From the NCBI GenBank assembly GCA_015068645.1, contig SVKD01000003.1, positions 24,471 through 88,470 on the forward strand: a stretch of 64,000 bases of DNA, read 5' to 3'. Both the position numbers and the translations under genes were made by a program. Below are positions 1 through 64,000 of this stretch, piece by piece. How positions within the stretch are numbered: the first letter of the stretch is position 1; each line of letters begins with the position of its first letter. The stretch is from Oscillospiraceae bacterium (lineage in GTDB: Bacteria; Bacillota; Clostridia; UMGS1840). Under the pieces are notes generated by a model. It did not search any database. It was not told the DNA's origin and was given only the letters and a program-made list of their open reading frames with translations.

Positions 1-816
1 AGCCAATTCACCAACCTGCAGTTCAGAAGAATTTCCTAAGGTTGCTGCAGGGAACCCTTCCCCTTCAATTTTAATCACTGCCAGATCGGTTCTGGCATCG
101 CCCCCCACCAAGGTGGCATCGTATTGTGTGCCGTCGCTTAAGGTAACTTTAATGGTAGAGGCACCTTCAATCACGTGATTATTGGTCACAATATAACCGT
201 CATTCGATAAAATGATACCGGAACCGGAACCGCTTCCCATAGCGGAGGTACCAAAAATGTTCTGACGTTCCACCGTGGTATCAATTCCAACCACAGCAGG
301 GCCCACTTTTCTGGAAATTTCCACCACGCTGAGCAGTTGTTTATCTGCCTGATTGGGATTCCCTGCTTCTTCTGCTGTCATAGCCGGATTAGGCGGTGCC
401 AGATAGGCATTGGGATTCCCCTTTTGATGCTGTTGTACCTCTTTCTCCACCAATCGGGGGAGCGCCAGGAAGGAAAGCCAGGTAGCAGCCCCTGCCCCAA
501 TGGCAAATGCTAAAACAATAGAAAGAACACGCAAAGCCACCTTTCCTCCGTTTCCTTTCGGTTTTTGGGGAGGAATTTCGCTTTGTACAGGCTGATAAAA
601 ATATTGATAAGCATTCGATTGTCCCGGGTTGGGAATCGCTTCTGCATACGGTTCATAAACGGGTTCGCTTGCTGCCGCTGATACCTCCGGATTCACCACG
701 GGTTCCTGGTAATAATCTGTCCGGAAGGTGGATTCAAACGGTTTGTTTTCTTCAGTATTTTCAGTATTTTCGGTATTTTCGATATTTTCGGGATTCTCGT
801 ATTTTTCGAATTCCAT
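1..816 (-). CDS. htrA: HtrA/DegP-family trypsin-like serine protease, N-terminal part (C-terminus lies outside the window)
   Basis: Minus-strand frame is open from ATG (814-816) to the window edge, and is absent from the ORF track because no stop is present. Translation gives an acidic ENT-repeat N-terminus, one TM helix, then GSGSGIILSNDGYIVTNNHVIEGA...LVGGDARTDLAVIKI, typical of the His and Asp regions of S1C proteases. Confidence 0.8.
   Translation of the reverse strand, partial: MEFEKYENPENIENTENTENTEENKPFESTFRTDYYQEPVVNPEVSAAASEPVYEPYAEAIPNPGQSNAYQYFYQPVQSEIPPQKPKGNGGKVALRVLSIVLAFAIGAGAATWLSFLALPRLVEKEVQQHQKGNPNAYLAPPNPAMTAEEAGNPNQADKQLLSVVEISRKVGPAVVGIDTTVERQNIFGTSAMGSGSGSGIILSNDGYIVTNNHVIEGASTIKVTLSDGTQYDATLVGGDARTDLAVIKIEGEGFPAATLGNSSELQVGELA
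754..798. repeat. Tandem 9-bp repeat (agtattttc-like, 4-5 units) inside the htrA 5' end, encoding (E-N-T)n
   Basis: Units at 754-762, 763-771, 772-780 and 781-789, plus a degenerate fifth, read directly from the sequence. Confidence 0.8.
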
Positions 817-1004
817 AAAAACCTACCTTTCTTTCTCATATGCTAGGGATAGTTTACCACCCCATTGTGAAAAAAATGTGAAATTTTTCGGAATTGCTTG
901 TGAAAAAAACATTCCAAAGAATTTTTTAAAATTCAAAAATTCTCACAATCTTCATAAAAGTGGGATATAATGGAAATAATATGATAAAGGAGATGTAAAA
1001 TCAA

Positions 1005-1460
1005 ATGGGCTTTTTCAGTCGGTTACTTTATAAAATTTCAATATTTATGCAGGGACGTTACGGTATGGACGGTCTTTGCACACCGATTTTAATTGCGTCC
1101 TGCGCGTTCACACTGTTAGGCACGCTGTTTCACTCCGCCATTCTTCGGTTAATTGGCTCTCTGCTGTTAATCTGGCTGGTGTTTCGTGCGCTTTCTAAAA
1201 ATCACAAGGCACGCCAAAAGGAGCTGTATGCTTATTATAACCTGAAAGACGCTGTTGTTAGCTGGTATCAGAAACTATCTGTCAAAAAAGAACAGTACAC
1301 CGTTCGTCGGGAACAAAAAGCAGTCCGCAAAGAACAAAAAGATTTCAAATGCTATTTCAAATGTCCCGAGTGCAGAGCTGAATTATCCGTTCCCAAAGGA
1401 AAAGGAAAAATCCAAATTACCTGCCGTAAATGCGGCCACCAATTTATCAAGAAAACATAA
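1005..1460 (+). CDS. Small membrane protein with C-terminal zinc-ribbon (CPEC...CRKC), function unknown
   Basis: 151-aa ORF with two hydrophobic helices, a lysine/glutamine-rich linker and a CxxC-N17-CxxC motif. It is followed by an intrinsic terminator. Confidence 0.55.
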   Translation: MGFFSRLLYKISIFMQGRYGMDGLCTPILIASCAFTLLGTLFHSAILRLIGSLLLIWLVFRALSKNHKARQKELYAYYNLKDAVVSWYQKLSVKKEQYTVRREQKAVRKEQKDFKCYFKCPECRAELSVPKGKGKIQITCRKCGHQFIKKT

Positions 1461-1492
1461 AAACAGAAAGAAAATCGTGAAGTAATATCATA

Positions 1493-1528
1493 ATGGCAGA
1501 CACTTTTTTGTGTCTGCCATCATTTTTA
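1493..1528 (+). terminator. Rho-independent terminator
   Basis: Stem atggcagacac / gtgtctgccat with a T-rich loop and tail. Confidence 0.7.
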
Positions 1529-1645
1529 TGATACGCTACAGAAGCCAAACAAATGCCTATCATACGAAAGAAGAAAAACTATTATTGATTTTCGTATAAG
1601 ATAGAAAAATCAAGGAAAAAATATAGAGAATCCCATTCTAAACAC

Positions 1646-1674
1646 TTGACAAATCCAATATTATCCAGTATACT
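1646..1674 (+). promoter_or_regulatory. Sigma-A type promoter for the OPT transporter gene
   Basis: TTGACA (1646-1651), 17-nt spacer, TATACT (1669-1674). The TTG that opens the 673-aa track ORF is this -35 hexamer. Confidence 0.6.
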
Positions 1675-1747
1675 GTATTTTGTGAAAATTCGCCTTTATT
1701 TTTCAAAAAATGACCGCCGTACAGCGACGGCAGATTGGAGACGATTT

Positions 1748-3667
1748 ATGGAACAAAACAAACAATTCAAACCTTACATTCCGGCTGATCGGGTAACCCC
1801 TGAACTGACTGTCACCTCAATTATCATCGGGGTGCTTTTGGCAATTATCTTCGGTGCAGCGAATGCTTACTTAGGTCTTCGTGTGGGGATGACCGTGTCT
1901 GCATCCATTCCCGCAGCCGTAATTTCTATGGGAATTATCCGCATTTTGTTGCGCAAAAACTCCATTTTGGAAAGCAACATTGTGCAGACCATCGGTTCTG
2001 CAGGAGAATCCGTGGCAGCAGGTGCTATCTTCACCTTACCTGCTCTGTTTATCTGGTATTCCCAGGGCGTGATTGACACGCAACCCGGTATTTTAGAAAT
2101 CACCTTAATCGCTATGATAGGCGGCTTACTGGGTGTCTTCTTTATGATTCCTTTAAGAAATGCCTTAATCGTAAAGGAACACGGTGTGCTCCCCTATCCG
2201 GAAGGAACCGCTTGTGCGGAAGTACTTTTGGCAGGGGAAGAAGGCGGCTCCAATGCCTCTTCCGTGTTTGCAGGAATGGGACTGGCCGCTCTGTTTAAAT
2301 TCGTGATTGACGGATTAAAAGCAGTTCCCGGTGAAGTAGCATTAAAAATCAAAGGATTTGCCGGAGAAATCGGTACTCAGATTTACCCCGCAGTATTAAG
2401 CGTTGGTTACATTTGCGGTCCCAAAATTTCTTCTTATATGTTTGCAGGTGGTTTATTAAGCTGGGTAGTATTGATTCCCTTAATTGTCACCTTTGGCCAG
2501 AGTATTGTGATGTATCCTTCTGCAGGACAAACCATTGGTGAAATGTTTGCAGAAGGCGGCGCATCCGCAATCTGGAGTTCTTACATCCGCTATATCGGTG
2601 CCGGTGCCTTAGCAGCAGGCGGTATTATCAGCCTGATAAAATCCCTGCCCTTAATTGTTCGTACCTTCCGTGATTCTATGGCAAGCTTAAGCGAAAAAGG
2701 TACCATCAATAAAATTCGTACCGAGCAGGACCTGCCCATGTCTGCAGTGCTGATTGTAATTGCAGCTTTAACCTTAGCGGTATGGTTGGTTCCCGCAATC
2801 CCCGTATCCTTAATCGGTGCCATTATCGTGGTAGTATTCGGCTTCTTCTTTGCAGCAGTATCCTCCCGTATGGTAGGTCTGGTTGGAAGCTCCAACAACC
2901 CCGTATCCGGTATGGCAATTGCAACGTTGTTGTTTTCCACGTTAATCTTAAAAGCTACCGGTGAATCCGGTGCTTCCGGTATGACCGCTGCCATTGCAAT
3001 CGGTTCTATTATCTGTATTGTTGCAGCAATCTCCGGTGACACCTCTCAGGACTTAAAAACCGGTTATCTCTTAGGTTCCACCCCCAAAAAACAGCAGATT
3101 GGTGAAATCTTAGGGGTTGTGGCATCCGCACTGGCAATCGGCGGAACCTTGTATCTGTTAAACACTGCTTGGGGCTTTGGTTCCAAAGAACTGCCCGCAC
3201 CTCAGGCAACCTTGATGCAAATGATTACCGAAGGCGTTATGAGTGCAGAACTACCCTGGAACTTAGTTGCAATTGGCGCGATTGTTGCTATCATTATTGA
3301 AATCATCAAAATCCCCGTATTACCCTTTGCCATCGGTATGTATCTGCCTGTTCACCTAAACGCTTGTATTATGGTGGGCGGTATCATCCGCTGGGTAGTG
3401 GAAAAATCCAAAAAAGACGAAAAAGCTAAAGAAATCGCTGTAAACAACGGTATCCTGTACTGCTCCGGTATGATTGCCGGGGAAGGCTTAGCAGGAATTT
3501 TGTTGGCAGTTGTTGCAATCTTCGGTTGGGATAAATTCATCGATGTTGGTGTAATGCTGAACCTGCCTGCAACCGTGTCTCAGGTATTAAGCGTTTTGGT
3601 ATTTGCAGTAATCATTGCATTGGTATTTGTGTTCTCATTAAAGAGACAGAAATCCGCTCAGAAATAA
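1748..3667 (+). CDS. OPT-family oligopeptide transporter
   Basis: Polytopic membrane protein. The N-terminus MEQNKQFKPYIPADRVTPELTVTSIIIGVLLAIIFGAANAYLGLRVGMTVSASIPAAV is typical of bacterial OPT proteins. Start moved to ATG 1748, preceded by GGAGA. Confidence 0.85.
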   Translation: MEQNKQFKPYIPADRVTPELTVTSIIIGVLLAIIFGAANAYLGLRVGMTVSASIPAAVISMGIIRILLRKNSILESNIVQTIGSAGESVAAGAIFTLPALFIWYSQGVIDTQPGILEITLIAMIGGLLGVFFMIPLRNALIVKEHGVLPYPEGTACAEVLLAGEEGGSNASSVFAGMGLAALFKFVIDGLKAVPGEVALKIKGFAGEIGTQIYPAVLSVGYICGPKISSYMFAGGLLSWVVLIPLIVTFGQSIVMYPSAGQTIGEMFAEGGASAIWSSYIRYIGAGALAAGGIISLIKSLPLIVRTFRDSMASLSEKGTINKIRTEQDLPMSAVLIVIAALTLAVWLVPAIPVSLIGAIIVVVFGFFFAAVSSRMVGLVGSSNNPVSGMAIATLLFSTLILKATGESGASGMTAAIAIGSIICIVAAISGDTSQDLKTGYLLGSTPKKQQIGEILGVVASALAIGGTLYLLNTAWGFGSKELPAPQATLMQMITEGVMSAELPWNLVAIGAIVAIIIEIIKIPVLPFAIGMYLPVHLNACIMVGGIIRWVVEKSKKDEKAKEIAVNNGILYCSGMIAGEGLAGILLAVVAIFGWDKFIDVGVMLNLPATVSQVLSVLVFAVIIALVFVFSLKRQKSAQK

Positions 3668-3668
3668 T

Positions 3669-4013
3669 ATGAAAAAACAAACAATCAACGAAAACTATTT
3701 GGATAAAATCCCCGTAATGAGCGAAAACCTCACCTACAAGGTGAACGATGACGGCATCGTTACCTTGGCGATAGAAAACACGGGAGTGATGAACCGTATC
3801 GCCCAAAAAATCTTTCGTAAGCCAAAAGTCTCCTATATCCACTTGGATGAATTGGGAAGCTTTATCTGGAAATTGATTGACGGAAAAACTGCCATTTTCG
3901 ATATGGGTGATGCCGTAAAAGAGCAGTTTGGCGAAAAGGCAGAGCCCCTTTATCCAAGATTGGCAAAATATATTTCTATTTTGGAAAGTTACGGCTTTGT
4001 CACTCTTAAATAG
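3669..4013 (+). CDS. PqqD-family (RRE-like) small protein
   Basis: 114 aa. The segment LDELGSFIWKLIDGKTAIFDMGDAVKEQFGE...LYPRLAKYISILESYGFV resembles the PqqD winged-helix peptide-binding fold. The ATG lies 1 nt after the OPT stop codon. Confidence 0.55.
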   Translation: MKKQTINENYLDKIPVMSENLTYKVNDDGIVTLAIENTGVMNRIAQKIFRKPKVSYIHLDELGSFIWKLIDGKTAIFDMGDAVKEQFGEKAEPLYPRLAKYISILESYGFVTLK

Positions 4014-4015
4014 AC

Positions 4016-4110
4016 TTGAAAAACCGCGCAGAATTTATAAATCTCACCACTCGCTGTACCGTTATGAAATAAACGGCGTGCCGAGGTCGTCAAGCCCTAC
4101 CCCATCATAA
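4016..4110 (+). repeat. Diverged copy of stop-codon-proximal element (family B), sense with the PqqD-like gene
   Basis: Begins TTGAAAAACCGCGCAGAATTTATAAATCTCACCACTCG 3 nt after the stop. The same 5' block is found after the stops at 4439 and 19356 on the other strand. Confidence 0.55.
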
Positions 4111-4124
4111 AAGATTTGCATAAC

Positions 4125-4162
4125 AAAAACACCGTAGAAATTCAATTTCTACGGTGTTTTTT
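4125..4162. terminator. Bidirectional rho-independent terminator between convergent genes
   Basis: aaaaacaccgtagaaa / tttctacggtgttttt stem, flanked by an A-run and a T-run. Confidence 0.8.
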
Positions 4163-4320
4163 ACTATCATCATTTTATGATTCTCTCTACTCTCAAAAGG
4201 CGAGGTACAAGGCTCTCCCGCTCGGGGAGAGCTGTCAGCAAAGCTGACTGAGAGGGCATAAAAGCGATGGAACTGATTCATTTCGAGGCGTTTTCACCAT
4301 ATCTTTTTTTGTAAGGTGCA

Positions 4321-4433
4321 GAAAAACAGATGCAGAATTTGGAAATCGAATCAAGGCAACGCCTTGACAAGCCCGAAGGCGTACGTGCTGTACGCCGAGC
4401 GGTGAGATTCACAGATTATGCGCTGTTTTTCAA
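4321..4433 (-). repeat. Family B structured element (copy after the phosphohexomutase gene)
   Basis: About 113 nt, highly similar to 19237-19349. Imperfect long palindrome with internal hairpins ggcgtac-N5-gtacgcc and caagg-N5-ccttg. Confidence 0.75.
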
Positions 4434-4438
4434 ACCGT

Positions 4439-6160
4439 TTATTTCAGCACTTCTCTGATTGCGGTATCAAATGCTGCACGTTTTTCCAAAGCTTCTGCTT
4501 CGGTCTTGCCCTTGGTCATAATATATGCCTTGATTTTGGGTTCCGTGCCGGAGGGACGGAAGGAAATCAGGGTGCCGTCTTCTAATTCATAGCTTAACAC
4601 GTTGGAAGGAGGGAATGCCAAGGCAGTTTCTTCTCCTGTCAGCAGATTTTTGGTGGTTGCCACGCTGTAATCATTTGCCAACACAGTTTTCACTCCTGCA
4701 AACTCGGTGGGCACATTGGCACGAAGACCTGCCATTAAGCTCTTGATTTTTTCTATGCCTGCCATACCTTCATGAGTAATGGAAACCAAACCTTCCCGAT
4801 AGTAGCCGTATTTTTCATAAAGGTCGATCTGCACATCTTTTAGGGTTTTGCCCTGTTTTTTATAATATGCCGCCGCTTCGCACAACAACATACAAGCATT
4901 TACGGCATCCTTATCTCTTGCGTGTGTACCGGATAAAAATCCGAAGCTTTCTTCAAAACCGAATAAATAAGTATGTTTACCGGTTTCTTCAAAAATTTTA
5001 ATCTGTTCACCGATAAATTTAAAGCCGGTATACACGTTAATCACTTCAATGGGATAATCTTTTTGGAATTCATAAATCATATTGGTGGTTACGATGGTTT
5101 TGATTACCGCTCCGTTTTGAGGCAGCTTATTTTGTTTCTTCAAACCGTCCAGAATATAATTTACAATCAGAACACCAATCTGATTCCCATTTAAAATTTC
5201 GTAATCTTCATCCGCAGTTTTTAATAAAACTCCCACACGGTCAGAATCAGGGTCAGTACCGATGATAATATCTGCATCTTCTTTTTTTGCATATTCCAAT
5301 GCAATTTTAAACCCGTCGGATTCTTCGGGGTTGGGAGATTTCACGGTGGGGAATGCACCGTCGGGCAATTCCTGCTCTTTCACCACGGTGAGGTTTTTAA
5401 GTCCCATACGGCCTAACACTTCTCTTACAGGGATGTTACCGGAGCCGTGGAACGGAGTATATACCACTTTTAAATCAGTGTCTTTTAAAGCATCGGGGTT
5501 CACGGATAAATTCATAACCGCTTTGTAGTATGCCTCATCCACAGATTCAGGCATCCATTCAATCAGGCCTTGTGCCATAGCATCGTCAAAAGGCATTTTT
5601 TTCACGCCACTGAAGATATCTACCTGCTTCATTTCCTGATATACCACATCTGCTTCTTCGGGAGGAAGCTGTCCGCCATCAGACCAGTATGCTTTATAAC
5701 CGTTGTATTTTGCGGGATTATGAGATGCGGTAATCACAATCCCTGCGGTGGTATTCATTTCACGAATGGCAAAAGACAGCATAGGAGTGGGACGAAGTGA
5801 CGGGAATAAGTACACTTTAATGCCGTTTGCCACTAAAACCATTGCAGATTCTTTTGCAAAAGTATCGGAAAAATGACGGGAATCATATCCAATGGCAACA
5901 CCCTTGTCCATCGCTTCTTTGCCGTTTTTCACAATCAGATTGGCTAACCCTTGGGTTGCCTGACACACGGTGTACACATTCATACCGTTGGTACCTGCAC
6001 GAATAATTCCGCGAAGTCCGCCTGTTCCAAATTCCAAAGAAGTGGAGAAACGTTCTTTGATTTCTTCATCATTCCCTTGAATTCCCAAAAGTTCTGCTTT
6101 TAAGGAAGCATCCAATTCGGGGAAGTTTAACCATTTGTTATACTGTTCGAATGCTGTCAT
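4439..6160 (-). CDS. Alpha-D-phosphohexomutase family enzyme (phosphoglucomutase/phosphomannomutase type)
   Basis: 573 aa. Contains the phosphoserine loop TASHNPAKYNGYK and the metal-binding segment GTDPDSDR. Confidence 0.85.
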   Translation of the reverse strand: MTAFEQYNKWLNFPELDASLKAELLGIQGNDEEIKERFSTSLEFGTGGLRGIIRAGTNGMNVYTVCQATQGLANLIVKNGKEAMDKGVAIGYDSRHFSDTFAKESAMVLVANGIKVYLFPSLRPTPMLSFAIREMNTTAGIVITASHNPAKYNGYKAYWSDGGQLPPEEADVVYQEMKQVDIFSGVKKMPFDDAMAQGLIEWMPESVDEAYYKAVMNLSVNPDALKDTDLKVVYTPFHGSGNIPVREVLGRMGLKNLTVVKEQELPDGAFPTVKSPNPEESDGFKIALEYAKKEDADIIIGTDPDSDRVGVLLKTADEDYEILNGNQIGVLIVNYILDGLKKQNKLPQNGAVIKTIVTTNMIYEFQKDYPIEVINVYTGFKFIGEQIKIFEETGKHTYLFGFEESFGFLSGTHARDKDAVNACMLLCEAAAYYKKQGKTLKDVQIDLYEKYGYYREGLVSITHEGMAGIEKIKSLMAGLRANVPTEFAGVKTVLANDYSVATTKNLLTGEETALAFPPSNVLSYELEDGTLISFRPSGTEPKIKAYIMTKGKTEAEALEKRAAFDTAIREVLK

Positions 6161-6180
6161 AATTGCTATATCTCCTTTTT

Positions 6181-6897
6181 CTATTTTCCTGCGGCACTTA
6201 AGAGCGCCTGCACTTCATTGGGATTTAATTTACGAATACGACCGGTCTTTAGTGAGCCAAGCTCAATGGGACCAATCTTCACTCTTTTTAAGTCAATCAC
6301 ATGATGACCAACCGCCTCAAACATTTTTCTCACCTGACGGTTACGCCCTTCCGATATGGTGACTTCCACCACACATTTATCTTTAAAAATTTCGGATAAA
6401 AACACCTCTGCAGGAGCGGTTTTTTTCTTATCAACCATCACTCCTCGCTGCAGTTTTTTGATATTGTCTTCCGAAACGGTGCCATTCACTACGGCAATAT
6501 ATTTTTTTTGAATCTGATTTTTCGGATGAGTTACGGTGTTTACAAATTCACCATCATTAGAAAGAATTAAAAGCCCTTCAGTGTTGTAGTCCAGTCTTCC
6601 TGCAGGATAAATTCTTTCTTTCACTTCGTCGCCGATTAAATCCAACACGCAGGGACGGTCAAACTGGTCTTTTACGGTGGTTACATAACCTTTAGGCTTA
6701 TTGAGCAAGTAATAAACCTTTTTTTCCATAGCGGAAATTTCTTGTCCCGAAACTTCCACCCGGTCTCCTTCCTGCATCTGGTAGCCAAGCTCTGAAAGCA
6801 CCTGACCGTTTACCTTAACCTCGCCTTTTACAATCAGCTCTTCCGCTTTTCTTCGGGAGCAAATTCCTGCATCGGCAATATATTTCTGAATTCTCAC
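6181..6897 (-). CDS. rluB: RsuA/RluB-family 23S/16S rRNA pseudouridine synthase with S4 domain
   Basis: N-terminal S4 motif (RIQKYIADAGICSRRKAEELI) and catalytic motif GRLDYNTEGLLILSNDGE. GTG start preceded by AAGGAG. Confidence 0.85.
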   Translation of the reverse strand: MRIQKYIADAGICSRRKAEELIVKGEVKVNGQVLSELGYQMQEGDRVEVSGQEISAMEKKVYYLLNKPKGYVTTVKDQFDRPCVLDLIGDEVKERIYPAGRLDYNTEGLLILSNDGEFVNTVTHPKNQIQKKYIAVVNGTVSEDNIKKLQRGVMVDKKKTAPAEVFLSEIFKDKCVVEVTISEGRNRQVRKMFEAVGHHVIDLKRVKIGPIELGSLKTGRIRKLNPNEVQALLSAAGK

Positions 6898-6915
6898 TTG
6901 CTATGTTCTCCTTTT

Positions 6916-6971
6916 TTTGGTATCGCCTACGCTTTTGGTATCGCCTGCGCTTTTTGGTATCACCTTTGGCG
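6916..6971. repeat. Three tandem ~18-nt direct repeats (TTTGGTATCGCCTRCGC) in the dacB-like/rluB intergenic spacer
   Basis: Units at 6916-6932, 6933-6950 and a degenerate unit at 6951-6971. Confidence 0.8.
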
Positions 6972-7766
6972 TCACTCTCCCTCTTTTTGAGGTGGCTTCA
7001 AATAGCTTTGATACAGACCGATATGGTCATTCCAGTCATCAGGCGCATTTAACGTGACGCAGATGTATGTCTTTTCTCCATCTGTGGCACAGGAAACCAA
7101 GGTTCGACCCGCCTTTTTGGTGAAACCGGTTTTTCCGCCCACGGTATTTTCATACTGCCACAACAGCTTATTATGATTTTTTAAGTAACGGACGTTTCCG
7201 TCCGGTGACACCAACTTTTTTTCTTTGGTGCCTGCAATTTTTAAAAATACAGGATTTTCCATGGCATACGCGGTGATTTTTGCCATATCGTAGGCAGTAA
7301 CCATATGGTCATCTCCATCCAGACCGGACGGATTTTCAAAATGAGTGTCAACGGCACCCACACGAAGTGCCACTTCGTTCATTTTCTCCACAAATTTCTC
7401 ATAGCCAAAATGACAGGCAATGGCATTTGCCGCATCATTTCCCGAATGGAGCATCAAGCCGTACAAAAGATGTTCCAAACTGATTTGCTCTCCTGCCTTT
7501 AAATACATGCTGGAACCCTCAGTGCCTGCGGCAGTAGCATCCACCGTTACCATATCTTCCGGCTTTCCCAGCTCCAGAGCCGTGATTGCCGTAACAATTT
7601 TGGTAATGGAAGCCGGTCGCATACGGGCATGCTCATTGTATCCGTATACCATTTCTCCCGTTTTCATATCCAACAGGCACACTGCCTTGGCAGAATACGA
7701 AAACCCATTGATATGAGAACAACATATCACCAATAAGCTGATCACAAAAATGCCGCGTAATCTCAT
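6972..7766 (-). CDS. Serine-type D-alanyl-D-alanine carboxypeptidase (PBP5/DacB-like)
   Basis: Signal peptide. Motifs SITK (SxxK), SGND (SxN) and KTGFT (KTG) are all present. Confidence 0.85.
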   Translation of the reverse strand: MRLRGIFVISLLVICCSHINGFSYSAKAVCLLDMKTGEMVYGYNEHARMRPASITKIVTAITALELGKPEDMVTVDATAAGTEGSSMYLKAGEQISLEHLLYGLMLHSGNDAANAIACHFGYEKFVEKMNEVALRVGAVDTHFENPSGLDGDDHMVTAYDMAKITAYAMENPVFLKIAGTKEKKLVSPDGNVRYLKNHNKLLWQYENTVGGKTGFTKKAGRTLVSCATDGEKTYICVTLNAPDDWNDHIGLYQSYLKPPQKEGE

Positions 7767-7820
7767 AGATTCCCCTCCACATAGTTCTGCTTTGTAACAA
7801 CTATGCGGAAAATGGAAAAA

Positions 7821-8255
7821 TTATTCCACGATGATTTCGTCATCCTCAATGCGGATCACGCTGTCGTCATCCTCATTTTCGTCTTGTTTGGAGCCGAATT
7901 TTTTGAGCACCTTATCAATCATATCAGGAGCTAAATCAATCAGTTTATCCAAAGGACTTGCCTGACTTACGGTAATCATTCTTACGTTTCCGTTGGACAC
8001 GACTAAAAACGCGATGGGAGAAATGGAAATTCCGCCACCTGCTCCTCCGCCAAAAGACTGGTTTTCCACAGGGATATCGGTTTTTCCGCCAAAGTTGGAA
8101 CCGCCGGTTCCGAACCCATAGGAAACACGGGACACAGGAATAATCACCACGCCCTCATCAGCGTGGATAGGTTCTCCGATGATGGTATTCACGTCCACCA
8201 TGGTTTTAATGTTTTTTAAAACAGAGTCCATAAGACTTTCAATTGGATGTGCCAT
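7821..8255 (-). CDS. ytfJ: Sporulation protein YtfJ (GerW family)
   Basis: 144 aa, with EPI..DEGVVIIPVSRVSYGFGTGGS...GGGAGGGISISPIAFLVV typical of YtfJ. Confidence 0.85.
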   Translation of the reverse strand: MAHPIESLMDSVLKNIKTMVDVNTIIGEPIHADEGVVIIPVSRVSYGFGTGGSNFGGKTDIPVENQSFGGGAGGGISISPIAFLVVSNGNVRMITVSQASPLDKLIDLAPDMIDKVLKKFGSKQDENEDDDSVIRIEDDEIIVE

Positions 8256-8270
8256 AACACATACCTCCTT

Positions 8271-8864
8271 TTATGATTGTTTCCAGTGTTTATAGAAGAT
8301 AAGCGCCCCTCTTACCAGATACCAGGGCTTTGTTTCTATTTGCATCGCAAACTGCAACTGAAAAACCACATTATCGTAGTCCATATCCAATTTGTGATAA
8401 ACAGGTTTTTCAAATTCAAAAAATTGCTGTAAAAAGCCGGTTACCACACCGGTAAAAGCTTCTACCATTCCGTAGCTTACGCCGGTTACAGCGGCATCAC
8501 CTAAACCGAATTTCCCCATCACACCCAACTGTTTGATGGTGATTTTTTTGGAAAGATAAGCCAACGCTTTCCCAAGCCCTGCCCGGATACGGGTAAAGGT
8601 ATTTCGCATTTCCAAAAACTTTTTCAGTGCAGAATCTTTTTCATCTTTGGCTGTTCTTTTGGCTTTTGCCTGCCGGTCTTCGTCTTCGGAGTCCTCTTTT
8701 TGTCCTAAGGGAATCCGAAGGGAAATTCCAAGCACCTTAATTTTTAAAATCAATTCCTCATCGCTGACGGAAAACAACACCAGAAACGGACAAAACAGCA
8801 CCAGTGCCGTCAAAATCAAAATCACTCCGAGGATCATCAATAATACCATTCCAAATGTTCCCAT
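8271..8864 (-). CDS. DUF2953 / YtfI-like sporulation membrane protein
   Basis: N-terminal TM segment and position immediately upstream of ytfJ, as in other spore formers. The family call is by resemblance only. Confidence 0.55.
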   Translation of the reverse strand: MGTFGMVLLMILGVILILTALVLFCPFLVLFSVSDEELILKIKVLGISLRIPLGQKEDSEDEDRQAKAKRTAKDEKDSALKKFLEMRNTFTRIRAGLGKALAYLSKKITIKQLGVMGKFGLGDAAVTGVSYGMVEAFTGVVTGFLQQFFEFEKPVYHKLDMDYDNVVFQLQFAMQIETKPWYLVRGALIFYKHWKQS

Positions 8865-9472
8865 TATACCATCGCCTCCTCAGGTTTTTCTTCTTGATTT
8901 CCCTCCTCAGACACAATATCTGAAAAGGTCAGGTTATCGGTATGGTTGATATTTTGCAATAATTTTAATTCCAATTTTGGAAGCTCGTCCAGACTTTCCA
9001 TCCCGAACACCCGCAAAAATTCACTGGTGGTACCGTATAACATCGGTCGACCCGGAGCATCCATTCTGCCGCGTTGCTCAATGAGCTCTCTTTCCAACAG
9101 TCGAACAATGGAATTATAACTGTCTACCCCGCGCACCGCGTCAACCATAGCTTTGGTCACGGGCTGATTATAGGCAATAATGGAAAGCGTTTCCAAAGAA
9201 GACTGGCTCAGTCCCCTTTGTGCTCTGGTTTCCAGCATTTTCGCAATGTATGGATGATGTTCACTGCGAGACACCATCTGAATGGAGTTTTCCAGACGAA
9301 TCACTTTCATACCACGGGATTTTTTATTAAAATCCTTCATAAAATCAGTCGCCAGGTCTACTATTTCATCGTGAGTCATCTCCAGCGCATCTTCCAGTCT
9401 GGAAAATTCTGCAGGACTTCCCAAAGCAAACAAAATGCTTTCTAAAATCCCGAACAATTCTTCTTTTTTCAT
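8864..9472 (-). CDS. scpB: Segregation and condensation protein B
   Basis: ILESILFALGSPAEFSRLEDAL... and the winged-helix repeats typical of ScpB. Lies directly downstream of scpA. Confidence 0.9.
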   Translation of the reverse strand: MKKEELFGILESILFALGSPAEFSRLEDALEMTHDEIVDLATDFMKDFNKKSRGMKVIRLENSIQMVSRSEHHPYIAKMLETRAQRGLSQSSLETLSIIAYNQPVTKAMVDAVRGVDSYNSIVRLLERELIEQRGRMDAPGRPMLYGTTSEFLRVFGMESLDELPKLELKLLQNINHTDNLTFSDIVSEEGNQEEKPEEAMV

Positions 9473-9481
9473 AGTGTATTC

Positions 9482-10201
9482 CTATTCTTTGTAACTTAAA
9501 ATAAAATCATCCTTAAAAAATTCCAAAAGAATCCGATTTTCTTTGAGCAAATCAAGTAAGCCCATAAAAGTTGCCGCAACCTGTGCTCTGGTGGAACAAA
9601 TTTTTGTAAACGCTTCCACCAACTCAATTTTTTTTGCCTGCTTCACGGTTAAAAGAAGCTTGTCCGACATTAAGGTAACCGACACCACTTCCCGCTCAAT
9701 AATCCCTGAAAAAACACCTTTATCGGGAGGCAATTTGGTTTCAATCCGCATCACCATTTCTTCCAGAGCACCAATGAGTTTATCTTTGGGTAAATCCAGC
9801 TTGGTATAGCGGATTAGCCCCTTGATTTTCTCCGTTTGTTTGGTAAAGGTGTATGCCCCCAGCGGTTCTCTTTCTTTTAAGTAGCTGGAAAGCTCCTTAT
9901 ACTGCTGATAATCCAAAAGTTTCTGCATCAGCTCTTTTCTGGGGTCTTCCTCTTCCTCGGTATCCTCCTGAGGAGGTTTTGGCAAAAGCATTTTGGATTT
10001 GATATAAAGAAGCTCTGATGCCATCACGATAAATTCGGAGGCAATCTCCATATCCAGCTTCTCCATCTCCCGCAGATAAGCAATATACTGCTCGGTCAAA
10101 GTAAAAATGGGAATATCATAAATATCAATTTTATTGGTACGAATCAGATGCAAAAGAAGGTCCATCGGCCCTTCAAACTGCTCTAGTTTTAACTCTATCA
10201 T
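9482..10201 (-). CDS. scpA: Segregation and condensation protein A
   Basis: The FEGPMDLLLHLIRTNKIDIYDIPIFTLTEQY motif is characteristic of ScpA kleisins. Confidence 0.9.
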   Translation of the reverse strand: MIELKLEQFEGPMDLLLHLIRTNKIDIYDIPIFTLTEQYIAYLREMEKLDMEIASEFIVMASELLYIKSKMLLPKPPQEDTEEEEDPRKELMQKLLDYQQYKELSSYLKEREPLGAYTFTKQTEKIKGLIRYTKLDLPKDKLIGALEEMVMRIETKLPPDKGVFSGIIEREVVSVTLMSDKLLLTVKQAKKIELVEAFTKICSTRAQVAATFMGLLDLLKENRILLEFFKDDFILSYKE

Positions 10202-10212
10202 AAGACGGTATC

Positions 10213-10971
10213 CTACAATCCTAAAATCAGATTTGAAAGCGGCTCAATGATTGGTTGGCAAACCTTTTGAAAAGCATCAATCACATTATTTACGCCATTA
10301 CTTAACAGAATATCAAATGCACCGCTATATACCATTACTAAAAACACAATCATAACATAACGTTCATACTGCATCACTTTAAAATAGTATTTACTGGGCA
10401 AAAATGCAAACAGCACACGAGAACCGTCCAACGGCGGAACGGGAATTAAGTTGAACACCGCAAGCGTAATGCTGTAATATGCCAATCCGCCGAAAAATTC
10501 CATAACATATCGACTGCCGTTAACCGCAATCAGACTGTCATTGAACACGCCCCACTCCATACCAATGATGGAAATATAAAAGAGAAGCATAGAAAGAAAG
10601 GCAATCACCAGATTGGTTACCGGCCCCATCAGGGCAGTAATTGCCATTCCTTTTTTAGGATCACGGAAATTGCCGGGATTGATGGGAACAGGTTTTAACA
10701 ACAGAATAAACCCAACCCACATCAAAATATTGGAAAGCTGAGCAACCGTGGGAATCAGTTTCCCCACAAAAACTCCCAACAAAATCCAACCTGCATACAC
10801 AGGGTTAATATGCTTGAAGGGATTTAAGCTTAATCTCCCCAGATTTTTTGCCGTGCGGTCTCCCATCAGGTAAGCCGTGTAACCATGGGCGATTTCGTGA
10901 GGCAAAAGAGCAATTGTCAGTGTAAGCACCGTAATCAGAGCATTGATTACGGCATCTAACGTAATATTCAT
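10213..10971 (-). CDS. Site-2 protease (peptidase M50) family membrane protein
   Basis: HEIAHGYTAY (HExxH) lies in a TM helix, the protein is polytopic, and an LDG motif occurs near the C-terminus. Confidence 0.8.
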   Translation of the reverse strand: MNITLDAVINALITVLTLTIALLPHEIAHGYTAYLMGDRTAKNLGRLSLNPFKHINPVYAGWILLGVFVGKLIPTVAQLSNILMWVGFILLLKPVPINPGNFRDPKKGMAITALMGPVTNLVIAFLSMLLFYISIIGMEWGVFNDSLIAVNGSRYVMEFFGGLAYYSITLAVFNLIPVPPLDGSRVLFAFLPSKYYFKVMQYERYVMIVFLVMVYSGAFDILLSNGVNNVIDAFQKVCQPIIEPLSNLILGL

Positions 10972-11147
10972 AACTTAGTCAGAATCCTTTCGGGTTGATA
11001 GTTTTTACCTATTTTATATTGTAGCACACACTTGCTTGTTTTGCAACGGATTTTTCAAAAAAATATTCAAAAAAAGTAAGGTTTTAGAAAGTTTTTTCGG
11101 GGTTTCAAACTGCAATGTTTCATTTTCTCAAAAAATAACCAAAAAAA

Positions 11148-11867
11148 CTAATCATCAATTAAGTTTAGCAAGTCATCTTTTACATTTTCCCCATCGCTTT
11201 CCAGATTGGTATAGCTGTTGGGAACTGAACCCACCACCACGGTTTCACTTAAGGGAACCATGGTAACCACTTTAGTTGGGTAAGAACGTTGCCCCGGCAG
11301 CATAAATGCAATATCCAATGTCACCTTGATTGTCATACAATGACGGGTCTGATTCACTCCCGCATCGGAAAAATGACTGAAAATCTCAACAAACACTTCC
11401 CCATACGGATAGGCGTCCAACTGCAGATGAGGCCCTCGATTGGAAAAAAACTCAATCCCCGTTAAATTGCCGAAGGGAATGGAAATCACCGCATTTTTTG
11501 TTTCGTGAAGCCGAGCGGAAACCAACAGTGCAAGCTGAGAACGAAAACGATTCATCACAGCAGTATCAGGCAACACCAAGGTGGGATTCCCTTCTTCATT
11601 TTTTTCCACACGAAGGAAGTTACTCCCCAGGTATTCTTCTTGCTCCAGTAGTTCTGATACCGAACGGTGTACCGTTTCCTGACCAATCCGATTTGCCTTT
11701 GATTCGCACAAATCTTTTAACACAGGAGAGAATACATCGGTATACCAAGACCACACCCCGAATAAACAAATCGGAATCAGCAACACAAAAAAAATACCCA
11801 TACCGTGATGTTTTTGAAATCGGTATCCCATATGGCCAAACTTTCGTCTGAGTGCAACCTTCCCCAT
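11148..11867 (-). CDS. yunB: Sporulation protein YunB
   Basis: N-terminal TM segment, then IPFGNLTGIEFFSNRGPHLQL...VTLDIAFMLP...VPLSETVVVGSVP, which matches the YunB pattern I recall from Bacillus. Confidence 0.7.
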   Translation of the reverse strand: MGKVALRRKFGHMGYRFQKHHGMGIFFVLLIPICLFGVWSWYTDVFSPVLKDLCESKANRIGQETVHRSVSELLEQEEYLGSNFLRVEKNEEGNPTLVLPDTAVMNRFRSQLALLVSARLHETKNAVISIPFGNLTGIEFFSNRGPHLQLDAYPYGEVFVEIFSHFSDAGVNQTRHCMTIKVTLDIAFMLPGQRSYPTKVVTMVPLSETVVVGSVPNSYTNLESDGENVKDDLLNLIDD

Positions 11868-11934
11868 AGTGTCCCCTCCTTCCTTCCAATTTATGTAATA
11901 TTCCGAAAGATGATACTAAGGATCCTAAAAAAAC

Positions 11935-11972
11935 AAAAAAGCCTGTTTTCTAACAGGCTTTTTCGGACAATA
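11935..11972 (-). terminator. Rho-independent terminator after rpoD
   Basis: aaaaagcctgtt / aacaggcttttt stem, with a T-run on the minus strand. Confidence 0.8.
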
Positions 11973-11988
11973 TCTGTCTTATGAGTTT

Positions 11989-13077
11989 TTAATCAAGATA
12001 ATCTTTGAGTTTTTTACTTCTGGAAGGATGGCGTAATTTTCTTAACGCTTTCGCTTCAATCTGACGGATTCTTTCACGGGTTACGTTAAATTCTTTCCCA
12101 ACTTCTTCTAAGGTTCTCATTCTGCCGTCATCTAAACCGAAACGGAGCTTCAATACACGGGATTCTCTGGGGGTTAAGGTGTCAAGCACGGAAGTTAACT
12201 GTTCTCTCAGTAACATATAAGTTGCAGAATCTGCAGGTGCAGGTGCGGATTCATCCTGAATAAAGTCACCCAGATGGCTGTCTTCTTCTTCTCCGATGGG
12301 AGTTTCCAAAGATACGGGGTCCTGCGCAATTTTCTGAATTTCACGCACACGTTCCACGGTGGTACCCAGTGCTTTTGCCAGTTCATCATGGGTAGGTTCT
12401 CTGCCTAATTCCTGCAGTAACTGACGGGTCACTCTTAAGAGTTTGTTAATCGTTTCCACCATATGAACAGGGATACGGATGGTTCTTGCCTGGTCTGCAA
12501 TTGCTCTGGTGATAGACTGACGGATCCACCAGGTTGCATAAGTAGAGAATTTGTAACCTTTGCGGTAATCAAATTTTTCCACTGCTTTGATAAGCCCTAA
12601 GTTCCCTTCCTGAATCAAATCCAAAAACAGCATTCCTCGGCCTACATAACGCTTTGCAATACTTACTACCAGACGCAGGTTTGCTTCTGCCAGCTGACGT
12701 TCTGCTTCTTCATCGCCCTCCGACATCCGCTCTGCCAGTTTCAGCTCGTCTTCCGTGTGCAGCAGAGGCACTTTCCCGATTTCCTTCAAATACATTCTCA
12801 CAGGGTCATCAATGGAAATGCCTTCAGCGTTTAAGACAATGTTCATCTCGGTTTCATCAGGAAACTCCATATCCACCGCATCTTCAAAATCTTCGTCGCC
12901 CACAATTTCCACGCCCATTTTTTCCAGACGTTCGTAAATTTTTTCAATATCATTTACCGAAACGTCAATCTGGTCCAAACGGACATTTAATTCATTTAAA
13001 GTGATTTTTCCCTGTTTTTTCGCAAATTCAATCAACTCTTTGATGACTTGCTTTTTATTCTCTGTAATTTCAGACAT
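11989..13077 (-). CDS. rpoD: Primary RNA polymerase sigma factor (SigA/RpoD)
   Basis: Regions 1.2-4.2 are recognisable ([61 protein letters not shown]). Follows dnaG, as in the conserved operon. Confidence 0.95.
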
Positions 13078-13091
13078 TTTGTACCTCTTTC

Positions 13092-14900
13092 CTAAGAATC
13101 CTTCTTTTCATTCTTATCGTTTCTTTGCTTTAGTTTCTTGGTATATTCCAGTAGTCTTAACATATCGTCCCGATCGTCATCGGAGAAGGTCAACGTTTCT
13201 GCTTCGTTTTCAATTTTTTGGAGTAAAGAATCCAAGTAAATGTGAAAATCCAAAAACGGTTCTTTTTCCATAAAGATTTCACTGGCTTCTTTTGCATCTT
13301 CCCGTGAGAGTTGCTCCAAAATCATAGTGACATCCGGTTTATGGGAAGCATCCGCAAGTTCGCAAAAACACTGATAAATTTTTCGGTGTATTTCTTCTTT
13401 AAAATACTCTGCCTTGATTTTTTCCCGAATTTTCGGAAAATATGACGGATTTTCCACAATCAGCTTGATTAACGATTGAGAAACGCTCTTTTTCCGCAAA
13501 AAAGCAATTTCAGCTTCACTCACGGTGGATTCCAGCTTTCTATGCTTCCTGGCTTGCTTGACCTGAGCAATGATAGAGTCATAACTGATTTTTGTAATTT
13601 CCGCCACTTTTTTAGCATAGACTTCCAGCTCCAGCCGGCTGGAAATTTCTTTTAAAATACCGATTGCTTTTTTGGTAAACTCAAGCCGTTCTTCTTCGTC
13701 ACCAAAACCACCCTTGGGGTAAATGCGGGAAAGCTCATATTCCACTTCTCCCATAGAATTCCGTATCGCTTCGGCAAAAGCTTCGGGACCCTCTTTGCGA
13801 ATCAGATCGTCCGGGTCTTTTTCGCCGGGGATTTTTAAGATACGAACCCGAAGACCGTCTTTTTTGAATGTTTCTAAAGAACGCTGCAGCGCTTTCTGCC
13901 CCGCACCGTCACTGTCAAAGGAAACAATTACGCGGTCAGTAAATCGCTTGAGCAATCTGGAATGGTCAGACCCGAAGGCCGTTCCCAATGCCGCCACCGC
14001 ATTCCGAAAGCCTGCCTGATACATGGTAATCACATCCATATATCCTTCCGCTAAAATGATATAATCTTCCGATGCGTTTTTGGCATAATTTAAGTTAAAC
14101 AGATTCTGCCGCTTGGAAAAAATGGGATTTTCCACAGTGTTCAGATATTTTGGCTTACTCTCATCCAGCACTCTTCCGCCAAATGCAATCACGTTGCCTC
14201 TTAAATCCATAACCGGAAAGATTACCCGATTCCGAAAGAAGTCAAAGATTCTTCCGTTTTTCTCTAAGCACAGACCGCTTTTTACAATATCGTCATCCGA
14301 AAAGCCATGTTGTTTTAAAGTGCGATACATAAAATTCCATTCGTTCGGTGCAAAGCCTAAGCCAAATGTTTTAATCGTATCGTCCGAAAGCCCACGGGAA
14401 CGAAAATAAGTTAGCCCAACCCGTCCCGCTTCGCTGTTTAAGCAACGAAAAAACGCTCTTCCGGCAATTTTATTCATTTCGCGAATATTCCGTTTTAAAC
14501 GGCTGTAATCACTGAGTTCATCTTTTTCATCGGGAAGAGGAATTCCTGCACGCTGTGCCAGAAATTTTACCGCTTCCACAAAATCCAGATTTTCAATATG
14601 TTCAATGAAATGAATCACCGTTCCTCCTGCGCCGCATCCGAAACAATGATACAGCTGCATGGCAGGATTCACAAAAAAGGAGGGCGTTTTTTCCGAATGA
14701 AAAGGGCAAAGCCCCAGATATCGGCTGCCGCTGCGTCTTAGGTTCACGTAGGAAGAAATAACATCCACGATGTCATTTTTCTCCTTGACTTCATTCAAAA
14801 ACTCTTCTTCAAAGTACAAACGGCACCACTCTCCTTTCTTCCCCGATCGGCGAAGCTTTTTCAGCCTTTCAGGTTCCTTCAATAATAACATTCGACACAA
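13092..14900 (-). CDS. dnaG: DNA primase
   Basis: Zinc ribbon [11 protein letters not shown]...[14 protein letters not shown] motifs EGYMDV and DSDGAG. The true start may be the TTG at 14817-14819 ([21 protein letters not shown]) rather than the track ATG. Confidence 0.9.
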
Positions 14901-15171
14901 AGTTAAAATTTCCTTTTTTTTAGAAGAATTTCTGAATTTTTTTGATTTTTTTAAAATTTTTTAAAGAAATCGGGAATTTATGGAACTTTTTTTACAAAAA
15001 AATGTCGAACTGTAACAAAGATGAAACAGAAAAATAATGGGTTTTCACTTGAATTCTCTGAAAGTCTGTGGTATACTGTGGAATGGAAACAGACGTAGTC
15101 TGTTCATTCATGTCCGAAATGCAATATTGATTACAACCGGAAGATAACGAAAAAATAAATGAGGTGATCGC

Positions 15172-17577
15172 TTGGCAAAAGCAAAAACAAACAAGAAGGC
15201 CAAAAAGAAAAAAGGCTTTTGGAGAACCTTCTGGAAAATCATCTGGAGTACCATTCTGATTACGGTTCCTCTGGTAATACTGCTTGTTCTCGGTATCCTG
15301 TGGTATATCTTTGCCACCACCGAGCCGATTGACGTGGAAAACCTGCGAATCGATTTGAACAGCTCCATCTACTATCTGGATGAAGATGGCGACAAACATC
15401 TGTTCGAAGAAATTGATGCAACCCAGAACCGTGATTGGGTGGATTACACCGAAGTCCCTCAGTATATGAAGGATGCTTTTGTTTCCATCGAAGATGAACG
15501 TTTCTTCTCCCACACCGGGTTTGACTTGAAGCGTACCACCAAAGCGATCATCGATTATGCAAGAAAAGGTTCCGGAGCTCAGGGTGGTAGTACCATTACT
15601 CAGCAGCTCGTCAAAAACGTCACCAATAATAAAGACCTTACCCCCCGCAGAAAAATTGAAGAAATCTGGTTGGCGTATCAGCTGGAGCAGGACTTGAGCA
15701 AAGAACAAATCCTGGAGCTTTATATGAACACCATCTATCTGGCACAGGGTGTAAACGGTGTGCAAACCGCTGCCGAGTTGTATTTTGATAAAGACGTGTC
15801 AGACCTTTCTTTGGCAGAATGTGCTTCCATTGCAGGGATTACTCAGTTCCCCTCCAGATATGACCCCTTTGTAAATCCTGATAAAAATAAAGAAAAACAG
15901 GAACTCGTGTTAAAGAAAATGCTGGAAACCGGCAAAATCACCCAGGCAGAATATGATGAAGCCGAAGCAGAAGAACTGGTATTTGCAGATCCCGAAGAAC
16001 AACATGAGAAAAACAATATTAAACAGACCTATATGGGTGAAGTAGTTATCAAAGATGCTATCCGCCTCTTAATGGAAGAACAAGGCATCACCGAAGCAGT
16101 CGCTAAAAAACGTGTATACTCCGGCGGTTATCAGATTATCTCCACCGTAGATCCCAACGTGCAGGATGCCATTGACGATACCTACAGCTCCTATAAGGCA
16201 TTCGGAGAATCTCAGAAAGAAGTAATGCCGCAAAGCGCCATCGTTGTAATGGATCCGCAGACCGGTTATGTAAAAGGTCTCACCGGCGGTATCGGCGAAC
16301 GCGAAGGCTCTTACACCCTAAACCGTGCCGTGGATACTTATCGTCAGCCCGGTTCTTGTATGAAACCTCTTGCCGTGTATGCACCGGCACTGGAAGCAGG
16401 ATTAATTACTCCCAACACCCAAATGGTGGATAAAAAATTATCCGGATATTCTCCGAAAAACTATTACAGCGGTTATTACGGCACTATGTCCGTGCAAAGA
16501 GCGGTGGAATTATCCGTTAACACCATTCCCGTGCAGATTATTGAAGACTTAGGTTACGAAGAATCCTACAATTTCCTACGTAACAAATTCCATATCGACA
16601 GTATTGTGGAAGCAGACAAAAACCCGGCTCTGGCGCTTGGTGGTATCACCGACGGTGTCAACGTTATGGATATGACCGCAGCCTATGCAGCATTTGCTAA
16701 TAACGGTATTTACACCGAGCCTACCACTGTTTTGGAAATTTTAGACCATCACGGCAGAACTGTGGTAAAAGCAAATCCCGAATCTACCGCCATTATGAAA
16801 GAAACCACTGCCCAATATATGCATCAGATGCTGATTTCCGTTGTGAACAATGGTACCGGTACTGCAGCGCGTATTTCCGGCGTAAAAGTAGGCGGTAAAA
16901 CCGGTTCTACCGACGGCGATAAAGACAGATGGTTTGTTGGCTACACTCCCAACTATGTGGCGGCAGTATGGTACGGTTATGATACACCTAAACCCACTTC
17001 CTACTCCTACAACCCCGCATTAAAAGGCTGGAAAGCGGTTATGGACGAAATTATGGAAGACGCTCCCAAGCGTGACTATGCAACCAAAACACCCACTTAT
17101 ATTCCCCCGTCCACTTCCTCTATTCGGGTATGTTCCGTTTCGAATAAATTACCCTGTCAGTACTGTATTGACCAAGGCACCACGGTAACCAGAAGCTTCC
17201 GTGACGGAGCAGCACCTACTACCACCTGTTCCAAAGCATTGCACGAAAAATTCAAAGAGGTGGAACCGAAGAACACTCCGAAACCCACCGAAGAAGATTT
17301 ACCGGAAACTACAGCAACACCCGCACCCTCCGTGGAATATGTTCCCGAACCTACAAAGTTGCCTTCTTTGGATAATAGCCATGACAATGACAACAGCGGT
17401 TTGAACTCTGGTTCAGTTTCTAATGAACCTCCCTCGATCCCCACTGTCACCAGCGAACCTGTAGTAACGCAGGCTCCTGCACCCAGTACTTCTTCTCCTG
17501 GTGCTTCTTCTCCCAGCACGTCCACTCCCAGCGCCCCTGCTCCGGAGGTGGGTGCCGAGGTAGCTCCCGCAGCATAA
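15172..17577 (+). CDS. Class A penicillin-binding protein (GT51 glycosyltransferase + transpeptidase) with Pro/Ser/Thr-rich C-terminal tail
   Basis: TTG start after GAGGTG. GT51 motifs are EDERFFSHTGFD, GGSTITQQL and RKIEE. Transpeptidase motifs are SCMK (SxxK), SVN (SxN) and KTGST (KTG). Confidence 0.9.
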   Translation: MAKAKTNKKAKKKKGFWRTFWKIIWSTILITVPLVILLVLGILWYIFATTEPIDVENLRIDLNSSIYYLDEDGDKHLFEEIDATQNRDWVDYTEVPQYMKDAFVSIEDERFFSHTGFDLKRTTKAIIDYARKGSGAQGGSTITQQLVKNVTNNKDLTPRRKIEEIWLAYQLEQDLSKEQILELYMNTIYLAQGVNGVQTAAELYFDKDVSDLSLAECASIAGITQFPSRYDPFVNPDKNKEKQELVLKKMLETGKITQAEYDEAEAEELVFADPEEQHEKNNIKQTYMGEVVIKDAIRLLMEEQGITEAVAKKRVYSGGYQIISTVDPNVQDAIDDTYSSYKAFGESQKEVMPQSAIVVMDPQTGYVKGLTGGIGEREGSYTLNRAVDTYRQPGSCMKPLAVYAPALEAGLITPNTQMVDKKLSGYSPKNYYSGYYGTMSVQRAVELSVNTIPVQIIEDLGYEESYNFLRNKFHIDSIVEADKNPALALGGITDGVNVMDMTAAYAAFANNGIYTEPTTVLEILDHHGRTVVKANPESTAIMKETTAQYMHQMLISVVNNGTGTAARISGVKVGGKTGSTDGDKDRWFVGYTPNYVAAVWYGYDTPKPTSYSYNPALKGWKAVMDEIMEDAPKRDYATKTPTYIPPSTSSIRVCSVSNKLPCQYCIDQGTTVTRSFRDGAAPTTTCSKALHEKFKEVEPKNTPKPTEEDLPETTATPAPSVEYVPEPTKLPSLDNSHDNDNSGLNSGSVSNEPPSIPTVTSEPVVTQAPAPSTSSPGASSPSTSTPSAPAPEVGAEVAPAA

Positions 17578-17588
17578 GAATCAACATC

Positions 17589-17628
17589 AAAAAAGAGCAA
17601 GTACCATCACGATACTTGCTCTTTTTTA
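17589..17628 (+). terminator. Rho-independent terminator after the class A PBP gene
   Basis: aaaaaagagcaagta / tacttgctctttttt. Confidence 0.8.
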
Positions 17629-17683
17629 ATACAAAACGATTGCCCACTATGGCAATTGATTTTCAGATACTTGATACGATAAC

Positions 17684-17756
17684 AAAATAAGAACCCGACC
17701 CGATGACGCAATCAAAGATTGCGGTCGGGTGCCCCGGAACCTTGTTGTATTCACAA
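17684..17756 (+). repeat. Family A 73-nt nested-hairpin repeat, copy 1
   Basis: aaaataagaacccgacccgatgacgcaatcaaagattgcggtcgggtgccccggaaccttgttgtattcacaa is identical to 23584-23656 and 26534-26606. Confidence 0.9.
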
Positions 17757-17843
17757 TAAGAACCGATAAACAAAAATTTTCCAAATAAGATGCCACTAAC
17801 TTTTCAAATCATTTTTCGGCATCAACAATCTTTGTGAGGTAGC

Positions 17844-19127
17844 ATGATGAATAACAAACCAAGAACAAACAAACTGAAAAAAATTCTGATAGTCCTGCTA
17901 TGTATTTTAGGAGCACTGCTTGCTGTGTTTCTCGGAATTGTAATAGGCACAAGCCGTCAGAAAACAGAAACCGCAACCTCTAAAACCAATACACCAAGCA
18001 GTCCTCAGACAAAGATAGCTTCTTCCATTTACTATCTGAACGAAAATGAAGAACCCATCCTGTTTAACGACATCAACGATATTTCCTACATCACCGAAAT
18101 CATTGAAAAAGATGCCGCTGCCCTTTTGGCAGAACAAGAAGGACTAAGCGTAAAAGATGCCAAGGAAAAACTCTTCACCGAAGGATACCGAATTATCTCC
18201 ACCGTGGATCCCGAAGTACAAAATGCAATTGACACCGTATATTCCGATCCTAAAAACTTTGTCTCCGACCTGCCGGAGGATAAAGAACATCCTCAAAGCG
18301 CTATTGTGATAATGGATCCCGAGACCGGTTATGTGAAAGGTATTAGCGGCGGTATTGGAAAACGCGCAGGGAAGTACACCTTAAACCGTGCCGTGGAGAC
18401 CTCCCGTCAACCCGGTTCCTGTATATCCCCTCTTGCCGTGTATGCACCGGCAATCGAAGCAGGTTTAATCACTCCGAGTACTGTTGTGGAAGATAAACAA
18501 TTATCCGGATATTCCCCTAGAAACTCTTACAGCGGTTATTACGGCAAAATGTCCGTGCAAAGAGCGGTGGAATTATCCGTTAACACCATTCCCGTGCAGA
18601 TTATTGAAGACTTAGGTTACGAAGAATCCTACAATTTCCTGCGCAACAAATTCCATATCGACAGTATTGTGGAAGATGATAAAAACCCGGCTCTGGCACT
18701 TGGCGGCATCATCGAAGGTATCAACGTTATGGATATGACCGCAGCCTATGCCACCTTTGCTAATGAAGGTATTTATACCAAACCTACCGCTGTACTGGAA
18801 ATTCAGGATCAAGACGGTAACACCATCGTAAAAGCAGAACCTGAAACAACAGTTGCCATGAGTCCGGAAACTGCACAAGCAATGCATCAAATGTTAGTTT
18901 CAGTGGTTGAAAACGGTACCGGTACTGCAGCGCGTATTTCCGGCGTAACAGTAGGCGGTAAAACCGGTTCTACCGACGGTGATAAAGACAGATGGTTTGT
19001 TGGCTACACTCCCAACTATGTGGCGGCAGTATGGTCCGGTTATGATACACCTAAACCCACTTCCTACCCCTACAACCCCGCATTAAAAGGCTGGAAAGCA
19101 GTTATGGATGTGCTTGAACACGAATAG
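17844..19127 (+). CDS. Transpeptidase-only paralog of the upstream class A PBP (GT51 domain deleted; SxxK changed to SCIS)
   Basis: 427 aa with an N-terminal TM segment. It aligns to residues ~60-95 and ~290-640 of the upstream PBP, with long identical stretches. SVN and KTGST are retained, but the SxxK lysine is Ser. Confidence 0.8.
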   Translation: MMNNKPRTNKLKKILIVLLCILGALLAVFLGIVIGTSRQKTETATSKTNTPSSPQTKIASSIYYLNENEEPILFNDINDISYITEIIEKDAAALLAEQEGLSVKDAKEKLFTEGYRIISTVDPEVQNAIDTVYSDPKNFVSDLPEDKEHPQSAIVIMDPETGYVKGISGGIGKRAGKYTLNRAVETSRQPGSCISPLAVYAPAIEAGLITPSTVVEDKQLSGYSPRNSYSGYYGKMSVQRAVELSVNTIPVQIIEDLGYEESYNFLRNKFHIDSIVEDDKNPALALGGIIEGINVMDMTAAYATFANEGIYTKPTAVLEIQDQDGNTIVKAEPETTVAMSPETAQAMHQMLVSVVENGTGTAARISGVTVGGKTGSTDGDKDRWFVGYTPNYVAAVWSGYDTPKPTSYPYNPALKGWKAVMDVLEHE

Positions 19128-19155
19128 CAAATTTTTTCAATAAAATATTACACAA

Positions 19156-19190
19156 CAAAAAACAGTATGCATTTTGCATACTGTTTTTTT
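19156..19190. terminator. Bidirectional rho-independent terminator (PBP paralog / hisD)
   Basis: aaaaaacagtatgca / tgcatactgttttttt. Confidence 0.8.
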
Positions 19191-19236
19191 ATGGAAATAA
19201 GTTTGGCGCCATTTTCTATCCAATATTCGAAACGAA

Positions 19237-19349
19237 GAAAAATGGATGCAGAATTCGGAAATCGAATCAAGGAAAAGCCTTGACAAGCCCGAAGCCGTAC
19301 CGAGTGTACGGCGAGTGGTGAGATTCACGGATTATGCACCATTTTTCAA
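19237..19349 (-). repeat. Family B structured element (copy after hisD)
   Basis: Highly similar to 4321-4433. It starts 6 nt after the hisD stop codon in the sense of the gene. Confidence 0.75.
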
Positions 19350-19355
19350 GTTTAG

Positions 19356-20651
19356 CTAGAGAGGTCTCTTTCTTACTGCCATTGCATGTGCCGCAAAGCC
19401 CTCCAACTCCGCAAAGTTTCCGGCTTTGTCTTTTACGGAGATGAAGCCGTCTTTGGTTACGTAACCGAAAGAAGAACGTTTCATAAAGTCTAACACACCA
19501 ACGGAAGAATAGGTTTTTGCAAAACCGCCGGTGGGTAAGATAGCGTTGGGACCCATTAAGAAGTTACACAAGGTAACGGGAGTCCATTCGCCTAACAGGA
19601 TTTCTCCTGCATTTTTGATTTGGGGAAGCACGTCAAAAGGTTTTTCACAAAGCACTTCCATATGTTCGGGAGCATATTCGTTCACAAAAGCAACGGACTG
19701 CTCAAAGTTATCGGTAATAATTGCACCGCCGTAGGTGGATAAGTTGGTGTTGATAAAGTTCTGACGCAGCTCCGGCAGTTCTTTGATATATTCGGTTGCC
19801 AACGCACACACTTCGTGCACAAATGCTTCGTTGTGACATACTAACAGTGCCGCAGAGTCAGGACCGTGTTCGGCTTCGATTAACCAGTCCAACGCTGCTT
19901 TTTTGGGGTCGGTGGAATCATCACACAAAATGATGGATTCGCTGGGACCTGCCGGCAGACCGGTATCAATGTAGTTTGCCAGCACACGTTTTGCCGCGGT
20001 GGCAAAAGCGTTACCGGGACCGATTACTTTTCTGGTTTTCGGAATGGTTTCGGTACCGAATGCAACTGCTGCAATCGCCTGAATACCGCCAACTTTAAAA
20101 ATTTCGGTGATTCCTAACAGTTTTGCCGCAGTTAAGATGGCATCGTCCACTTTTCCTTCTTTATTGGGAGGAGTTACCACCACGATTTTTTCCACCCCTG
20201 CAACCACAGCAGGAACACCCAGCATCAAAAGCACGGAAGGGAAACTTCCTTTTCCACCGGGCACATACAGGCAAACGCTTTCAATGGGAGTGGTTTTTTC
20301 TCCGGCGATAATGCCTTTATCCACCTCGGTCATCCACATTTCTTCGGGTTTCTGTTTTTCGTGGAAATTTTTGATATTGTTGTATGCATAGGTAATAGCT
20401 TCTTTGGAGGTAGCATCAATACGATTGTATGCTTCCTCAATTTCTTCGACTGAAACTTTCATCGTTTCAGAAGTTAAAGCAATTTTATCAAATTTTTCGG
20501 TATATTTTAATACCGCTTTGTCTCCGTTTTCTTTCACGTCCCAAGAAACTTCTTTCGCCACATCCATATAGGCTGTAATATCAATTTCAGCACGTTTTAA
20601 GATGAACTCTTTTTTTTCGGGAGTGAGTTCACTGTATTTATAGATATTCAT
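19356..20651 (-). CDS. hisD: Histidinol dehydrogenase
   Basis: GPGNAFATAAKR, EAEHGPDSAALLV and overall length fit HisD. Start set to MNIYKYSEL (ATG 20649-20651). Confidence 0.85.
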   Translation of the reverse strand: MNIYKYSELTPEKKEFILKRAEIDITAYMDVAKEVSWDVKENGDKAVLKYTEKFDKIALTSETMKVSVEEIEEAYNRIDATSKEAITYAYNNIKNFHEKQKPEEMWMTEVDKGIIAGEKTTPIESVCLYVPGGKGSFPSVLLMLGVPAVVAGVEKIVVVTPPNKEGKVDDAILTAAKLLGITEIFKVGGIQAIAAVAFGTETIPKTRKVIGPGNAFATAAKRVLANYIDTGLPAGPSESIILCDDSTDPKKAALDWLIEAEHGPDSAALLVCHNEAFVHEVCALATEYIKELPELRQNFINTNLSTYGGAIITDNFEQSVAFVNEYAPEHMEVLCEKPFDVLPQIKNAGEILLGEWTPVTLCNFLMGPNAILPTGGFAKTYSSVGVLDFMKRSSFGYVTKDGFISVKDKAGNFAELEGFAAHAMAVRKRPL

Positions 20652-20675
20652 AGAAAAGCTCCTAAAAATCAAAAA

Positions 20676-21260
20676 TTAAACTTTTAAATTACGGCTGCCG
20701 GGTTTTACCAGAGGCAGTTTACCTTCTTTACAGATGGGGCAGTTTTCGGGTTCAAAGGATTCCACAGCCATAGATAAAACGGAATAGTAAGGAACGCCGA
20801 AATCAATCTGTCCGCCGGTTCTGTCCACGATGGAACCAACACCGCAAACGATACCGCCTGCTTCCTGAATGAGTTTGATTACTTCTTTTACGGAACCGCC
20901 GGTGGTAACAACATCTTCCACTACTAAAACTTTCTGACCTTTTTCCACACCAAAGCTTCTGCGGAAGGTCATTTCGCCGTTTTCTCTTTCTGCAAAAATG
21001 TTGGGAACATTCAAATGACGGGACACTTCGTAAGACATTAAGATTGCACCGATTGCAGGTCCGCAAACGATGTCAGGTTTATTTTCGCCCAAACGGTCTG
21101 CCAGTTCTTTGCAGAGCAGTTCGGAAAGTTTTGCATCTTTAAAGATTTTTGCACACTGCAAGTATCTGTTGGAATGACGTCCGGAAGTCAGTAAGAAATG
21201 GCCTTCCAGTAACACGCCTGCTTCTTTTAACAGTTCCAATGCTTTTTCGTTGGTAATCAT
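20676..21260 (-). CDS. pyrE: Orotate phosphoribosyltransferase
   Basis: The PRPP-binding loop VLVVEDVVTTGGS and the N-terminus LLEGHFLLTSGRHSNRYLQC are typical of PyrE. Start set to MITNEKAL. Confidence 0.85.
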   Translation of the reverse strand: MITNEKALELLKEAGVLLEGHFLLTSGRHSNRYLQCAKIFKDAKLSELLCKELADRLGENKPDIVCGPAIGAILMSYEVSRHLNVPNIFAERENGEMTFRRSFGVEKGQKVLVVEDVVTTGGSVKEVIKLIQEAGGIVCGVGSIVDRTGGQIDFGVPYYSVLSMAVESFEPENCPICKEGKLPLVKPGSRNLKV

Positions 21261-21504
21261 AGTATCAATTCCTTTCTTTATGCCACACAAATTGTGTTAT
21301 TTATAAAAATTCACCGCGAATTCTACGATAATTCATTCTATTATATCACACTTTTTTATAAAATGCTAGAGTTTTTTTGAATTTTTATAATTTTTTCAGG
21401 AATTTTATGAGAATTTTTACATTTTTTTGAAATTATCATAATTTGCTTGATTTTTTCCTATGAAGTATAGTATAATGGAAAAGCAAAAAAGGAGGTGTGC
21501 CCCT

Positions 21505-21954
21505 GTGAAATGCCCGTACTGCGGATTCGGGGAGAGCAAAGTAATAGATTCCAGACGGTTAGAGGAAACCAATTCCATCAAACGCCGTCGGGAATGTTTA
21601 TCCTGCGAAAAACGTTTTTCCACCTACGAAAGAGTGGAACTGGCACCCTTGGTGGTCATCAAAAAAAATAAAGATCGTGAGCAGTTTGACCGGCAAAAAC
21701 TTCTTCGGGGAATTATGCATGCCTGCGAAAAACGTCCTGTATCCATTGATACGATGGAAAAACTGGTATCCGAAGTAGAAACCACGCTAAATAACGAGCT
21801 GATGCAAGAAGTGGAAAGCGAACGAATCGGGGAACTGGTGATGGACAAATTAAAAGAGGTGGACGAAGTTGCCTATGTTCGTTTTGCCTCGGTTTACCGT
21901 CAGTTTCGTGATATCAACACGTTTATGGAAGAATTGCAGAAACTTCTGAAATAA
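21505..21954 (+). CDS. nrdR: Transcriptional repressor NrdR
   Basis: GTG start after AGGAGGTG gives [17 protein letters not shown]...[12 protein letters not shown] (zinc ribbon) followed by an ATP-cone. Confidence 0.9.
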
Positions 21955-21989
21955 TTTTTGGAAGGATTAGTTGTATGGAACCAAATCAC

Positions 21990-23048
21990 ATGAAAAAAAT
22001 CGGAGTCGGAATGAGCGGCGGTGTGGATTCTTCCGTTTGTGCCGTACTCCTGCAAGAAGCAGGCTACGAGGTATCCGGAATTACCATGCTTTTGCACGGT
22101 GGCTGTGCAGATGAAAAAATTTGCGGTTCCTCCTCAGATATTGAAGATGCCAGAGCAGTTGCCCACCGTTTGGGAATCCCCTTGCACATGTGCGACCAAA
22201 GAAGAAATTTTGAAACGCAGGTCATAGAGCGGTTTTCCCAAAGCTATGAGCTGGCCGAAACACCAAACCCCTGCATTCTCTGCAACCGCTATATGAAATT
22301 TGATGCCATGCTGGAGGAAGCACTTGCCTTAGGGTTAGACGGCATCGCCACCGGTCACTATGCCCGTGTGGAATACGATGAGAAATCGGGACGCTATCTC
22401 TTAAAGAAAGCTTTGGATGAAAGTAAAGACCAAAGCTATGTGCTTTATTCTCTGACCCAGCATCAACTTTCTCACACCCTATTCCCTCTGGGGAATTTAG
22501 AAAAAACCAAGGTCAGAGAAATAGCAGAGGAAAAAGAATTAAAAAACGCTCACAAAAAAGAAAGTCAGGACATCTGCTTCGTGCCTGACGGAGACTATGC
22601 GGCATTTATCCAACGTTATCGGGGCGTGTCATTCCCCGAAGGAAATTTTGTGGATAAAGACGGAAAAATTCTGGGAAAACATAAAGGCATTATTCATTAC
22701 ACTATCGGTCAACGAAAGGGACTGGGCTTATCCTTCCCCTGCCCTATGTATGTGATTGCCAAGGATTTAGCCACCAACACCGTTATGTTAGGTCCCATTG
22801 ACCAACTTTATCAAACCACTTTCCTGGCAACCGATATCAACCTGATATCCATTGATAAAATGGAAGGAGAACTGCAGGTTCTCGCTAAAATCCGATACAA
22901 TCAGAAAGAACAACCTGCAATCGCCAGACAAATCGATGAAAATACCATAGAAATTAAATTCTTGGAACCTCAGAAAGCCATCACCAAAGGGCAAGCCGTT
23001 GTGCTGTATGACGGTGATACCGTGATAGGCGGAGGAACCATTCTATAA
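21990..23048 (+). CDS. mnmA: tRNA 2-thiouridine(34) synthase
   Basis: PP-loop GMSGGVDSS, TPNPCILCN and the overall MnmA layout. Confidence 0.9.
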   Translation: MKKIGVGMSGGVDSSVCAVLLQEAGYEVSGITMLLHGGCADEKICGSSSDIEDARAVAHRLGIPLHMCDQRRNFETQVIERFSQSYELAETPNPCILCNRYMKFDAMLEEALALGLDGIATGHYARVEYDEKSGRYLLKKALDESKDQSYVLYSLTQHQLSHTLFPLGNLEKTKVREIAEEKELKNAHKKESQDICFVPDGDYAAFIQRYRGVSFPEGNFVDKDGKILGKHKGIIHYTIGQRKGLGLSFPCPMYVIAKDLATNTVMLGPIDQLYQTTFLATDINLISIDKMEGELQVLAKIRYNQKEQPAIARQIDENTIEIKFLEPQKAITKGQAVVLYDGDTVIGGGTIL

Positions 23049-23083
23049 CAAACTCACAAACAAAAGAAAGAGAGGAATCCCCT

Positions 23084-23500
23084 ATGAAACAGTTTAAAAA
23101 AATCATTGCCGTAATTGCGGCTCTGTCAATCCTGCTCACCGTATCCGTTCTGGCATCAGGAGATGACCCGGTAATTTCCTTAAGCTATTTAAGCGAAATC
23201 TTTATGCCGAAGGTAGAAAAGAAAATTGCAGAAAACTCCGTATTCAACGTAGTAACCGTGGACAGTGGTAAAACCTTTGTGGCAGGTGCCGGTTGTGAAT
23301 TCATTATCCGTTCCGGTGAGGCTGTTGTAAACTCTTCCGCTCAGGGTGGTCTGGCAGACACTACTGCAGGTATGGACTTAACTCAGGGTATCAGAATCCC
23401 CTTAAACCATCTGTTAATCGCTCCTCGTGATGACGGCAGGGGTTTTGTTGCTGTTTCCAATACCATTATTATGGTAAAAGGTAGCTACGAAGTTCGATAA
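23084..23500 (+). CDS. Secreted hypothetical protein
   Basis: 138 aa with a signal peptide and a good RBS (GAGAGGAA). No family recognised. Confidence 0.5.
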   Translation: MKQFKKIIAVIAALSILLTVSVLASGDDPVISLSYLSEIFMPKVEKKIAENSVFNVVTVDSGKTFVAGAGCEFIIRSGEAVVNSSAQGGLADTTAGMDLTQGIRIPLNHLLIAPRDDGRGFVAVSNTIIMVKGSYEVR

Positions 23501-23583
23501 TGTTTAAAATCTTATAAATTTTACTTGTAAAAATCCAAAGTTTGTGGTAAACTAGTATTGCGCATTGAAAAAAACGTTATGCA

Positions 23584-23656
23584 AAAATAAGAACCCGACC
23601 CGATGACGCAATCAAAGATTGCGGTCGGGTGCCCCGGAACCTTGTTGTATTCACAA
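23584..23656 (+). repeat. Family A repeat, copy 2
   Basis: Identical to copy 1. Confidence 0.9.
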
Positions 23657-23660
23657 TAAA

Positions 23661-23848
23661 AATCCTGCCGTTCGCGTCAGCCGGGTATTTATTAGAACCA
23701 ACACATTTTATAAGGGAGCCCATCTCCTCTCGTCAATTGTAGGCCCACCGCCGTTTTCGGCCGTATGGGGAACGTGCGACTGAGGGTAAGCACCCACCTG
23801 CACATGCAGGTTTCTAATATTATCTTCGGGCAACGGCTCGGCGGGATT
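23661..23848 (+). ncRNA. Candidate structured ncRNA, 6S-like architecture (unverified)
   Basis: 10-bp closing helix aatcctgccg (23661-70) / cggcgggatt (23839-48). Further helices agccg/cggct and attagaacc/ggtttctaat. Apical hairpin gccg-tttt-cggc, and a small hairpin acctgcacatgcaggt on the 3' side of a central loop. Followed by its own terminator and then a separate glyA promoter. Confidence 0.35.
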
Positions 23849-23858
23849 CCAATAGTTT

Positions 23859-23897
23859 AAAAAAATCGCATGAATTTATGTTCTTGCGATTTTTTTA
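23859..23897 (+). terminator. Rho-independent terminator ending the candidate ncRNA
   Basis: atcgca (23865-70) / tgcgat (23885-90), then TTTTTTT. Confidence 0.65.
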
Positions 23898-23930
23898 TAA
23901 AATGGCGAACAACTTTTTTTGAAAAAAGAC

Positions 23931-23959
23931 TTGTCAAACAACGGATTCTATTGTATACT
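23931..23959 (+). promoter_or_regulatory. Sigma-A type promoter for glyA
   Basis: TTGTCA, 17 nt, TATACT. Confidence 0.55.
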
Positions 23960-24006
23960 ATAATTAGTAAAAATTATGCTATCATCAGGAAGAGAGGACA
24001 CAAATT

Positions 24007-25245
24007 ATGGAATTTACCAACATCATCAGAAAAACAGACTCCAAAGTGGCAGATGCCATTGAAAGAGAAGTAAAAAGACAGCGCTCCAAAATTGAACTGA
24101 TTGCCTCCGAAAACTTTGTTTCCGAAGCAGTACTGCAGGCAGTTGGCTCTCCCTTAACCAATAAATATGCAGAAGGATATCCCGGCAGACGTTACTACGG
24201 CGGTTGTGAATGTGTAGACATTGTGGAAGATATCGCAAGAGACCGTGCAAAAGCAATCTTTGGTTGTGACCATGCAAACGTGCAGCCTCATTCCGGTGCC
24301 AATGCAAACACCGCAGTATATTTTGCAATGTTAGAACCCGGTGATACCATCTTAGGTATGAGCTTGGCACACGGCGGTCACTTAAGCCACGGCAGCCCTG
24401 TAAACATCTCCGGTAAATATTTTAATATCGTTTCCTACGGTGTTGATGATGATACTCACACGATTGATTACGATAAAGTAAGAGAATTAGCATTGGAACA
24501 TAAACCCAAAATGATTGTGGCTGGTGCATCCGCATACCCCAGAATCATTGATTTTCCCAAATTCAGAGAAATCGCCGACGAAGTGGGTGCATACTTAATG
24601 GTAGATATCGCTCACATTGCAGGCTTAGTTGCAGCAGGGTTACATCCCAGCCCGGTTCCCTATGCAGATTTTGTTACCACCACTACCCACAAAACCTTAA
24701 GAGGTCCCCGCGGCGGTATGATTATGTGTAAGGAAGAATACGCCAAAGCAATTGACAAAGCAATCTTCCCCGGCCTGCAGGGTGGTCCTTTAATGCATGT
24801 TATCGCAGGCAAAGCGGTAGCCTTCGGCGAAGCTTTAACTCACGAATTTAAAGAATATCAGAAACGCATCATTGAGAATGCAAAAGCGATGGCAGATGCA
24901 TTCTTAGAAGAGGGCATTGACTTGGTTTCCGGCGGTACCGATAACCACTTAATGCTCTTAGATTTAAGAAAATTAAATGTTACCGGGAAAGATGCAGAAC
25001 ACAACTTAGACGAAGTGGGTATCACCGTTAACAAAAACGCTATTCCTAACGATCCCCAGTCTCCCTTCATCACCAGCGGTATCCGTATTGGTACTGCAGC
25101 AGTGACCACTAGAGGTATGGGCGTGGAAGATATGAAAACCATCGCACACTTAATTGCTTTAACCTTAAAAGACTTTGAAGGCAATAAAATGATGGTGCAA
25201 AAAGGCGTTGCAGATTTAGTTGCAAAATACAAACTGTATGAATAA
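24007..25245 (+). CDS. glyA: Serine hydroxymethyltransferase
   Basis: Full-length SHMT, with the PLP-lysine region [14 protein letters not shown]. Confidence 0.95.
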
Positions 25246-26533
25246 GCCGTTAGCAGACAGATTACGACCCCAAACACTCACCGACGTTGTCGGACAAAGG
25301 CATCTCCTCTCCGAGGGGATGCCTGTTTTTGCTGTGTTGGAACGCTCCAAGCAAGCGGGAATGAGCCTGCCCAATATGATTTTTTACGGACCTTCCGGCA
25401 CAGGAAAAACCACGGTTGCCAATCTGATTGCAAAAAACATCAATAAAAAACTGTATAAATTAAACGCCACCAACGCCTCAGTTGCCGATATTAAATCCAT
25501 TATTGCAGATTTAGACGGTTTTGAAGCCCAAAACGGCGTGGTCTTATACTTAGACGAAATTCAGAATTTCAATAAGAAGCAACAGCAATCCTTATTGGAA
25601 TATGTGGAAAAAGGAGACATCACCTTAATCGCCTCCACCACCGAGAATCCCTATTTTTATATTTATAATGCCCTCTTATCCCGATGCACCGTGTTCGAAT
25701 TTAAAGAGCTGTCTGATGAGGATATCAAAGGAGCAGTAATTCGTGCAGTTTCCATTCTGCAGGAAGATATGGCAATCACTTTTTCAGAGGATGCCATCTC
25801 TCATATTGCCACCACTTCGGGCGGTGATTGCAGAAAAGCTTTAAACACCGTGGAAATGTGTTCCATGATTGCAAAAATGGACAAAGACGGTACCATAGCG
25901 GTTACCTTAGAAGATGTGGAACGTACCACCTCCAAAAAAGCATTTCGTTACGATAAAGATGGCGACAGTCACTACGATGTGCTCTCTGCCTTGCAGAAAT
26001 CCATCCGTGGAAGCGATCCTGATGCAGCTCTTCACTACTTGGCAAGACTCATCGCAGGCGGTGACCTGATTTCCATTTGCAGAAGAATTCAGGTAATGGC
26101 GTCCGAAGACATCGGTCTTGCCTATCCTCAGGCGGTTTCCATTGTGAAATCCTGCGTGGATGCGGCATTCCAGTTAGGATTCCCGGAAGCACGTCTTCCT
26201 TTGGCACAAGCGGTTATTTTACTGGCAACGGCTCCCAAATCCAACTCCGTAATTATGAGTATTGATGCGGCATTATCCGATGTGGAACATTCCCACACGG
26301 GGGACATTCCCGCCCATTTAAAAGACGGTCATTATGCCGGTGCGAAAAAGCTGGGACACGCCCAGGGGTATCAATATCCCCATAATTACCCCAATCACTA
26401 TGTAGCCCAACAGTATTTGCCCGATGAAATTATGGACAAAAGCTACTATTTCCCTTGCGATAATAAATTTGAAAACGAAATCCAAAATTACGCAAAAAAA
26501 ATAGATGCTCTCTGGTCCAAAAAGAAAAGATAG
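25238..26533 (+). CDS. rarA: Replication-associated recombination protein A (AAA+ ATPase)
   Basis: [16 protein letters not shown], Walker [10 protein letters not shown] and a MgsA C-terminal domain. The ATG overlaps the glyA stop (atgaataa). Confidence 0.9.
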
Positions 26534-26606
26534 AAAATAAGAACCCGACCCGATGACGCAATCAAAGATTGCGGTCGGGTGCCCCGGAACCTTGTTGTAT
26601 TCACAA
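26534..26606 (+). repeat. Family A repeat, copy 3 (starts 1 nt after the rarA stop codon)
   Basis: Identical to copies 1 and 2. Confidence 0.9.
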
Positions 26607-26640
26607 AAAAAACGGTATCAAAAGATACCGTTTTTTTTAT
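26605..26640. terminator. Bidirectional terminator between rarA and polA
   Basis: aaaaaaaacggtatc / gataccgtttttttt. Confidence 0.8.
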
Positions 26641-29120
26641 TTACAATCGTCTAAGTTTTTGCCCGAGGAAATGGAAACGGTCAAGGGAACCGCTAAGCTG
26701 ACTGCATTTTCCATACAATCGCGCAATAACTGTTTTACAGTTTCTTCTTCTTCCTTCACGCAATCAATCACCAATTCGTCGTGAATCTGCAAAGAGAGTT
26801 TGCTCTTGTAGGGTTTTAACGCCTCTGCCACACGCAGCATCGCCAATTTAATAATATCGGCAGCAGTGCCTTGAATGGGGCTGTTTAACGCCGCACGTTT
26901 CCCGGCTTCTCTCATCATATGGTTACTGCCATTGAGTTCAGGGAAATATCGAATCCGGTGATATAAGGTTTTAGTGTAACCGTTGCGGGTAGCATCTTCA
27001 ATCACCTTTGCCATATAAGTTTCCACTTTGGGATACTGACCCAAATATCGCTTAATATATTCCTGGGCTTCATAACGGCTGATACCTAAATCTTTTGCCA
27101 AAGAGAAAGCACCTTTTCCGTAAATCAAACCGAAATTAACCGCTTTTGCGGCACGGCGGTGTTCGGCGGTTACTTCTTCGGTGGCAAAGATACGTTTTGC
27201 AGTGGAAGTATGAACATCTTCCCCCTCCATAAATGCTGCAATTAAGTTTTCGTCCCCAGAAATATGCGCAAGCACCCGCAGTTCAATCTGAGAATAGTCA
27301 GCAGAAATAAACAAATCGTTTTTCGGCAGAATCACCTGACGGATTTTTCTTCCCTCTTCGGTACGAATGGGAATGTTTTGTAAATTGGGTTCGGTGGAAG
27401 AAAGTCTTCCTGTCTGAGTTAATGTCTGCTGATAGGTGGTGCGAAGAATTCCATTTTCATCCATGGCAGAACGGAATCCCTCCACATAGGTGGAATTTAA
27501 TTTGGTCACCTGACGGTATTCTTTCACCAAATCAATAATGGGATGCATTCCGCTTAATTTCTCCAGCACTTCCGCATTGGTAGAATACCCTGATTTGGTT
27601 TTCTTCACCACAGGAAGCTCCAGTTTTTCAAATAAAATGGTTCCTAATTGCTTGGGAGAGAGAATATTAAAAACTTCTCCTGCCTGTTCATAGATTTTTT
27701 TGGCCAACTCTTCGGTTGTTTGGGACAAAAAGGCGGAAAGCCCGTTTAAATGCTCTTCATCAATTTTTACGCCCTCGGTTTCCATACCATACAACACACC
27801 GATTAAATGATGCTCCATATCGTCAATATAGAACAGGTCTTTTGCAAGCACTTCTTCGGACAGTTTCCCGTAAAGGGTGGGCAAATGTTTTGCAAACGAA
27901 ACCAAAGAATCGGAATGAACATCCGTAAAATTGCGGTAGATTTTAGAGAAATCGCCGTCATTAAAACGAGGGTCACACACATAGGCAGTCAACAGTACGT
28001 CTGCATAAGGTTCAGAAATGACCAGCCCGCTATGAAGCTGTGCTTTCACTCCTGCGGTAATTTTTTTAATATTTTCGCTCTTAAGAATTTCCAAAAATCT
28101 TGTATCATCCGTGGGAATCTGATACACGTTTTCTCCGTCACCCACAAGAAAGTTACCATCATCAATCAGATAGTATATGGTATCTGACGTTTTCTTTCGG
28201 AAAAACTCATCAGCACCCAGTAGCAAAATATCTTCCTCGGGTTCTGATTTGGCATCCCCGATCAAACGGTTTACAAAGCTTAAAAAGTTTAAGTTTTCCA
28301 AAACTTTTTGTAATTCGGGGAAGTTATACGATTTCACCTGATAGTGCTCCATATCAGTATCCACGGGTACTTCCCGAAAAATTCTGCCCAAATCACGGGA
28401 TAAAAAGGCATTTTCTTTGTCGGCTAAGAGTTTCTTTTTGAGACTTTCTTTCACCGAATCAATATTTTCATAGATATTTTCTAAGGTTTTATATTCCGAA
28501 ATGAGCTTCAAACCACCCACTTCCCCAATGCCTGCAACACCGGGAATATTATCGGATTTATCCCCCATAATCGCCTTTAATTCAATTAAATCTTTGGGTT
28601 CTAATCCTTCGTATTTTTCGGCAACTGCCGCAATATCCATCCTTGTGGTCTCGGTTTTTCCCATACGGGTGATGATAAGTTTTACATTCACATACTCATC
28701 CACCAGCTGCAAATCGTCTTTATCCCCTGTTAAAATAAGGCACTCCGTCTGGTTCTCTGAACACACACGGGAGAGGGTTCCGATGATATCGTCAGCTTCG
28801 TAATTTTCTTTTTCCAAAACAGGAATATTCATTGCCGATAACAGCTCTTTTAAAGGCGCAAACTGCTCTTTTAATTCGGGCGGTGTTTCTTTTCGGGTCC
28901 CCTTATAATCGCCGTACATCGCTGTTCTGAAGGTCACACGGGATACGTCAAAGCAACAAGCGATCAGATCAGGTTTTTCTTCCTCTAATTCTTTTAATAA
29001 AATATTCAAAAAACCGAAAATTCCATTGGTATTTAAGCCATCCTTATTGGTCAAAGGACGGATCGCATAATACGCACGATTTAAGATACTGTTGGCATCA
29101 ATCAGCAGAAACTTCTTCAT
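26637..29120 (-). CDS. polA: DNA polymerase I
   Basis: 5' nuclease domain (LLIDANSILNRAYYA) and family A polymerase motifs (DYSQIELRVLAH, RRAAKAVNFGLIYG, QIHDELV). Confidence 0.95.
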   Translation of the reverse strand: MKKFLLIDANSILNRAYYAIRPLTNKDGLNTNGIFGFLNILLKELEEEKPDLIACCFDVSRVTFRTAMYGDYKGTRKETPPELKEQFAPLKELLSAMNIPVLEKENYEADDIIGTLSRVCSENQTECLILTGDKDDLQLVDEYVNVKLIITRMGKTETTRMDIAAVAEKYEGLEPKDLIELKAIMGDKSDNIPGVAGIGEVGGLKLISEYKTLENIYENIDSVKESLKKKLLADKENAFLSRDLGRIFREVPVDTDMEHYQVKSYNFPELQKVLENLNFLSFVNRLIGDAKSEPEEDILLLGADEFFRKKTSDTIYYLIDDGNFLVGDGENVYQIPTDDTRFLEILKSENIKKITAGVKAQLHSGLVISEPYADVLLTAYVCDPRFNDGDFSKIYRNFTDVHSDSLVSFAKHLPTLYGKLSEEVLAKDLFYIDDMEHHLIGVLYGMETEGVKIDEEHLNGLSAFLSQTTEELAKKIYEQAGEVFNILSPKQLGTILFEKLELPVVKKTKSGYSTNAEVLEKLSGMHPIIDLVKEYRQVTKLNSTYVEGFRSAMDENGILRTTYQQTLTQTGRLSSTEPNLQNIPIRTEEGRKIRQVILPKNDLFISADYSQIELRVLAHISGDENLIAAFMEGEDVHTSTAKRIFATEEVTAEHRRAAKAVNFGLIYGKGAFSLAKDLGISRYEAQEYIKRYLGQYPKVETYMAKVIEDATRNGYTKTLYHRIRYFPELNGSNHMMREAGKRAALNSPIQGTAADIIKLAMLRVAEALKPYKSKLSLQIHDELVIDCVKEEEETVKQLLRDCMENAVSLAVPLTVSISSGKNLDDCK

Positions 29121-29961
29121 AATCTCCCTCCTTTAAATTTCCGGAAAGCACTCTTTGTGTATACTCAACACCGTCTCTGGCATCCAAAATATATTCTCCC
29201 AAAGAGGTACGGAGACGATACGCGGGAATCGCCTGGGAAACCATTGCATCCTGATAGTTGATTAAATAATATCCCACCTCAATATTGGTAATTTCAATTC
29301 CCTTTAAATTATTTTGTGCCAAGGAAAGCAACACGGTTTCCAGCTGAGAAAGCTGATAAGAAAAACCGTTTTCTTGATCAGGAGTTCCCAAAAATCCTTT
29401 GATTTGCTTGAATCCGTCTTTGGTCACTGTTACTGAGAAATGAGAATCAAATAATTTGTAGTTTCCAATTCGATATGCATATTCCACCAGAATGTCGTCT
29501 TCAATCTGAAACGCATCAACGGCATACACATATTCCAAAACGCCCAATTTCTCTAAGTATGGAGCAATTTTGGTGGCCGCATTCTTTACGGAAACGCCAC
29601 GGAACGAACCTAAATCGGGAGTTTCATCCCGAAAGAAAAAGACGCCGTTTTCCGATTCCAACCGACATTCCCCCGCTTCATCGGTATATCCGTTTTCATT
29701 TGCAACGGGAGACTTTATCAGCTTCTTTGCCAAATTTTCATCCATCACCAATGGTGCCAATTCCGGAACCTTCAATTCATTTTCCACCCGGGGAAGGCTG
29801 TCAACCTGAAGGTGAATTTCATTTTTGGAGAGCACTGCTGTTAAATCTCCGATTAACTGGCTGTTATCCCGATGACTCTCCGCCAATAAAAAGTTCAACA
29901 AAAATAGATTGATTAAGAAAAACACTAAAATCAATATGGTTTTTGCACGATACCATAACAT
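29098..29961 (-). CDS. YycI-like two-component-system accessory protein (membrane anchored)
   Basis: The N-terminus MLWYRAKTILILVFFLINLFLLNF resembles YycI (MDW.R.KTIFI..F..LN.FL). Size is about 280 aa. Overlaps the polA start by 23 nt. Confidence 0.55.
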   Translation of the reverse strand: MLWYRAKTILILVFFLINLFLLNFLLAESHRDNSQLIGDLTAVLSKNEIHLQVDSLPRVENELKVPELAPLVMDENLAKKLIKSPVANENGYTDEAGECRLESENGVFFFRDETPDLGSFRGVSVKNAATKIAPYLEKLGVLEYVYAVDAFQIEDDILVEYAYRIGNYKLFDSHFSVTVTKDGFKQIKGFLGTPDQENGFSYQLSQLETVLLSLAQNNLKGIEITNIEVGYYLINYQDAMVSQAIPAYRLRTSLGEYILDARDGVEYTQRVLSGNLKEGDYEEVSAD

Positions 29962-30006
29962 ACAGTTCCCTCCCTTCTTTCTAATTAACAGAAAATCTGT
30001 TACCGA

Positions 30007-31365
30007 TTACAATGCAAAACAGGAAACAGTACCATCAGAAAACTGACAGAACCATCCAACCGATATCTGCCCATTTTCCATCATATTACACGGAAACATA
30101 CTTTGAATACGCTGATTCGTTTTACCGGCAATATCAGGCTGATTATACAAAAAATCATATGCCTCAATTACACCGGTAGTAGCCAGAATCTGGTCACTTA
30201 ATTTCACATTTAAAACAATCTGCTCGTATTCCACAATTACACCGTCTTCACAAACTACCCGCACTGCAGGCTGGTCCTTTTGATATAAGAAGCCGTTGGG
30301 AGTGTGATACATAAATTCATAAGTATGACGATTGCCCTGCTCCGAATGAGAAAACACCGCCAGATAACCATCGCTTTCCGGCACGATATTGCGATACAGC
30401 ACATTTACAAATTCAGTAAGTGCTTCCTGTTGCATAGATGCACTCACCTGAATACCTGCCTCTATGTCACCGGTTTCAAAACGAAAGGCACCGTCTTCAC
30501 GGATTTTCAAGGTAGAACGGTTTTCGATAAAATGAATGGCGCCATCTTTATCCCGATAGGAACGTGCCGAATTTTTTACAATATGAAAGGATTTAAACAC
30601 ACTGTCATAAGAAGAAGAATACATTACAGGTTCCACTTCTAACTTCTGCACCTGCGTGGCCTCCAAAAGAATCGGAACAAACCGTTCAAACAAAATACGA
30701 CCGGAGTTATCCGTGTCTGTGTCAAAATTCAGTTCATAAGCATAGGATGCATTTTGACCGGTAACACTAATCTGATCTTCCACCTTTTTGGTATTGGCAG
30801 AAAATTTCACGGGAAGCTGATAGGCATGTCCGGAAGAATCATCCATAAAGGTCAGATAAGTGGCTTGTGCCACATCAATCCCGATGACAAAGGTGGAAGA
30901 TATGGGATTGGGTACATCATCAAAAAATGTGTCGTCTTTTCCCAGAAGCTCCTGCAAGTTGACCCGATTGGAATATTTTAGCATCATACTGTTGGTTTTA
31001 TATGCATTTAAGTATTCTTCTTCGGTAATGGTGGCAAGATTTCCGTTTTTCTCCAGGGAAAGCAGAATATCTGATGCAATCTGATAGTTCTGGGGAAATT
31101 GGGGAGAAGCAGGATAACTGATCATTCTCTGAGATCCGTAAGTAAAGGAAATAAACTCAGGAGTAACCTGACTCCAATATTTCACATCATAGTCTTCCGA
31201 AGGTTCTTGCGGGGTGTCTTTGGTGAAAAAATTTTGCAAAGAATGCACAAAAGAATTATAGTCTAACGACCATAATTCTTTTTCATGCCAAATATGAGCA
31301 GACAAAACTAGGGATGAAATCACCAAGCAAGTTAAGACTACTGTTTTCATAAATTCCTTTTTCAT
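30007..31365 (-). CDS. YycH-like two-component-system accessory protein
   Basis: 452 aa. The N-terminus MKTVVLTCLVISSLVLSAHIW resembles YycH, and the gene is adjacent to the YycI-like gene. Confidence 0.55.
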   Translation of the reverse strand: MKKEFMKTVVLTCLVISSLVLSAHIWHEKELWSLDYNSFVHSLQNFFTKDTPQEPSEDYDVKYWSQVTPEFISFTYGSQRMISYPASPQFPQNYQIASDILLSLEKNGNLATITEEEYLNAYKTNSMMLKYSNRVNLQELLGKDDTFFDDVPNPISSTFVIGIDVAQATYLTFMDDSSGHAYQLPVKFSANTKKVEDQISVTGQNASYAYELNFDTDTDNSGRILFERFVPILLEATQVQKLEVEPVMYSSSYDSVFKSFHIVKNSARSYRDKDGAIHFIENRSTLKIREDGAFRFETGDIEAGIQVSASMQQEALTEFVNVLYRNIVPESDGYLAVFSHSEQGNRHTYEFMYHTPNGFLYQKDQPAVRVVCEDGVIVEYEQIVLNVKLSDQILATTGVIEAYDFLYNQPDIAGKTNQRIQSMFPCNMMENGQISVGWFCQFSDGTVSCFAL

Positions 31366-31432
31366 AAAGAATCACTCCTTATTTTGGGGGAGTTGACTCC
31401 CATAAGATTTGAAAAGGAACATTCTGCATCAA

Positions 31433-31882
31433 TTATTTCCAACCGGAAGTTAAAGATTGCAGACGGCCAATCATGTTAAGCATAGAAGAACTTAACACAT
31501 TCACTTCGAATGTGGCATTCTGATATTTTCCGCCATGCTCTGCACGCAACAAGAAACGATTCCGTCCGGCAGATAAATTCACAGGAATTGCAAAGATACC
31601 GGATGCACCTACCGAAGTGGAAAGTGCACTACCGTTCTGATAATAGGGTCTGTATTCAGAACCGTTAAACAGGTAAACATAAACTCTGGCACCTGCTTTG
31701 GCATATCCTGAAATGGTAACAGACTTATTATAGGTAGTAGAATAGCTCTTATTCGGATTAGTAATTGTGATATAACCTGCGCTACCGTAGTCCCCTGAAT
31801 ATATCGAGGCGGGCGCAGCAAACGAGCTTAAGCTAAACAGAAAAACAAGCACTAATATAAAACTCAAAATTCGCGTTCTCAT
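31433..31882 (-). CDS. Secreted hypothetical protein (beta-rich)
   Basis: Start set to MRTRILSF after AGGAGG. Signal peptide ending FAAPA. No family recognised. Confidence 0.5.
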   Translation of the reverse strand: MRTRILSFILVLVFLFSLSSFAAPASIYSGDYGSAGYITITNPNKSYSTTYNKSVTISGYAKAGARVYVYLFNGSEYRPYYQNGSALSTSVGASGIFAIPVNLSAGRNRFLLRAEHGGKYQNATFEVNVLSSSMLNMIGRLQSLTSGWK

Positions 31883-32128
31883 ATTTCGCGCTCCTCCTTT
31901 CTTGTCGGTAACACTTACAAACAAACAGCCGATAGTACTCTATCATCGTAACCATATTATAGCACAAACTTTGTTACAATACAATTACAAAACATTTACA
32001 GTTTTTATTTTCAAAAAAAAATTCCGTGGAATTTTTGTGGAAATCGTTGAAAACCCGCTTTTTTCAACGGTTTTTGAACCTGTGCTCAAAATAAAAAATG
32101 CCCGAAAATTTCGAGCATTTTTTATGTA

Positions 32129-32971
32129 TTACCAAATAATAAAATACAGGGCAACCAATAAACCAAGCACGATTCTATAGTAACCGAAGGCCTTGAAATC
32201 GTGTTTCTTGATATATCCCATTAAGAATTTAATAGCAAATACCGATACCAAAAAGGCAACCAAAACACCTGTGCCTAAAATTACAAGTTCGGGTGCTGTA
32301 AGCGAAGTTTTCAGGAAAAATTTAACGCTTTTCAAAAGACTTGCACCGCACATGACAGGAATTGCTAAAAAGAAGGAATATTCCGCTGCCACATAACGGG
32401 AAGTACCAATAAGAACTGCACCCAAAATGGTGGAGCCCGAACGGGAAGTACCCGGAATTAAGGACAAAAGTTGGAAACAGCCAATCAAAAAGGCAGTTTT
32501 ATAAGTTAAATCTCCTAATTCCTGCACCTTGGGGACTCTGTTTTTATTACGGTTTTCCATCCAAATGAAAAGAATACCGTAAAAAATCAACGCAACAGCA
32601 ATTACAATGGTAGCCACATCGCCCACAAATACAGTTTCAGACAGCCAATCATCCAGCAGCAGTCCGATGACCGCCGCAGGGAGAACCCCAACGATAACTT
32701 TTCCCCAAAGATTTAAAGTGTCTTTTCGTTCTTCTTTGGTTTTCTTGGGGCTAAAAGGATTGAGTTTATGAAAATACAATAGCAACACAGCTAAAATGGA
32801 ACCAAACTGAATCACTACCAAAAACATATCCCAAAATTCTTTGGAAACATTCAATTTGATAAAAGTATCGGTTAAAATCATGTGGCCTGTGGAAGAAACG
32901 GGCAACCACTCGGTAATTCCCTGCACAATGCCGATAAAAATAACTTTTAAGAGTTCTAAAATGTCGGGCAT
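32129..32971 (-). CDS. uppP: Undecaprenyl-diphosphate phosphatase
   Basis: [17 protein letters not shown] and [10 protein letters not shown] motifs. Start set to MPDILELL. Confidence 0.9.
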
Positions 32972-33097
32972 TTTACAAAAAGCCTCCTCTCCGATGATGC
33001 CAAAGACAGAGTTTTTTGGTATCAAAAACTCTGTCTTCGCTCTTTACTAATATATTATTGCATAATAGAAAAAATGCTTAGCAATTTTTGTCATCCG

Positions 33098-36000
33098 TTA
33101 GCATTTTTTTACGGCAAAATCCACTTCTTCGCCGTTCACATTCCAATGTTTTCCTTCGCCCACTAAAGCACCGTAAGAAATTTCTTCTGCCAACACATCT
33201 TCTTTGATGGCATCTTCATTTTTCTTCATAATGTCTGCCACTTTGTCGTTACCACAAACGCTAACGATAATATGGTCAGTCACTTCAAAGCCGGAATCTT
33301 TTCTCATGGTCTGAATTTTGGAAACCACTTCTCTTACAAAACCTTCTTCTAACAGTTCTTCAGTTAAGTTGGTATCCAGAACAACAGTAATGCCGTAATC
33401 GGAGTTGGATTCGTAACCGGGTACCTGTGCAGATTCAATGAGTAAGTCTTCTTTTGTCAGAGCCTCTTCGTTTCCGCCTAAAGTGATGGTTAAAGTACCC
33501 TTGGTTTCTAATTCATCCATCGCAGCGATACCGTCTAATTCAGCCAGAATATTTCTCAGTTCACCAAGTTGTTTACCAAAACGGGGACCTAAGGTCTTCA
33601 GCTGCGGTTTGAAAGAGTAGGAAGTGAAATCTTTCACGCTGTCGGTAAACATCACTTCTTTCACGTTCAGCTCTTCTGCAATGATTTCTTTAAAGAAGTC
33701 GGGCAATTCGTTGTCTGCCTTCACAAACATTTTGCCGATGGGCTGACGGTTTTTGATGTTGGCAGAGTTTCTTGCAGCACGGCCTAACACAACAATATCA
33801 ACCACTTCGTTCATTTTTGCTTCTAAATCTTTATCAATCCAAGCGGTGTTTGCCACAGGGAAATCACAAAGATGAACGCTTTCGGGTGAAGTTTTATCAA
33901 TGGAGCAAACCAAGTTTCTGTAAATATCTTCTGCCATAAAGGGAATCATGGGAGCAGATAATTTTGCCAAGGTAACCAATGCAGTGTATAAAGTCATATA
34001 GGCATTGATTTTATCCTGAGTCATATCTTTACCCCAGTAACGTTCACGGCATCTTCTGACATACCAGTTACTGAGTTCGTCCACAAAATCGTCTAAAACA
34101 CGGGAGGTTTCGGTGATTTTGTAGTCGGAAAGATAGGTATCCACAGTTTCGGTCAAAGAGTTTAATTTGGATAATAACCATTTATCCATGACGGATAATT
34201 TATCATATTCCAAAGAATATTTGGTGGCATCAAAGCCGTCAATGTTTGCATAGAGCACAAAGAATGCATAGGTGTTCCAGAGAGTACCCATAAACTTTCT
34301 CTGACCTTCCGTTACCGCACCTTTATGGAATTTGTTGGGTAACCAGGGAGCAGAGTTGGAATAGAAATACCAACGAATTGCATCCGCACCGTGTTCTGCC
34401 AATGCATCAAAGGGATCCACGGCGTTGCCCTTGGATTTGGACATTTTCTGGCCGTTTTCATCCTGCACGTGACCTAACACAATAACATTCTTATAAGGCG
34501 CTTTATCAAAGATTAAAGTAGAAATCGCCAAGAGCGAATAAAACCAACCACGGGTCTGGTCCACTGCTTCACTGATGAAGTCTGCAGGGAAGTTTTCTTC
34601 GAAAATTTCTTTGTTTTCAAAGGGATAATGCCACTGTGCAAAGGGCATTGCACCCGAGTCAAACCAACAGTCAATTACTTCTTTCACACGGTTCATCTGT
34701 TTGCCACATTCGGGACATTTGATGGTTACCGCATCAATGAAAGGACGATGCAGTTCAATTTCATCGGGGCAATTATCAGACATACTCTTTAATTCCTGGA
34801 TGCTTCCGATTGCGTGACGATGACCGCATTCACACTGCCAGATATTCAACGGAGTACCCCAGTAACGGTCACGGCTTACGCCCCAGTCCTGCACGTTGTT
34901 GAGCCAGTCGCCAAAACGACCTTTCCCGATAGATTCGGGAATCCAGTTTACAGTGTTGTTGTTTTTGATAAGATTTTCTTTTACCTCGGTCATTTTAATG
35001 AACCAGGAGTCTCTTGCATAGTAAATTAAGGGAGTATCACATCTCCAGCAGAACGGATAGGAGTGTTCAAAAGGCAGTGCTTTAAAGAGCAGACCTCTTT
35101 TGTCTAAGTCAATAAACACTTCTTTATCTGCATCTTTACAGAACATTCCCGCCCAGGGAGTTTCTGCAGTCATTTCACCCTTCTGGTCAACCAACTGCAC
35201 AAAGGGTAAATCGTAGTTTCTGCCCACTTTGGCGTCATCTTCCCCGAATGCCGGTGCAATATGAACAATACCGGTACCGTCGGTTAAGGTAACATAGTGG
35301 TCACAAACGATATAGTAAGCTTTTTTGTCGGGTTTTGCAAAATCAAAAAGGGGTTCGTATTCTTTGTATTCCAGATCTTTACCGATATAGGTTTCCAAAA
35401 CAGTATATTCGGTTTCGATTACACTGGGTACCAATGCTTCCGCTAAGATGTATTTCACACCATCAGTTTCGATTTTTACATAGGTTTCGTCGGGGTTTAC
35501 ACAAAGTGCCACGTTGGAGGGTAAGGTCCAGGGAGTGGTGGTCCAAGCTAAAATGAACTCGTTTTCTGCACCTTTCACTTTGAATTTTGCGATAGCGGAT
35601 TTTTCTTTCACGTCTTTATACCCTTGCGCTACTTCGTGGCTGGATAAGGGGGTTCCGCAACGGGGGCAATAGGGCACAATTTTAAAGCCTTTATATAAAA
35701 GACCTTTGTCCCAGATTTGTTTTAATGCCCACCATTCAGATTCGATAAAATCGTTGGTGTAGGTAACGTAGGGGTTGTCCATATCTGCCCAGAAGCCAAC
35801 GGTTCCGGAAAAGTCTTCCCACATTCCTTTATATTTCCAAACGCTTTCTTTACATTCTTTAATAAAGGGTTCTAAGCCGTATTCTTCAATCTGTTCTTTG
35901 CCGTCTAAGCCCAGTTTCTTTTCCACTTCCAGCTCAACGGGTAACCCATGGGTATCCCAACCTGCTTTACGAAGCACGTGGTAGCCTTTCATGGTTTTAT

Positions 36001-36211
36001 AACGGGGAATCATATCTTTGATAACACGGGTTAATACGTGCCCGATATGAGGCTTACCGTTTGCGGTCGGAGGACCGTCATAAAAGGTAAAGGTTTCCCC
36101 TTCTTTACGAGATTCGATACTTTTTTCAAAGATGTTATTTTCTTTCCAAAAAGCTTCGGTTTTCTTTTCTCTTTCCACAAAATTTAAATTTGCAGACACT
36201 TTTTCGTACAT
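33098..36211 (-). CDS. ileS: Isoleucine--tRNA ligase, long (type 2-like) form
   Basis: HIGH motif PHIGHVLT and KMSKS motif. 1037 aa with the N-terminus YDGPPTANGKPHIGH typical of type 2 IleRS. Confidence 0.95.
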   Translation of the reverse strand: MYEKVSANLNFVEREKKTEAFWKENNIFEKSIESRKEGETFTFYDGPPTANGKPHIGHVLTRVIKDMIPRYKTMKGYHVLRKAGWDTHGLPVELEVEKKLGLDGKEQIEEYGLEPFIKECKESVWKYKGMWEDFSGTVGFWADMDNPYVTYTNDFIESEWWALKQIWDKGLLYKGFKIVPYCPRCGTPLSSHEVAQGYKDVKEKSAIAKFKVKGAENEFILAWTTTPWTLPSNVALCVNPDETYVKIETDGVKYILAEALVPSVIETEYTVLETYIGKDLEYKEYEPLFDFAKPDKKAYYIVCDHYVTLTDGTGIVHIAPAFGEDDAKVGRNYDLPFVQLVDQKGEMTAETPWAGMFCKDADKEVFIDLDKRGLLFKALPFEHSYPFCWRCDTPLIYYARDSWFIKMTEVKENLIKNNNTVNWIPESIGKGRFGDWLNNVQDWGVSRDRYWGTPLNIWQCECGHRHAIGSIQELKSMSDNCPDEIELHRPFIDAVTIKCPECGKQMNRVKEVIDCWFDSGAMPFAQWHYPFENKEIFEENFPADFISEAVDQTRGWFYSLLAISTLIFDKAPYKNVIVLGHVQDENGQKMSKSKGNAVDPFDALAEHGADAIRWYFYSNSAPWLPNKFHKGAVTEGQRKFMGTLWNTYAFFVLYANIDGFDATKYSLEYDKLSVMDKWLLSKLNSLTETVDTYLSDYKITETSRVLDDFVDELSNWYVRRCRERYWGKDMTQDKINAYMTLYTALVTLAKLSAPMIPFMAEDIYRNLVCSIDKTSPESVHLCDFPVANTAWIDKDLEAKMNEVVDIVVLGRAARNSANIKNRQPIGKMFVKADNELPDFFKEIIAEELNVKEVMFTDSVKDFTSYSFKPQLKTLGPRFGKQLGELRNILAELDGIAAMDELETKGTLTITLGGNEEALTKEDLLIESAQVPGYESNSDYGITVVLDTNLTEELLEEGFVREVVSKIQTMRKDSGFEVTDHIIVSVCGNDKVADIMKKNEDAIKEDVLAEEISYGALVGEGKHWNVNGEEVDFAVKKC

Positions 36212-36224
36212 TTCGTACTCCTCC

Positions 36225-36575
36225 TATATATCACTCTATTTTCAACAAAGAAACAAAAAAGCTTCGTCCGATAACAGGACAAAGCTTTCTAAAAAACTTG
36301 TAACCACCTATTATCCGTGCACCATCATACACGCTTCCTGTTACGGGGAATACCGTCATTACTTAATATTTTTTAGTAAAAGCACCAACCGACAAACAGC
36401 AATTTGCCTGAAATAGCGATACCAAAAAAATTCGGTAATGCAACTCCAAAGGGATTTTCCTGCCAAACTACTCACTGTCGGCTCACACCGTACCCGACTC
36501 GCTCCAAGCTTTTGTATAGGCAGTACTGTCTTTATCATCGTCTTTTTATTTTGTTTTATGTTTTTATAGTTTTAC
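36225..36575 (-). promoter_or_regulatory. T-box leader (tRNA-sensing riboswitch) of ileS
   Basis: On the minus strand: stem I-like AGCGAGUCGGG..GGUGUGAGCCGAC, the T-box-like sequence AAUAGGUGGUUACAAG (plus coordinates 36297-36312), and immediately after it a terminator gaaagctttgtcc/ggacgaagctttttt (36256-36290). AUC triplets are present, but the specifier was not assigned. Confidence 0.6.
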
Positions 36576-36581
36576 TTATAT

Positions 36582-36610
36582 AGTATAATACATAATTTCC
36601 GATTTGTCAA
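36582..36610 (-). promoter_or_regulatory. Sigma-A type promoter of the ileS leader
   Basis: Minus strand TTGACA, 17 nt, TATACT. Confidence 0.6.
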
Positions 36611-36642
36611 ATTTTTTTGGAATTTTTTTAACATACCCTAAA

Positions 36643-36682
36643 AAAAGATACCTCTCCAACAACAGCGAGGTATCTTTTTACT
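36643..36682 (-). terminator. Rho-independent terminator (second of a tandem pair downstream of the lipoprotein gene)
   Basis: agatacctc / gaggtatct stem with flanking A- and T-runs. Confidence 0.65.
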
Positions 36683-36827
36683 CAATACTGGACTATTTTA
36701 TTTGCCCACACAAACTGCAGATATTGGTCCCGGCAAGATTGTTTCGACCACTGCCACTCACTCAGTTCACTGTATCTGGCACCGGCAGCGTTCACTTCGC
36801 CCCCCTCAAGAGGAAGGAAAAAAGAAC

Positions 36828-36864
36828 GAAAAAACACTCCGTGAAAATTCACGGAGTGTTTTTG
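36828..36864 (-). terminator. Rho-independent terminator after the lipoprotein gene
   Basis: aacactccgtga / tcacggagtgtt stem with a T-run on the minus strand. Confidence 0.8.
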
Positions 36865-36903
36865 TAAAATAATCCTATCAATTCCCTTGCGTTATATCCG
36901 CTG

Positions 36904-37872
36904 CTATTGCGGAGTTTGGGTTGCTTCCTCTGCAGGAATTTCCGCTTCCGAAGAAACAGCGGGTACTTCTTCCGGATTATCCACAACCTCGGGATTTTCA
37001 GTGGTTTCAGCGGTTGCCTGTTCTTCCGGCACTTCCTCGATGGTTACAGTTTCTTCAACAACCGATTCACCTTCTACTGCTTCCTGTGCAGCTGCCGGCT
37101 CTACAACTGCTGCAGTCGTTTCAAAGCCGGTGGCATCATCAGACAAGTTCAAAATGTTCCAATAATACTCAGCACCTGCCATAGAATAAATTTTAATCAC
37201 AGTGCACAGCTGACCTTCTTCATTAAAATATGCGGTGGTTTCATCAATATTCGCAGTATCTTTGGATTTCTGCAGGCAGGTATTAAAGGTGTCGATATAA
37301 GTAGCATCGATAGAGCTTGCATCAGTAGCCGCCATATTTTCATAAAACTGCGTTTCCACCGCAAGCTGGATTTTGGTCTCATATTCAGAGAATGTTAAAT
37401 CTGCTTTGGAAAGAACCTCTGCGTTGGTCATCAAAGTTCCGTCAGTTAAGTCCACATTATACGCATAATAATCAGTCCAAGAGATGTCCATACTGGTAGA
37501 TTCAATCAACAAGGACAAAACATCATCGTGAACAGTCCATTTGTAAAAGATGCCGTCTCCTTCCACCAACGGGTAATCCGGGGTAATTGTTGCCACAACG
37601 CCATCGTACAAAGTTTCCCAGATTTTGGCGTTGATTTCTTTACAGTCATCAGTGTCGCAGTTAATCTGAGGAATGGAATACACCCCTGCTCCGATGGTTT
37701 GACTGTGAGCATCGGTAACCAGATTATCATAATCAATTTCCAGCTTCACAGTTTCTTCTTTGGGCAAGGTTTTCGGAATTTCGGCTTCCTTCTCCGAATT
37801 ACAAGCTGCCAATACGGTCAGCAAGCAGAGTGCTAACAGTGCAGCAAAAAGTTTTTTCATTGTTTTCATCAT
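36904..37872 (-). CDS. Lipoprotein with acidic low-complexity C-terminal tail, function unknown
   Basis: Start set to MMKTMKKLFAALLALCLLTVLAAC (lipobox LAAC) after AAGGAG. The tail is rich in E/T/A/V/P. Confidence 0.6.
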   Translation of the reverse strand: MMKTMKKLFAALLALCLLTVLAACNSEKEAEIPKTLPKEETVKLEIDYDNLVTDAHSQTIGAGVYSIPQINCDTDDCKEINAKIWETLYDGVVATITPDYPLVEGDGIFYKWTVHDDVLSLLIESTSMDISWTDYYAYNVDLTDGTLMTNAEVLSKADLTFSEYETKIQLAVETQFYENMAATDASSIDATYIDTFNTCLQKSKDTANIDETTAYFNEEGQLCTVIKIYSMAGAEYYWNILNLSDDATGFETTAAVVEPAAAQEAVEGESVVEETVTIEEVPEEQATAETTENPEVVDNPEEVPAVSSEAEIPAEEATQTPQ

Positions 37873-37936
37873 AGAAATCTCCTTAATACAGCAATATCCT
37901 CCCGCCAATCGGGAGGATATTACTTTATTATAAATT

Positions 37937-38995
37937 TTACTGATACAGATTTCCTGCAATATAGGTGCCGCCGATGGTTCTGTCGTCGTTTAATACAACA
38001 AAGTCAGCATCAAAACCTTCTTTCAACTGACCTTTGTTTACACCAATCATAGTAGCAGGAGTTTCGGTTGCCATTTTCACAGCATCCTCGAAGGGAATAC
38101 CGAATTCAACAGCCTTGTTTACACAAGCCCACAGGTTGGTGGTACTACCTGCGATAGCACCTTCCATAGTTCTTGCAACACCGTTTTTCACTTCGATGGG
38201 CTGTCCGCCGAATTCGTATTCGCCGTCAGACATACCGGTAGCACGCATAGAGTCGCTGATCAAAACCAGTCTGTCAGTACCAAAAATTTTATACATTGCT
38301 AAAATCACTGCTTTATGGATGTGTAATCCGTCACAGATAATCTGTGCATAGATACCGGTTTCCATCCCTGCACCGAGTAAACCCGGGTTTCTGTGATGTA
38401 AGGGAGGCATTGCATTAAAGGAATGAGTCAGACAGTTTGCACCGTTTTTGATTGCTTCCATTGCAATGTCATAAGTGGTGTCGGTATGACCTAAGGATAC
38501 CACGCACAGGTCTTTTGCTTCTTTGATAAATTCCATACTGCCTTCCACTTCGGGAGCGATGGTTACCATCTTCACATTGGGCAGTTTTTTGAATTCTTCA
38601 ATATCGGGGCACTTGATGAATTTTTCGTTCTGAGCGCCTTTGTATTTTACGTTGATGTAAGGACCTTCCATATGGAAGCCAAGAATCTGGGCACCTTTGC
38701 AATCGGTAGCAGAGTTCATGGTTTTTGCAATATCTTCCATGGCAACAGTCATAGTGGTGGGTAACCAGGAAGTGATACCGTTTTTCGCTAAATAATCGCA
38801 CATTTCGGCAAATTCAGCATCCATAGTATCACCGCCTACACAGCCGTGAGTATGTACGTCAACCAGACCGGGGATTACGGTTTTACCACCTAAATCGGTG
38901 CCTTCCCCGTCCAGTTTACCAAATTTTGTAAATTTCCCGTCAACTACTTCAAAATCGCAGAGCTGACCGTTAATTTTCGCATTTTTAAAAATCAT
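37937..38995 (-). CDS. nagA: N-acetylglucosamine-6-phosphate deacetylase
   Basis: Amidohydrolase fold with GLVDVHTHG and conserved NagA segments (HSFNAM, GLHIH). Confidence 0.85.
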   Translation of the reverse strand: MIFKNAKINGQLCDFEVVDGKFTKFGKLDGEGTDLGGKTVIPGLVDVHTHGCVGGDTMDAEFAEMCDYLAKNGITSWLPTTMTVAMEDIAKTMNSATDCKGAQILGFHMEGPYINVKYKGAQNEKFIKCPDIEEFKKLPNVKMVTIAPEVEGSMEFIKEAKDLCVVSLGHTDTTYDIAMEAIKNGANCLTHSFNAMPPLHHRNPGLLGAGMETGIYAQIICDGLHIHKAVILAMYKIFGTDRLVLISDSMRATGMSDGEYEFGGQPIEVKNGVARTMEGAIAGSTTNLWACVNKAVEFGIPFEDAVKMATETPATMIGVNKGQLKEGFDADFVVLNDDRTIGGTYIAGNLYQ

Positions 38996-39714
38996 TCGCC
39001 ATATGCCTCCTTATCGCAGATGAGTACCACATCCGGATGGAGCTTTAATAAGGTTGCAGGCACGTTGGTAGTGATTTTATCGTCTAATAATGCACGAACT
39101 ACGGTGTTTTTGTTTGCACCGCTTGCGAGTAACACGATTTTTTTCGCTCTCATAATGCTTGCCATACCCATAGTGATTGCTTTGGTGGGCACTTCGTCGA
39201 TAGAGTTAAAGAAACGGGAATTTGCCTGGATGGTATTCTCAGTTAAGTCGGTTAAGTGAGTACCGGAGATTAAGTTTTCATCGGGTTCGTTGAAACCGAT
39301 ATGACCATTCTGACCGATCCCTAATAACTGAATATCCACGCCGCCTGCTTTTTCAATCATCGCGTCGTAGTTTGCACCTTCTTCTTCAGGGTTTTCGGAT
39401 AAACCGTTGGGAACGAAGGTTCTTGCCTTATCAATGTTTACGAAATTGAACAGATTTTCGTTCATAAAATAACGGTAGCTCTGGTCGTTTTCGGGAGATA
39501 AGGGATAGTATTCGTCTAAGTTAAAGGAGGTGATATCGGAAAAGTCGATTTCGCCTGCTTTGTTCATTTCAATTAAGTTTTTGTACAGACCAATGGGGGT
39601 GGAACCGGTTGCCAAGCCTAAAACGGAATTGGGTTTTAAAATCATCTGGCTGGCAAACAGTTTTGCGCCTTCTTTGGATAACTGTTCGTAGTTGTCACAA
39701 ACAATAACTCTCAT
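38992..39714 (-). CDS. nagB: Glucosamine-6-phosphate deaminase
   Basis: LGLATGSTP, NLDEY and GIGQNGHIGFNEP motifs. Confidence 0.9.
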   Translation of the reverse strand: MRVIVCDNYEQLSKEGAKLFASQMILKPNSVLGLATGSTPIGLYKNLIEMNKAGEIDFSDITSFNLDEYYPLSPENDQSYRYFMNENLFNFVNIDKARTFVPNGLSENPEEEGANYDAMIEKAGGVDIQLLGIGQNGHIGFNEPDENLISGTHLTDLTENTIQANSRFFNSIDEVPTKAITMGMASIMRAKKIVLLASGANKNTVVRALLDDKITTNVPATLLKLHPDVVLICDKEAYGE

Positions 39715-39732
39715 AGTGATAGACTCCTTTTC

Positions 39733-41064
39733 TTATTTGGACAGTTCGGGTAAGCTTGCAGCCGCAATGGACTGACCAACTCTTCTTTCATATTCGTCGG
39801 GAATATACAAGTTTACTTTGTTTACCAATTCGGGGAATTCCTGACTTAATACTTCTTTTGCTTTTTCGATGATAATGTCGCCACCTTTACCGGAAGTAAC
39901 ACGACCTAAAATCTGCAGGTAGTTGATATCATAGAATTCGCTGTAGTATGCGATTGCATAACCGAAGTAAGTACCGATAGTTTCAAAAATCTGAACAGCT
40001 CCTTCATGACCTTCTGCCAAGTGTTTCTGAACCACTTTTAATTTTTCAGCTAAAGATAAATCTTCTGGCAGTTCAATACCTGCTTTGGGAGCCAATTTAA
40101 TAACCGCATCCTGAGAGAAGTATTTACATCCGCAACCAAAGTCACCGGACCATTCATCAACCATAGCGTCAGTATTGTAGTCAACGGGAGCGAATGCCAG
40201 TTCGTTTAACCAACCGGTGATGTTACCGTTGGGATCAACATAACCAACCGCTTCGGAGGTACCCATTGCAACACCTAAGATAGAATTTTTGTTTAAGTGC
40301 ATTGCACCTGCTAATGCAGCAACGTCACCGTCGTTTGCAACTGCAACCGGGATATCGCCTGCGATGTTTTTATAAATATCTTTGATTCTTGCGTTGAATT
40401 TGTCTCTCGGCACTTTGATAAACAAAGAAGCAACCATTGCACGGTTTGCAATGTAAACACCTGCAGAGGAAACACCGATTGCATCAACTCTGGGCATTTT
40501 GGATGCTGCTAAGTCGATTGCTTTCTGAATGTTTTCATAGTGATATTGGGGATCATCGTTTAATTTGGGCAACCAAACGATTTCTTCGGAGAAGATAACT
40601 TCACCGTCTACCACTGCAGAAACTTTCATATCACTTCCGCCTGCATCAAAACCGATACGGCATCCGTCTAAATGACGGCCGATGGAAACGGGATTGCCTT
40701 TTTCTTCGGGCATATTTTCGGTGTAGATTACTTCGAAAGGATTTTCGTAAACGCCACTCATAAAGTCAACGTCGAATTTACGTAACCCAGTTAAAGTATA
40801 CGCATCTTTAATATATTCATATACATCTTTATCGCCATTTAAGTAAATTTTGAAGCCACCAACTGCCCACAGTAACATTTTGATTAAACGTTCTACGTAG
40901 AAGTTGTTTGCATCTTTGTCTTCCCCAATTTTGGTGTCATAACGGTAAATCAGACCATTTTCTCTTTCCACGGCAATCTGCAAAGGACGAGTTGCAGTTT
41001 CTAAGAATTTTCTGTTGTACACAATTGCGGGAATAAATTCCTGGTCTAAAATAGGTTTAATCAT
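39733..41064 (-). CDS. ROK/ASKHA-superfamily sugar kinase-like protein with ~130-aa N-terminal extension
   Basis: The phosphate-1 motif IGFDAGGSDMKVS, together with GVSSAGV and NDGDVAALAG, resembles ROK/glucokinase folds. Substrate unknown. Confidence 0.55.
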   Translation of the reverse strand: MIKPILDQEFIPAIVYNRKFLETATRPLQIAVERENGLIYRYDTKIGEDKDANNFYVERLIKMLLWAVGGFKIYLNGDKDVYEYIKDAYTLTGLRKFDVDFMSGVYENPFEVIYTENMPEEKGNPVSIGRHLDGCRIGFDAGGSDMKVSAVVDGEVIFSEEIVWLPKLNDDPQYHYENIQKAIDLAASKMPRVDAIGVSSAGVYIANRAMVASLFIKVPRDKFNARIKDIYKNIAGDIPVAVANDGDVAALAGAMHLNKNSILGVAMGTSEAVGYVDPNGNITGWLNELAFAPVDYNTDAMVDEWSGDFGCGCKYFSQDAVIKLAPKAGIELPEDLSLAEKLKVVQKHLAEGHEGAVQIFETIGTYFGYAIAYYSEFYDINYLQILGRVTSGKGGDIIIEKAKEVLSQEFPELVNKVNLYIPDEYERRVGQSIAAASLPELSK

Positions 41065-42136
41065 ATTTCTTCACAATCTCCTTCATTAATTCTTCTTTTT
41101 CTTCCATATCTTTCACTAATTTGAACTGAGTACGGCAACGGTCCAGATTGTGTTCGGGACGTTTTACTTTGAAATAAGTATCACCGTTTAAGTAATCGGC
41201 TAAGAAACGGATACCACATTCATAAGTCATCAGCTTTGCTGCGAAAGGCATCAATTCTTTTTCACGGGGAGTCATTACGTCTTTTAACTCTTCCATGTAG
41301 CCTTTGGTGAACATTTCAAACAGGTTCAGGTCACAATATACTTTGGATAAATCTTTTTCGTCTTCATCCGCAGGATTGGTACCGAATCTTAAAGAATCAC
41401 CATAATCATACAGTAAGGAACCGGGCATAACGGTATCTAAATCAATTACGCAAATGCCAAGGCCTGTTTCATCATCAATCATAATGTTATTGTATTTGGT
41501 ATCATTATGAGTCACACGAAGGGGAACGGTTCCGTCTTTGATAGCAGCCACAATCACAGAAGCATCTTTTTCTCTTGCCAGCGCAAATTCCACTTCTTCC
41601 TGCACATCTTTTAATCTGCCCGCCTTATCTTTTTTGATAGCATCCTTAAGCTGCTGAAAACGAACAGTGGTATCGTGGAAAGAAGGTATGGTTTCATGCA
41701 GTTTTTCAGCAGGAAAATCTGCCAGACGCTGCTGGAACTTTGCAAATGCTTTTGCAGCATTATAAAAATGAATAGGTTCTTCTACGATTTCATAGGTCTG
41801 AGCACCTTCGATGAACTCATACATTCTGAAATAATCGCCCTTGGGAGTTACATAATAGGGGTCCCCTGCATGAGTGAGCACCAGATTCAGCGTTTCTCTT
41901 TTAGGATCTCCGCCTTCTTCAATAATTTTCTTTTTCAGATGACCTGTAACACGAACGATATTTTCCATAACATCCTGAGGACGTTTGAATACGTTGTGAT
42001 TGATTCTCTGCAGAATGTATCTGGGTTCGCATGAATTGGATAAATAAGTATCATTGATATGACCTTTTCCGTAGGGGGTTGCACCATCGACAACATTAAA
42101 TTTTCCGATGATTTCCTTAAGATTGTAGCTTGCCAT
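41057..42136 (-). CDS. nahK: N-acetylhexosamine 1-kinase (NahK/LnpB-like, APH-fold)
   Basis: Long colinear resemblance to my recollection of Bifidobacterium NahK: PYG.GHIN.TY, RYILQ..N, PLRVTHNDTK.NNI, IDLDT.MPGS.L.D.GDS.RFG, EDEKDLSKV, MTYECG.RFLADYL.GD.YF. The start is uncertain; ATG 42136 was chosen and the track ORF extends to 42241. Confidence 0.75.
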   Translation of the reverse strand: MASYNLKEIIGKFNVVDGATPYGKGHINDTYLSNSCEPRYILQRINHNVFKRPQDVMENIVRVTGHLKKKIIEEGGDPKRETLNLVLTHAGDPYYVTPKGDYFRMYEFIEGAQTYEIVEEPIHFYNAAKAFAKFQQRLADFPAEKLHETIPSFHDTTVRFQQLKDAIKKDKAGRLKDVQEEVEFALAREKDASVIVAAIKDGTVPLRVTHNDTKYNNIMIDDETGLGICVIDLDTVMPGSLLYDYGDSLRFGTNPADEDEKDLSKVYCDLNLFEMFTKGYMEELKDVMTPREKELMPFAAKLMTYECGIRFLADYLNGDTYFKVKRPEHNLDRCRTQFKLVKDMEEKEELMKEIVKKYD

Positions 42137-42345
42137 AACATAAGCCCTGCTTTCAAAATGAAATTTTTGGAATTCTTTTTCCTTTTCTATTATAGAATGG
42201 GTAAATTCCATTATTTTTATCTTAGCACATTCTACTCGCAATTTATTTGCACATTTGGACAGTTTATTTGTATTTTAAGTCAAATTTTACCAAAAAAGGA
42301 AGGCTTTTTGTACCAAAGCGACTTCCGAACAATACATTTTGACAT

Positions 42346-42381
42346 ACAAAAAGCTGTAACCACCTTGGATTACAGCTTTTT
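42346..42381 (-). terminator. Rho-independent terminator after the AbrB-like gene
   Basis: aaaagctgtaa / ttacagctttt with a T-run on the minus strand. Confidence 0.75.
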
Positions 42382-42397
42382 CCTTCTCACAGTAAAC

Positions 42398-42799
42398 TTA
42401 TGCTTTTCTTAAGATTTCTTCCACACATTCCCGACAGATTTTTTTGTCCCGAATCTGCACAAGCCCTTCGCTTTTTCCGCAAATCACACAGCTTCTTTCA
42501 TATTTTTTCAAAAGGATACTGTTCTCCTCTGTAAAAATCTCCACATAATCGTCACACTCTGCCAGACCAAACTGTTTGCGGATTGCCTTGGGAAGCACAA
42601 TTCGTCCCACATTATCGGTGTGATAACGGGACTGAATATCACCGTCGGAAATGGCATATTTTTTAATTACTATAAATTCCCCTTTGGTAAAAATCTCCAC
42701 AGGAGTGTGTTCGGCAATTGCGTATTCACTGCGGATGGCTTTGGGCACCATAATTCTGCCCAGCTTATCTATGCGACGGGTTAATCCTGTTGCAATCAT
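42398..42799 (-). CDS. Tandem SpoVT/AbrB-domain protein with C-terminal zinc ribbon
   Basis: Two copies of the AbrB N-domain signature (RRIDKLGRIMVPKAIRSEY..., HTDNVGRIVLPKAIRKQFG...), then CVICG...CRECV. Start set to the ATG at 42797-42799, preceded by AAGGAG. Confidence 0.7.
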   Translation of the reverse strand: MIATGLTRRIDKLGRIMVPKAIRSEYAIAEHTPVEIFTKGEFIVIKKYAISDGDIQSRYHTDNVGRIVLPKAIRKQFGLAECDDYVEIFTEENSILLKKYERSCVICGKSEGLVQIRDKKICRECVEEILRKA

Positions 42800-42920
42800 A
42801 TTCTTGCTCCTTTTTTCCATTCTTACATTCTTTTCACTTTTTCTATATTATAACGTATAAAACAAAAAATGTCAATTATATTTTACAAAATTTTACAAAA
42901 TTGTAGATTTTTTCTTATTA

Positions 42921-42990
42921 TGAATACAACAAGGTTCCGAGGTACCCGACCGCAATCTTTGATTGCGTTATCGGGTCGGGTTCTTATTTT
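42921..42990 (-). repeat. Family A repeat, copy 4 (inverted, a few substitutions)
   Basis: The reverse complement matches copies 1-3 except gatgacg>gataacg, tgccccgg>tacctcgg and the 3' end. Confidence 0.85.
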
Positions 42991-43100
42991 TGGTAACTTT
43001 TGGGGAAAAATGACGATTCAATTTTAAAAAATAACACAATTTGAAAAATATTTTTTGCTCGAAAACCCTTTGTTTTCAAGGGATTAAAACCATTCTGTTC

Positions 43101-43169
43101 AAAAAAATTAAAAAAATTTAAAAAAATTTGAAAAAAAGTATTGACTTTTGAAAAGAAGTGTTGTATAAT
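43101..43169 (+). promoter_or_regulatory. tRNA operon promoter with phased A-tract UP region
   Basis: A6-7 tracts start at 43101, 43111, 43121 and 43131 (10-bp phase). These are followed by TTGACT (43141-46), a 17-nt spacer and TATAAT (43164-69). Confidence 0.7.
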
Positions 43170-43213
43170 TATCCTCGCTTGATAAGCGAAGCGGTTTATC
43201 AGAAAGAAATTAT

Positions 43214-43290
43214 GGCCTGGTAGTTCAGCTGGTTAGAACGCTAGCCTGTCACGCTAGAGGTCGAGGGTTCGATCCCCTTCCAGGTCGCCA
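43214..43290 (+). tRNA. tRNA-Asp (GTC)
   Basis: Cloverleaf read by hand. Anticodon loop cuGUCac, T-loop ttcgatc, encoded CCA. Confidence 0.9.
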
Positions 43291-43333
43291 CTTTTCTTTA
43301 AATCCCTTGGAGATTGAGCCGTGACTAACATTT

Positions 43334-43409
43334 GCCTCTGTAGCTCAGTCGGTAGAGCAAGGGACTGAAAATCCCTGTGTCGGCGGTTCGATTCCACCCG
43401 GAGGCACCA
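43334..43409 (+). tRNA. tRNA-Phe (GAA)
   Basis: Anticodon loop cuGAAaa and encoded CCA. One C-A mismatch in the T stem. Confidence 0.85.
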
Positions 43410-43434
43410 ACAGCTTTTTAAGAAAATATAATAT

Positions 43435-43509
43435 GCGGGAGTGGCTCAGTGGTAGAGCGTCACCTTGCCAAGGTGAACGTCGCGAGTTCGAATCTCGTCT
43501 TCCGCTCCA
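43435..43509 (+). tRNA. tRNA-Gly (GCC)
   Basis: Anticodon loop uuGCCaa, encoded CCA. Confidence 0.9.
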
Positions 43510-43567
43510 TTTGATAAAAGGCACAATGCATATTGTGCCTTTTATCAACTAAAAAACAATTTCATAT

Positions 43568-43641
43568 GGCGCCATAGCCAAGTGGTAAGGCATCGGTCTG
43601 CAACACCTTGATCCCCAGTTCGAATCTGGGTGGCGCCTCCA
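43568..43641 (+). tRNA. tRNA-Cys (GCA)
   Basis: Anticodon loop cuGCAac, with acceptor and T arms similar to Bacillus tRNA-Cys. The base of the anticodon stem has two mismatches. Confidence 0.75.
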
Positions 43642-43677
43642 AAAATCGACAAGATTCGTTAGAGTCTTGTCGATTTT
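43642..43677 (+). terminator. Rho-independent terminator after the tRNA operon
   Basis: aaaatcgacaaga / tcttgtcgatttt. Confidence 0.8.
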
Positions 43678-43794
43678 ACTTATTACCTATTCACTTTTCA
43701 CTATTACCTAAAAAACCTTGTCGATTTTTGGAAAGTAATAAGTAATAGTGAATAAGGAATAAGTATCGGCTTTGCTTTCGCAAAGCTTGTTTTT
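43678..43794 (+). repeat. tRNA-trailer module (family C): CT-rich arm, AG-rich arm GGAAAGTAATAAGTAATAGTGAATAAGGAATAAG, second terminator gctttgc/gcaaagc
   Basis: The 3' ~70 nt closely match the reverse complement of 55497-55573, downstream of the other tRNA operon. Confidence 0.8.
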
Positions 43795-43843
43795 ATATGT
43801 GCAATAAAAAAAGCACTTGCTTATACGAAATAAGCAAGTGCTT

Positions 43844-44044
43844 TTACTTTTCAAATATTATAATATCTTCAATTTTACAATCTAATGCAACGCAAATTTT
43901 ATCTAATATGAAACTATCGTATCTGGTAACTTTGTTTTTATAATAATTATCGATAATATGATACCGAATTCCTGTCCGTTTCGCCAATTCATATCTGGAA
44001 ATATTTCGGCTATCCAACACAGATTCCAACGTAAGCTTCACCAT
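43844..44044 (-). CDS. XRE-family helix-turn-helix transcriptional regulator
   Basis: 66 aa from the ATG after GAGGTG. The segment RNISRYELAKRTGIRYHIIDNYYKNKVTRYDSFILDKICVALDCKIEDII is a Cro/CI-type HTH. Confidence 0.75.
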   Translation of the reverse strand: MVKLTLESVLDSRNISRYELAKRTGIRYHIIDNYYKNKVTRYDSFILDKICVALDCKIEDIIIFEK

Positions 44045-44152
44045 AGTATCACCTCTTAGGTATATTCTAATAAATATATACCCTATCGACAATTCCCATA
44101 TATAGATATATACTTATATAGAAATATTTAAACATAGAAAAGGAATTGTGCC

Positions 44153-44407
44153 ATGGCTGAGTTTTGTTTGGATTGCTTAAATCGGATGAATCAAACTAAT
44201 GACAGTGAGAAAATGTACGTCATATCAAAACATTTAGAATTGTGTGAAGGTTGCGGAAAACTAAAACAAGTAGTGATTATGAAACGGCAAAACATTTTCC
44301 TACGGATATTGACATATTTTATTTTAATACTCCGGCTAAGCTTTCGAGCGATATGTTTATTATTAAAATTGTTATTATCTCCTATTTTTCTGATTTATAA
44401 AAAATAG
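44153..44407 (+). CDS. Small zinc-ribbon plus TM protein, function unknown
   Basis: CLDC...CEGC motif followed by a hydrophobic C-terminal half. Divergent from the XRE gene. Confidence 0.45.
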   Translation: MAEFCLDCLNRMNQTNDSEKMYVISKHLELCEGCGKLKQVVIMKRQNIFLRILTYFILILRLSFRAICLLLKLLLSPIFLIYKK

Positions 44408-44510
44408 CATCTAAAGACTAAAAAAGCACTTGACATAATTCCGAATCAGAATTACAATATAAGAAAATTCTATTTTGGAATTTTTACTTTATGAATAAGG
44501 AGAATATGCA

Positions 44511-44891
44511 ATGTCTGATTTTTTATTGCTAAATGATGAAAAAATCATCTTACAACATCAGTGCACCATCAAAATTCAAGGAGAATTAATGCTAACCAAC
44601 AAACGTGTCATATTTCGCAAAGACGGTTTCGGAAAATCATTTTTGAATACCGGGGGAGCAGCATTATTGGCAGCCGGAGGGTTCGTCCTAGGCAAAGATT
44701 TTTCTTTGCCCCTGGAAAATATTCAGGCAGTCGGAAAAAAAGGAAACGTGGCATTTCAAATTCTGACAACCGAAAACCAAACAATTGAGGGAACATTCGT
44801 GACATCAAATATCTTTAAAATGGGAACTTTAAAAAATGTATGTACTGAGTTTGTTACCTACCTCAACACAGTAATTTCCACAAAACAATAA
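44511..44891 (+). CDS. Bacterial PH/GRAM-like domain protein, function unknown
   Basis: 126 aa with RBS AAGGAG. The pattern GELMLTNKRVIFRK is typical of bPH/GRAM-like folds. The call is by pattern only. Confidence 0.45.
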   Translation: MSDFLLLNDEKIILQHQCTIKIQGELMLTNKRVIFRKDGFGKSFLNTGGAALLAAGGFVLGKDFSLPLENIQAVGKKGNVAFQILTTENQTIEGTFVTSNIFKMGTLKNVCTEFVTYLNTVISTKQ

Positions 44892-44950
44892 ATCAAACAG
44901 TAACCTATCACCTGATAAATAACCACTCACTATGGTATGGTTTTCCTTAT

Positions 44951-44980
44951 AAAAAAACACTTCTTCGGAAGTGTTTTTTG
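44951..44980 (+). terminator. Rho-independent terminator
   Basis: aacacttc-ttcg-gaagtgtt followed by TTTTT. Confidence 0.75.
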
Positions 44981-44993
44981 ATTCTCATTCATA

Positions 44994-45022
44994 TTGACAT
45001 TCCCATCTTCCTTTGTTATAAT
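44994..45022 (+). promoter_or_regulatory. Consensus sigma-A promoter
   Basis: TTGACA (44994-99), 17 nt, TATAAT (45017-22). Confidence 0.7.
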
Positions 45023-45064
45023 AAAAATAGAATAATTTTTGACACAAAAAAGGAGATTTCTTCC

Positions 45065-45976
45065 GTGAATCCGCAAAATTTCAATGTCAACAACCAAAAT
45101 CAACAATTCCAAATCAATCAAAAGAGGCAAAAACAAAAAACGGTACTGGTGGTTTCATTATCAACCTCTTTGTGTATTCTTTGCATTTTGGCAACCATCC
45201 TTGTGATGAAATTTCTTGACCGTCCGGATGCAAATCAGCAAAACCAAACACCTGTGCAAACAAGCCAAACTATTCCATCCGAAGAAATCGCCCTAACCAC
45301 CCCTGTGGATACAACCGAAACCGAGGAACCAATTAAGCAGACTCCCGTCCCCGAAACAACCTCCCAGCATCTTTCCGAGCAAAGCATCATCACCGCTGCA
45401 AGAAACAATCTTTTGGTACCAAACAAATCGGAAATTACCTATACATTGGGAGAAACCGTATATAACGAAGCCCGTGAAACTTATTATAGACCGGTCAACT
45501 TCTATGAAAACGGCGTGTTTGTGGCAGGTGCGAATGTTGATACGAAAACAGGCGAACTGCTTAGCAATATCACAACTTACACAGTTCCCGAAACAAAAAC
45601 TGAGAATCCCGCATCAAATGATGTGATACAAACCATACGGGGAGACTATTATTACACACAAGCCAATTTAGACAGCTATAAAAAAAACATCGTCAACGGC
45701 AATACCGTCTATTATGATTCCAATGCTCAGCCGGTAAGAATTGATATTCCTGCTAATGCATACAATTCTTATACCAAACAGTATTATCTTGAAAACGGAA
45801 AGGTTTATTTTGCCTTTATTTTTGACGGTACTTTTGAAAACAGAATGTACTTCCAGGATGATTGTCTCATCCGCTGGGTTGACGAATCCGGCGCAACCCA
45901 TGATAATCAGCGTTACAATCCCGATTATATCAATTGGGAAAAAACCGTGTTAAACGACATCGATAATTTATTTTAA
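45065..45976 (+). CDS. Membrane-anchored extracytoplasmic protein (Q/N-rich N-terminus, TM, P/T/E linker, globular C-domain), function unknown
   Basis: GTG start 9 nt after AGGAG. TM segment VLVVSLSTSLCILCILATILVM. The first part of the C-terminal domain is vaguely PepSY-like. Confidence 0.5.
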   Translation: MNPQNFNVNNQNQQFQINQKRQKQKTVLVVSLSTSLCILCILATILVMKFLDRPDANQQNQTPVQTSQTIPSEEIALTTPVDTTETEEPIKQTPVPETTSQHLSEQSIITAARNNLLVPNKSEITYTLGETVYNEARETYYRPVNFYENGVFVAGANVDTKTGELLSNITTYTVPETKTENPASNDVIQTIRGDYYYTQANLDSYKKNIVNGNTVYYDSNAQPVRIDIPANAYNSYTKQYYLENGKVYFAFIFDGTFENRMYFQDDCLIRWVDESGATHDNQRYNPDYINWEKTVLNDIDNLF

Positions 45977-46000
45977 AAAAGATAAGGGAGAGAATATTTG

Positions 46001-46801
46001 ATGCTCACCAATTTTCATACCCACACCACACTGTGTGACGGCAAAAGCGCCCCCGAAGAAGTGGTGTTATCCGCTTTGGAAAAAGGGTTTTCATCCATCG
46101 GTTTTTCAGGTCATGCACCTACCGATTTTGACAACAGTTATTGTTTAAAAAATGTAGATGAATATATTGCCACCATCAAAGCGTTACAAGAAAAATACAA
46201 AAAAGATATCGAAATCTATGTTGGTATTGAAGAAGATGCTTACCAAAAGATTGACCGTACCCCCTTTGACTATTTGCTGGGTTCTTCCCACTATTTAAAA
46301 GTAAATGGTGTATACCATCAGTTGGATTGCGGTGCAGACAAACTACAGAAGTGTTTAGATGCTTTCGGCGGTGACCCGCTGGCTTTGGCTGAGGCATATT
46401 ATCAACAGTTCACAGCCTATATTCAAGAACGAAAGCCCGATATTGTGGGACATTTCGATTTAATCACCAAATATGAAGAAGCCAAAACCAATTGGTTTCT
46501 CTCCAATCCCGATTACCATAAAATGGCAGAAAAATATATGAATATTGCTGCAGAAAATGACGTGATTTTTGAATTAAACACAGGAGGAATCGCAAGAGGA
46601 ATCCGCACCACACCCTACCCTTTTGAAAATCTGTTACACATTTTAAAGAAAAAAGATGCCAAAATCATCTTAAATTCCGACAGCCACCATAAAGACACCA
46701 TCGACTGCTGGTTTTCGGAGGCAAAAAAATACTTAAAGGATATTGGCTTCCAATATCTTTACACATTATATCACAACCAATTTCAAAAAGTATCTTTGTA
46801 G
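46001..46801 (+). CDS. PHP-domain histidinol-phosphatase family (HisJ/HisK type) protein
   Basis: N-terminal FHTHTTLCDGK and GFSGH, and a C-terminal SDSHH metal-ligand pattern of PHP phosphoesterases. Confidence 0.75.
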   Translation: MLTNFHTHTTLCDGKSAPEEVVLSALEKGFSSIGFSGHAPTDFDNSYCLKNVDEYIATIKALQEKYKKDIEIYVGIEEDAYQKIDRTPFDYLLGSSHYLKVNGVYHQLDCGADKLQKCLDAFGGDPLALAEAYYQQFTAYIQERKPDIVGHFDLITKYEEAKTNWFLSNPDYHKMAEKYMNIAAENDVIFELNTGGIARGIRTTPYPFENLLHILKKKDAKIILNSDSHHKDTIDCWFSEAKKYLKDIGFQYLYTLYHNQFQKVSL

Positions 46802-46814
46802 GAGGACCAAAGAA

Positions 46815-48074
46815 ATGGAACTAAAAACCATCTGCGACCTGATTGACAAACATCAGGACGAGTTATACAAAATGCTTTCGGACATGATAAAAATCAATTC
46901 TGAAAACTACGGCAACGGCGGTAACGAAGAAGAATGTGCCCGTCTGGTACATAAGCTGTGTCAGGATGCCGGCTTTGAAAGTGACCTGTACTCCCCCATG
47001 TCTTTGGAGGGCTTTGAAAATCATCCAGACTATCTGCCGGGTAAGAACTTAGAAAACCGTTACAATGTGACCGCAGTGATGCGTGGCGAAGAAGACGTAA
47101 ACGAAGTGATGCTGATGGCACACACCGACACGGTGATGTTTGGCGATTTAGCAAACTGGGAACGTCATCCTCTATCCGGTGACATTAAAAACGGCAACAT
47201 CTACGGCAGAGGTGCCACCGATGACAAATACGGTATTGCCCTTTCCATTTTCTTAATGAAACTGTTAAAGGATGCCGGCTTTAAACCCAAGAAAAACCTG
47301 TTGTTCTCCGCCTATGTGGATGAAGAACTGGGTGGTTCTCACGGTGCAATGGCAGCAGTGATGAAATACCCCACCAACCGCATCGTGAATATTGACGGTG
47401 GCTACGAAATGTTAGTTCCCAGTGCAACCGGTGGCGGTGTTGTGACCTACCGTTTTCACACCAAAGGCACCGTGGACAGCGCAGAACCCACCGCAATGGG
47501 CTTCCCCATTGTGATAGAAGAAATGAAAAAATTCTTCCGGGCTCGCAGAGACGAACTGCAAGAAAACCCCTACTATAAAGATACCTTTGTTCCCGAAACT
47601 TCCCTGCGCTACAATGAAATCCGTGCCGGAAACAACGATATGGACAAGGATATCGGCGTGTTGCAATTCACTTTCTATACCGATAAAACCAAGGAAGAAA
47701 TTTATAAAGAATTTGCCCGGTTAGAACAATCCATTTCCGAAAAACTGGCTCCTTTGGGACTGATTGGCGACGGATTTACTCCCGATTCCCGTTTCTTCCA
47801 CTATGGTGTTTGTCCTCCCGATTCCGAGGACGTGAAACTGATGGTGGAAGCCGCAAACGATGTGGGAATGGATATGCAGGTTTGTGCAGGTGCCTTGTCT
47901 GATATGTCGGTACTGTTAAAATACGGTAGCGAAAAAGCCACCTTTACCATTGGCGCGTCCAGACTGTTCCACGAGGTAGGCGGTGCCCATCAGCCCAACG
48001 AATATATTGAATGTGACAAACTGCTGAGATTAACCAAAGCGGTGGCAGCATATATTTTAAAAGTATTAGGATAG
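46815..48074 (+). CDS. M20-family metallopeptidase / deacylase (ArgE/DapE/ACY1-like)
   Basis: Motifs HTDTV, GRGATDDKYG and DEELGG. Start at the ATG after GGAGGA. Confidence 0.8.
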   Translation: MELKTICDLIDKHQDELYKMLSDMIKINSENYGNGGNEEECARLVHKLCQDAGFESDLYSPMSLEGFENHPDYLPGKNLENRYNVTAVMRGEEDVNEVMLMAHTDTVMFGDLANWERHPLSGDIKNGNIYGRGATDDKYGIALSIFLMKLLKDAGFKPKKNLLFSAYVDEELGGSHGAMAAVMKYPTNRIVNIDGGYEMLVPSATGGGVVTYRFHTKGTVDSAEPTAMGFPIVIEEMKKFFRARRDELQENPYYKDTFVPETSLRYNEIRAGNNDMDKDIGVLQFTFYTDKTKEEIYKEFARLEQSISEKLAPLGLIGDGFTPDSRFFHYGVCPPDSEDVKLMVEAANDVGMDMQVCAGALSDMSVLLKYGSEKATFTIGASRLFHEVGGAHQPNEYIECDKLLRLTKAVAAYILKVLG

Positions 48075-48087
48075 GAGTTTTTCAGTT

Positions 48088-48882
48088 ATGAAAGCCAATG
48101 AAATTATGGAAACCCTCTTTACGCTGGCGTTAAAAGACAGGGAATTCAATCCCAACGGAGATTGCTGTAAAGAAGGCGACCCCGAAAAAGAAATCAAAAA
48201 ATTAGCAGTCACCACTTTCCCCTCCACCGACACCATTAAAGCGGCGGCTGAGTGGGGTGCAGATATGCTGTTGGTCCACGAACCCTTATACTACGACCAT
48301 TTAGATGCCTACAGCACCAAAAAACTGCAGACCGAAAAACGAGAGCTTATCGAAAACAGCGGTATGACCATCTGCCGTTTTCACGACCACGCTCATTTTT
48401 GTCCCGAAGATTTAATTGCGGTAGGGATGGTTCGTCAGATGGGATTTGATGCCGATGTGGAATATATCACTCCCGGTAACAATACCAAACTCACCTTAAA
48501 AACCCCTATGACTGCCGTGGAAGTGGCAAAACATCTGGAAAAAACATTAAACATCCGCCACATCCGTATCTGCGGTGCCAGAGATATTCCAGCCACTACC
48601 ATCACAGGAATGTTCGGTGCTCCCGACGGAGTTTTGGATTTGCTTCAGGCAGATGACACCCAGATTATCATTGTGGGTGAAACCTGCGAATGGATGATGG
48701 CAGAGTATGCCAGAGATGCAGGCCTTATGGGTCATAATAAAACCCTGCTCATTTTAGGTCACGCAGGCAGCGAAGAAGCAGGCATGGTATATATTTCCGA
48801 TTTAATTGCCGAAATGATGCCTGAACTTCAGGTAAAATATATCCCGTGCGGTGAAGTTTATACCTACACTGACAGCGAATAA
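48088..48882 (+). CDS. NIF3-like dinuclear-metal-centre family protein
   Basis: GADMLLVHEPLYY and the C-terminal GHAGSEEAG resemble NIF3/YbgI motifs. Call is by pattern only. Confidence 0.55.
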   Translation: MKANEIMETLFTLALKDREFNPNGDCCKEGDPEKEIKKLAVTTFPSTDTIKAAAEWGADMLLVHEPLYYDHLDAYSTKKLQTEKRELIENSGMTICRFHDHAHFCPEDLIAVGMVRQMGFDADVEYITPGNNTKLTLKTPMTAVEVAKHLEKTLNIRHIRICGARDIPATTITGMFGAPDGVLDLLQADDTQIIIVGETCEWMMAEYARDAGLMGHNKTLLILGHAGSEEAGMVYISDLIAEMMPELQVKYIPCGEVYTYTDSE

Positions 48883-49032
48883 TTGGAAAAACCAACGGAA
48901 ATAAACTCAAAATACCGAAAATTAGTTAGCAATCTGTATTTTTTCCTGATTTTCCCTTGACGAATGAAAAAAACAAGTGTATAATAGGAAAATAGAGTAT
49001 AAATGTATTGTACATACAGGAGGATTCTCACT

Positions 49033-49812
49033 ATGAATATGAGAAAAAGCAGAGTTTTGGCAAAAATGAGAAACGGTGAAATGGCTGTTTCCTGTAAACT
49101 CAATATTTCCGACCCCAGAGGTGCAGAAATTGCTGCAATGAGCGGTTTTGACTGTATCTGGATCGATATGGAACACGTTCCTGCAACCTATCTGGAAGTG
49201 GAAAATATTATCCGTGCAGCTAAAATCTACGATGTGGACGTATTGACCCGTGTGGCAAGAGGAAGCTATAATGATTTAATTCGTCCCTTAGAAGCTGATT
49301 CTTCCGGAATTATGGTTCCCCACTTAATGAGCTTAGAAGATGCAAAACAGATCGTGTACTACACCAAATTCCATCCTATCGGACGCCGTCCCTTAGACGG
49401 TGGTAATGCAGACGGCAAATGGTGTCTGGTAGACGGTAAAGATTACATGGAGCAAGCAAACGACCAGAGATTTGTTGTGGTTCAGATTGAAGACCCCGAA
49501 CCGCTGGCAGATTTAGAAGAAATCTGTAAACTGCCCGGTATCGATATGATTTTCTTTGGTCCCGCAGACTTCACTCAGGGCTTGGGCTGTCCTCTGGATT
49601 TCGCAAATCCCAAAGTGGCAGAAACCCGTGAACTGATTGCAAAAACTGCAAAAAAATACGGAAAATTCGCAGGTACCACCGGCGGTCCCGGCAACATTGC
49701 CGAGCTCAGAGATATGGGATATGATTTCGTAAACGTTTGTGCTGACGTTATTATTTTAGGTCAGGGCTACAAACAGGCATTTGATGCGACTGTGGAAGCT
49801 TTGAAGAAATAA
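49033..49812 (+). CDS. HpcH/HpaI-family aldolase
   Basis: GFDCIWIDMEHV, VPHL and QIEDPE fit the class II 2-keto-3-deoxy-acid aldolase family. Start at the ATG after AGGAGG. Confidence 0.75.
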   Translation: MNMRKSRVLAKMRNGEMAVSCKLNISDPRGAEIAAMSGFDCIWIDMEHVPATYLEVENIIRAAKIYDVDVLTRVARGSYNDLIRPLEADSSGIMVPHLMSLEDAKQIVYYTKFHPIGRRPLDGGNADGKWCLVDGKDYMEQANDQRFVVVQIEDPEPLADLEEICKLPGIDMIFFGPADFTQGLGCPLDFANPKVAETRELIAKTAKKYGKFAGTTGGPGNIAELRDMGYDFVNVCADVIILGQGYKQAFDATVEALKK

Positions 49813-49825
49813 TTATTTCAACATC

Positions 49826-49859
49826 AAAAAGAGAATCCGTTTTGGATTCTCTTTTTTTA
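49826..49859 (+). terminator. Rho-independent terminator after the aldolase gene
   Basis: gagaatcc / ggattctc followed by TTTTTTT. Confidence 0.8.
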
Positions 49860-49874
49860 TACTCACTTCTATGC

Positions 49875-49903
49875 TTGACATTTCCCGACAAATTTGATAT
49901 GAT
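49875..49903 (+). promoter_or_regulatory. Sigma-A type promoter of the uracil permease-upp operon
   Basis: TTGACA, 17 nt, TATGAT. Confidence 0.6.
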
Positions 49904-49965
49904 GAAAATAATAAAAAATAAAAAAAACGGATGAGCATCATCCGAAAAAAACGGAGGCGTTTTTC

Positions 49966-51306
49966 GTGAATTTAATTTACGGCGTAAAAGACAAACCCAC
50001 ATTTGGCAAAACACTGGTATTTGCATTCCAGCAGGTGCTGGCAATTTTAGCGGCAACCATTGCAGTTCCGTCTATCATCGGAAACGGAATGAGTCAGTCT
50101 GCAGCACTCTTCGGCGCAGGGATTGGTACTTTGGTGTATCTTTTATTCACCAAATTTAAAAGTCCTGTATTCTTAGGATCCTCTTTTGCATTTATCGGCT
50201 CCATGTTTGCAGCCTTTGCAGGCGGCGTTTCTATGGCTCTTGGCTATGCAGGTCTAATTATTGGTACTGCATTTGCCGGTCTTGTGTATGTAGTGATAGC
50301 AATTATCGTAAAAATTGCAGGCGTCAAATGGATTAACAAACTAATGCCCCCTGTGGTAATCGGTCCCACCGTTGCCATTATCGGTTTATCTTTGGCAGGC
50401 AACGCCGTTGGTGATGTGTTAAAATTCGCCCAGCTTGATGCGGCAAACAGCGTTTATGTGATGGGCACTCAGGCTTGGATTGGCTTCCTTTGTGCACTGG
50501 TAACGGTTGCTGTGGTAATCCTCTGCTCTACCTACGGCAAGAAAACCATAAAATTAATTCCCTTTATTATGGGGATTTTAGCAGGTTACCTGGTGGCATC
50601 CATCTTTACCGTAATCGGTATGAATACCGGAAATGAAGCATTAAAAATTATCAACTTCCCCACTTGGACAGGCTTATTTGCAACTCCTGATTTCACCTTT
50701 CTGACTGCGTTAAAAGGAATTGGCGAAATCACCCCCGGATATATCGCTACTATTGCAGTTGCCTATATTCCCGTTGCTTTTGTTGTATTTGCAGAACATA
50801 TTGCAGACCACAAAAATTTATCTTCCATCATCGGTTCCGACCTGTTGGAAGAACCCGGTTTACACAGAACCTTATTAGGCGATGGCGTTGGTTCTATTGC
50901 CGGTGCATTCTTTGGCGGATGCCCCAACACCACCTACGGAGAATCCGTGGGTTGTGTGGCAATTAGCGGCAACGCTTCTGTAGTAACCATTTTAACCACT
51001 GCTATTTTATCAATCGTTGCTTCCTTCTTTACCCCCTTTGTTGCATTTTTAGCCTCCATTCCTGCTTGCGTGATGGGTGGTGTTTGTATCACCTTATACG
51101 GTTTTATCGCAGTATCCGGTTTAAAAATGTTGCAAAATGTAGACTTAGGGGAAAATAAGAATCTGTTTGTTGTGGCAACCATTTTAATTACCGGTATCGG
51201 AGGTATGGCTCTGCAGATTGGTCAGATTAAAATCACCGCAATCGCTTGCGCATTGATTTTAGGTATTCTGGTTAACTTAATGGTATCCGGAAAAAAAGCC
51301 CAGTAA
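49966..51306 (+). CDS. NCS2-family uracil (uracil/xanthine) permease
   Basis: Polytopic protein with an N-terminus like UraA/PyrP (FGKTLVFAFQQVLAI). Adjacent to upp. Confidence 0.8.
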   Translation: MNLIYGVKDKPTFGKTLVFAFQQVLAILAATIAVPSIIGNGMSQSAALFGAGIGTLVYLLFTKFKSPVFLGSSFAFIGSMFAAFAGGVSMALGYAGLIIGTAFAGLVYVVIAIIVKIAGVKWINKLMPPVVIGPTVAIIGLSLAGNAVGDVLKFAQLDAANSVYVMGTQAWIGFLCALVTVAVVILCSTYGKKTIKLIPFIMGILAGYLVASIFTVIGMNTGNEALKIINFPTWTGLFATPDFTFLTALKGIGEITPGYIATIAVAYIPVAFVVFAEHIADHKNLSSIIGSDLLEEPGLHRTLLGDGVGSIAGAFFGGCPNTTYGESVGCVAISGNASVVTILTTAILSIVASFFTPFVAFLASIPACVMGGVCITLYGFIAVSGLKMLQNVDLGENKNLFVVATILITGIGGMALQIGQIKITAIACALILGILVNLMVSGKKAQ

Positions 51307-51321
51307 GGAGTAAATAAAAAT

Positions 51322-51951
51322 ATGAATAAAGTTACCGTTTTTGATCATCCCTTAATTCAACATAAAACCACCATTCTTCGTCAGAGTTCCACCACCAACA
51401 AAGAGTTTCGTGAGCTGGTGGAAGAAATCACCATGTTAATGTGCTACGAAGCACTCCGTGATTTACCCCTAGAAGAAGTGGAAATTGAAACACCCCTAAC
51501 AAAAACCAGACAAAAAATGTTAAAAGGCAAAAAAATGGCAATTGTGCCGATTCTCCGTGCAGGTCTTGGTATGGTAGAAGGGATGCTTTCCTTGATTCCC
51601 TCCGCAAAAGTAGGCCATATCGGCATGTATCGAGACGAAGAAACTATGATTCCCCACGAATACTACTGCAAACTCCCCAAAGACATTGAGGAACGCTTAA
51701 TCGTGGTGGTAGACCCCATGTTGGCAACCGGTGGCTCTGCCATTGATGCCATCACTCAGATTAAATCCTACGGCGGAAAACAAATTAAGTTCTTATGCTT
51801 AATCGCAGCACCCGAAGGGATTGAAGCCCTAACCAAAGCTCATCCCGATGTGGAAGTGTATTGCGCCAACGTGGATGAATGTTTAAACGAACGTTGTTAC
51901 ATCGTTCCCGGTTTAGGGGACGCAGGAGACAGAATCTTCGGCACAAAATAA
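51322..51951 (+). CDS. upp: Uracil phosphoribosyltransferase
   Basis: [16 protein letters not shown] loop and the C-terminal [17 protein letters not shown]. Confidence 0.95.
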
Positions 51952-51973
51952 ATTTTTTAGCAATTTCAGTATC

Positions 51974-52006
51974 AAAAAAGGGATTCCATTTTTGGAATCC
52001 CTTTTT
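51974..52006. terminator. Bidirectional rho-independent terminator
   Basis: aaaaagggattcca / tggaatcccttttt. Confidence 0.8.
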
Positions 52007-52018
52007 ATAATGCACTAT

Positions 52019-53644
52019 TTAATGGATGCATTCGTCGCCTGTACTCAGTAAAGAATCGTATACAAGAGAGGGTGATTTTCCCTGATAAATGCAGGAATTG
52101 TTTCCATCATATATCATACAATACTCTAAATCTTTTGATACATATACAGCATAGCCATCATCGAAACTAATGAGGTGGTGGCGGTATTTGTCAGCAAAAG
52201 CTTCTGATACATAGGTTCCGTTTTTGTCAATAAATCTCCATTTACCATTTTCCCAAACTCGAGCAACACCATTCTTGAAAGGTTCCGCCGTGTCGAATTT
52301 GAGTTCCGTCACAAAGTCTCCCTTAGTGTTAATATAACCCCACTTTTCTCCAACCATTACCGCTGCTAACCCTTCGGAAAAACTGTAAGCATTGTCAAAC
52401 TGAGGCTCTACTATTACATCACCGTTTTTGTCTACAAAACCGGACTTACCATCAACATCTAAAATTGCCAAACCGTCTTCAAAAAACAGAGGAAGATACG
52501 CCTGAGGAGTTACCACATAATATCCGCTTTGATCAATACAGCCCCAATCATCTCCAACCACAATATTCGCAATACCGTCTTGAAAATCACCTGCCATATC
52601 AAACTGAGGTTCCACTACATAGTAACCATCTGTACCAATATATCCGCACTTGCCATCAACCTCTACTGCCGCTAAACCTTCGGAAAACGGACTTGCAAAA
52701 TCAAATTGAGGTTTTGCTACATAGGAACCGTCAGTATCAATGTAACCGTATTGATTACTAACTTGCACTACTGCCATGCCTTCCGAAAACGCATTCGCAA
52801 AATCAAACCGTGGTGCTATTACATATCGACCGCTTCTGTCAATATATCCCCATTTGTCTCCAACTCTAACATCTGCCAGTCCTTCGGAAAAATCATAAGC
52901 ATAATCAAACTGAGGTGCTACTGCATAGTAACCATCTGTACCGATATAACCATACTGACCGTTAACTTCTACTACTGCCAGTCCTTCGGAAAAATCATCA
53001 GCATAATCAAACTGAGGTGCTACTACATAGTAACCATCTGTACCGATATAACCATACTGACCGTTAACTTCTACTACTGCCAATCCTTCGGAAAAATTTC
53101 TGGCCCCATCAAACTGACATGGAATGGCAAGCTCCCCTTGTTGATTCAAATACCCCCATTTTCCTGTTTCGTTGCTCGCAATCAAGGTATATCCACTGTG
53201 GAATAAAGGTTTCTCATAAACGCCGTCATCACTGCCAATGGCTACGATTCTTTCCTCTGCAAACCATTCCACAGAAACTCCAAACGATTCGGCAATCGCA
53301 CGAACCGGTACCAAAGTTCTATCATTCAAGATACAAGCAGGACTGTCTAATGCCACAGCGGCACCGTTGACATACATCGTGGCATCATCCACAGTTAATT
53401 CAACGGTAATATCCCCCTTTTGAGAAACAACCGTTCTGGTGGTTTCATTCCAATCCACAGTTGCCCCCAAAGCCTCAAAAATTGCTCGTAAGGGCACCAT
53501 TGTTCTGTCATTGATAATCTGAGGCGGCACGTCAAAGGCAATTTCATCGCCATAGAGCAACACCTTCAAAGGTTCCTCTGCCATAACAGGCATAGTAGTC
53601 ACCAACATCAATATTGCCAGCAATAAACCAATCCCACGTTTCAT
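52019..53644 (-). CDS. Secreted protein with two copper-amine-oxidase-N-like (stalk) domains and a WG/KWG repeat array
   Basis: Signal peptide, two copies of DRTMVPLRAIFEALGATV-type domains, then about 10 repeats of the form FSEGLA.V...GKWGYID..G..V..P.FD. Confidence 0.75.
   Translation of the reverse strand: MKRGIGLLLAILMLVTTMPVMAEEPLKVLLYGDEIAFDVPPQIINDRTMVPLRAIFEALGATVDWNETTRTVVSQKGDITVELTVDDATMYVNGAAVALDSPACILNDRTLVPVRAIAESFGVSVEWFAEERIVAIGSDDGVYEKPLFHSGYTLIASNETGKWGYLNQQGELAIPCQFDGARNFSEGLAVVEVNGQYGYIGTDGYYVVAPQFDYADDFSEGLAVVEVNGQYGYIGTDGYYAVAPQFDYAYDFSEGLADVRVGDKWGYIDRSGRYVIAPRFDFANAFSEGMAVVQVSNQYGYIDTDGSYVAKPQFDFASPFSEGLAAVEVDGKCGYIGTDGYYVVEPQFDMAGDFQDGIANIVVGDDWGCIDQSGYYVVTPQAYLPLFFEDGLAILDVDGKSGFVDKNGDVIVEPQFDNAYSFSEGLAAVMVGEKWGYINTKGDFVTELKFDTAEPFKNGVARVWENGKWRFIDKNGTYVSEAFADKYRHHLISFDDGYAVYVSKDLEYCMIYDGNNSCIYQGKSPSLVYDSLLSTGDECIH
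52875..53078. repeat. Two near-identical 102-bp tandem units within the WG-repeat gene
   Basis: Units 52875-52976 and 52977-53078 differ at 2 positions. Other repeats in the gene are much more diverged. Confidence 0.85.
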
Positions 53645-53751
53645 TTGTTTCCAACCTTCTTTTTTATATTTTTCTTTTTATTATAAATCAAACTGGTTTA
53701 TTTGTCAATATACCATTTTGGTTTGCGGTAAACTATTTCCGAGGTGATTGC

Positions 53752-53970
53752 ATGTACACAAGAATCAGAGAACTTCGGGAAGACCGTGATTTATACCAAA
53801 AAGATTTAGCAGAATATCTGCATTGTTCCCAGGTGGCGTATTCTCGTTATGAACTGGGAACCCGTGATATTCCAACAGAAGTGTTAATTAAACTTGCCAA
53901 GTATTATCGCACCACCACAGACTACATCTTAGGATTATCCGACAATCCCCACCCCTTTCAAAACCAATAG
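53752..53970 (+). CDS. XRE-family HTH transcriptional regulator
   Basis: 72 aa from the ATG after GAGGTG: MYTRIRELREDRDLYQKDLAEYLHCSQVAYSRYELGTRDIP. Confidence 0.8.
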   Translation: MYTRIRELREDRDLYQKDLAEYLHCSQVAYSRYELGTRDIPTEVLIKLAKYYRTTTDYILGLSDNPHPFQNQ

Positions 53971-53977
53971 GTAAAAC

Positions 53978-54017
53978 AAAAAATGACGGCAACCATTATG
54001 GAATGCCGTCATTTTTT
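53978..54017. terminator. Bidirectional rho-independent terminator
   Basis: aaaaaatgacggca / tgccgtcatttttt. Confidence 0.8.
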
Positions 54018-54019
54018 CC

Positions 54020-55384
54020 TTATTGTTCATTTTGATCCTGGGGAAGTTTTCTTAAAAAACGAATGGCAACAGGTGCACAGATAAAGAAAGCAAGCACATC
54101 CGCAATTGCCTGAGAAGACTGCACACCGAATAATCCGAAAGACTCGGTCAGAATCCACAGGGTAGGAATAAACAAAATACCGCTTCTTAGCATAGACAAA
54201 AAGGTTGCCTTTTTGTTTTCCCCGATGCTTTGAAACATCATATTGGCACAGATGGTCATGGGATGGAAAAGCAGTGCAAGAAGCTGTAGTTTTAAGCTGA
54301 ATGTTCCGATTTCGATTACCACAGGGTCATTGCGGAACATTCCCACCAAATGATTGGAGCATAATAAACCTGCCACTACACATACGCCGAGCAATATTTC
54401 TCCTGCCCACATGGTAAAATAAAATGCTTTTTTCACTCTAGAATATATTTTTGCACCATAGTTAAAGGATGCCACAGGCTGAAAGCCTTGTCCAATCCCA
54501 AGCCCCACAGCAAAGATAAAGAAAGTGATTTTATTCACAATAGACATTGCTGCCACGGCAGCATCTCCGCCAACACTGCCTGCCAAAATATTTAACGTCA
54601 TCGTGGCAATACTGGTTAAGCCCTGCCTGCAAAAACTGGGAAATCCCGTTGCCATAATCTGAAAGATTCCCTTGGGATGTTCTTTGGCTAATTTTACACT
54701 CAGCTTACTTAAGGTCTTCCCTTTTACAAACATGGAAAGCAAAATGAAAAAGCCAATCATCTGAGAAAGTGCAGTGGCAAGACCAGCTCCCGCAACTCCC
54801 ATCTTACAACCGAAAATCAGAAGAGGGTCACAGATGATATTTAAGATACCGCCAATGCCAAGACCAATCATGGCAAAAAAAGCTTTTCCTTCATACCGTA
54901 AAATATTATTTAAAGCAAAACTTGCCATGGTAAAGGGTGTAGCAATTAAGATATAAATACCATATTGCTTTGCATAAGGCAAAATGGTTTCGGTGCTTCC
55001 CAGAATCCGCATCAACGGATCTATCAAAATAAGTCCCAAAACGCCAATCAATGTACCCACTAAAAGACAGGCGACAATGCTTAAAGAGGCAAACACACTT
55101 GCACTGTGGGAATCTTTCTGCCCTAATTTTCGTGCGATGATACTACCTGCACCGTGCCCGAACATAAATCCGAACGCCTGAATAATCGCCATCAGCCCAA
55201 ACACAACACCCACAGCGCCACTGGCACTATTCCCAAGGATCCCCACAAAATAGGTGTCTGCCATATTATAAATATTGGTCACCAGCATACTGATGGTGGT
55301 GGGAATTCCTAAGGAAATCACTAACTTACCAATGGGCCAGGTGGTCATTTTTTCATATTGGGTGATTGTTTTTGATTGGGTCAA
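54020..55384 (-). CDS. MATE-family efflux transporter
   Basis: 12-TM profile with a typical MATE N-terminus (PIGKLVISLGIPTTISMLV). The start codon is uncertain: TTG at 55384 or ATG at 55348. Confidence 0.8.
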   Translation of the reverse strand: MTQSKTITQYEKMTTWPIGKLVISLGIPTTISMLVTNIYNMADTYFVGILGNSASGAVGVVFGLMAIIQAFGFMFGHGAGSIIARKLGQKDSHSASVFASLSIVACLLVGTLIGVLGLILIDPLMRILGSTETILPYAKQYGIYILIATPFTMASFALNNILRYEGKAFFAMIGLGIGGILNIICDPLLIFGCKMGVAGAGLATALSQMIGFFILLSMFVKGKTLSKLSVKLAKEHPKGIFQIMATGFPSFCRQGLTSIATMTLNILAGSVGGDAAVAAMSIVNKITFFIFAVGLGIGQGFQPVASFNYGAKIYSRVKKAFYFTMWAGEILLGVCVVAGLLCSNHLVGMFRNDPVVIEIGTFSLKLQLLALLFHPMTICANMMFQSIGENKKATFLSMLRSGILFIPTLWILTESFGLFGVQSSQAIADVLAFFICAPVAIRFLRKLPQDQNEQ

Positions 55385-55496
55385 TTTGCTACATCTCTTT
55401 TCCTAAAAAATAAAACTATATTATATTATACCATATTTTGTCAGATTTTGCAAGTGGGGAAAGCAGATCTTACTTGGTCGATATTTGGTTTCCCCA

Positions 55497-55621
55497 AAAT
55501 AAAAAAGCTTTGCCAAAGGCAAAGCAACCAAACTTCTTCCTTATTCACTATTCCTTATTACTTTCCAAAAATCCGCACAACAATCTTTTAGTGAAGATGG
55601 AAAAAGGAATAGGGAAAAAGT
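55497..55621 (-). repeat. tRNA-trailer module (family C), second copy
   Basis: The minus strand reads gatttttggaaagtaataaggaatagtgaataaggaagaag...gctttgcctttggcaaagctttttt. This matches 43723-43794. Confidence 0.8.
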
Positions 55622-55652
55622 AAAAATCCTCATTCTTACGAATGAGGATTTT
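55622..55652 (-). terminator. Rho-independent terminator after the tRNA operon
   Basis: aaaaatcctcattc / gaatgaggattttt. Confidence 0.8.
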
Positions 55653-55728
55653 TGGTGAGCCATCGGCGATTCGAACGCCGGACAACTTGATTAAAAGTCA
55701 AGTGCTCTACCGACTGAGCTAATGGCCC
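55653..55728 (-). tRNA. tRNA-Lys (TTT)
   Basis: Reverse complement folds as a cloverleaf. Anticodon loop cuUUUaa, encoded CCA. Confidence 0.9.
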
Positions 55729-55734
55729 ATATAT

Positions 55735-55810
55735 TGGCTGGGATAGCTGGACTCGAACCAGCGAATGCAGGAGTCAAAGTCCTGTGCCTTACCGACTTGG
55801 CGATATCCCA
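55735..55810 (-). tRNA. tRNA-Gln (TTG)
   Basis: Anticodon stem cagga/tcctg, loop cuUUGac, encoded CCA. Confidence 0.9.
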
Positions 55811-55829
55811 TCATATCAAAGTAATATAA

Positions 55830-55907
55830 TGGGGTGGATAATCGGATTCGAACCGATGACCCCCAGAGCCACAATCTGGTGCTCTAACCAACTGAGCTAT
55901 ACCCACC
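55830..55907 (-). tRNA. tRNA-His (GTG)
   Basis: Anticodon loop uuGUGgc, an extra 5' G, encoded CCA. Confidence 0.85.
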
Positions 55908-55920
55908 ATAAAAGACAAAG

Positions 55921-55997
55921 TGGCGCGCCTGAAGAGATTCGAACTCCTGGCCTACTGCTTAGAAGGCAGTTGCTCTATCCGGCTGAGCTACAGGCGC
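55921..55997 (-). tRNA. tRNA-Arg (TCT)
   Basis: Anticodon stem actgc/gcagt, loop cuUCUaa, encoded CCA. Confidence 0.9.
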
Positions 55998-56006
55998 ATA
56001 AAATAA

Positions 56007-56080
56007 TGGAGCGGGTGATGGGAATCGAACCCACACAATCAGCTTGGAAGGCTGAGATTCTACCATTGAACTACACCCGC
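56007..56080 (-). tRNA. tRNA-Gly (TCC)
   Basis: Anticodon loop cuUCCaa, encoded CCA. Confidence 0.9.
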
Positions 56081-56156
56081 ATCAGATACAACCTCAAGTT
56101 GAATTCAAGCGTCGGGCAACCTACATACACTGTTTAGACCCCTTAAGTGCTTGACC

Positions 56157-56216
56157 ATTATATCAAACAATTTTGGATTTGTCAAGAGTTTTTTTGGATT
56201 TTTTATGATTTTTTTT
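56157..56216 (-). promoter_or_regulatory. tRNA operon promoter with phased A-tract UP region
   Basis: Minus strand TTGACA (56180-85), 17 nt, TATAAT (56157-62). Upstream A-tracts start at 56189, 56199 and 56209 (10-bp phase). Confidence 0.7.
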
Positions 56217-56303
56217 AAATTCTTTCCAAAACCTAAGAGAATGAAGGCTTTTGCGCCTGTTTTTTATTCTGTTTTCTTTTAGGATTTCCAATTTTTTTAT
56301 TTT

Positions 56304-57062
56304 TTATAAGCGAACAGGGATGTTTTTTTCTTTCATATGTTCTTTTACCTGACGGATACTTAATTCTTTAAAATGGAACAAAGATGCTGCCAACACCGCA
56401 TCGGCGTGTCCATCCAGTACAGCTTGGGAAAAATGAGAAAGGTTTCCTGCACCGCCGGATGCAATCACGGGAATTTTTAAGGCGTCTGAAACCAAGCGAG
56501 TTAATTCGATATCATAACCCGCTTTGGTGCCGTCTGCATCCATACTGGTGAGTAAGATTTCCCCGGCGCCAAGCTGTTCGCAACGAATTGCCCATTCAAT
56601 AGCATCAATGCCTGTGTCATTTCGTCCGCCGTGGGTGAAAATGTTGAAGCCGCCGTCTGCACGACGTTTCGCATCAATGGCAACCACCACACACTGAGAA
56701 CCAAATTTTTCGGCAGCCTCGGTGATTAAAGTGGGGTTATGAATTGCCGCAGTGTTCACCGAAACCTTGTCTGCACCTGCTAAAAGCAGTTCTCTGAAAT
56801 CTTCTGCTTTACGAATACCGCCTCCCACAGTAAAGGGGATAAACACGTTTTCTGCAACGCTTCTTACCATATCCACGGTAGTTTTACGATTATCGGAAGA
56901 TGCAGTGATATCCAAAAAAACCAGTTCGTCTGCCCCTTCTTGATCATAAGCACGGGCACATTCTACCGGATCACCCGCATCAATTAAATTTACAAAGTTC
57001 ACTCCCTTTACCACTCTGCCGTTTGCCACGTCCAGACAAGGGATTACACGTTTTGTCAACAT
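56304..57062 (-). CDS. hisF: Imidazole glycerol phosphate synthase, cyclase subunit
   Basis: [20 protein letters not shown]... is a full-length HisF (beta/alpha)8 pattern. Confidence 0.9.
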
Positions 57063-57077
57063 TTTTTGTTACCTCAT

Positions 57078-57614
57078 TTATTTGGATAGATACCGTGCCA
57101 GTTTTAAAATGGCAACCACGGTTTTGGCATCCTTGATTTCATTTTTGTCCACCAGATCGAGAAGCTCGTCCAAAGTGAAAAATTCCACATCTAAAAATTC
57201 GTCTACATCTAAGTGCTGTTCCCCTTTGGTGAGCCCCTTTGCATAATAGATATGCAAGGTTTCGGTTAAAAAGCCAACAGAAGGATACAAGGCGCCAAAA
57301 TAAATATATTCTTTTGCAGAAAAACCGGTTTCTTCCAGAAATTCACGCTTACCACACTCAAAATGGTCTTCTCCGTAGTTTAATTTCCCTGCAGGCACTT
57401 CTAAAAGAACACGTCCAAACGGTGCTCTGAATTGACGCACCATGGGGATTTTTCCGTCATCCGTCACACCAATCACACAAACACCGCCGGGATGCTCCAC
57501 AATTTCACGGCTGGCTAAGGTACCATCTTCCAGCTCCACGGTGTCTTCTCTTAAGTTGATAACTCTTCCTTCAAAATATCGTTTGGTATCTAAGGTTTTT
57601 TCAGTTAATTTCAT
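57078..57614 (-). CDS. NUDIX hydrolase (ADP-ribose pyrophosphatase-like)
   Basis: Nudix box GKLNYGEDHFECGKREFLEETG. Confidence 0.8.
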   Translation of the reverse strand: MKLTEKTLDTKRYFEGRVINLREDTVELEDGTLASREIVEHPGGVCVIGVTDDGKIPMVRQFRAPFGRVLLEVPAGKLNYGEDHFECGKREFLEETGFSAKEYIYFGALYPSVGFLTETLHIYYAKGLTKGEQHLDVDEFLDVEFFTLDELLDLVDKNEIKDAKTVVAILKLARYLSK

Positions 57615-58439
57615 TTAAAAAGCTCCTTTTTTCACAAGAATCACCCGCTCCACACCGAAATAATCGGAAATAATTTCAGGTTTTCCCAAAGGTTTCATAA
57701 TATCAGCTACCAAAAAATGTTGATTGATGCCGATTTCCACGGCAAGGATTCCCCCATCAGAAAGATACTTCTTTGCAAGCTCCGTCAATCGGCGGTAAAA
57801 CAGCAATCCGTCTCCACCGTCGGTTAACGCCATTTTGGGTTCGTAATCCACCACATCAGTCATTAAATACTGCATATCCGAAAACGGAATATACGGGGGA
57901 TTAGACACAATCACATCATATTGTTTTTCCAACTCTTCTTTTAAAATATCTTTTTTAAAAATATTTACATCAGCACCTAATGTTTGGGCATTTTCTTTGG
58001 AAACAGCAATTGCCTCAGGTGAGAGTTCGTATAAGTCCACGTTTTGCCCCGATTCCAACGAAATGGTGATGCCGATGCATCCCGAGCCGGAACATAAATC
58101 TGCAATGGCAACCGGTTCTTTCGGCAAGCGTTCCAGCACAGCTGAAACTAAGTTTTCCGTTTCGGGACGGGGAATCAGAACACCCTCCCGCACATGAAAA
58201 TTACGGGAAAAAAATTCCTTTTTCCCCGTAATATAGGATAAGGGTTTTCCCTCTTTGCGTTCGCCAATCAAACGGAAATAATCCTCTTTGATATCCTCAG
58301 CATTGTCTGACAGATACAAAGGAAGTTTTCCGAAATCAATCTTTAACAGATGCTCTAAAATGGCACGGGCATCTATTTTGGGAGATTCGCACTCCCTGAG
58401 CATCAAAATACCCTGCTCATATAATTCTTTTACCGTCAT
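57615..58439 (-). CDS. prmC: Release-factor glutamine N5-methyltransferase
   Basis: SAM motif DLCSGSGCIG and catalytic NPPY. Start set to MTVKELYEQG; the track ORF extends to 58484. Confidence 0.85.
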   Translation of the reverse strand: MTVKELYEQGILMLRECESPKIDARAILEHLLKIDFGKLPLYLSDNAEDIKEDYFRLIGERKEGKPLSYITGKKEFFSRNFHVREGVLIPRPETENLVSAVLERLPKEPVAIADLCSGSGCIGITISLESGQNVDLYELSPEAIAVSKENAQTLGADVNIFKKDILKEELEKQYDVIVSNPPYIPFSDMQYLMTDVVDYEPKMALTDGGDGLLFYRRLTELAKKYLSDGGILAVEIGINQHFLVADIMKPLGKPEIISDYFGVERVILVKKGAF

Positions 58440-58452
58440 TTTTTTGCCACTT

Positions 58453-59412
58453 TTACCACTTGGTAGATTCGTTGGATTTTTCATCAGGTAATACGGCAGT
58501 TAACGCTGCGATGGCCACTTCAATCATAGAATCGTCAGGCTCTTTGGTGGTCAGATGCTGCAACCATACACCGGGCTTGGAAAGCATTTTTGTAAACCAG
58601 TTGGAGCATTTGCCTGCATATTTGATCAGTTCATAGGAAAGCCCTGCAACCACGGGAAGCAAGCAGATTCTCCAAAGAATCTTCATCCACACATTATCGG
58701 CAGCAGGCACAAAAAAGAACACAATCACAGACACTATCATCACCAGCACCAAAAAGCTGGTACCGCAACGGGGGTGAAAACGGGTGTGCTTTTTCACGTT
58801 TTCCACAGTTAATTCATCACCGTATTCATAAGCGAAAATGGTTTTATGCTCTGCACCATGATACTGAAATACTCGCTGAATGTCTTTCATACGGGAAATC
58901 AGCAACATATAGCACACAAACAAAACCATACGAATGCATCCTTCGATTAACACCGAAAGGCTTTCAGGCACTGTGGTACCCATCCAAGTGCTGACCCATT
59001 CTACCGCTAATTTCGGCAGAATCATAAACAGCCCTACTCCAAGGAATAAGGAAATCAACACAGAGATATACATAAAGATATCAAACAGCTTATCTCCAAA
59101 TTTTTCCATCAGCCATTTTTCAAATTTGCTCATCTGCTCGGTGTCGTCCTCCAAGTCACATTCCTTGGCAGAAAACATCAGGCATTGAACCCCTGTAAAA
59201 AGGGATTCAAAAAATGCTAAAAAGCCTCTTAAAATCGGCACTTTATTCAATTTCCATTTTTTGATGAAGGAATTGCTTTCCTTTTTATCCACCAAAATAC
59301 TACCGTCACTTTTGCGGACAGCGGTTGCCATACAAGTAGGCCCCTTCATCATAATTCCCTCAATCACCGCCTGACCGCCGATGGAGGTGGGCGTACATTT
59401 CTTTTGTTCCAT
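58453..59412 (-). CDS. DUF1385 (YqhQ-like) membrane protein
   Basis: IGGQAVIEGIMMKGP and HGAEHKTI motifs. Sits in the usual position upstream of prmC. Confidence 0.8.
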   Translation of the reverse strand: MEQKKCTPTSIGGQAVIEGIMMKGPTCMATAVRKSDGSILVDKKESNSFIKKWKLNKVPILRGFLAFFESLFTGVQCLMFSAKECDLEDDTEQMSKFEKWLMEKFGDKLFDIFMYISVLISLFLGVGLFMILPKLAVEWVSTWMGTTVPESLSVLIEGCIRMVLFVCYMLLISRMKDIQRVFQYHGAEHKTIFAYEYGDELTVENVKKHTRFHPRCGTSFLVLVMIVSVIVFFFVPAADNVWMKILWRICLLPVVAGLSYELIKYAGKCSNWFTKMLSKPGVWLQHLTTKEPDDSMIEVAIAALTAVLPDEKSNESTKW

Positions 59413-59570
59413 ATAATCAATATCCTTTCCCAACAGTTTGTTCTGCCGAAGACAACATAAACATAAAAAATATCAGAAGAAGTCCTTTGAAAAAACACAA
59501 ACTTCTCCTGATACTCATTATACAATAGTTTTGTGAAAAAATCAAGAAGTTTTTCGCATCTTTCGGGAGA

Positions 59571-60209
59571 TTATGACCGCTTTTGATGTTTTCTGCTCAC
59601 ATAAATTGTATACACAGCAGAAGCCACCCCAAACGGAATGAGTAAAATCAGCCACACCACGGATGCTTCTGCAGGAAGCAAGATGCTCAAGAGCCCCAAA
59701 ACGCCCATAATCACCATTCCAAATCCTGTAAAACGGTTGATTTTTTTTGCAACTTCGGGTTCAAAATTGTAATGCTTCACGTAACTGAGTTTTGGCAGAT
59801 AATTGCCTAATGTCACAAACATAATCCCTACAATACAAACCGCCACTCTGCGAATGTCGATTGCCCATCCCATACTGTAGCCCAAGGTCACAAAATACAG
59901 CACCACCGTAACGGCGGGAATCATCCATTTAGACAACAGTTCCATTTTTTTATTCCCCGAATATCTTTGAACCCCAAAATCAGTCATCAAGCAACAAAAC
60001 ATCTGAAACGCCACCATAATCACAGGCAATCCGAACACCGCAAAGGCTTTTGTCGCATAATTATCAGGTTGATTATTGATATTAAAATGAATGGCAATTT
60101 GATCGGGCAATTGATTCCACACGCTTAGCCCAAACAAAATGGGTGACAGCGTAATCACGCAGGTAATCATTAATATATTCCACTTAATCTTTTTCATTTC
60201 TTTCATCAT
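59571..60209 (-). CDS. SdpI/YhfL-family membrane protein (DUF1648 + SdpI)
   Basis: Polytopic, with the N-terminal LPDQIAIHFNINNQPDNYATK pattern. Overlaps the upstream ArsR/SdpR gene by 4 nt. Confidence 0.7.
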   Translation of the reverse strand: MMKEMKKIKWNILMITCVITLSPILFGLSVWNQLPDQIAIHFNINNQPDNYATKAFAVFGLPVIMVAFQMFCCLMTDFGVQRYSGNKKMELLSKWMIPAVTVVLYFVTLGYSMGWAIDIRRVAVCIVGIMFVTLGNYLPKLSYVKHYNFEPEVAKKINRFTGFGMVIMGVLGLLSILLPAEASVVWLILLIPFGVASAVYTIYVSRKHQKRS

Positions 60210-60472
60210 TTCTTCCCTCCCAAGGCGTAAATCCAGCTTAACAGTTCTTCAAACACAGAGGTATTGATTTCATAATAAATGAAATTTTTATATTTTTGTT
60301 CGCAAATTAAGTCTGCACTCTTTAATTTGGATAAATGATAGGAAACAGTTGCACCCGTTAGCAAAAAATGTTCTCCGATTTCCCCTGCCGACTTTCTGCC
60401 GTTTTTTAAAAGCTGCAGAATATCTCTTCTCACAGGGTCGGACAAAGCTTTCATCGTTTCATTCATTCCCAT
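60206..60472 (-). CDS. ArsR/SdpR-family autorepressor
   Basis: 88-aa winged helix: ALSDPVRRDILQLLKNGRKSAGEIGEHFLLTGATVSYHLSKL. Confidence 0.8.
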   Translation of the reverse strand: MGMNETMKALSDPVRRDILQLLKNGRKSAGEIGEHFLLTGATVSYHLSKLKSADLICEQKYKNFIYYEINTSVFEELLSWIYALGGKK

Positions 60473-60499
60473 AACGGATTGCTCCTTTTTTCAACAAAG

Positions 60500-60521
60500 A
60501 TATTTAGAAATTTATCTAAAT
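60500..60521. promoter_or_regulatory. Candidate SdpR/ArsR operator (8-6-8 inverted repeat)
   Basis: TATTTAGA-N6-TCTAAATA lies between a TTGACG-17-TACAAT promoter (minus strand) and the RBS of the repressor gene. Confidence 0.5.
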
Positions 60522-60629
60522 AGATTGTAACATAAAAAGATTGGTCCGTCAATATCTATTTCGATAAAATTCTAAATTGCAAGAAATTTCCTTTCGATTT
60601 GTATGTATATAAAAAAAATAGCGGAACAG

Positions 60630-60658
60630 TTGACTTAAAAAAACAAAAGTGATATAAT
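60630..60658 (+). promoter_or_regulatory. Near-consensus sigma-A promoter driving an untranslated ~215-nt leader or sRNA
   Basis: TTGACT, 17 nt, TATAAT. Confidence 0.6.
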
Positions 60659-60848
60659 AAAAAAACCACATACTATAATTGAATACGAAAGACCGAATAT
60701 TTTGTTTGAAATATTCTTGTTTTGTTGCACCCTTATACAACCTGTTTGTGTTCTGTTAAAAACGCAGGCTTTATATGTATGGTTGTATAAGTATTCATAT
60801 ATTAGATTATAGTGTGTGGTAACATGAAATCAAGCCAGCGTTTTTAGT

Positions 60849-60880
60849 GCGTGGTAAGATTTCTTGCCACGCATTTTTTA
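60849..60880 (+). terminator. Rho-independent terminator / attenuator upstream of the lipoprotein gene
   Basis: gcgtggtaag / cttgccacgc followed by TTTTTT. Confidence 0.7.
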
Positions 60881-60954
60881 ATTGCGCGAGAATTTAGAAA
60901 GGAGCTTTTTAATTTATCACACAAAACAATTTTGAAAGAAAGGAATTTCGAAAA

Positions 60955-61635
60955 ATGAAAAAATTGCTTATCCTGTTACTTATTAGTACTATGACATTAA
61001 GTCTTTGTGCCTGCAGTAATCAAAACGCTGCAAATAGCACTACTGTATCATACGACGATGCTCCCGAAGCAGATTTTAAAAAAATATATGAAGAATGTTC
61101 AGAAAATATTGTTGCAGCTGAAAATCAATATATTGGAAAACCGTATCAATTTTCCGGTTGGGTATATGCTGTTAACAAAGAGTTTCTCGCAGTCGTTCCG
61201 CTGCAATTCCCCAAATATGCATCATACGGCTCATGGTACCTGGTACGAATCAGTATGCCGGAAGATGAAATGTTAAAAGTGAAAGCAGGCGAATTCATAA
61301 CCGTTGGAGGCACTTTCAGCGAATTAGATACAACCTCTTCAAAAATGAATAACGGTGTTTACCTCGACAATGTCGTTCCTTTTGAAGGTAAAGTATCCTT
61401 TGTGCTTGACTCAGAAACCTTTATGCATATTATGGAAATCAAACAGCCTGACTCCGATATTACCTATCGTTATGTAGTAAAAAAAGCAGACACCATAGAG
61501 AATATTGAAGAAGCAACCATCAATGGTGTAACCTTCAAAAAAGATGACTTCGTGCAAGGAACTGCAATGATGACCAGAAAAGATTCATACGTAAACACAT
61601 ACGATATTACCGAAATAGTATCCATCGAAAAATAA
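60955..61635 (+). CDS. Lipoprotein with OB-fold (tRNA_anti-like family pattern)
   Basis: Lipobox LSLCAC. The segment FKKIYEECSENIVAAENQYIGKPYQFSGWVYAV resembles the tRNA_anti-like OB lipoprotein family. Confidence 0.55.
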   Translation: MKKLLILLLISTMTLSLCACSNQNAANSTTVSYDDAPEADFKKIYEECSENIVAAENQYIGKPYQFSGWVYAVNKEFLAVVPLQFPKYASYGSWYLVRISMPEDEMLKVKAGEFITVGGTFSELDTTSSKMNNGVYLDNVVPFEGKVSFVLDSETFMHIMEIKQPDSDITYRYVVKKADTIENIEEATINGVTFKKDDFVQGTAMMTRKDSYVNTYDITEIVSIEK

Positions 61636-61651
61636 AACAATCGCAATACGC

Positions 61652-61686
61652 AAAAAAAAGAGACGGAAAAATCCGTCTCTTTTTTA
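61652..61686. terminator. Bidirectional rho-independent terminator
   Basis: aaaagagacgga / tccgtctctttt. Confidence 0.8.
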
Positions 61687-62826
61687 TGAAAACATATTTT
61701 TCAGAGTATCTAAAAATGATTTCTTTTTGCTGTGGCTGGAATCTTCACAGCTTTTTTCAAACTCTTTTAAGATGTCTTTTTGCTTTTGAGTAAGCTTTTT
61801 GGGAACTTCCAGCTTGGCAATCACATACTGATTCCCTCTGCCGTTTCCACGAAGGTGAGGAATCCCCTTTCCTTTTAACACAAATTTTGCTTCGGGCTGT
61901 GTTCCTTCGGGAACAGTCAGTTCAATCTTACCATCAATGGTGGGAACTACCAATTTGGCACCTAACGCCGCTTCGGTAAAGGTGATGGGCAATTCCACAT
62001 ACACGTCAAAACCTTCTCTGTGGAAGATTTTATCTGCCTGCACACGGATATCTAAGTATAAATCTCCGTTGGGGCCACCGCGAAGACCGGGTTCCCCCTC
62101 TCCGCGAACGGTTAAGGTCTGCCCGTCATCAATGCCTTTGGGGATATTGATTTCTAAGGTTTTGGTTTTTCTCACGTGACCGCTTCCGCCGCAGTTTTGA
62201 CATTTTTCTTTAATAATCTGACCGGTTCCACCACACTGAGAACAAGGGGCAGATGTTTGCATATTGCCAAAAGGTGTCCGCTGAATTCTGCGCACCTCAC
62301 CACTACCGTGACAGGTGGGACAAACTTCCGGTTGAGTCCCTTTTTTTGCACCGCTGCCGTTACATTCCGGACAGGCATCCTGCTTGGTGATGGTAATTTC
62401 CTTACGAACGCCAAAGCAGGCTTCCATAAAGGTGATGGTGACGCTTTTCTGAAGGTCTCTGCCCTTCTGGGGACCGTTTCTTCTGGAACGTCCCCCACCG
62501 CCGAAGCCGCCAAAGCCACCGTTGAAAATACTGTCAAAAATATCAGAAAAGCCGCCAAAATCGCTATATGCACCGTAACCTGCGCCTGCACCGCCGTTTT
62601 CAAACGCCGCATGACCGAACTGGTCATATTGCTGACGTTTCTGGGGGTCAGACAGCACTTCATAGGCTTCGTTTGCTTCTTTGAATTTGGCTTCTGCTTC
62701 TTTATTATCGGGGTTTAAGTCGGGATGATACTTTTTTGCAACCTGGCGGTATGCTTTCTTTAAGTCCGCCTCGCTTGCATCTTTTGATACTCCCAGCACT
62801 TCATAATAATCTCGTTTTTGTGCCAT
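61684..62826 (-). CDS. dnaJ: Molecular chaperone DnaJ
   Basis: J domain (DYYEVLGV...HPD), G/F region and four CxxCxGxG zinc motifs. Start set to MAQKRDYY. Confidence 0.95.
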
Positions 62827-62919
62827 AGACTGTCTCTCCATTTACGCAAGATATTTCCGACAGATGGCTCTGCCGGAAATATCGTTTTGGTATTTTAAAT
62901 TGTAAATCAAATCTGATTC

Positions 62920-64000
62920 TTATTTATCGTCGTCTACAACGGTGTAATCCGCTTCATAAGCACCGTCGTCACCCTGTGCACCGCCGGTTGCACCTGCGCC
63001 ACCCACATCAGCACCGCCCATATCGGGAGCACCCTGAGGATAGAGCTTGGAAGCTACGGCATACATTTTCTGAGTGAGGGCTTCGGTACCTGCTTTAATC
63101 GCATCGGTATCATCACCTTTTAAGAGTTCTTTTAATTTATCAATTTCTGCCTGGATACCGGATTTATCTTCGTCACTTAACTTGTCACCTGCATCAGCCA
63201 AGGTTTTTTCGGTCTGATAAACCATGGAATCTGCCTGATTTCTCACGTCAATTGCTTCTTTTTTCTTCTTATCTTCTGCTGCAAACTGTTCTGCTTCTTT
63301 CACAGCTTTATCAATGTCCGCTTCAGATAAGTTGGTAGATGCGGTAATGGTGATGTTCTGTTCTTTGCCGGTGCCTAAATCTTTTGCACTAACATGAACA
63401 ATACCGTTGGCGTCAATATCGAAGGTAACTTCAATCTGGGGAACACCTCTGGGAGCTGCGGGAATACCGGAAAGCTGGAAGTTTCCTAAGGTTTTATTGT
63501 CGGCAGCCATTTCTCTTTCACCCTGCAGAATGTGAACGTCAACAGAAGTCTGACCGTCTGCTGCAGTAGAGAACACCTGACTTTTCTTGGTGGGGATGGT
63601 GGTATTTCTTTCAATCAACTTGGTGCAAACACCGCCTAATGTTTCAATACCCAAGGACAGCGGAGTTACGTCTAATAACAGTAAGTCTTTTACATCACCT
63701 GCTAATACGCCTGCCTGAATCGCTGCACCAATCGCAACACATTCGTCGGGGTTAATGCCTTTGAAGGGTTCTTTGCCGATGAATTTTTTCACAGCTTCCT
63801 GAACTGCAGGAATTCTGGAAGAACCACCAACCAACAGAACTTTTGCAATGTCGGAGGGAGATAAACCTGCATCTGCCATTGCTTTTTTAGTGGGTTCCAT
63901 GGTAGCCTGAACCAGATCTTCGGTCAACTGATCGAATTTTGCACGGGTTAAGGTGATATCCAAGTGTTTGGGACCGGTTGCATCAGCAGTGATAAAGGGC
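62920..64000 (-). CDS. dnaK: Molecular chaperone DnaK, C-terminal part (N-terminus outside the window)
   Basis: The frame stays open to the window edge ([25 protein letters not shown]...). Substrate-binding and lid domains are recognisable. Confidence 0.95.

Follow-up and report, generated by a model that had tools for sequence, protein, structure and literature searches.

The 64,000-nt stretch of DNA analysed here (the window) contains two full-length copies and one degenerate copy of a repeated palindromic element, each of them directly downstream of a protein-coding gene. Copy 1 follows the phosphohexomutase gene (pgm; ORF 4439-6160, PGM_PMM domains), and copy 2 follows the histidinol dehydrogenase gene hisD (ORF 19356-20672, PF00815). 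The degenerate copy 3 lies on the opposite strand, after an ORF of the PqqD family. The features of these loci are given below; scores are those of the covariance model R1, which was built from 12 full copies, and labels beginning with L denote loci from other genomes.

4313..4435, minus strand: copy 1, full-length element after the phosphohexomutase gene (R1 144.3 bits, E=4.5e-32)
19229..19351, minus strand: copy 2, full-length element after hisD (R1 142 bits)
4014..4112 (approximate), plus strand: copy 3, degenerate remnant of a long-loop variant, recognised from inverted repeat I6 and the sequence
4439..4441, minus strand: TAA stop codon of the phosphohexomutase gene, with a gap of 3 nt to model position 1 of copy 1
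19356..19358, minus strand: TAG stop codon of hisD, with a gap of 4 nt to model position 1 of copy 2
4011..4013, plus strand: TAG stop codon of the PqqD-family ORF 3669-4013, 1-2 nt before copy 3
19160..19192: terminator-like palindrome (A-tract, hairpin, T-tract) between copy 2 and the convergent ORF 17844-19127, found by eye from the sequence
4125..4162: terminator-like palindrome (A-tract, hairpin, T-tract) between copy 3 and copy 1, kept in L015
19202..19216, minus strand: 15-nt fragment GAAAATGGCGCCAAA, identical to the 5' end of the hisD-site variant of L141
4262..4312, minus strand: possible core-deleted remnant of a second tandem copy, assigned with low confidence from an alignment of orthologous spacers

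The preliminary description of this DNA had noticed a nearly identical unit of about 113 nt that begins 5-6 nt after the stop codons of two unrelated minus-strand genes. The coordinates match: a pairwise repeat search aligns 4320-4433 with 19236-19349 (114 nt, 86% identity), and TTGAAAAA starts 5 nt 3' of the pgm TAA and 6 nt 3' of the hisD TAG. With the boundaries of the covariance model the gap between stop codon and element becomes 3-4 nt. Three diagnostic sub-patterns match at copies 1 and 2 only in the 64 kb, where 0-0.04 matches are expected by chance. R1 applied to the window with filters off found the two intact copies only and missed copy 3, which forms the 49-nt inverted repeat I6 with copy 2 (80% complementary). 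Copy 3 retains the 5' half of the element, ACTTGAAAAACCGCGCAGAAT...CTCACCACTCGCTGTACCGTTATG, and has lost the fold (MFE z=+0.9). Since this plus-strand copy follows the PqqD-family ORF, the window has a convergent pair of elements (copies 1 and 3), each on its own gene; a second such pair was found in L006.

The element was also said to lie between the stop codon and an intrinsic terminator. This placement holds for copy 2, which is followed by the terminator-like palindrome at 19160-19192; a simple terminator scanner made no call there. For copy 1, the nearest terminator-like palindrome is about 150 nt away (~4125-4162). The spacer between copies 3 and 1 also has a compound palindrome at 4205-4258, ctctcccgctcggggagag + tgtcagcaaagctgaca, which is missing from the orthologous spacer of L015; a similar motif is present in L018.

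Both full-length copies are imperfect palindromes with two internal hairpins, as originally described. Their fold z-scores range from -5.1 to -6.7 on both strands, and none of 200 shuffled sequences folds equally well. The consensus structure predicted by RNAalifold is a three-way junction with a long basal stem and two hairpins. On the gene strand, hairpin 1 is NNGTAC-loop-GTACNN, located between CACC-N-CTCG and CTTCGGG (GGCGTAC-N5-GTACGCC in copy 1), and hairpin 2 is TCAAGG-N5-CCTTGA. The terminal arms of about 27 nt are the imperfect inverted repeats GAAAAACAGCGCATAATCTGTGAATC and GATTTCCAAATTCTGCATCTGTTTTTC, and the basal stem is bracketed by GAAAAAC and GTTTTTC in a terminator-like manner. 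On the folded strand the core hairpin is flanked by CCCGAAG and CGAGNGGTGA, with no GTAG.

Two compensatory differences had been read from copies 1 and 2: in copy 2, C-G takes the place of T-A in the basal helix and of G-C in the apical hairpin. Both were confirmed, and the covariation extends beyond two copies: compensatory (double) changes occur in 14 of 35 pairs on the gene-sense strand (12 copies) and in 16 of 39 pairs on the opposite strand (14 copies). The outer stems differ between subfamilies yet remain complementary, and the interior hardly varies. Some copies lack hairpin 2 or have other sequence in its place, whereas the core is invariant. The basal stems did not align when MAFFT was applied across all groups.

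The element had not been recognised as a named RNA family, and a search of Rfam 15 agrees with this, permissive thresholds included. The element was unmatched at gathering thresholds, positions 3990-4460 of the window were unmatched at E<=10, and the elements were unmatched in 20 related loci and, at E<=1, in 6 loci. By eye, the element was also compared with the consensus of kink-turn, C/D box, twister, hammerhead and group II domain V motifs, which were rejected because their defining nucleotides or strand order do not fit. A small plus-strand ORF (SD-like AAGGTG, ATG, MQN...PEGV..Y.ER) was rejected because its frame is not kept and because substitutions in the hairpin track pairing (GGC/GCC, GCU/AGC, GAC/GUC); indels shift the frame, and start and stop are both retained in 33 of 90 copies only.

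An exact scan for a 19-base core in one genome per species supplied the loci for model building. It identified 17 loci in seven uncultured 'Clostridia bacterium' gut MAGs, and two further matches in Alphaproteobacteria that we judged to be due to chance. In 187 kb of loci from the seven related MAGs, R1 found 38 credible copies. Direct tandem arrays of two to four units on one strand are present in L005, L008, L010 and L016, with units 10-20 nt apart, and six contigs terminate within the element. The preliminary description left out this multicopy, REP- or MITE-like behaviour, namely tandem arrays, contig-end breaks, and gain and loss between species.

The position of the arrays is far from random with respect to genes, in line with the placement first seen at pgm and hisD. 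All 22 evaluable arrays have the same orientation as the upstream long ORF, and in 16 of them the stop codon is no more than 15 nt away (median 7 nt). The other six have a different module of about 90-130 nt, starting with CTTGAtAAAA, between the stop codon and the element. At the distal end, a convergent ORF within 60 nt was found for none of 17 arrays. The upstream genes encode unrelated, housekeeping functions, including LeuRS, type III glutamine synthetase (GlnA), HisD, pgm, Ldh, HPF, ThiI, YebC and an ABC transporter; hence no gene-specific regulation appears to be involved. The stop codons abutting the element in the window and L002-L020 comprise 15 TAG and 8 TAA codons and no TGA. Among all long ORFs of the same loci, element-adjacent genes included, TAA is found 52 times, TAG 23 times and TGA 11 times. 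TAA and TAG alternate between orthologs in four of four comparable families. The enrichment of TAG at element-adjacent stops hints at an interaction with translation termination.

The CTTGAtAAAA module is a repeated post-stop module in its own right. It consists of CTTGAtAAAAGAACAyAGACCGCAAAAGGCA followed by a terminator-like hairpin and then by TGCCTTTTGC, and was found in L007, L008, L010, L017, L018, L020 and many of L021-L100. Covariation is seen in its long-range pairing (CACACAAGGCA/TGCCTTGTGT; GTTGGGCGGCA/TGCCGCCCAAC), and in gut Firmicutes the module is fused to the core domain of the element.

Copies of the element are gained, lost and replaced between species. At the hisD site, relatives with 94-96% identity have different variants of the element, and relatives with 82% and 71% identity have no element. 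The variant in the 96%-identical relative, L141, has a 5' end that matches window positions 19202-19216; judging from this match, the fragment looks like a relic of an older copy displaced from the stop codon by a newer one. In L015, the element and an intact second copy (R1 match L015:3802-3916) come after the pgm ortholog, whose product has ~90% amino-acid identity across the alignment; the second copy corresponds to the possible remnant at 4262..4312. Copy 3 is missing at the orthologous site of L015, where the terminator comes immediately after a TAA stop codon. Between the window and L015, the orthologous copy after pgm is 91% identical, compared with 62.5% at the third codon positions of pgm, and we conclude that the sequence of the family is under constraint. 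Occupied orthologous sites across species fit host function as well as mobility.

A metagenome scan with a pattern for the core of all variants, CACCNCTCGNNGTA-N5-9-TACNNCTTCGGG, yielded at least 120 stretches with the core, and R1 applied to 80 listed metagenome loci gave 73 matches of 26-57 bits. The shared core is 32 nt long. The listed wider-family copies keep the core and the basal stem, hairpin 2 being absent or replaced, and fall into three groups. Group 1 comprises gut-Firmicutes contigs. Group 2 (~38-49% GC) is Campylobacterota-like, with a flanking QueE 84% identical to that of a Helicobacteraceae MAG. In group 3 (59-71% GC), a flanking PPi-phosphofructokinase is closest to Fibrobacterota proteins (65-68%). 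Every listed copy of the Campylobacterota-like and high-GC groups has its core no more than 51 nt from a co-oriented stop codon. Core placement is looser in the gut-Firmicutes group, where in many members a terminator-like hairpin separates the core from the stop codon; the U-tract is absent in high-GC members. An OLE RNA (L095:72-735) and a THF riboswitch (L025:341-449) were found on contigs that also bear the core motif, and in L050 a long tandem repeat of the heptamer AGTTAGA adjoins the element.

The preliminary description placed the element in a transcribed 3' UTR of the upstream gene and took the covariation as a sign of selection on a folded RNA or ssDNA. The repeated branched hairpin, the covariation and the placement agree with this proposal, but the reading as a 3'-UTR RNA is only partly supported because the wobble pairs of the core favour the antisense strand. 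An alignment-free count of core-helix G.U pairs in 125 distinct copies gave 61 on the antisense strand and 4 on the sense strand (p=4e-14), and the narrow clade alone gave 15 and 1, respectively. Counts for the whole narrow-family element do not differ significantly (40 vs 34), since two invariant positions are G.U on the sense strand. RNAfold prefers the antisense strand in 27 of 34 narrow-family and 63 of 65 listed wider-family copies; in the latter the sense strand is on average 8 kcal/mol less stable. About half of this strand difference is due to base composition, and after dinucleotide shuffling the antisense strand is preferred in 48 of 64 listed wider-family copies and in 19 of 34 narrow-family copies (not significant). 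The G.U asymmetry thus assigns the fold of the core to the bottom strand, whereas neither strand is significantly favoured over the narrow-family element as a whole. The internal loops of the antisense strand are purine-rich (GAA/UGA and GAA/GA), and a single Campylobacterota-like copy has up to 7 G.U pairs, which argues for RNA over a DNA hairpin.

Replication was considered as a cause of the orientation. A replication-strand explanation was rejected because the convergent copies that share one spacer, in the window and in L006, are each oriented on their own gene.

We regard it as about an even call that these copies represent a large, previously unannotated family of structured extragenic repeats, REP/BIME-like and of the ERIC/BOX/bcr1 kind. 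The unit would be an imperfect palindrome of ~125 bp that folds into a three-way junction, with the core CACC-N-CTCG-[NNGTAC-loop-GTACNN]-CTTCGGG on the gene strand. Such units would occupy the short spacer between stop codon and terminator, mostly of housekeeping genes and always in the orientation of the gene, and would multiply there into tandem arrays. The invariant core hairpin with its purine-rich loops could serve as a recognition site for a trans-acting protein, possibly an HUH/RAYT-like enzyme or an RNA-binding factor, that would keep the family consensus the same in different species and phyla. The fold under selection would form on the strand opposite the gene. We speculate that the local effect is REP-like, with the 3'-end hairpin acting as a barrier or terminator for transcripts arriving from either side. 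The antisense preference is awkward for a REP-like role in the 3' UTR. From established replication geometry, moreover, the sense strand would be the one exposed as ssDNA when a co-directional gene is replicated.

REPs are multicopy extragenic palindromes found on the 3' side of genes, in tandem and convergent spacers and almost never in divergent ones; they are often clustered and hairpin-forming, their location varies between strains, and their consensus is kept by a trans-acting factor (bioRxiv 10.64898/2026.03.23.713779; PMC5581495). They act as local terminators and decay barriers (bioRxiv 10.64898/2026.03.23.713779). Group 1 RAYTs are found in Clostridia (PMC5581495), an analogy that supports a REP-like kinship. 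Like REPs and BIMEs, our element is multicopy, extragenic, located on the 3' side of genes, clustered and hairpin-forming (38 copies in 187 kb). In contrast to REPs, which are hairpins of 20-40 nt, it is a three-way junction of 113-125 nt without a GTAG head, and it forms direct tandem arrays rather than the inverted doublets of REPINs and BIMEs. It is also strictly gene-oriented, begins 0-11 nt from the stop codon, and has a core common to several phyla. No cognate transposase or RAYT was seen: no protein family recurs beside the copies, and a six-frame translation of 862 kb contained no RAYT/IS200 motif (Y..NPV.AG type), in a crude test on partial genomes.

The small, MITE-like ERIC/IRU, Correia, BOX/RUP/SPRITE and bcr1 repeats are modular imperfect palindromes of ~100-150 bp that are scattered through transcribed intergenic DNA and are predicted to fold as RNA or ssDNA. 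For bcr1 of Bacillus cereus, there are reports of compensatory changes. The element resembles ERIC/BOX/bcr1-type repeats in form, being an imperfect palindrome of similar size and structure. Unlike them, it lacks a TA or TTTAT target duplication, is conserved in the interior and not at the ends, and its selected strand appears to be antisense to the gene. As a REP/RAYT, TIR-MITE or attC element in the formal sense, the family fails at least one tested defining feature in each case.

A more tentative reading, to which we give distinctly less than an even chance, is a cross-phylum structured module that folds on the strand opposite the gene. It could be a portable RNA scaffold, antisense to the gene, that protects or regulates highly expressed genes at their 3' ends, or a bottom-strand ssDNA element of a new class that, by attC- or HUH-like logic, targets the spacer between stop codon and terminator. 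In either form, a putative conserved protein would read the CCCGAAG-hairpin-CGAGNGGUGA motif. A literature search by sequence strings and keywords found no description of the element.

We consider it rather unlikely that the element is a sense-strand, cis-acting 3'-UTR RNA that stabilises the mRNA of the upstream gene, terminates its transcription by means of the basal stem and the following UUUUU, or couples translation termination to the fate of the 3' end. The position between stop codon and terminator, the co-orientation of all 22 arrays, the folding of the sense strand itself (z ~ -5) and the two invariant sense-strand G.U positions are compatible with such an RNA. So are the TAG-rich, TGA-free adjacent stops and the GAAAAAC and GTTTTTC sequences, which bracket the basal stem as in a terminator. 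It is opposed by the 61:4 asymmetry of core wobble pairs, the lower stability of the sense strand in the listed wider family, the functionally unrelated upstream genes, the high-GC members without a U-tract, and the terminator-like hairpin that precedes the core in many gut-Firmicutes members. As to termination in particular, the narrow family resembles bidirectional intrinsic terminators in having an A-tract, hairpin and T-tract right after the stop codon, with a basal stem followed by UUUUUC. It differs from them in its branched hairpin of ~110 nt and invariant core, in the canonical terminator that usually follows, and in receiving no call from the scanner.

The strand asymmetry and the better antisense folds would be accommodated by a module for a structured ncRNA made from the opposite strand, which we think unlikely. 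Its product could work as an antisense or insulator RNA, halting or processing transcripts that run into highly expressed genes from the 3' end, or as a scaffold with a 3' tail antisense to the gene end. The purine-rich antisense loops resemble those of protein-binding RNA motifs, and the G.U pairs, up to 7 per copy, would be poorly tolerated in a DNA hairpin. The difficulty lies in transcription. No sigma-70 promoter-like site was found upstream on that strand in the window, and no conserved motif in the aligned flanks; the arrangement TTTACA-N17-AAAAAT occurs in a few gut-Firmicutes copies and is not general. Array units are just 10-20 nt apart, nothing is known to transcribe this strand in tandem gene pairs, and a bidirectional terminator stands between the narrow-family element and convergent genes.

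An ordinary MITE with terminal inverted repeats, derived from a DDE-type IS, is improbable. In that case the covariation of the outer stem would arise from both ends tracking the site of one transposase, and the fold would have no function. The element does have imperfect inverted repeats of ~27 nt at its ends, it is multicopy with gain, loss and a nested insertion, and TA is present at the ends of many copies, within the TAG or TAA stop to the left and within CCTTA to the right. No significant target-site duplication was detected: the longest common substring of left and right flanks averages 4.7 nt compared with 4.4 nt for shuffled pairs, and TA duplication at the stop codon gives no signal above the control. 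Conservation is lowest at the ends and highest in the interior, the reverse of a typical MITE; the short internal hairpin covaries too, with a strand-specific wobble bias; and the strict gene orientation is unexpected for a cut-and-paste element. BLAST of plasmid (72,556) and phage (50,697) records left the element unmatched and thus revealed no parent IS. One viral contig bears the core.

A structure-specific recombination site that folds as bottom-strand ssDNA, by the logic of integron attC, is highly improbable: the start just behind the stop codon of an ORF in the same orientation, the favoured bottom-strand fold, the conservation of structure over outer sequence, the variable terminal structure and the AAC...GTT ends (GAAAAAC/GTTTTTC) are attC-like, but the attC R''/R' consensus (RYYYAAC, GTTRRRY) is matched at AAC and GTT alone, the ends of the Campylobacterota-like group (GTTCCAG...CTGGAAC) have the reversed order, no integrase or recurrent neighbouring protein family was seen beside the copies, and the flanks are large housekeeping genes (LeuRS, GlnA-III, HisD, pgm, Ldh, HPF, ThiI), often convergent, instead of a cassette array. 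To our knowledge, integrons have not been reported in Firmicutes.

REPs and other small structured repeats are abundant, with functions that are still disputed. The family of REP-like repeats proposed here is a well-defined example from uncultured gut Clostridia. Three of its traits are unusual: a branched fold with a nearly invariant core across distant phyla, strict stop-codon adjacency and co-orientation, and a wobble signature of the non-mRNA strand. If the core is a protein recognition site, the protein that binds it would show the mechanism of spread or the role at gene ends. The family also breaks metagenome assemblies at contig ends, and a covariance model would aid its annotation.

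Several other repeats were observed in the window. A second, unrelated repeat family, D5 (79 nt, two hairpins), is present at 17684-17762 (+), 23584-23662 (+), 26534-26612 (+) and 42912-42990 (-). These copies are 97-99% identical to the reference, and D5 also occurs at L017:~1560-1640 and at the end of L002. The copy at 26534-26612 directly abuts the TAG of ORF 25220-26533 (0 nt) and has a terminator behind it; another copy extends as far as the 5' end of the 6S RNA gene (23659-23851, Rfam RF00013, 77.5 bits). In L017, D5 is inserted within the element studied here, with TT on both sides. As D5 is also found in this position, the spacer between stop codon and terminator may be a general niche for small repeats in this genome.

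Two tRNA clusters of opposite orientation (43214-43638, plus strand; 55656-56080, minus strand) are accompanied by a 42-nt inverted repeat with 95% complementarity (43723-43764 and 55532-55573). A 102-nt tandem repeat at 52404-53111 encodes 34-residue repeats (…FSEGLAVVEVNGQYGYIGTDGYY…) in the minus-strand ORF 52019-53644, an ordinary repeat protein. Direct repeats at 16228-17045 and 18291-19108 have 83-92% identity, and ORFs 15172-17577 and 17844-19127 therefore share a paralogous C-terminal region.

Follow-up and report, generated by a model that had tools for sequence, protein, structure and literature searches.

A GT51-less Class A PBP Paralog without the SxxK Lysine, a Candidate Pseudo-Transpeptidase of Two Uncultured Clostridia

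In the window (the whole 64,000-nt stretch of Oscillospiraceae DNA that was analysed) a bifunctional class A PBP (aPBP) gene is followed by a gene coding for a membrane-anchored protein with the transpeptidase (TP) fold, in which both the GT51 domain and the lysine of the SxxK motif are missing. The same tandem pair was found in a second species (L001), with ~90% DNA identity. With moderate confidence, we lean toward the view that the paralog is a lineage-specific, membrane-anchored, non-catalytic pseudo-transpeptidase that originated from the neighboring aPBP. The gene appears to combine the loss of an essential catalytic residue with retention under purifying selection, the combination that we take to define a pseudoenzyme.

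The features of the window are listed by coordinates and strand, with the basis of each in brackets.

15172-17577, plus strand: the parent gene, a bifunctional class A PBP (PBP1A family) of 801 aa (PF00912, PF00905, TIGR02074)
17586-17630, no strand assigned: terminator-like hairpin GAGCAAGTA...TACTTGCTC with A-run and T-run flanks, directly after the parent stop (scan and sequence reading)
17684-17759, plus strand: 76-nt hairpin-containing intergenic repeat in the parent-paralog spacer (identical copies elsewhere; fold z-score -5.4)
17836-17839, plus strand: putative Shine-Dalgarno GAGG, 7 nt before the paralog ATG at 17847 (sequence reading)
17844-19127, plus strand: the paralog, a transpeptidase-fold protein of class A type that has a membrane anchor but neither GT51 nor the SxxK Lys (BLASTP, HMM, AF2, Foldseek)
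17871-17942, plus strand: predicted N-terminal TM helix, aa 9-32 counted from ATG 17847 (AF2 secondary structure)
18021-18065, plus strand: retained pre-GT51 segment SSIYYLNENEEPILF, aa 59-73 (homology to parent aa 64-78; AF2 beta-hairpin)
18078-18089, plus strand: in-frame deletion junction …NDINDI/SYITEII… (four-way protein alignment)
18417-18428, plus strand: degenerate tetrad S191-C-I-S194, TCC TGT ATA TCC (alignment to the parent, 3zg7 and homologues)
18519-18679, plus strand: gene-conversion tract 1, 95% DNA identity to parent 16456-16616 (DNA comparison)
18576-18584, plus strand: intact SxN motif S244-V-N246 (S244 and N246 columns invariant; pairs with SIN of 3zg7)
18909-19111, plus strand: gene-conversion tract 2, 95% DNA identity to parent 16846-17048 (DNA comparison, 55-nt exact run)
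18960-18968, plus strand: intact KTG(S) motif K372-T-G374 (K372, T373 and G374 columns invariant; pairs with KTGS of 3zg7)

Origin and architecture of the paralog

In profile searches the parent matched PF00912 (GT51) with 213.9 bits and PF00905 with 114.9 bits, and its TIGR02074 score was 543 bits against the cut-off of 508.75 for PBP1A members. Its layout runs from a TM anchor through GT51, a linker and a TP domain with S-C-M-K to a C-terminal module that contains Cys and a tail rich in Pro, Ser and Thr. Among the matches listed by a scan of GTDB with the parent alignment, the relatives came from uncultured Clostridia/Oscillospiraceae gut MAGs, and the best of them was only 46% identical.

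The paralog starts 266 nt downstream of the parent ORF. Counted from the ATG at 17844 it is 427 aa long; most gene callers choose the second ATG at 17847, which gives a protein of 426 aa (P0001). We found that its aa 81-422 aligned by BLASTP with parent aa 286-625 at 75% identity and 529 bits, and that a separate short match connects SSIYYLNENEEPILF with SSIYYLDEDGDKHLF (10 of 21 residues identical, E = 0.011 in a single comparison). The match to PF00905 spans aa 153-401 with 105.1 bits (gathering cut-off 22.1). GT51 domains are marked by the motifs EDxxFxxHxG, GxSTITQQ and RKxxE; no PF00912 match was found at E <= 0.01, and in the homologue alignment the conserved GT51 columns were all gaps in both paralog orthologs. 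What is missing at the junction corresponds to parent residues ~84-284, about 200 codons. The paralog matched TIGR02074 at profile positions 214-531 only, with 277.9 bits against the same cut-off of 508.75. The parent's Cys-containing C-terminal module and its Pro/Ser/Thr-rich tail have no counterpart in the paralog. Its best NCBIfam, PDB and Foldseek matches were class A PBPs throughout; the class B pedestal/dimer domain PF03717 gave no Pfam match, and the N-terminal part is made of the aPBP hairpin and linker.

The AF2 model of the paralog had a mean pLDDT of 88.5, and most residues of the linker and TP domain exceeded 90. A Lys/Arg-rich cytoplasmic stub precedes the TM helix, and a disordered Ser/Thr/Pro/Lys-rich spacer of ~25 aa follows it (aa 33-57; pLDDT below 50 for aa 28-57). 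In the pre-GT51 segment two strands were predicted (60-64 and 70-72), with block-mean pLDDT of ~83 for aa 61-70 and 70 for aa 71-80; in solved aPBP structures this segment is, as we take it, a part of the linker sheet. The best Foldseek match was Listeria PBP4 (3zg7; TM-score 0.75, E = 5e-34), and the top matches were class A TP structures. According to the model, the paralog would be a type II membrane protein whose class A-type TP domain is correctly folded and lies outside the membrane.

The initial annotation of this DNA had described the gene as a derivative of the adjoining class A PBP that kept a TM anchor and a short pre-GT51 stretch and that lost, in frame, the whole GT51 module as well as the Pro/Ser/Thr-rich tail. 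This description held up in the BLASTP matches, the AF2 model, the profile searches and the protein alignments, and domain boundaries drawn with HMMER and structure prediction gave PF00905 only, with a predicted class A TP fold. The comparisons indicate that a tandem duplication of the upstream aPBP gene and the in-frame excision of GT51 gave rise to the paralog. An assembly artefact and a chance similarity were ruled out by the 529-bit score and by recurrence in independent assemblies. For example, the same gene arrangement is present at 99.99% identity on an independent JGI contig (L002). The protein also appears at NCBI as the MAG protein MBE7018609.1 (Ruminococcaceae/Oscillospiraceae bacterium), labelled 'hypothetical protein'.

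The spacer between the two genes carries candidate expression signals. The terminator scan reported the hairpin after the parent stop on the minus strand only, and its assignment as a plus-strand (bidirectional) terminator comes from reading the sequence. In the second species the spacer contains CCCCTATGGTAG...CTACCATAGGGG + TTTTTT, a hairpin with a T-run behind it, and AGGAG stands before the start codon of the paralog; both species thus share a spacer hairpin plus T-run and a Shine-Dalgarno sequence ahead of the paralog start. Since a terminator-like hairpin lies directly 3' of the parent, this arrangement implies that the paralog would be transcribed from a promoter of its own. The 76-nt repeat of the spacer recurs unchanged at 23584-23659 and 26534-26613 and, in diverged form, on the minus strand at 42933-42982; it is absent from the parent-paralog spacer of the second species. 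When the spacer was scanned with Rfam, nothing but noise below the threshold appeared.

Active-site motifs

The parent tetrad is S-C-M-K (TCT TGT ATG AAA); at this site the paralog of the window has S-C-I-S and the ortholog of the second species has S-C-M-T (…ATG ACT). In the HMMER alignment to Listeria PBP4 (3zg7) we observed QPGSTMKPLAVY opposite QPGSCISPLAVY, SIN opposite SVN, and GKTGST opposite GKTGST. The S191 residue paired with the Ser of STMK, in an invariant column, and no alternative SxxK could be aligned at the active site of the paralog. Both the change of SxxK to SxxS and the intactness of SVN and KTGST, as first read from the letters, were therefore seen again in the codons, in this alignment and in the invariant columns, and the claim of a lost lysine stands.

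The lysine was kept in all 116 other homologues with a readable motif (118 were scanned) and in 47 of the 47 aligned full-length homologues. Over the ~65 linker and TP columns with at least 90% conservation, the only paralog-specific departures were G112E and K194S/T, common to both species, R187H, seen only in the second species, and T289I, seen only in the window. With respect to conservation of the K-to-S change, it is the loss of the lysine that is common to both species, while the serine itself is not conserved, being replaced by Thr in the second species. The alignments indicate that the SxxK lysine is truly gone from the paralog.

The paralog is unable to polymerise lipid II because GT51 is absent. 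As for the TP domain, Goffin and Ghuysen reportedly described, in 2002, the motif lysine of the SxxK superfamily as the conserved proton abstractor. From the established SxxK acyltransferase mechanism we predict that D-Ala-D-Ala donor stems and beta-lactams alike are very probably unable to acylate the paralog.

Distribution, gene conversion and selection

The gene order of the window and of the second species is the same: sigA-dnaG, then the aPBP and the paralog, then hisD. The deletion junction is identical in the two orthologs, and the TM helix, the hairpin, the Shine-Dalgarno sequence and the start codon are conserved as well. A scan of genome and metagenome contigs with the paralog-specific N-terminal alignment detected no further orthologs, a DNA pattern specific to the active-site region of the paralog had no match in the metagenome collection, and a search of 5.8 billion proteins found only P0001 (with P0121) and P0002. 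We observed a tandem TP-only paralog in 0 of 83 aPBP loci, comprising 80 loci of GTDB Clostridia (among the matches listed) and L008-L010; the nearest sister genomes, L008 and L010, are thus without it. Therefore, the duplication appears to be restricted to one lineage. The dS between paralog and parent was ~1.0 in the unconverted part compared to ~0.4 between the species, which places the duplication before the split of the two species. The paralog is young, is confined to one small lineage and has no old, entrenched function.

Besides divergence, the comparison of paralog and parent showed traces of gene conversion. Tract 1 contains an exact run of 92 nt (18549-18640, equal to parent 16486-16577). 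In both genomes the tracts begin ~25-30 codons 3' of the motif at the SxxK position, and they make up about half of the TP domain, its 3' half. In the second species it is the parent that carries paralog-type sequence, over at least 200 codons, and downstream, 122 nt of the parent-type patch persist as a relic. The direction of conversion there was read from this relic; when a 40-codon patch (tp-alignment codons 230-270) was compared by eye with outgroups, its polarity was ambiguous. The parent/paralog tract of the second species is 100% identical, which may partly be an assembly effect of a metagenome contig with 11.9x coverage. Conversion has apparently gone in both directions. The paralog-type patch in the parent of the second species suggests that the TP segments of the paralog are good enough for a functional aPBP. 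On the other hand, since conversion from the parent overwrites about half of the TP domain, the 3' half would stay open regardless of function.

Two candidates for a wider distribution were rejected. Contigs L003-L005 had seemed to offer a second genomic context, in which the paralog is preceded by an ABC transporter gene or some other gene on the minus strand. We found L004 and L005 to be colinear with the window, the apparent upstream 'gene' being a spurious antisense ORF in the tail of the parent, and the context of L003 switches exactly at the 76-nt repeat. P0003, a 630-aa 'aPBP' with 83% identity to the paralog, was considered as a closer parent and turned out to be a parent/paralog hybrid. 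It changes from one gene to the other within the 92-nt identical tract, and on either side of the switch it matches the window at 100% identity; it may be a chimera of the assembly or the product of a real deletion by unequal crossover.

The paralog-specific 5' half (17847-18500) shares only 33-85% identity with the parent. For this half, where no conversion was seen, the omega of the ortholog pair was 0.25 (aa 1-149; bootstrap 0.15-0.41) and 0.27 (aa 1-218), with a bootstrap range of 0.15-0.42 for the two together, and neutrality was rejected in this one pairwise comparison with p = 4e-6 and p = 4e-8, respectively. There were 0 indels or stops between the orthologs in the unconverted 654 nt, and the adjacent intergenic spacer was only 72% identical between the species, with many gaps. 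The omega of the parent was 0.06; the paralog evolves ~4-5 times faster, with 16 amino-acid changes at the tips versus 3. The C-terminal ends differ, as the copy in the window lost ~520 nt and the copy in the second species stops at a rearrangement scar. Within-species SNPs in L002-L006 were left out of the selection tests, since these contigs were picked by exact protein identity and make a biased sample.

The low omega and the absence of indels in the paralog-specific 5' half argue against a pseudogene, and the paralog appears to be under moderate purifying selection, ~4-5-fold weaker than that on the parent. The initial annotation had reasoned that the gene is not a decaying pseudogene since its frame is intact. 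The first part of this claim gained an ortholog with an unbroken frame and, in that one pair, no sign of neutral evolution; the reasoning from the frame is weak alone, because conversion keeps half of the frame open. Still, the function of the paralog may be weak or fading, given that the gene is young and lineage-restricted, evolves faster and has a C-terminus that erodes differently in each species.

Competing explanations and implications

If the paralog is a pseudo-transpeptidase, its history would have begun with a tandem duplication of the aPBP gene in an uncultured gut Oscillospiraceae/Ruminococcaceae-like Clostridium. A single in-frame deletion would have taken out GT51, leaving the TM anchor, the pre-GT beta-hairpin, the linker and the whole TP domain, and the general-base lysine of SxxK would have given way to Ser here and to Thr in the sister species, both of them small hydroxyl residues. 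The protein, presumably made from its own promoter, might then bind stem peptides and/or partners of the parent and modulate or scaffold cross-linking, which is conjecture. The 3' half of its TP domain would still exchange with the parent by gene conversion, and the 5' half with the degenerate site would evolve apart. The retention of the Ser nucleophile, of SxN and KTG and of nearly all other conserved TP positions is consistent with this reading. What counts against it is that the non-Lys state is seen in n = 2 lineages with different residues, a pattern that relaxed constraint would give as well, and that each species lost one more near-invariant residue (R187H, T289I).

A rival explanation, which we consider unlikely though far from negligible, is that the paralog is a young, redundant duplicate that is slowly decaying and serves no separate function, with GT51 and the lysine lost unselected. 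The open frame would then be due to youth and to repair of the 3' half by conversion from the parent. Such decay fits the restriction to one lineage, the faster evolution, the loss of R187 and T289, the different residues at the former Lys site, the independent 3' truncations and scars, and the spread of conversion tracts over ~half of the TP domain; it also fits contig L007, where a parent-paralog fusion has eliminated the paralog-specific half. However, it poorly explains an omega of 0.25-0.27 in 149-218 unconverted codons (p = 4e-6 to 4e-8), a stretch of 654 nt that has no indels or stops at dS ~0.45 next to non-coding DNA full of gaps, the preservation of the TM helix, hairpin, junction, Shine-Dalgarno sequence and start codon in both species, and the presence, apart from the Lys, of almost all conserved TP positions.

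It is very unlikely, in our estimate, that the TP domain is still catalytic with an altered chemistry, acting, e.g., as a hydrolase or as a transpeptidase with other kinetics or beta-lactam resistance. Ser191 would have to be activated by another base, such as the KTG Lys or the SxN Ser network, with Ser/Thr194 in a proton relay; the paralog does retain the nucleophile, SxN and KTG as well as the residues around the pocket, and both species have a hydroxyl replacement at the Lys site. Yet the residue lost is the one said to be the proton abstractor of the superfamily, kept in 116 of 116 other readable homologues, and the Ser/Thr difference together with R187H and T289I looks like relaxation of the active site rather than a new fixed catalytic design. 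We found in the literature no natural class A or class B PBP that works without the SxxK lysine. We give hardly any weight to the idea of a conversion partner, a silent or semi-silent cassette donating TP segments to the aPBP and so producing intragenomic mosaicism similar to that of the mosaic pbp genes of streptococci. The paralog-type sequence over at least 200 codons of the parent in the second species, with its displaced parent-type relic, as well as the two tracts in the window genome would agree with such a role; but selection for a second-order benefit is hard to sustain, purifying selection on the never-converting TM/hairpin/linker half would be left unexplained, and the 100% identity in the second species could partly come from the assembly of its 11.9x metagenome contig. 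A small chance is left for a coupled enzyme/pseudoenzyme module. The paralog would then be the first natural class A PBP-derived pseudo-transpeptidase and would regulate or scaffold its parent, e.g., by binding pentapeptide stems or shared partners, with a two-way exchange of TP segments that makes the pair an intragenomic TP-allele reservoir.

The pseudo-transpeptidase that we favor has counterparts of several kinds. It shares with class A PBPs (TIGR02074; Listeria monocytogenes PBP4, 3zg7; S. pneumoniae PBP1a/PBP1b) the type II TM anchor, the pre-GT hairpin, the linker and the TP domain with intact SxN and KTG, and its best PDB sequence and fold matches are found there; unlike them it has no GT51, SxxK Lys, C-terminal Cys module or low-complexity tail. 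In domain content it resembles the crystallised fragments of pneumococcal PBP1a/PBP1b, entries of which (e.g., 2c5w, 2c6w, 2bg1, 2uwx) were among its sequence and Foldseek matches. We take these four to be TP-only fragments in which the linker and TP domain are accompanied by a short peptide on the N-terminal side that stems from the GT region or from the part before it; the peptide reportedly completes the linker sheet. Unlike the paralog, however, these are laboratory pieces of active enzymes with SxxK intact.

Natural PBP copies with a mutated SXXK were described in viridans streptococci, where LMW PBP3-type DD-carboxypeptidase paralogs have the Ser and/or Lys mutated when a second functional copy exists and were considered inactive by the authors (PMC4863584). 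In contrast to our case, these are LMW class C proteins, non-tandem, with no domain excision and no conversion reported. For a non-catalytic or redundant role, the sporulation/division class B PBPs of C. difficile may offer a functional analogy: TP catalysis is reported to be dispensable there and can be covered by another PBP (PMC12713402). These proteins differ in that their active site is intact and that they have kept the pedestal domain, which pairs with a SEDS polymerase. Catalytically inactive LytM factors, reported as degenerate cell-wall enzyme paralogs that regulate active enzymes (PMC8416486), are alike in concept, each being a duplicated peptidoglycan enzyme without catalytic residues, and by this analogy the paralog might have a regulatory role; their fold and chemistry are unrelated to those of the paralog. 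Our search of the literature returned no described aPBP-derived pseudoenzyme or GT-less paralog.

To our knowledge, the regulation of class A PBPs is poorly understood in Gram-positive bacteria, especially in Clostridia. The reach of the finding is limited, as the paralog is known from two uncultured species only. Annotation pipelines and PBP inventories that count PF00905 would add it as a transpeptidase and a beta-lactam target, a prediction that is very probably wrong. The pair makes a small and clean model of how an enzyme of several domains loses one of them exactly at a structural boundary, of how conversion and divergence partition a duplicate, with the tracts beginning shortly after the active-site motif, and of how a TP domain behaves without its general base. 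If the paralog is functional, this would be a natural case in which a synthase made its own non-catalytic partner, its gene having been duplicated and the copy having lost a domain and the active-site lysine.

A tandem paralog without the glycosyltransferase domain

The two genes and the signal between them are located as follows:

15172-17577 (+): parent ORF, a class A PBP (aPBP) of 801 aa, matching PF00912 (glycosyltransferase, GT51) and PF00905 (transpeptidase, TP)
17586-17630: strong hairpin with a T-run, directly 3' of the parent stop codon
17844-19127 (+): paralog ORF of 427 aa, matching PF00905 only

The parent scored above the cut-off of the NCBIfam PBP1A model (543 vs 508.75 bits). 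The paralog reached 278 bits over the C-terminal 60% of this model only; its PF00905 match (105 bits) spans aa 153-401. In BLASTP, paralog aa 81-422 matched parent aa 286-625 with 75% identity (529 bits), and a second, short separate match paired paralog SSIYYLNENEEPILF with the parent pre-GT segment SSIYYLDEDGDKHLF. In a four-way alignment, parent residues ~84-284 (the GT51 module) are gone from the paralog by one in-frame deletion, with …LFNDINDI joined to SYITEIIEKDA… at the junction. All three analyses bear out the initial annotation, which had described a tandem copy derived from the adjoining aPBP and lacking GT51. Its statements of fact on the paralog were all correct, with a single refinement: ATG 17847, positioned 7 nt 3' of GAGG, is a likelier start than 17844. 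The former is used by the JGI and ENA gene callers, the latter by NCBI.

The paralog is no artefact and occurs beyond one assembly. An independent JGI contig (L002) matched 8.4 kb at 99.99% identity, a stretch that covers the complete paralog and the 3' part of the parent, and the identical protein was found on four further contigs. NCBI holds it as MBE7018609.1, a 'hypothetical protein' of a Ruminococcaceae/Oscillospiraceae MAG. A different upstream context on some contigs was ruled out, as it came from an antisense ORF that proved spurious or from sequence joined at a 76-nt repeat.

A related second species (contig L001) has its own pair, with a parent of 796 aa and a paralog (P0002) of 489 aa that is 85% identical to the window paralog. 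The flanking DNA is ~90% identical, and the gene order is common to both (sigA-dnaG / aPBP, paralog / hisD-pyrE-like / nrdR-mnmA). The TM segment, the hairpin of the protein and the deletion junction are the same in both paralogs; therefore, GT51 was excised once, before the species split. In the unconverted segment dS was ~1.0 between paralog and parent and ~0.4 between the species, which places the duplication roughly 2.5 times further back than the split.

In the next closest genomes (loci L008 and L010) the aPBP orthologs are ~63% identical with the same synteny, and chorismate synthase takes the paralog's place. A GTDB scan with the parent alignment produced at least 80 Clostridia aPBP loci. 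The best among the matches listed was 46% identical, so the host is an Oscillospiraceae/Ruminococcaceae-like Clostridium, uncultured and without a close representative among them. A second TP-like region within 5 kb was present at 0 of 83 loci (80 listed GTDB loci and the sister loci L008-L010). By these comparisons, the paralog is a young, lineage-restricted invention. Outside the window, an unrelated Clostridia protein (P0054, 444 aa, 8 member sequences) has an N-terminal signal/anchor, a linker and a class A-type TP with an intact SAIK motif and no GT51; apparently, aPBP-type proteins lost GT51 independently elsewhere with the Lys retained.

The terminator scan flagged the hairpin at 17586-17630 for the minus strand alone; a plus-strand terminator was read from the sequence itself. 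The L001 spacer also has a hairpin followed by a T-run, and both paralogs have a Shine-Dalgarno sequence. Such signals make it probable that the paralog is transcribed on its own, independently of the parent; sigma-70-like promoter matches were all weak. The two paralogs differ at the 3' end: that of L001 retains the Cys-containing module found at the parent's C-terminus (to …CSKALHEQ), and that of the window ends in …VMDVLEHE, with ~520 nt deleted relative to L001 (window 19111-19174 vs L001 11265-11847). These ~520 nt encode the module (…VC..S.KLP..YC…TC…), which is common to parent aPBPs and their relatives. Kept in the L001 paralog and gone from the window paralog, it is thus dispensable or eroding.

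The window also carries an intergenic repeat and several RNA genes:

17684-17759 (+), 23584-23659 (+), 26534-26613 (+) and 42933-42982 (-): 76-nt repeat, three copies identical and one diverged
23659-23851 (+): 6S RNA gene (Rfam RF00013, 77.5 bits), its 5' end abutting a repeat copy
43214-43638 (+): four tRNA genes (Rfam RF00005)
55656-56080 (-): five tRNA genes (Rfam RF00005)

The repeat forms a strong bulged hairpin (ACCCGACC…GGTCGGGT, fold z-score -5.4) and caused a chimeric join in contig L003. The spacer between parent and paralog has a copy in the window and none in L001, and the repeat therefore looks like a mobile REP/MITE-like element. Where the window has a copy (26528-26630), L001 has at the syntenic position (19125-19650) a 140-aa gene with a weak match to PF01797, the Y1 transposase family (IS200/IS605 or RAYT-like). 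This is a hint that the repeat is REP-like and linked to a Y1 transposase.

Predicted fold and active site

The AF2 model of the paralog (49-sequence alignment; mean pLDDT 88.5, pTM 0.84) has the following parts:

aa 9-32: TM helix
aa 33-57: disordered Ser/Thr/Pro/Lys-rich spacer
aa 60-64 and 70-72: two strands (block-mean pLDDT ~83 for aa 61-70 and 70 for aa 71-80)
remainder: linker and TP domain, pLDDT mostly >90

Foldseek matched the model to Listeria PBP4 (TM-score 0.75, E = 5e-34), Chlamydia PBP1a and many TP-domain entries of S. pneumoniae PBP1b. In crystals of pneumococcal PBP1a and PBP1b, stable TP fragments keep a short peptide of the N-terminal region as part of the inter-domain linker sheet. 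The paralog hairpin may likewise pack into the linker sheet. The deletion would then lie at the boundary of a structural domain, and this would account for the retention of the hairpin.

The parent encodes the catalytic tetrad as TCT TGT ATG AAA, the paralog as TCC TGT ATA TCC. In a HMMER alignment to the solved Listeria PBP4 (3zg7), STMK/SCIS, SIN/SVN and KTGS/KTGS face each other; therefore, no other Ser-x-x-Lys can be placed at the active site. The codons and this alignment agree with the earlier claim that the SxxK lysine is replaced by Ser with SVN and KTGST intact, and exclude the alternative motif that had been named as its refutation. The paralog thus stays within the PF00905 family and fails one of three catalytic motifs (motif 1).

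The L001 tetrad is S-C-M-T (ACT), i.e. both paralogs are without the Lys and have a small hydroxyl residue instead. The Lys is kept in 116 of 116 other homologs with a readable motif (118 scanned). Parsimony would favor a change of AAA to ACN (Thr) before the two species split and a later replacement of Thr by Ser on the window branch, at 4 steps in total; independent Lys losses would take 5. At columns at least 90% conserved among full-length homologs in the 49-sequence alignment, the only paralog-specific departures in the linker and TP were G112E and K194S/T (both species), R187H (L001) and T289I (window). With so few departures, the TP domain is very well preserved; the exceptions are the catalytic base, a targeted loss, and a few near-invariant residues lost in one lineage or the other.

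Gene conversion and selection

Paralog and parent show a strongly mosaic pattern of DNA identity. It is 33-85% between the junction and a point ~25-30 codons past the tetrad, a stretch in which the genes group by orthology. Beyond that point, the L001 pair is 100% identical over the remaining TP (~200 codons), a figure that assembly of this 11.9x metagenome contig could inflate. Two tracts were found in the window:

18519-18679 vs parent 16456-16616: 95% identity, 92-nt exact run
18909-19111 vs parent 16846-17048: 95% identity, 55-nt exact run

Between them lies a patch of 58-70% identity, across which the L001 parent has paralog-type sequence. A 122-nt relic at L001 11469-11590, 92.6% identical to nt 1509-1630 of the window parent (a parent-type TP patch), starts exactly at the L001 paralog stop codon. 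The sequence on its flanks shows no homology, and the relic is a scar that illegitimate recombination left at the locus. We read the L001 sequence as a paralog-to-parent conversion with a rearrangement scar, which implies that a working aPBP tolerates TP segments derived from the paralog. The tracts of both genomes start only past the tetrad, as expected if import of the Lys-less tetrad harms the parent. Because conversion occurs there, the open 3' half of the paralog is by itself no evidence of function. A 3.6-kb metagenome contig (L007, 635-2527) encodes a hybrid aPBP (P0003), parent-like in its 5' part (SxxK intact) and paralog-like in its 3' part. Both parts match the window at 100% identity, with the switch inside the 92-nt identical tract (16486-16577 / 18549-18640). 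The hybrid is either a chimera of the assembly or a real allele in which unequal crossover deleted the paralog-specific half.

Omega (dN/dS) between the window and L001 paralogs, by Nei-Gojobori (one pairwise comparison)
aa 1-79 (TM, spacer, hairpin), 79 codons: 0.30
first 70 linker codons: 0.20
aa 1-149, 149 codons: 0.25 (bootstrap 95% 0.15-0.41; binomial vs neutrality p = 4e-6)
aa 1-218, 218 codons: 0.27 (bootstrap 95% 0.17-0.42; p = 4e-8)

The two paralogs differ by no indels over 654 nt; the neighboring intergenic spacer can be aligned only with dozens of gaps and is 72% identical over its ungapped columns. The parents' omega was 0.06 for the same segment from linker to active site, and parsimony with outgroups counted 16 tip amino acid changes in the paralogs and 3 in the parents. 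In this one pairwise comparison, purifying selection on the paralog-specific half is real but relaxed, a pattern expected of a retained protein with fewer constraints and not of a pseudogene.

A redundant duplicate in decay would also account for the youth of the paralog, its relaxed rate, the extra active-site losses, the 3' erosion and the gene conversion. Still, the omega of 0.25-0.27 and the lack of indels in the unconverted half of the two orthologs speak against decay, in line with the initial annotation, which had argued against a decaying pseudogene; we consider decay unlikely, while giving it some weight. An enzyme of altered chemistry is improbable: the pocket is retained and a hydroxyl replaces the Lys in both species, but no precedent was found in the literature, and the Ser/Thr difference, R187H and T289I look like relaxation. 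About as improbable is a conversion cassette, which matches the one paralog-to-parent transfer seen and leaves the constraint on the TM and linker half unexplained.

Proposed role and relation to known PBPs

We favor a non-catalytic role, which is suggested by the selection and by analogy with degenerate paralogs of cell-wall enzymes. Lacking GT51, the paralog does not polymerize glycan. Its topology is type II by sequence and model, and its class A TP fold has the Ser, SxN and KTG without the motif-1 Lys. In SxxK acyl-serine transferases this Lys reportedly abstracts the proton from the Ser. Given the established mechanism, severe impairment of acylation is expected for donor stems and beta-lactams alike, and the paralog would then be neither a transpeptidase nor a useful beta-lactam sink. 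Most plausibly, it would bind pentapeptide stems and/or the parent's partners, and such binding may modulate where or how much the parent cross-links. The host is a spore former (YunB, YtfJ and M50 peptidase genes are nearby), and a stage-specific role in sporulation is conceivable.

The paralog is not a class A PBP, a class defined by bifunctionality, since GT51 is absent and the PBP1A score is below the cut-off; nor is it a class B PBP, as it has no pedestal domain. Among the LMW PBP3 carboxypeptidases of viridans streptococci, natural paralogs with mutations in SXXK are on record in the presence of a second copy that is functional (PMC4863584), and Streptomyces have many beta-lactamase-fold homologs without the motifs (PMC6273383). 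We found no description in the literature of an aPBP-derived, GT-excised, Lys-less paralog or of concerted evolution between an aPBP and such a paralog. We rate it among the degenerate PBP-fold paralogs, already known as a kind. The case is clean and instructive in some of its evolutionary detail; it is confined to two uncultured species, and its proposed function is putative.
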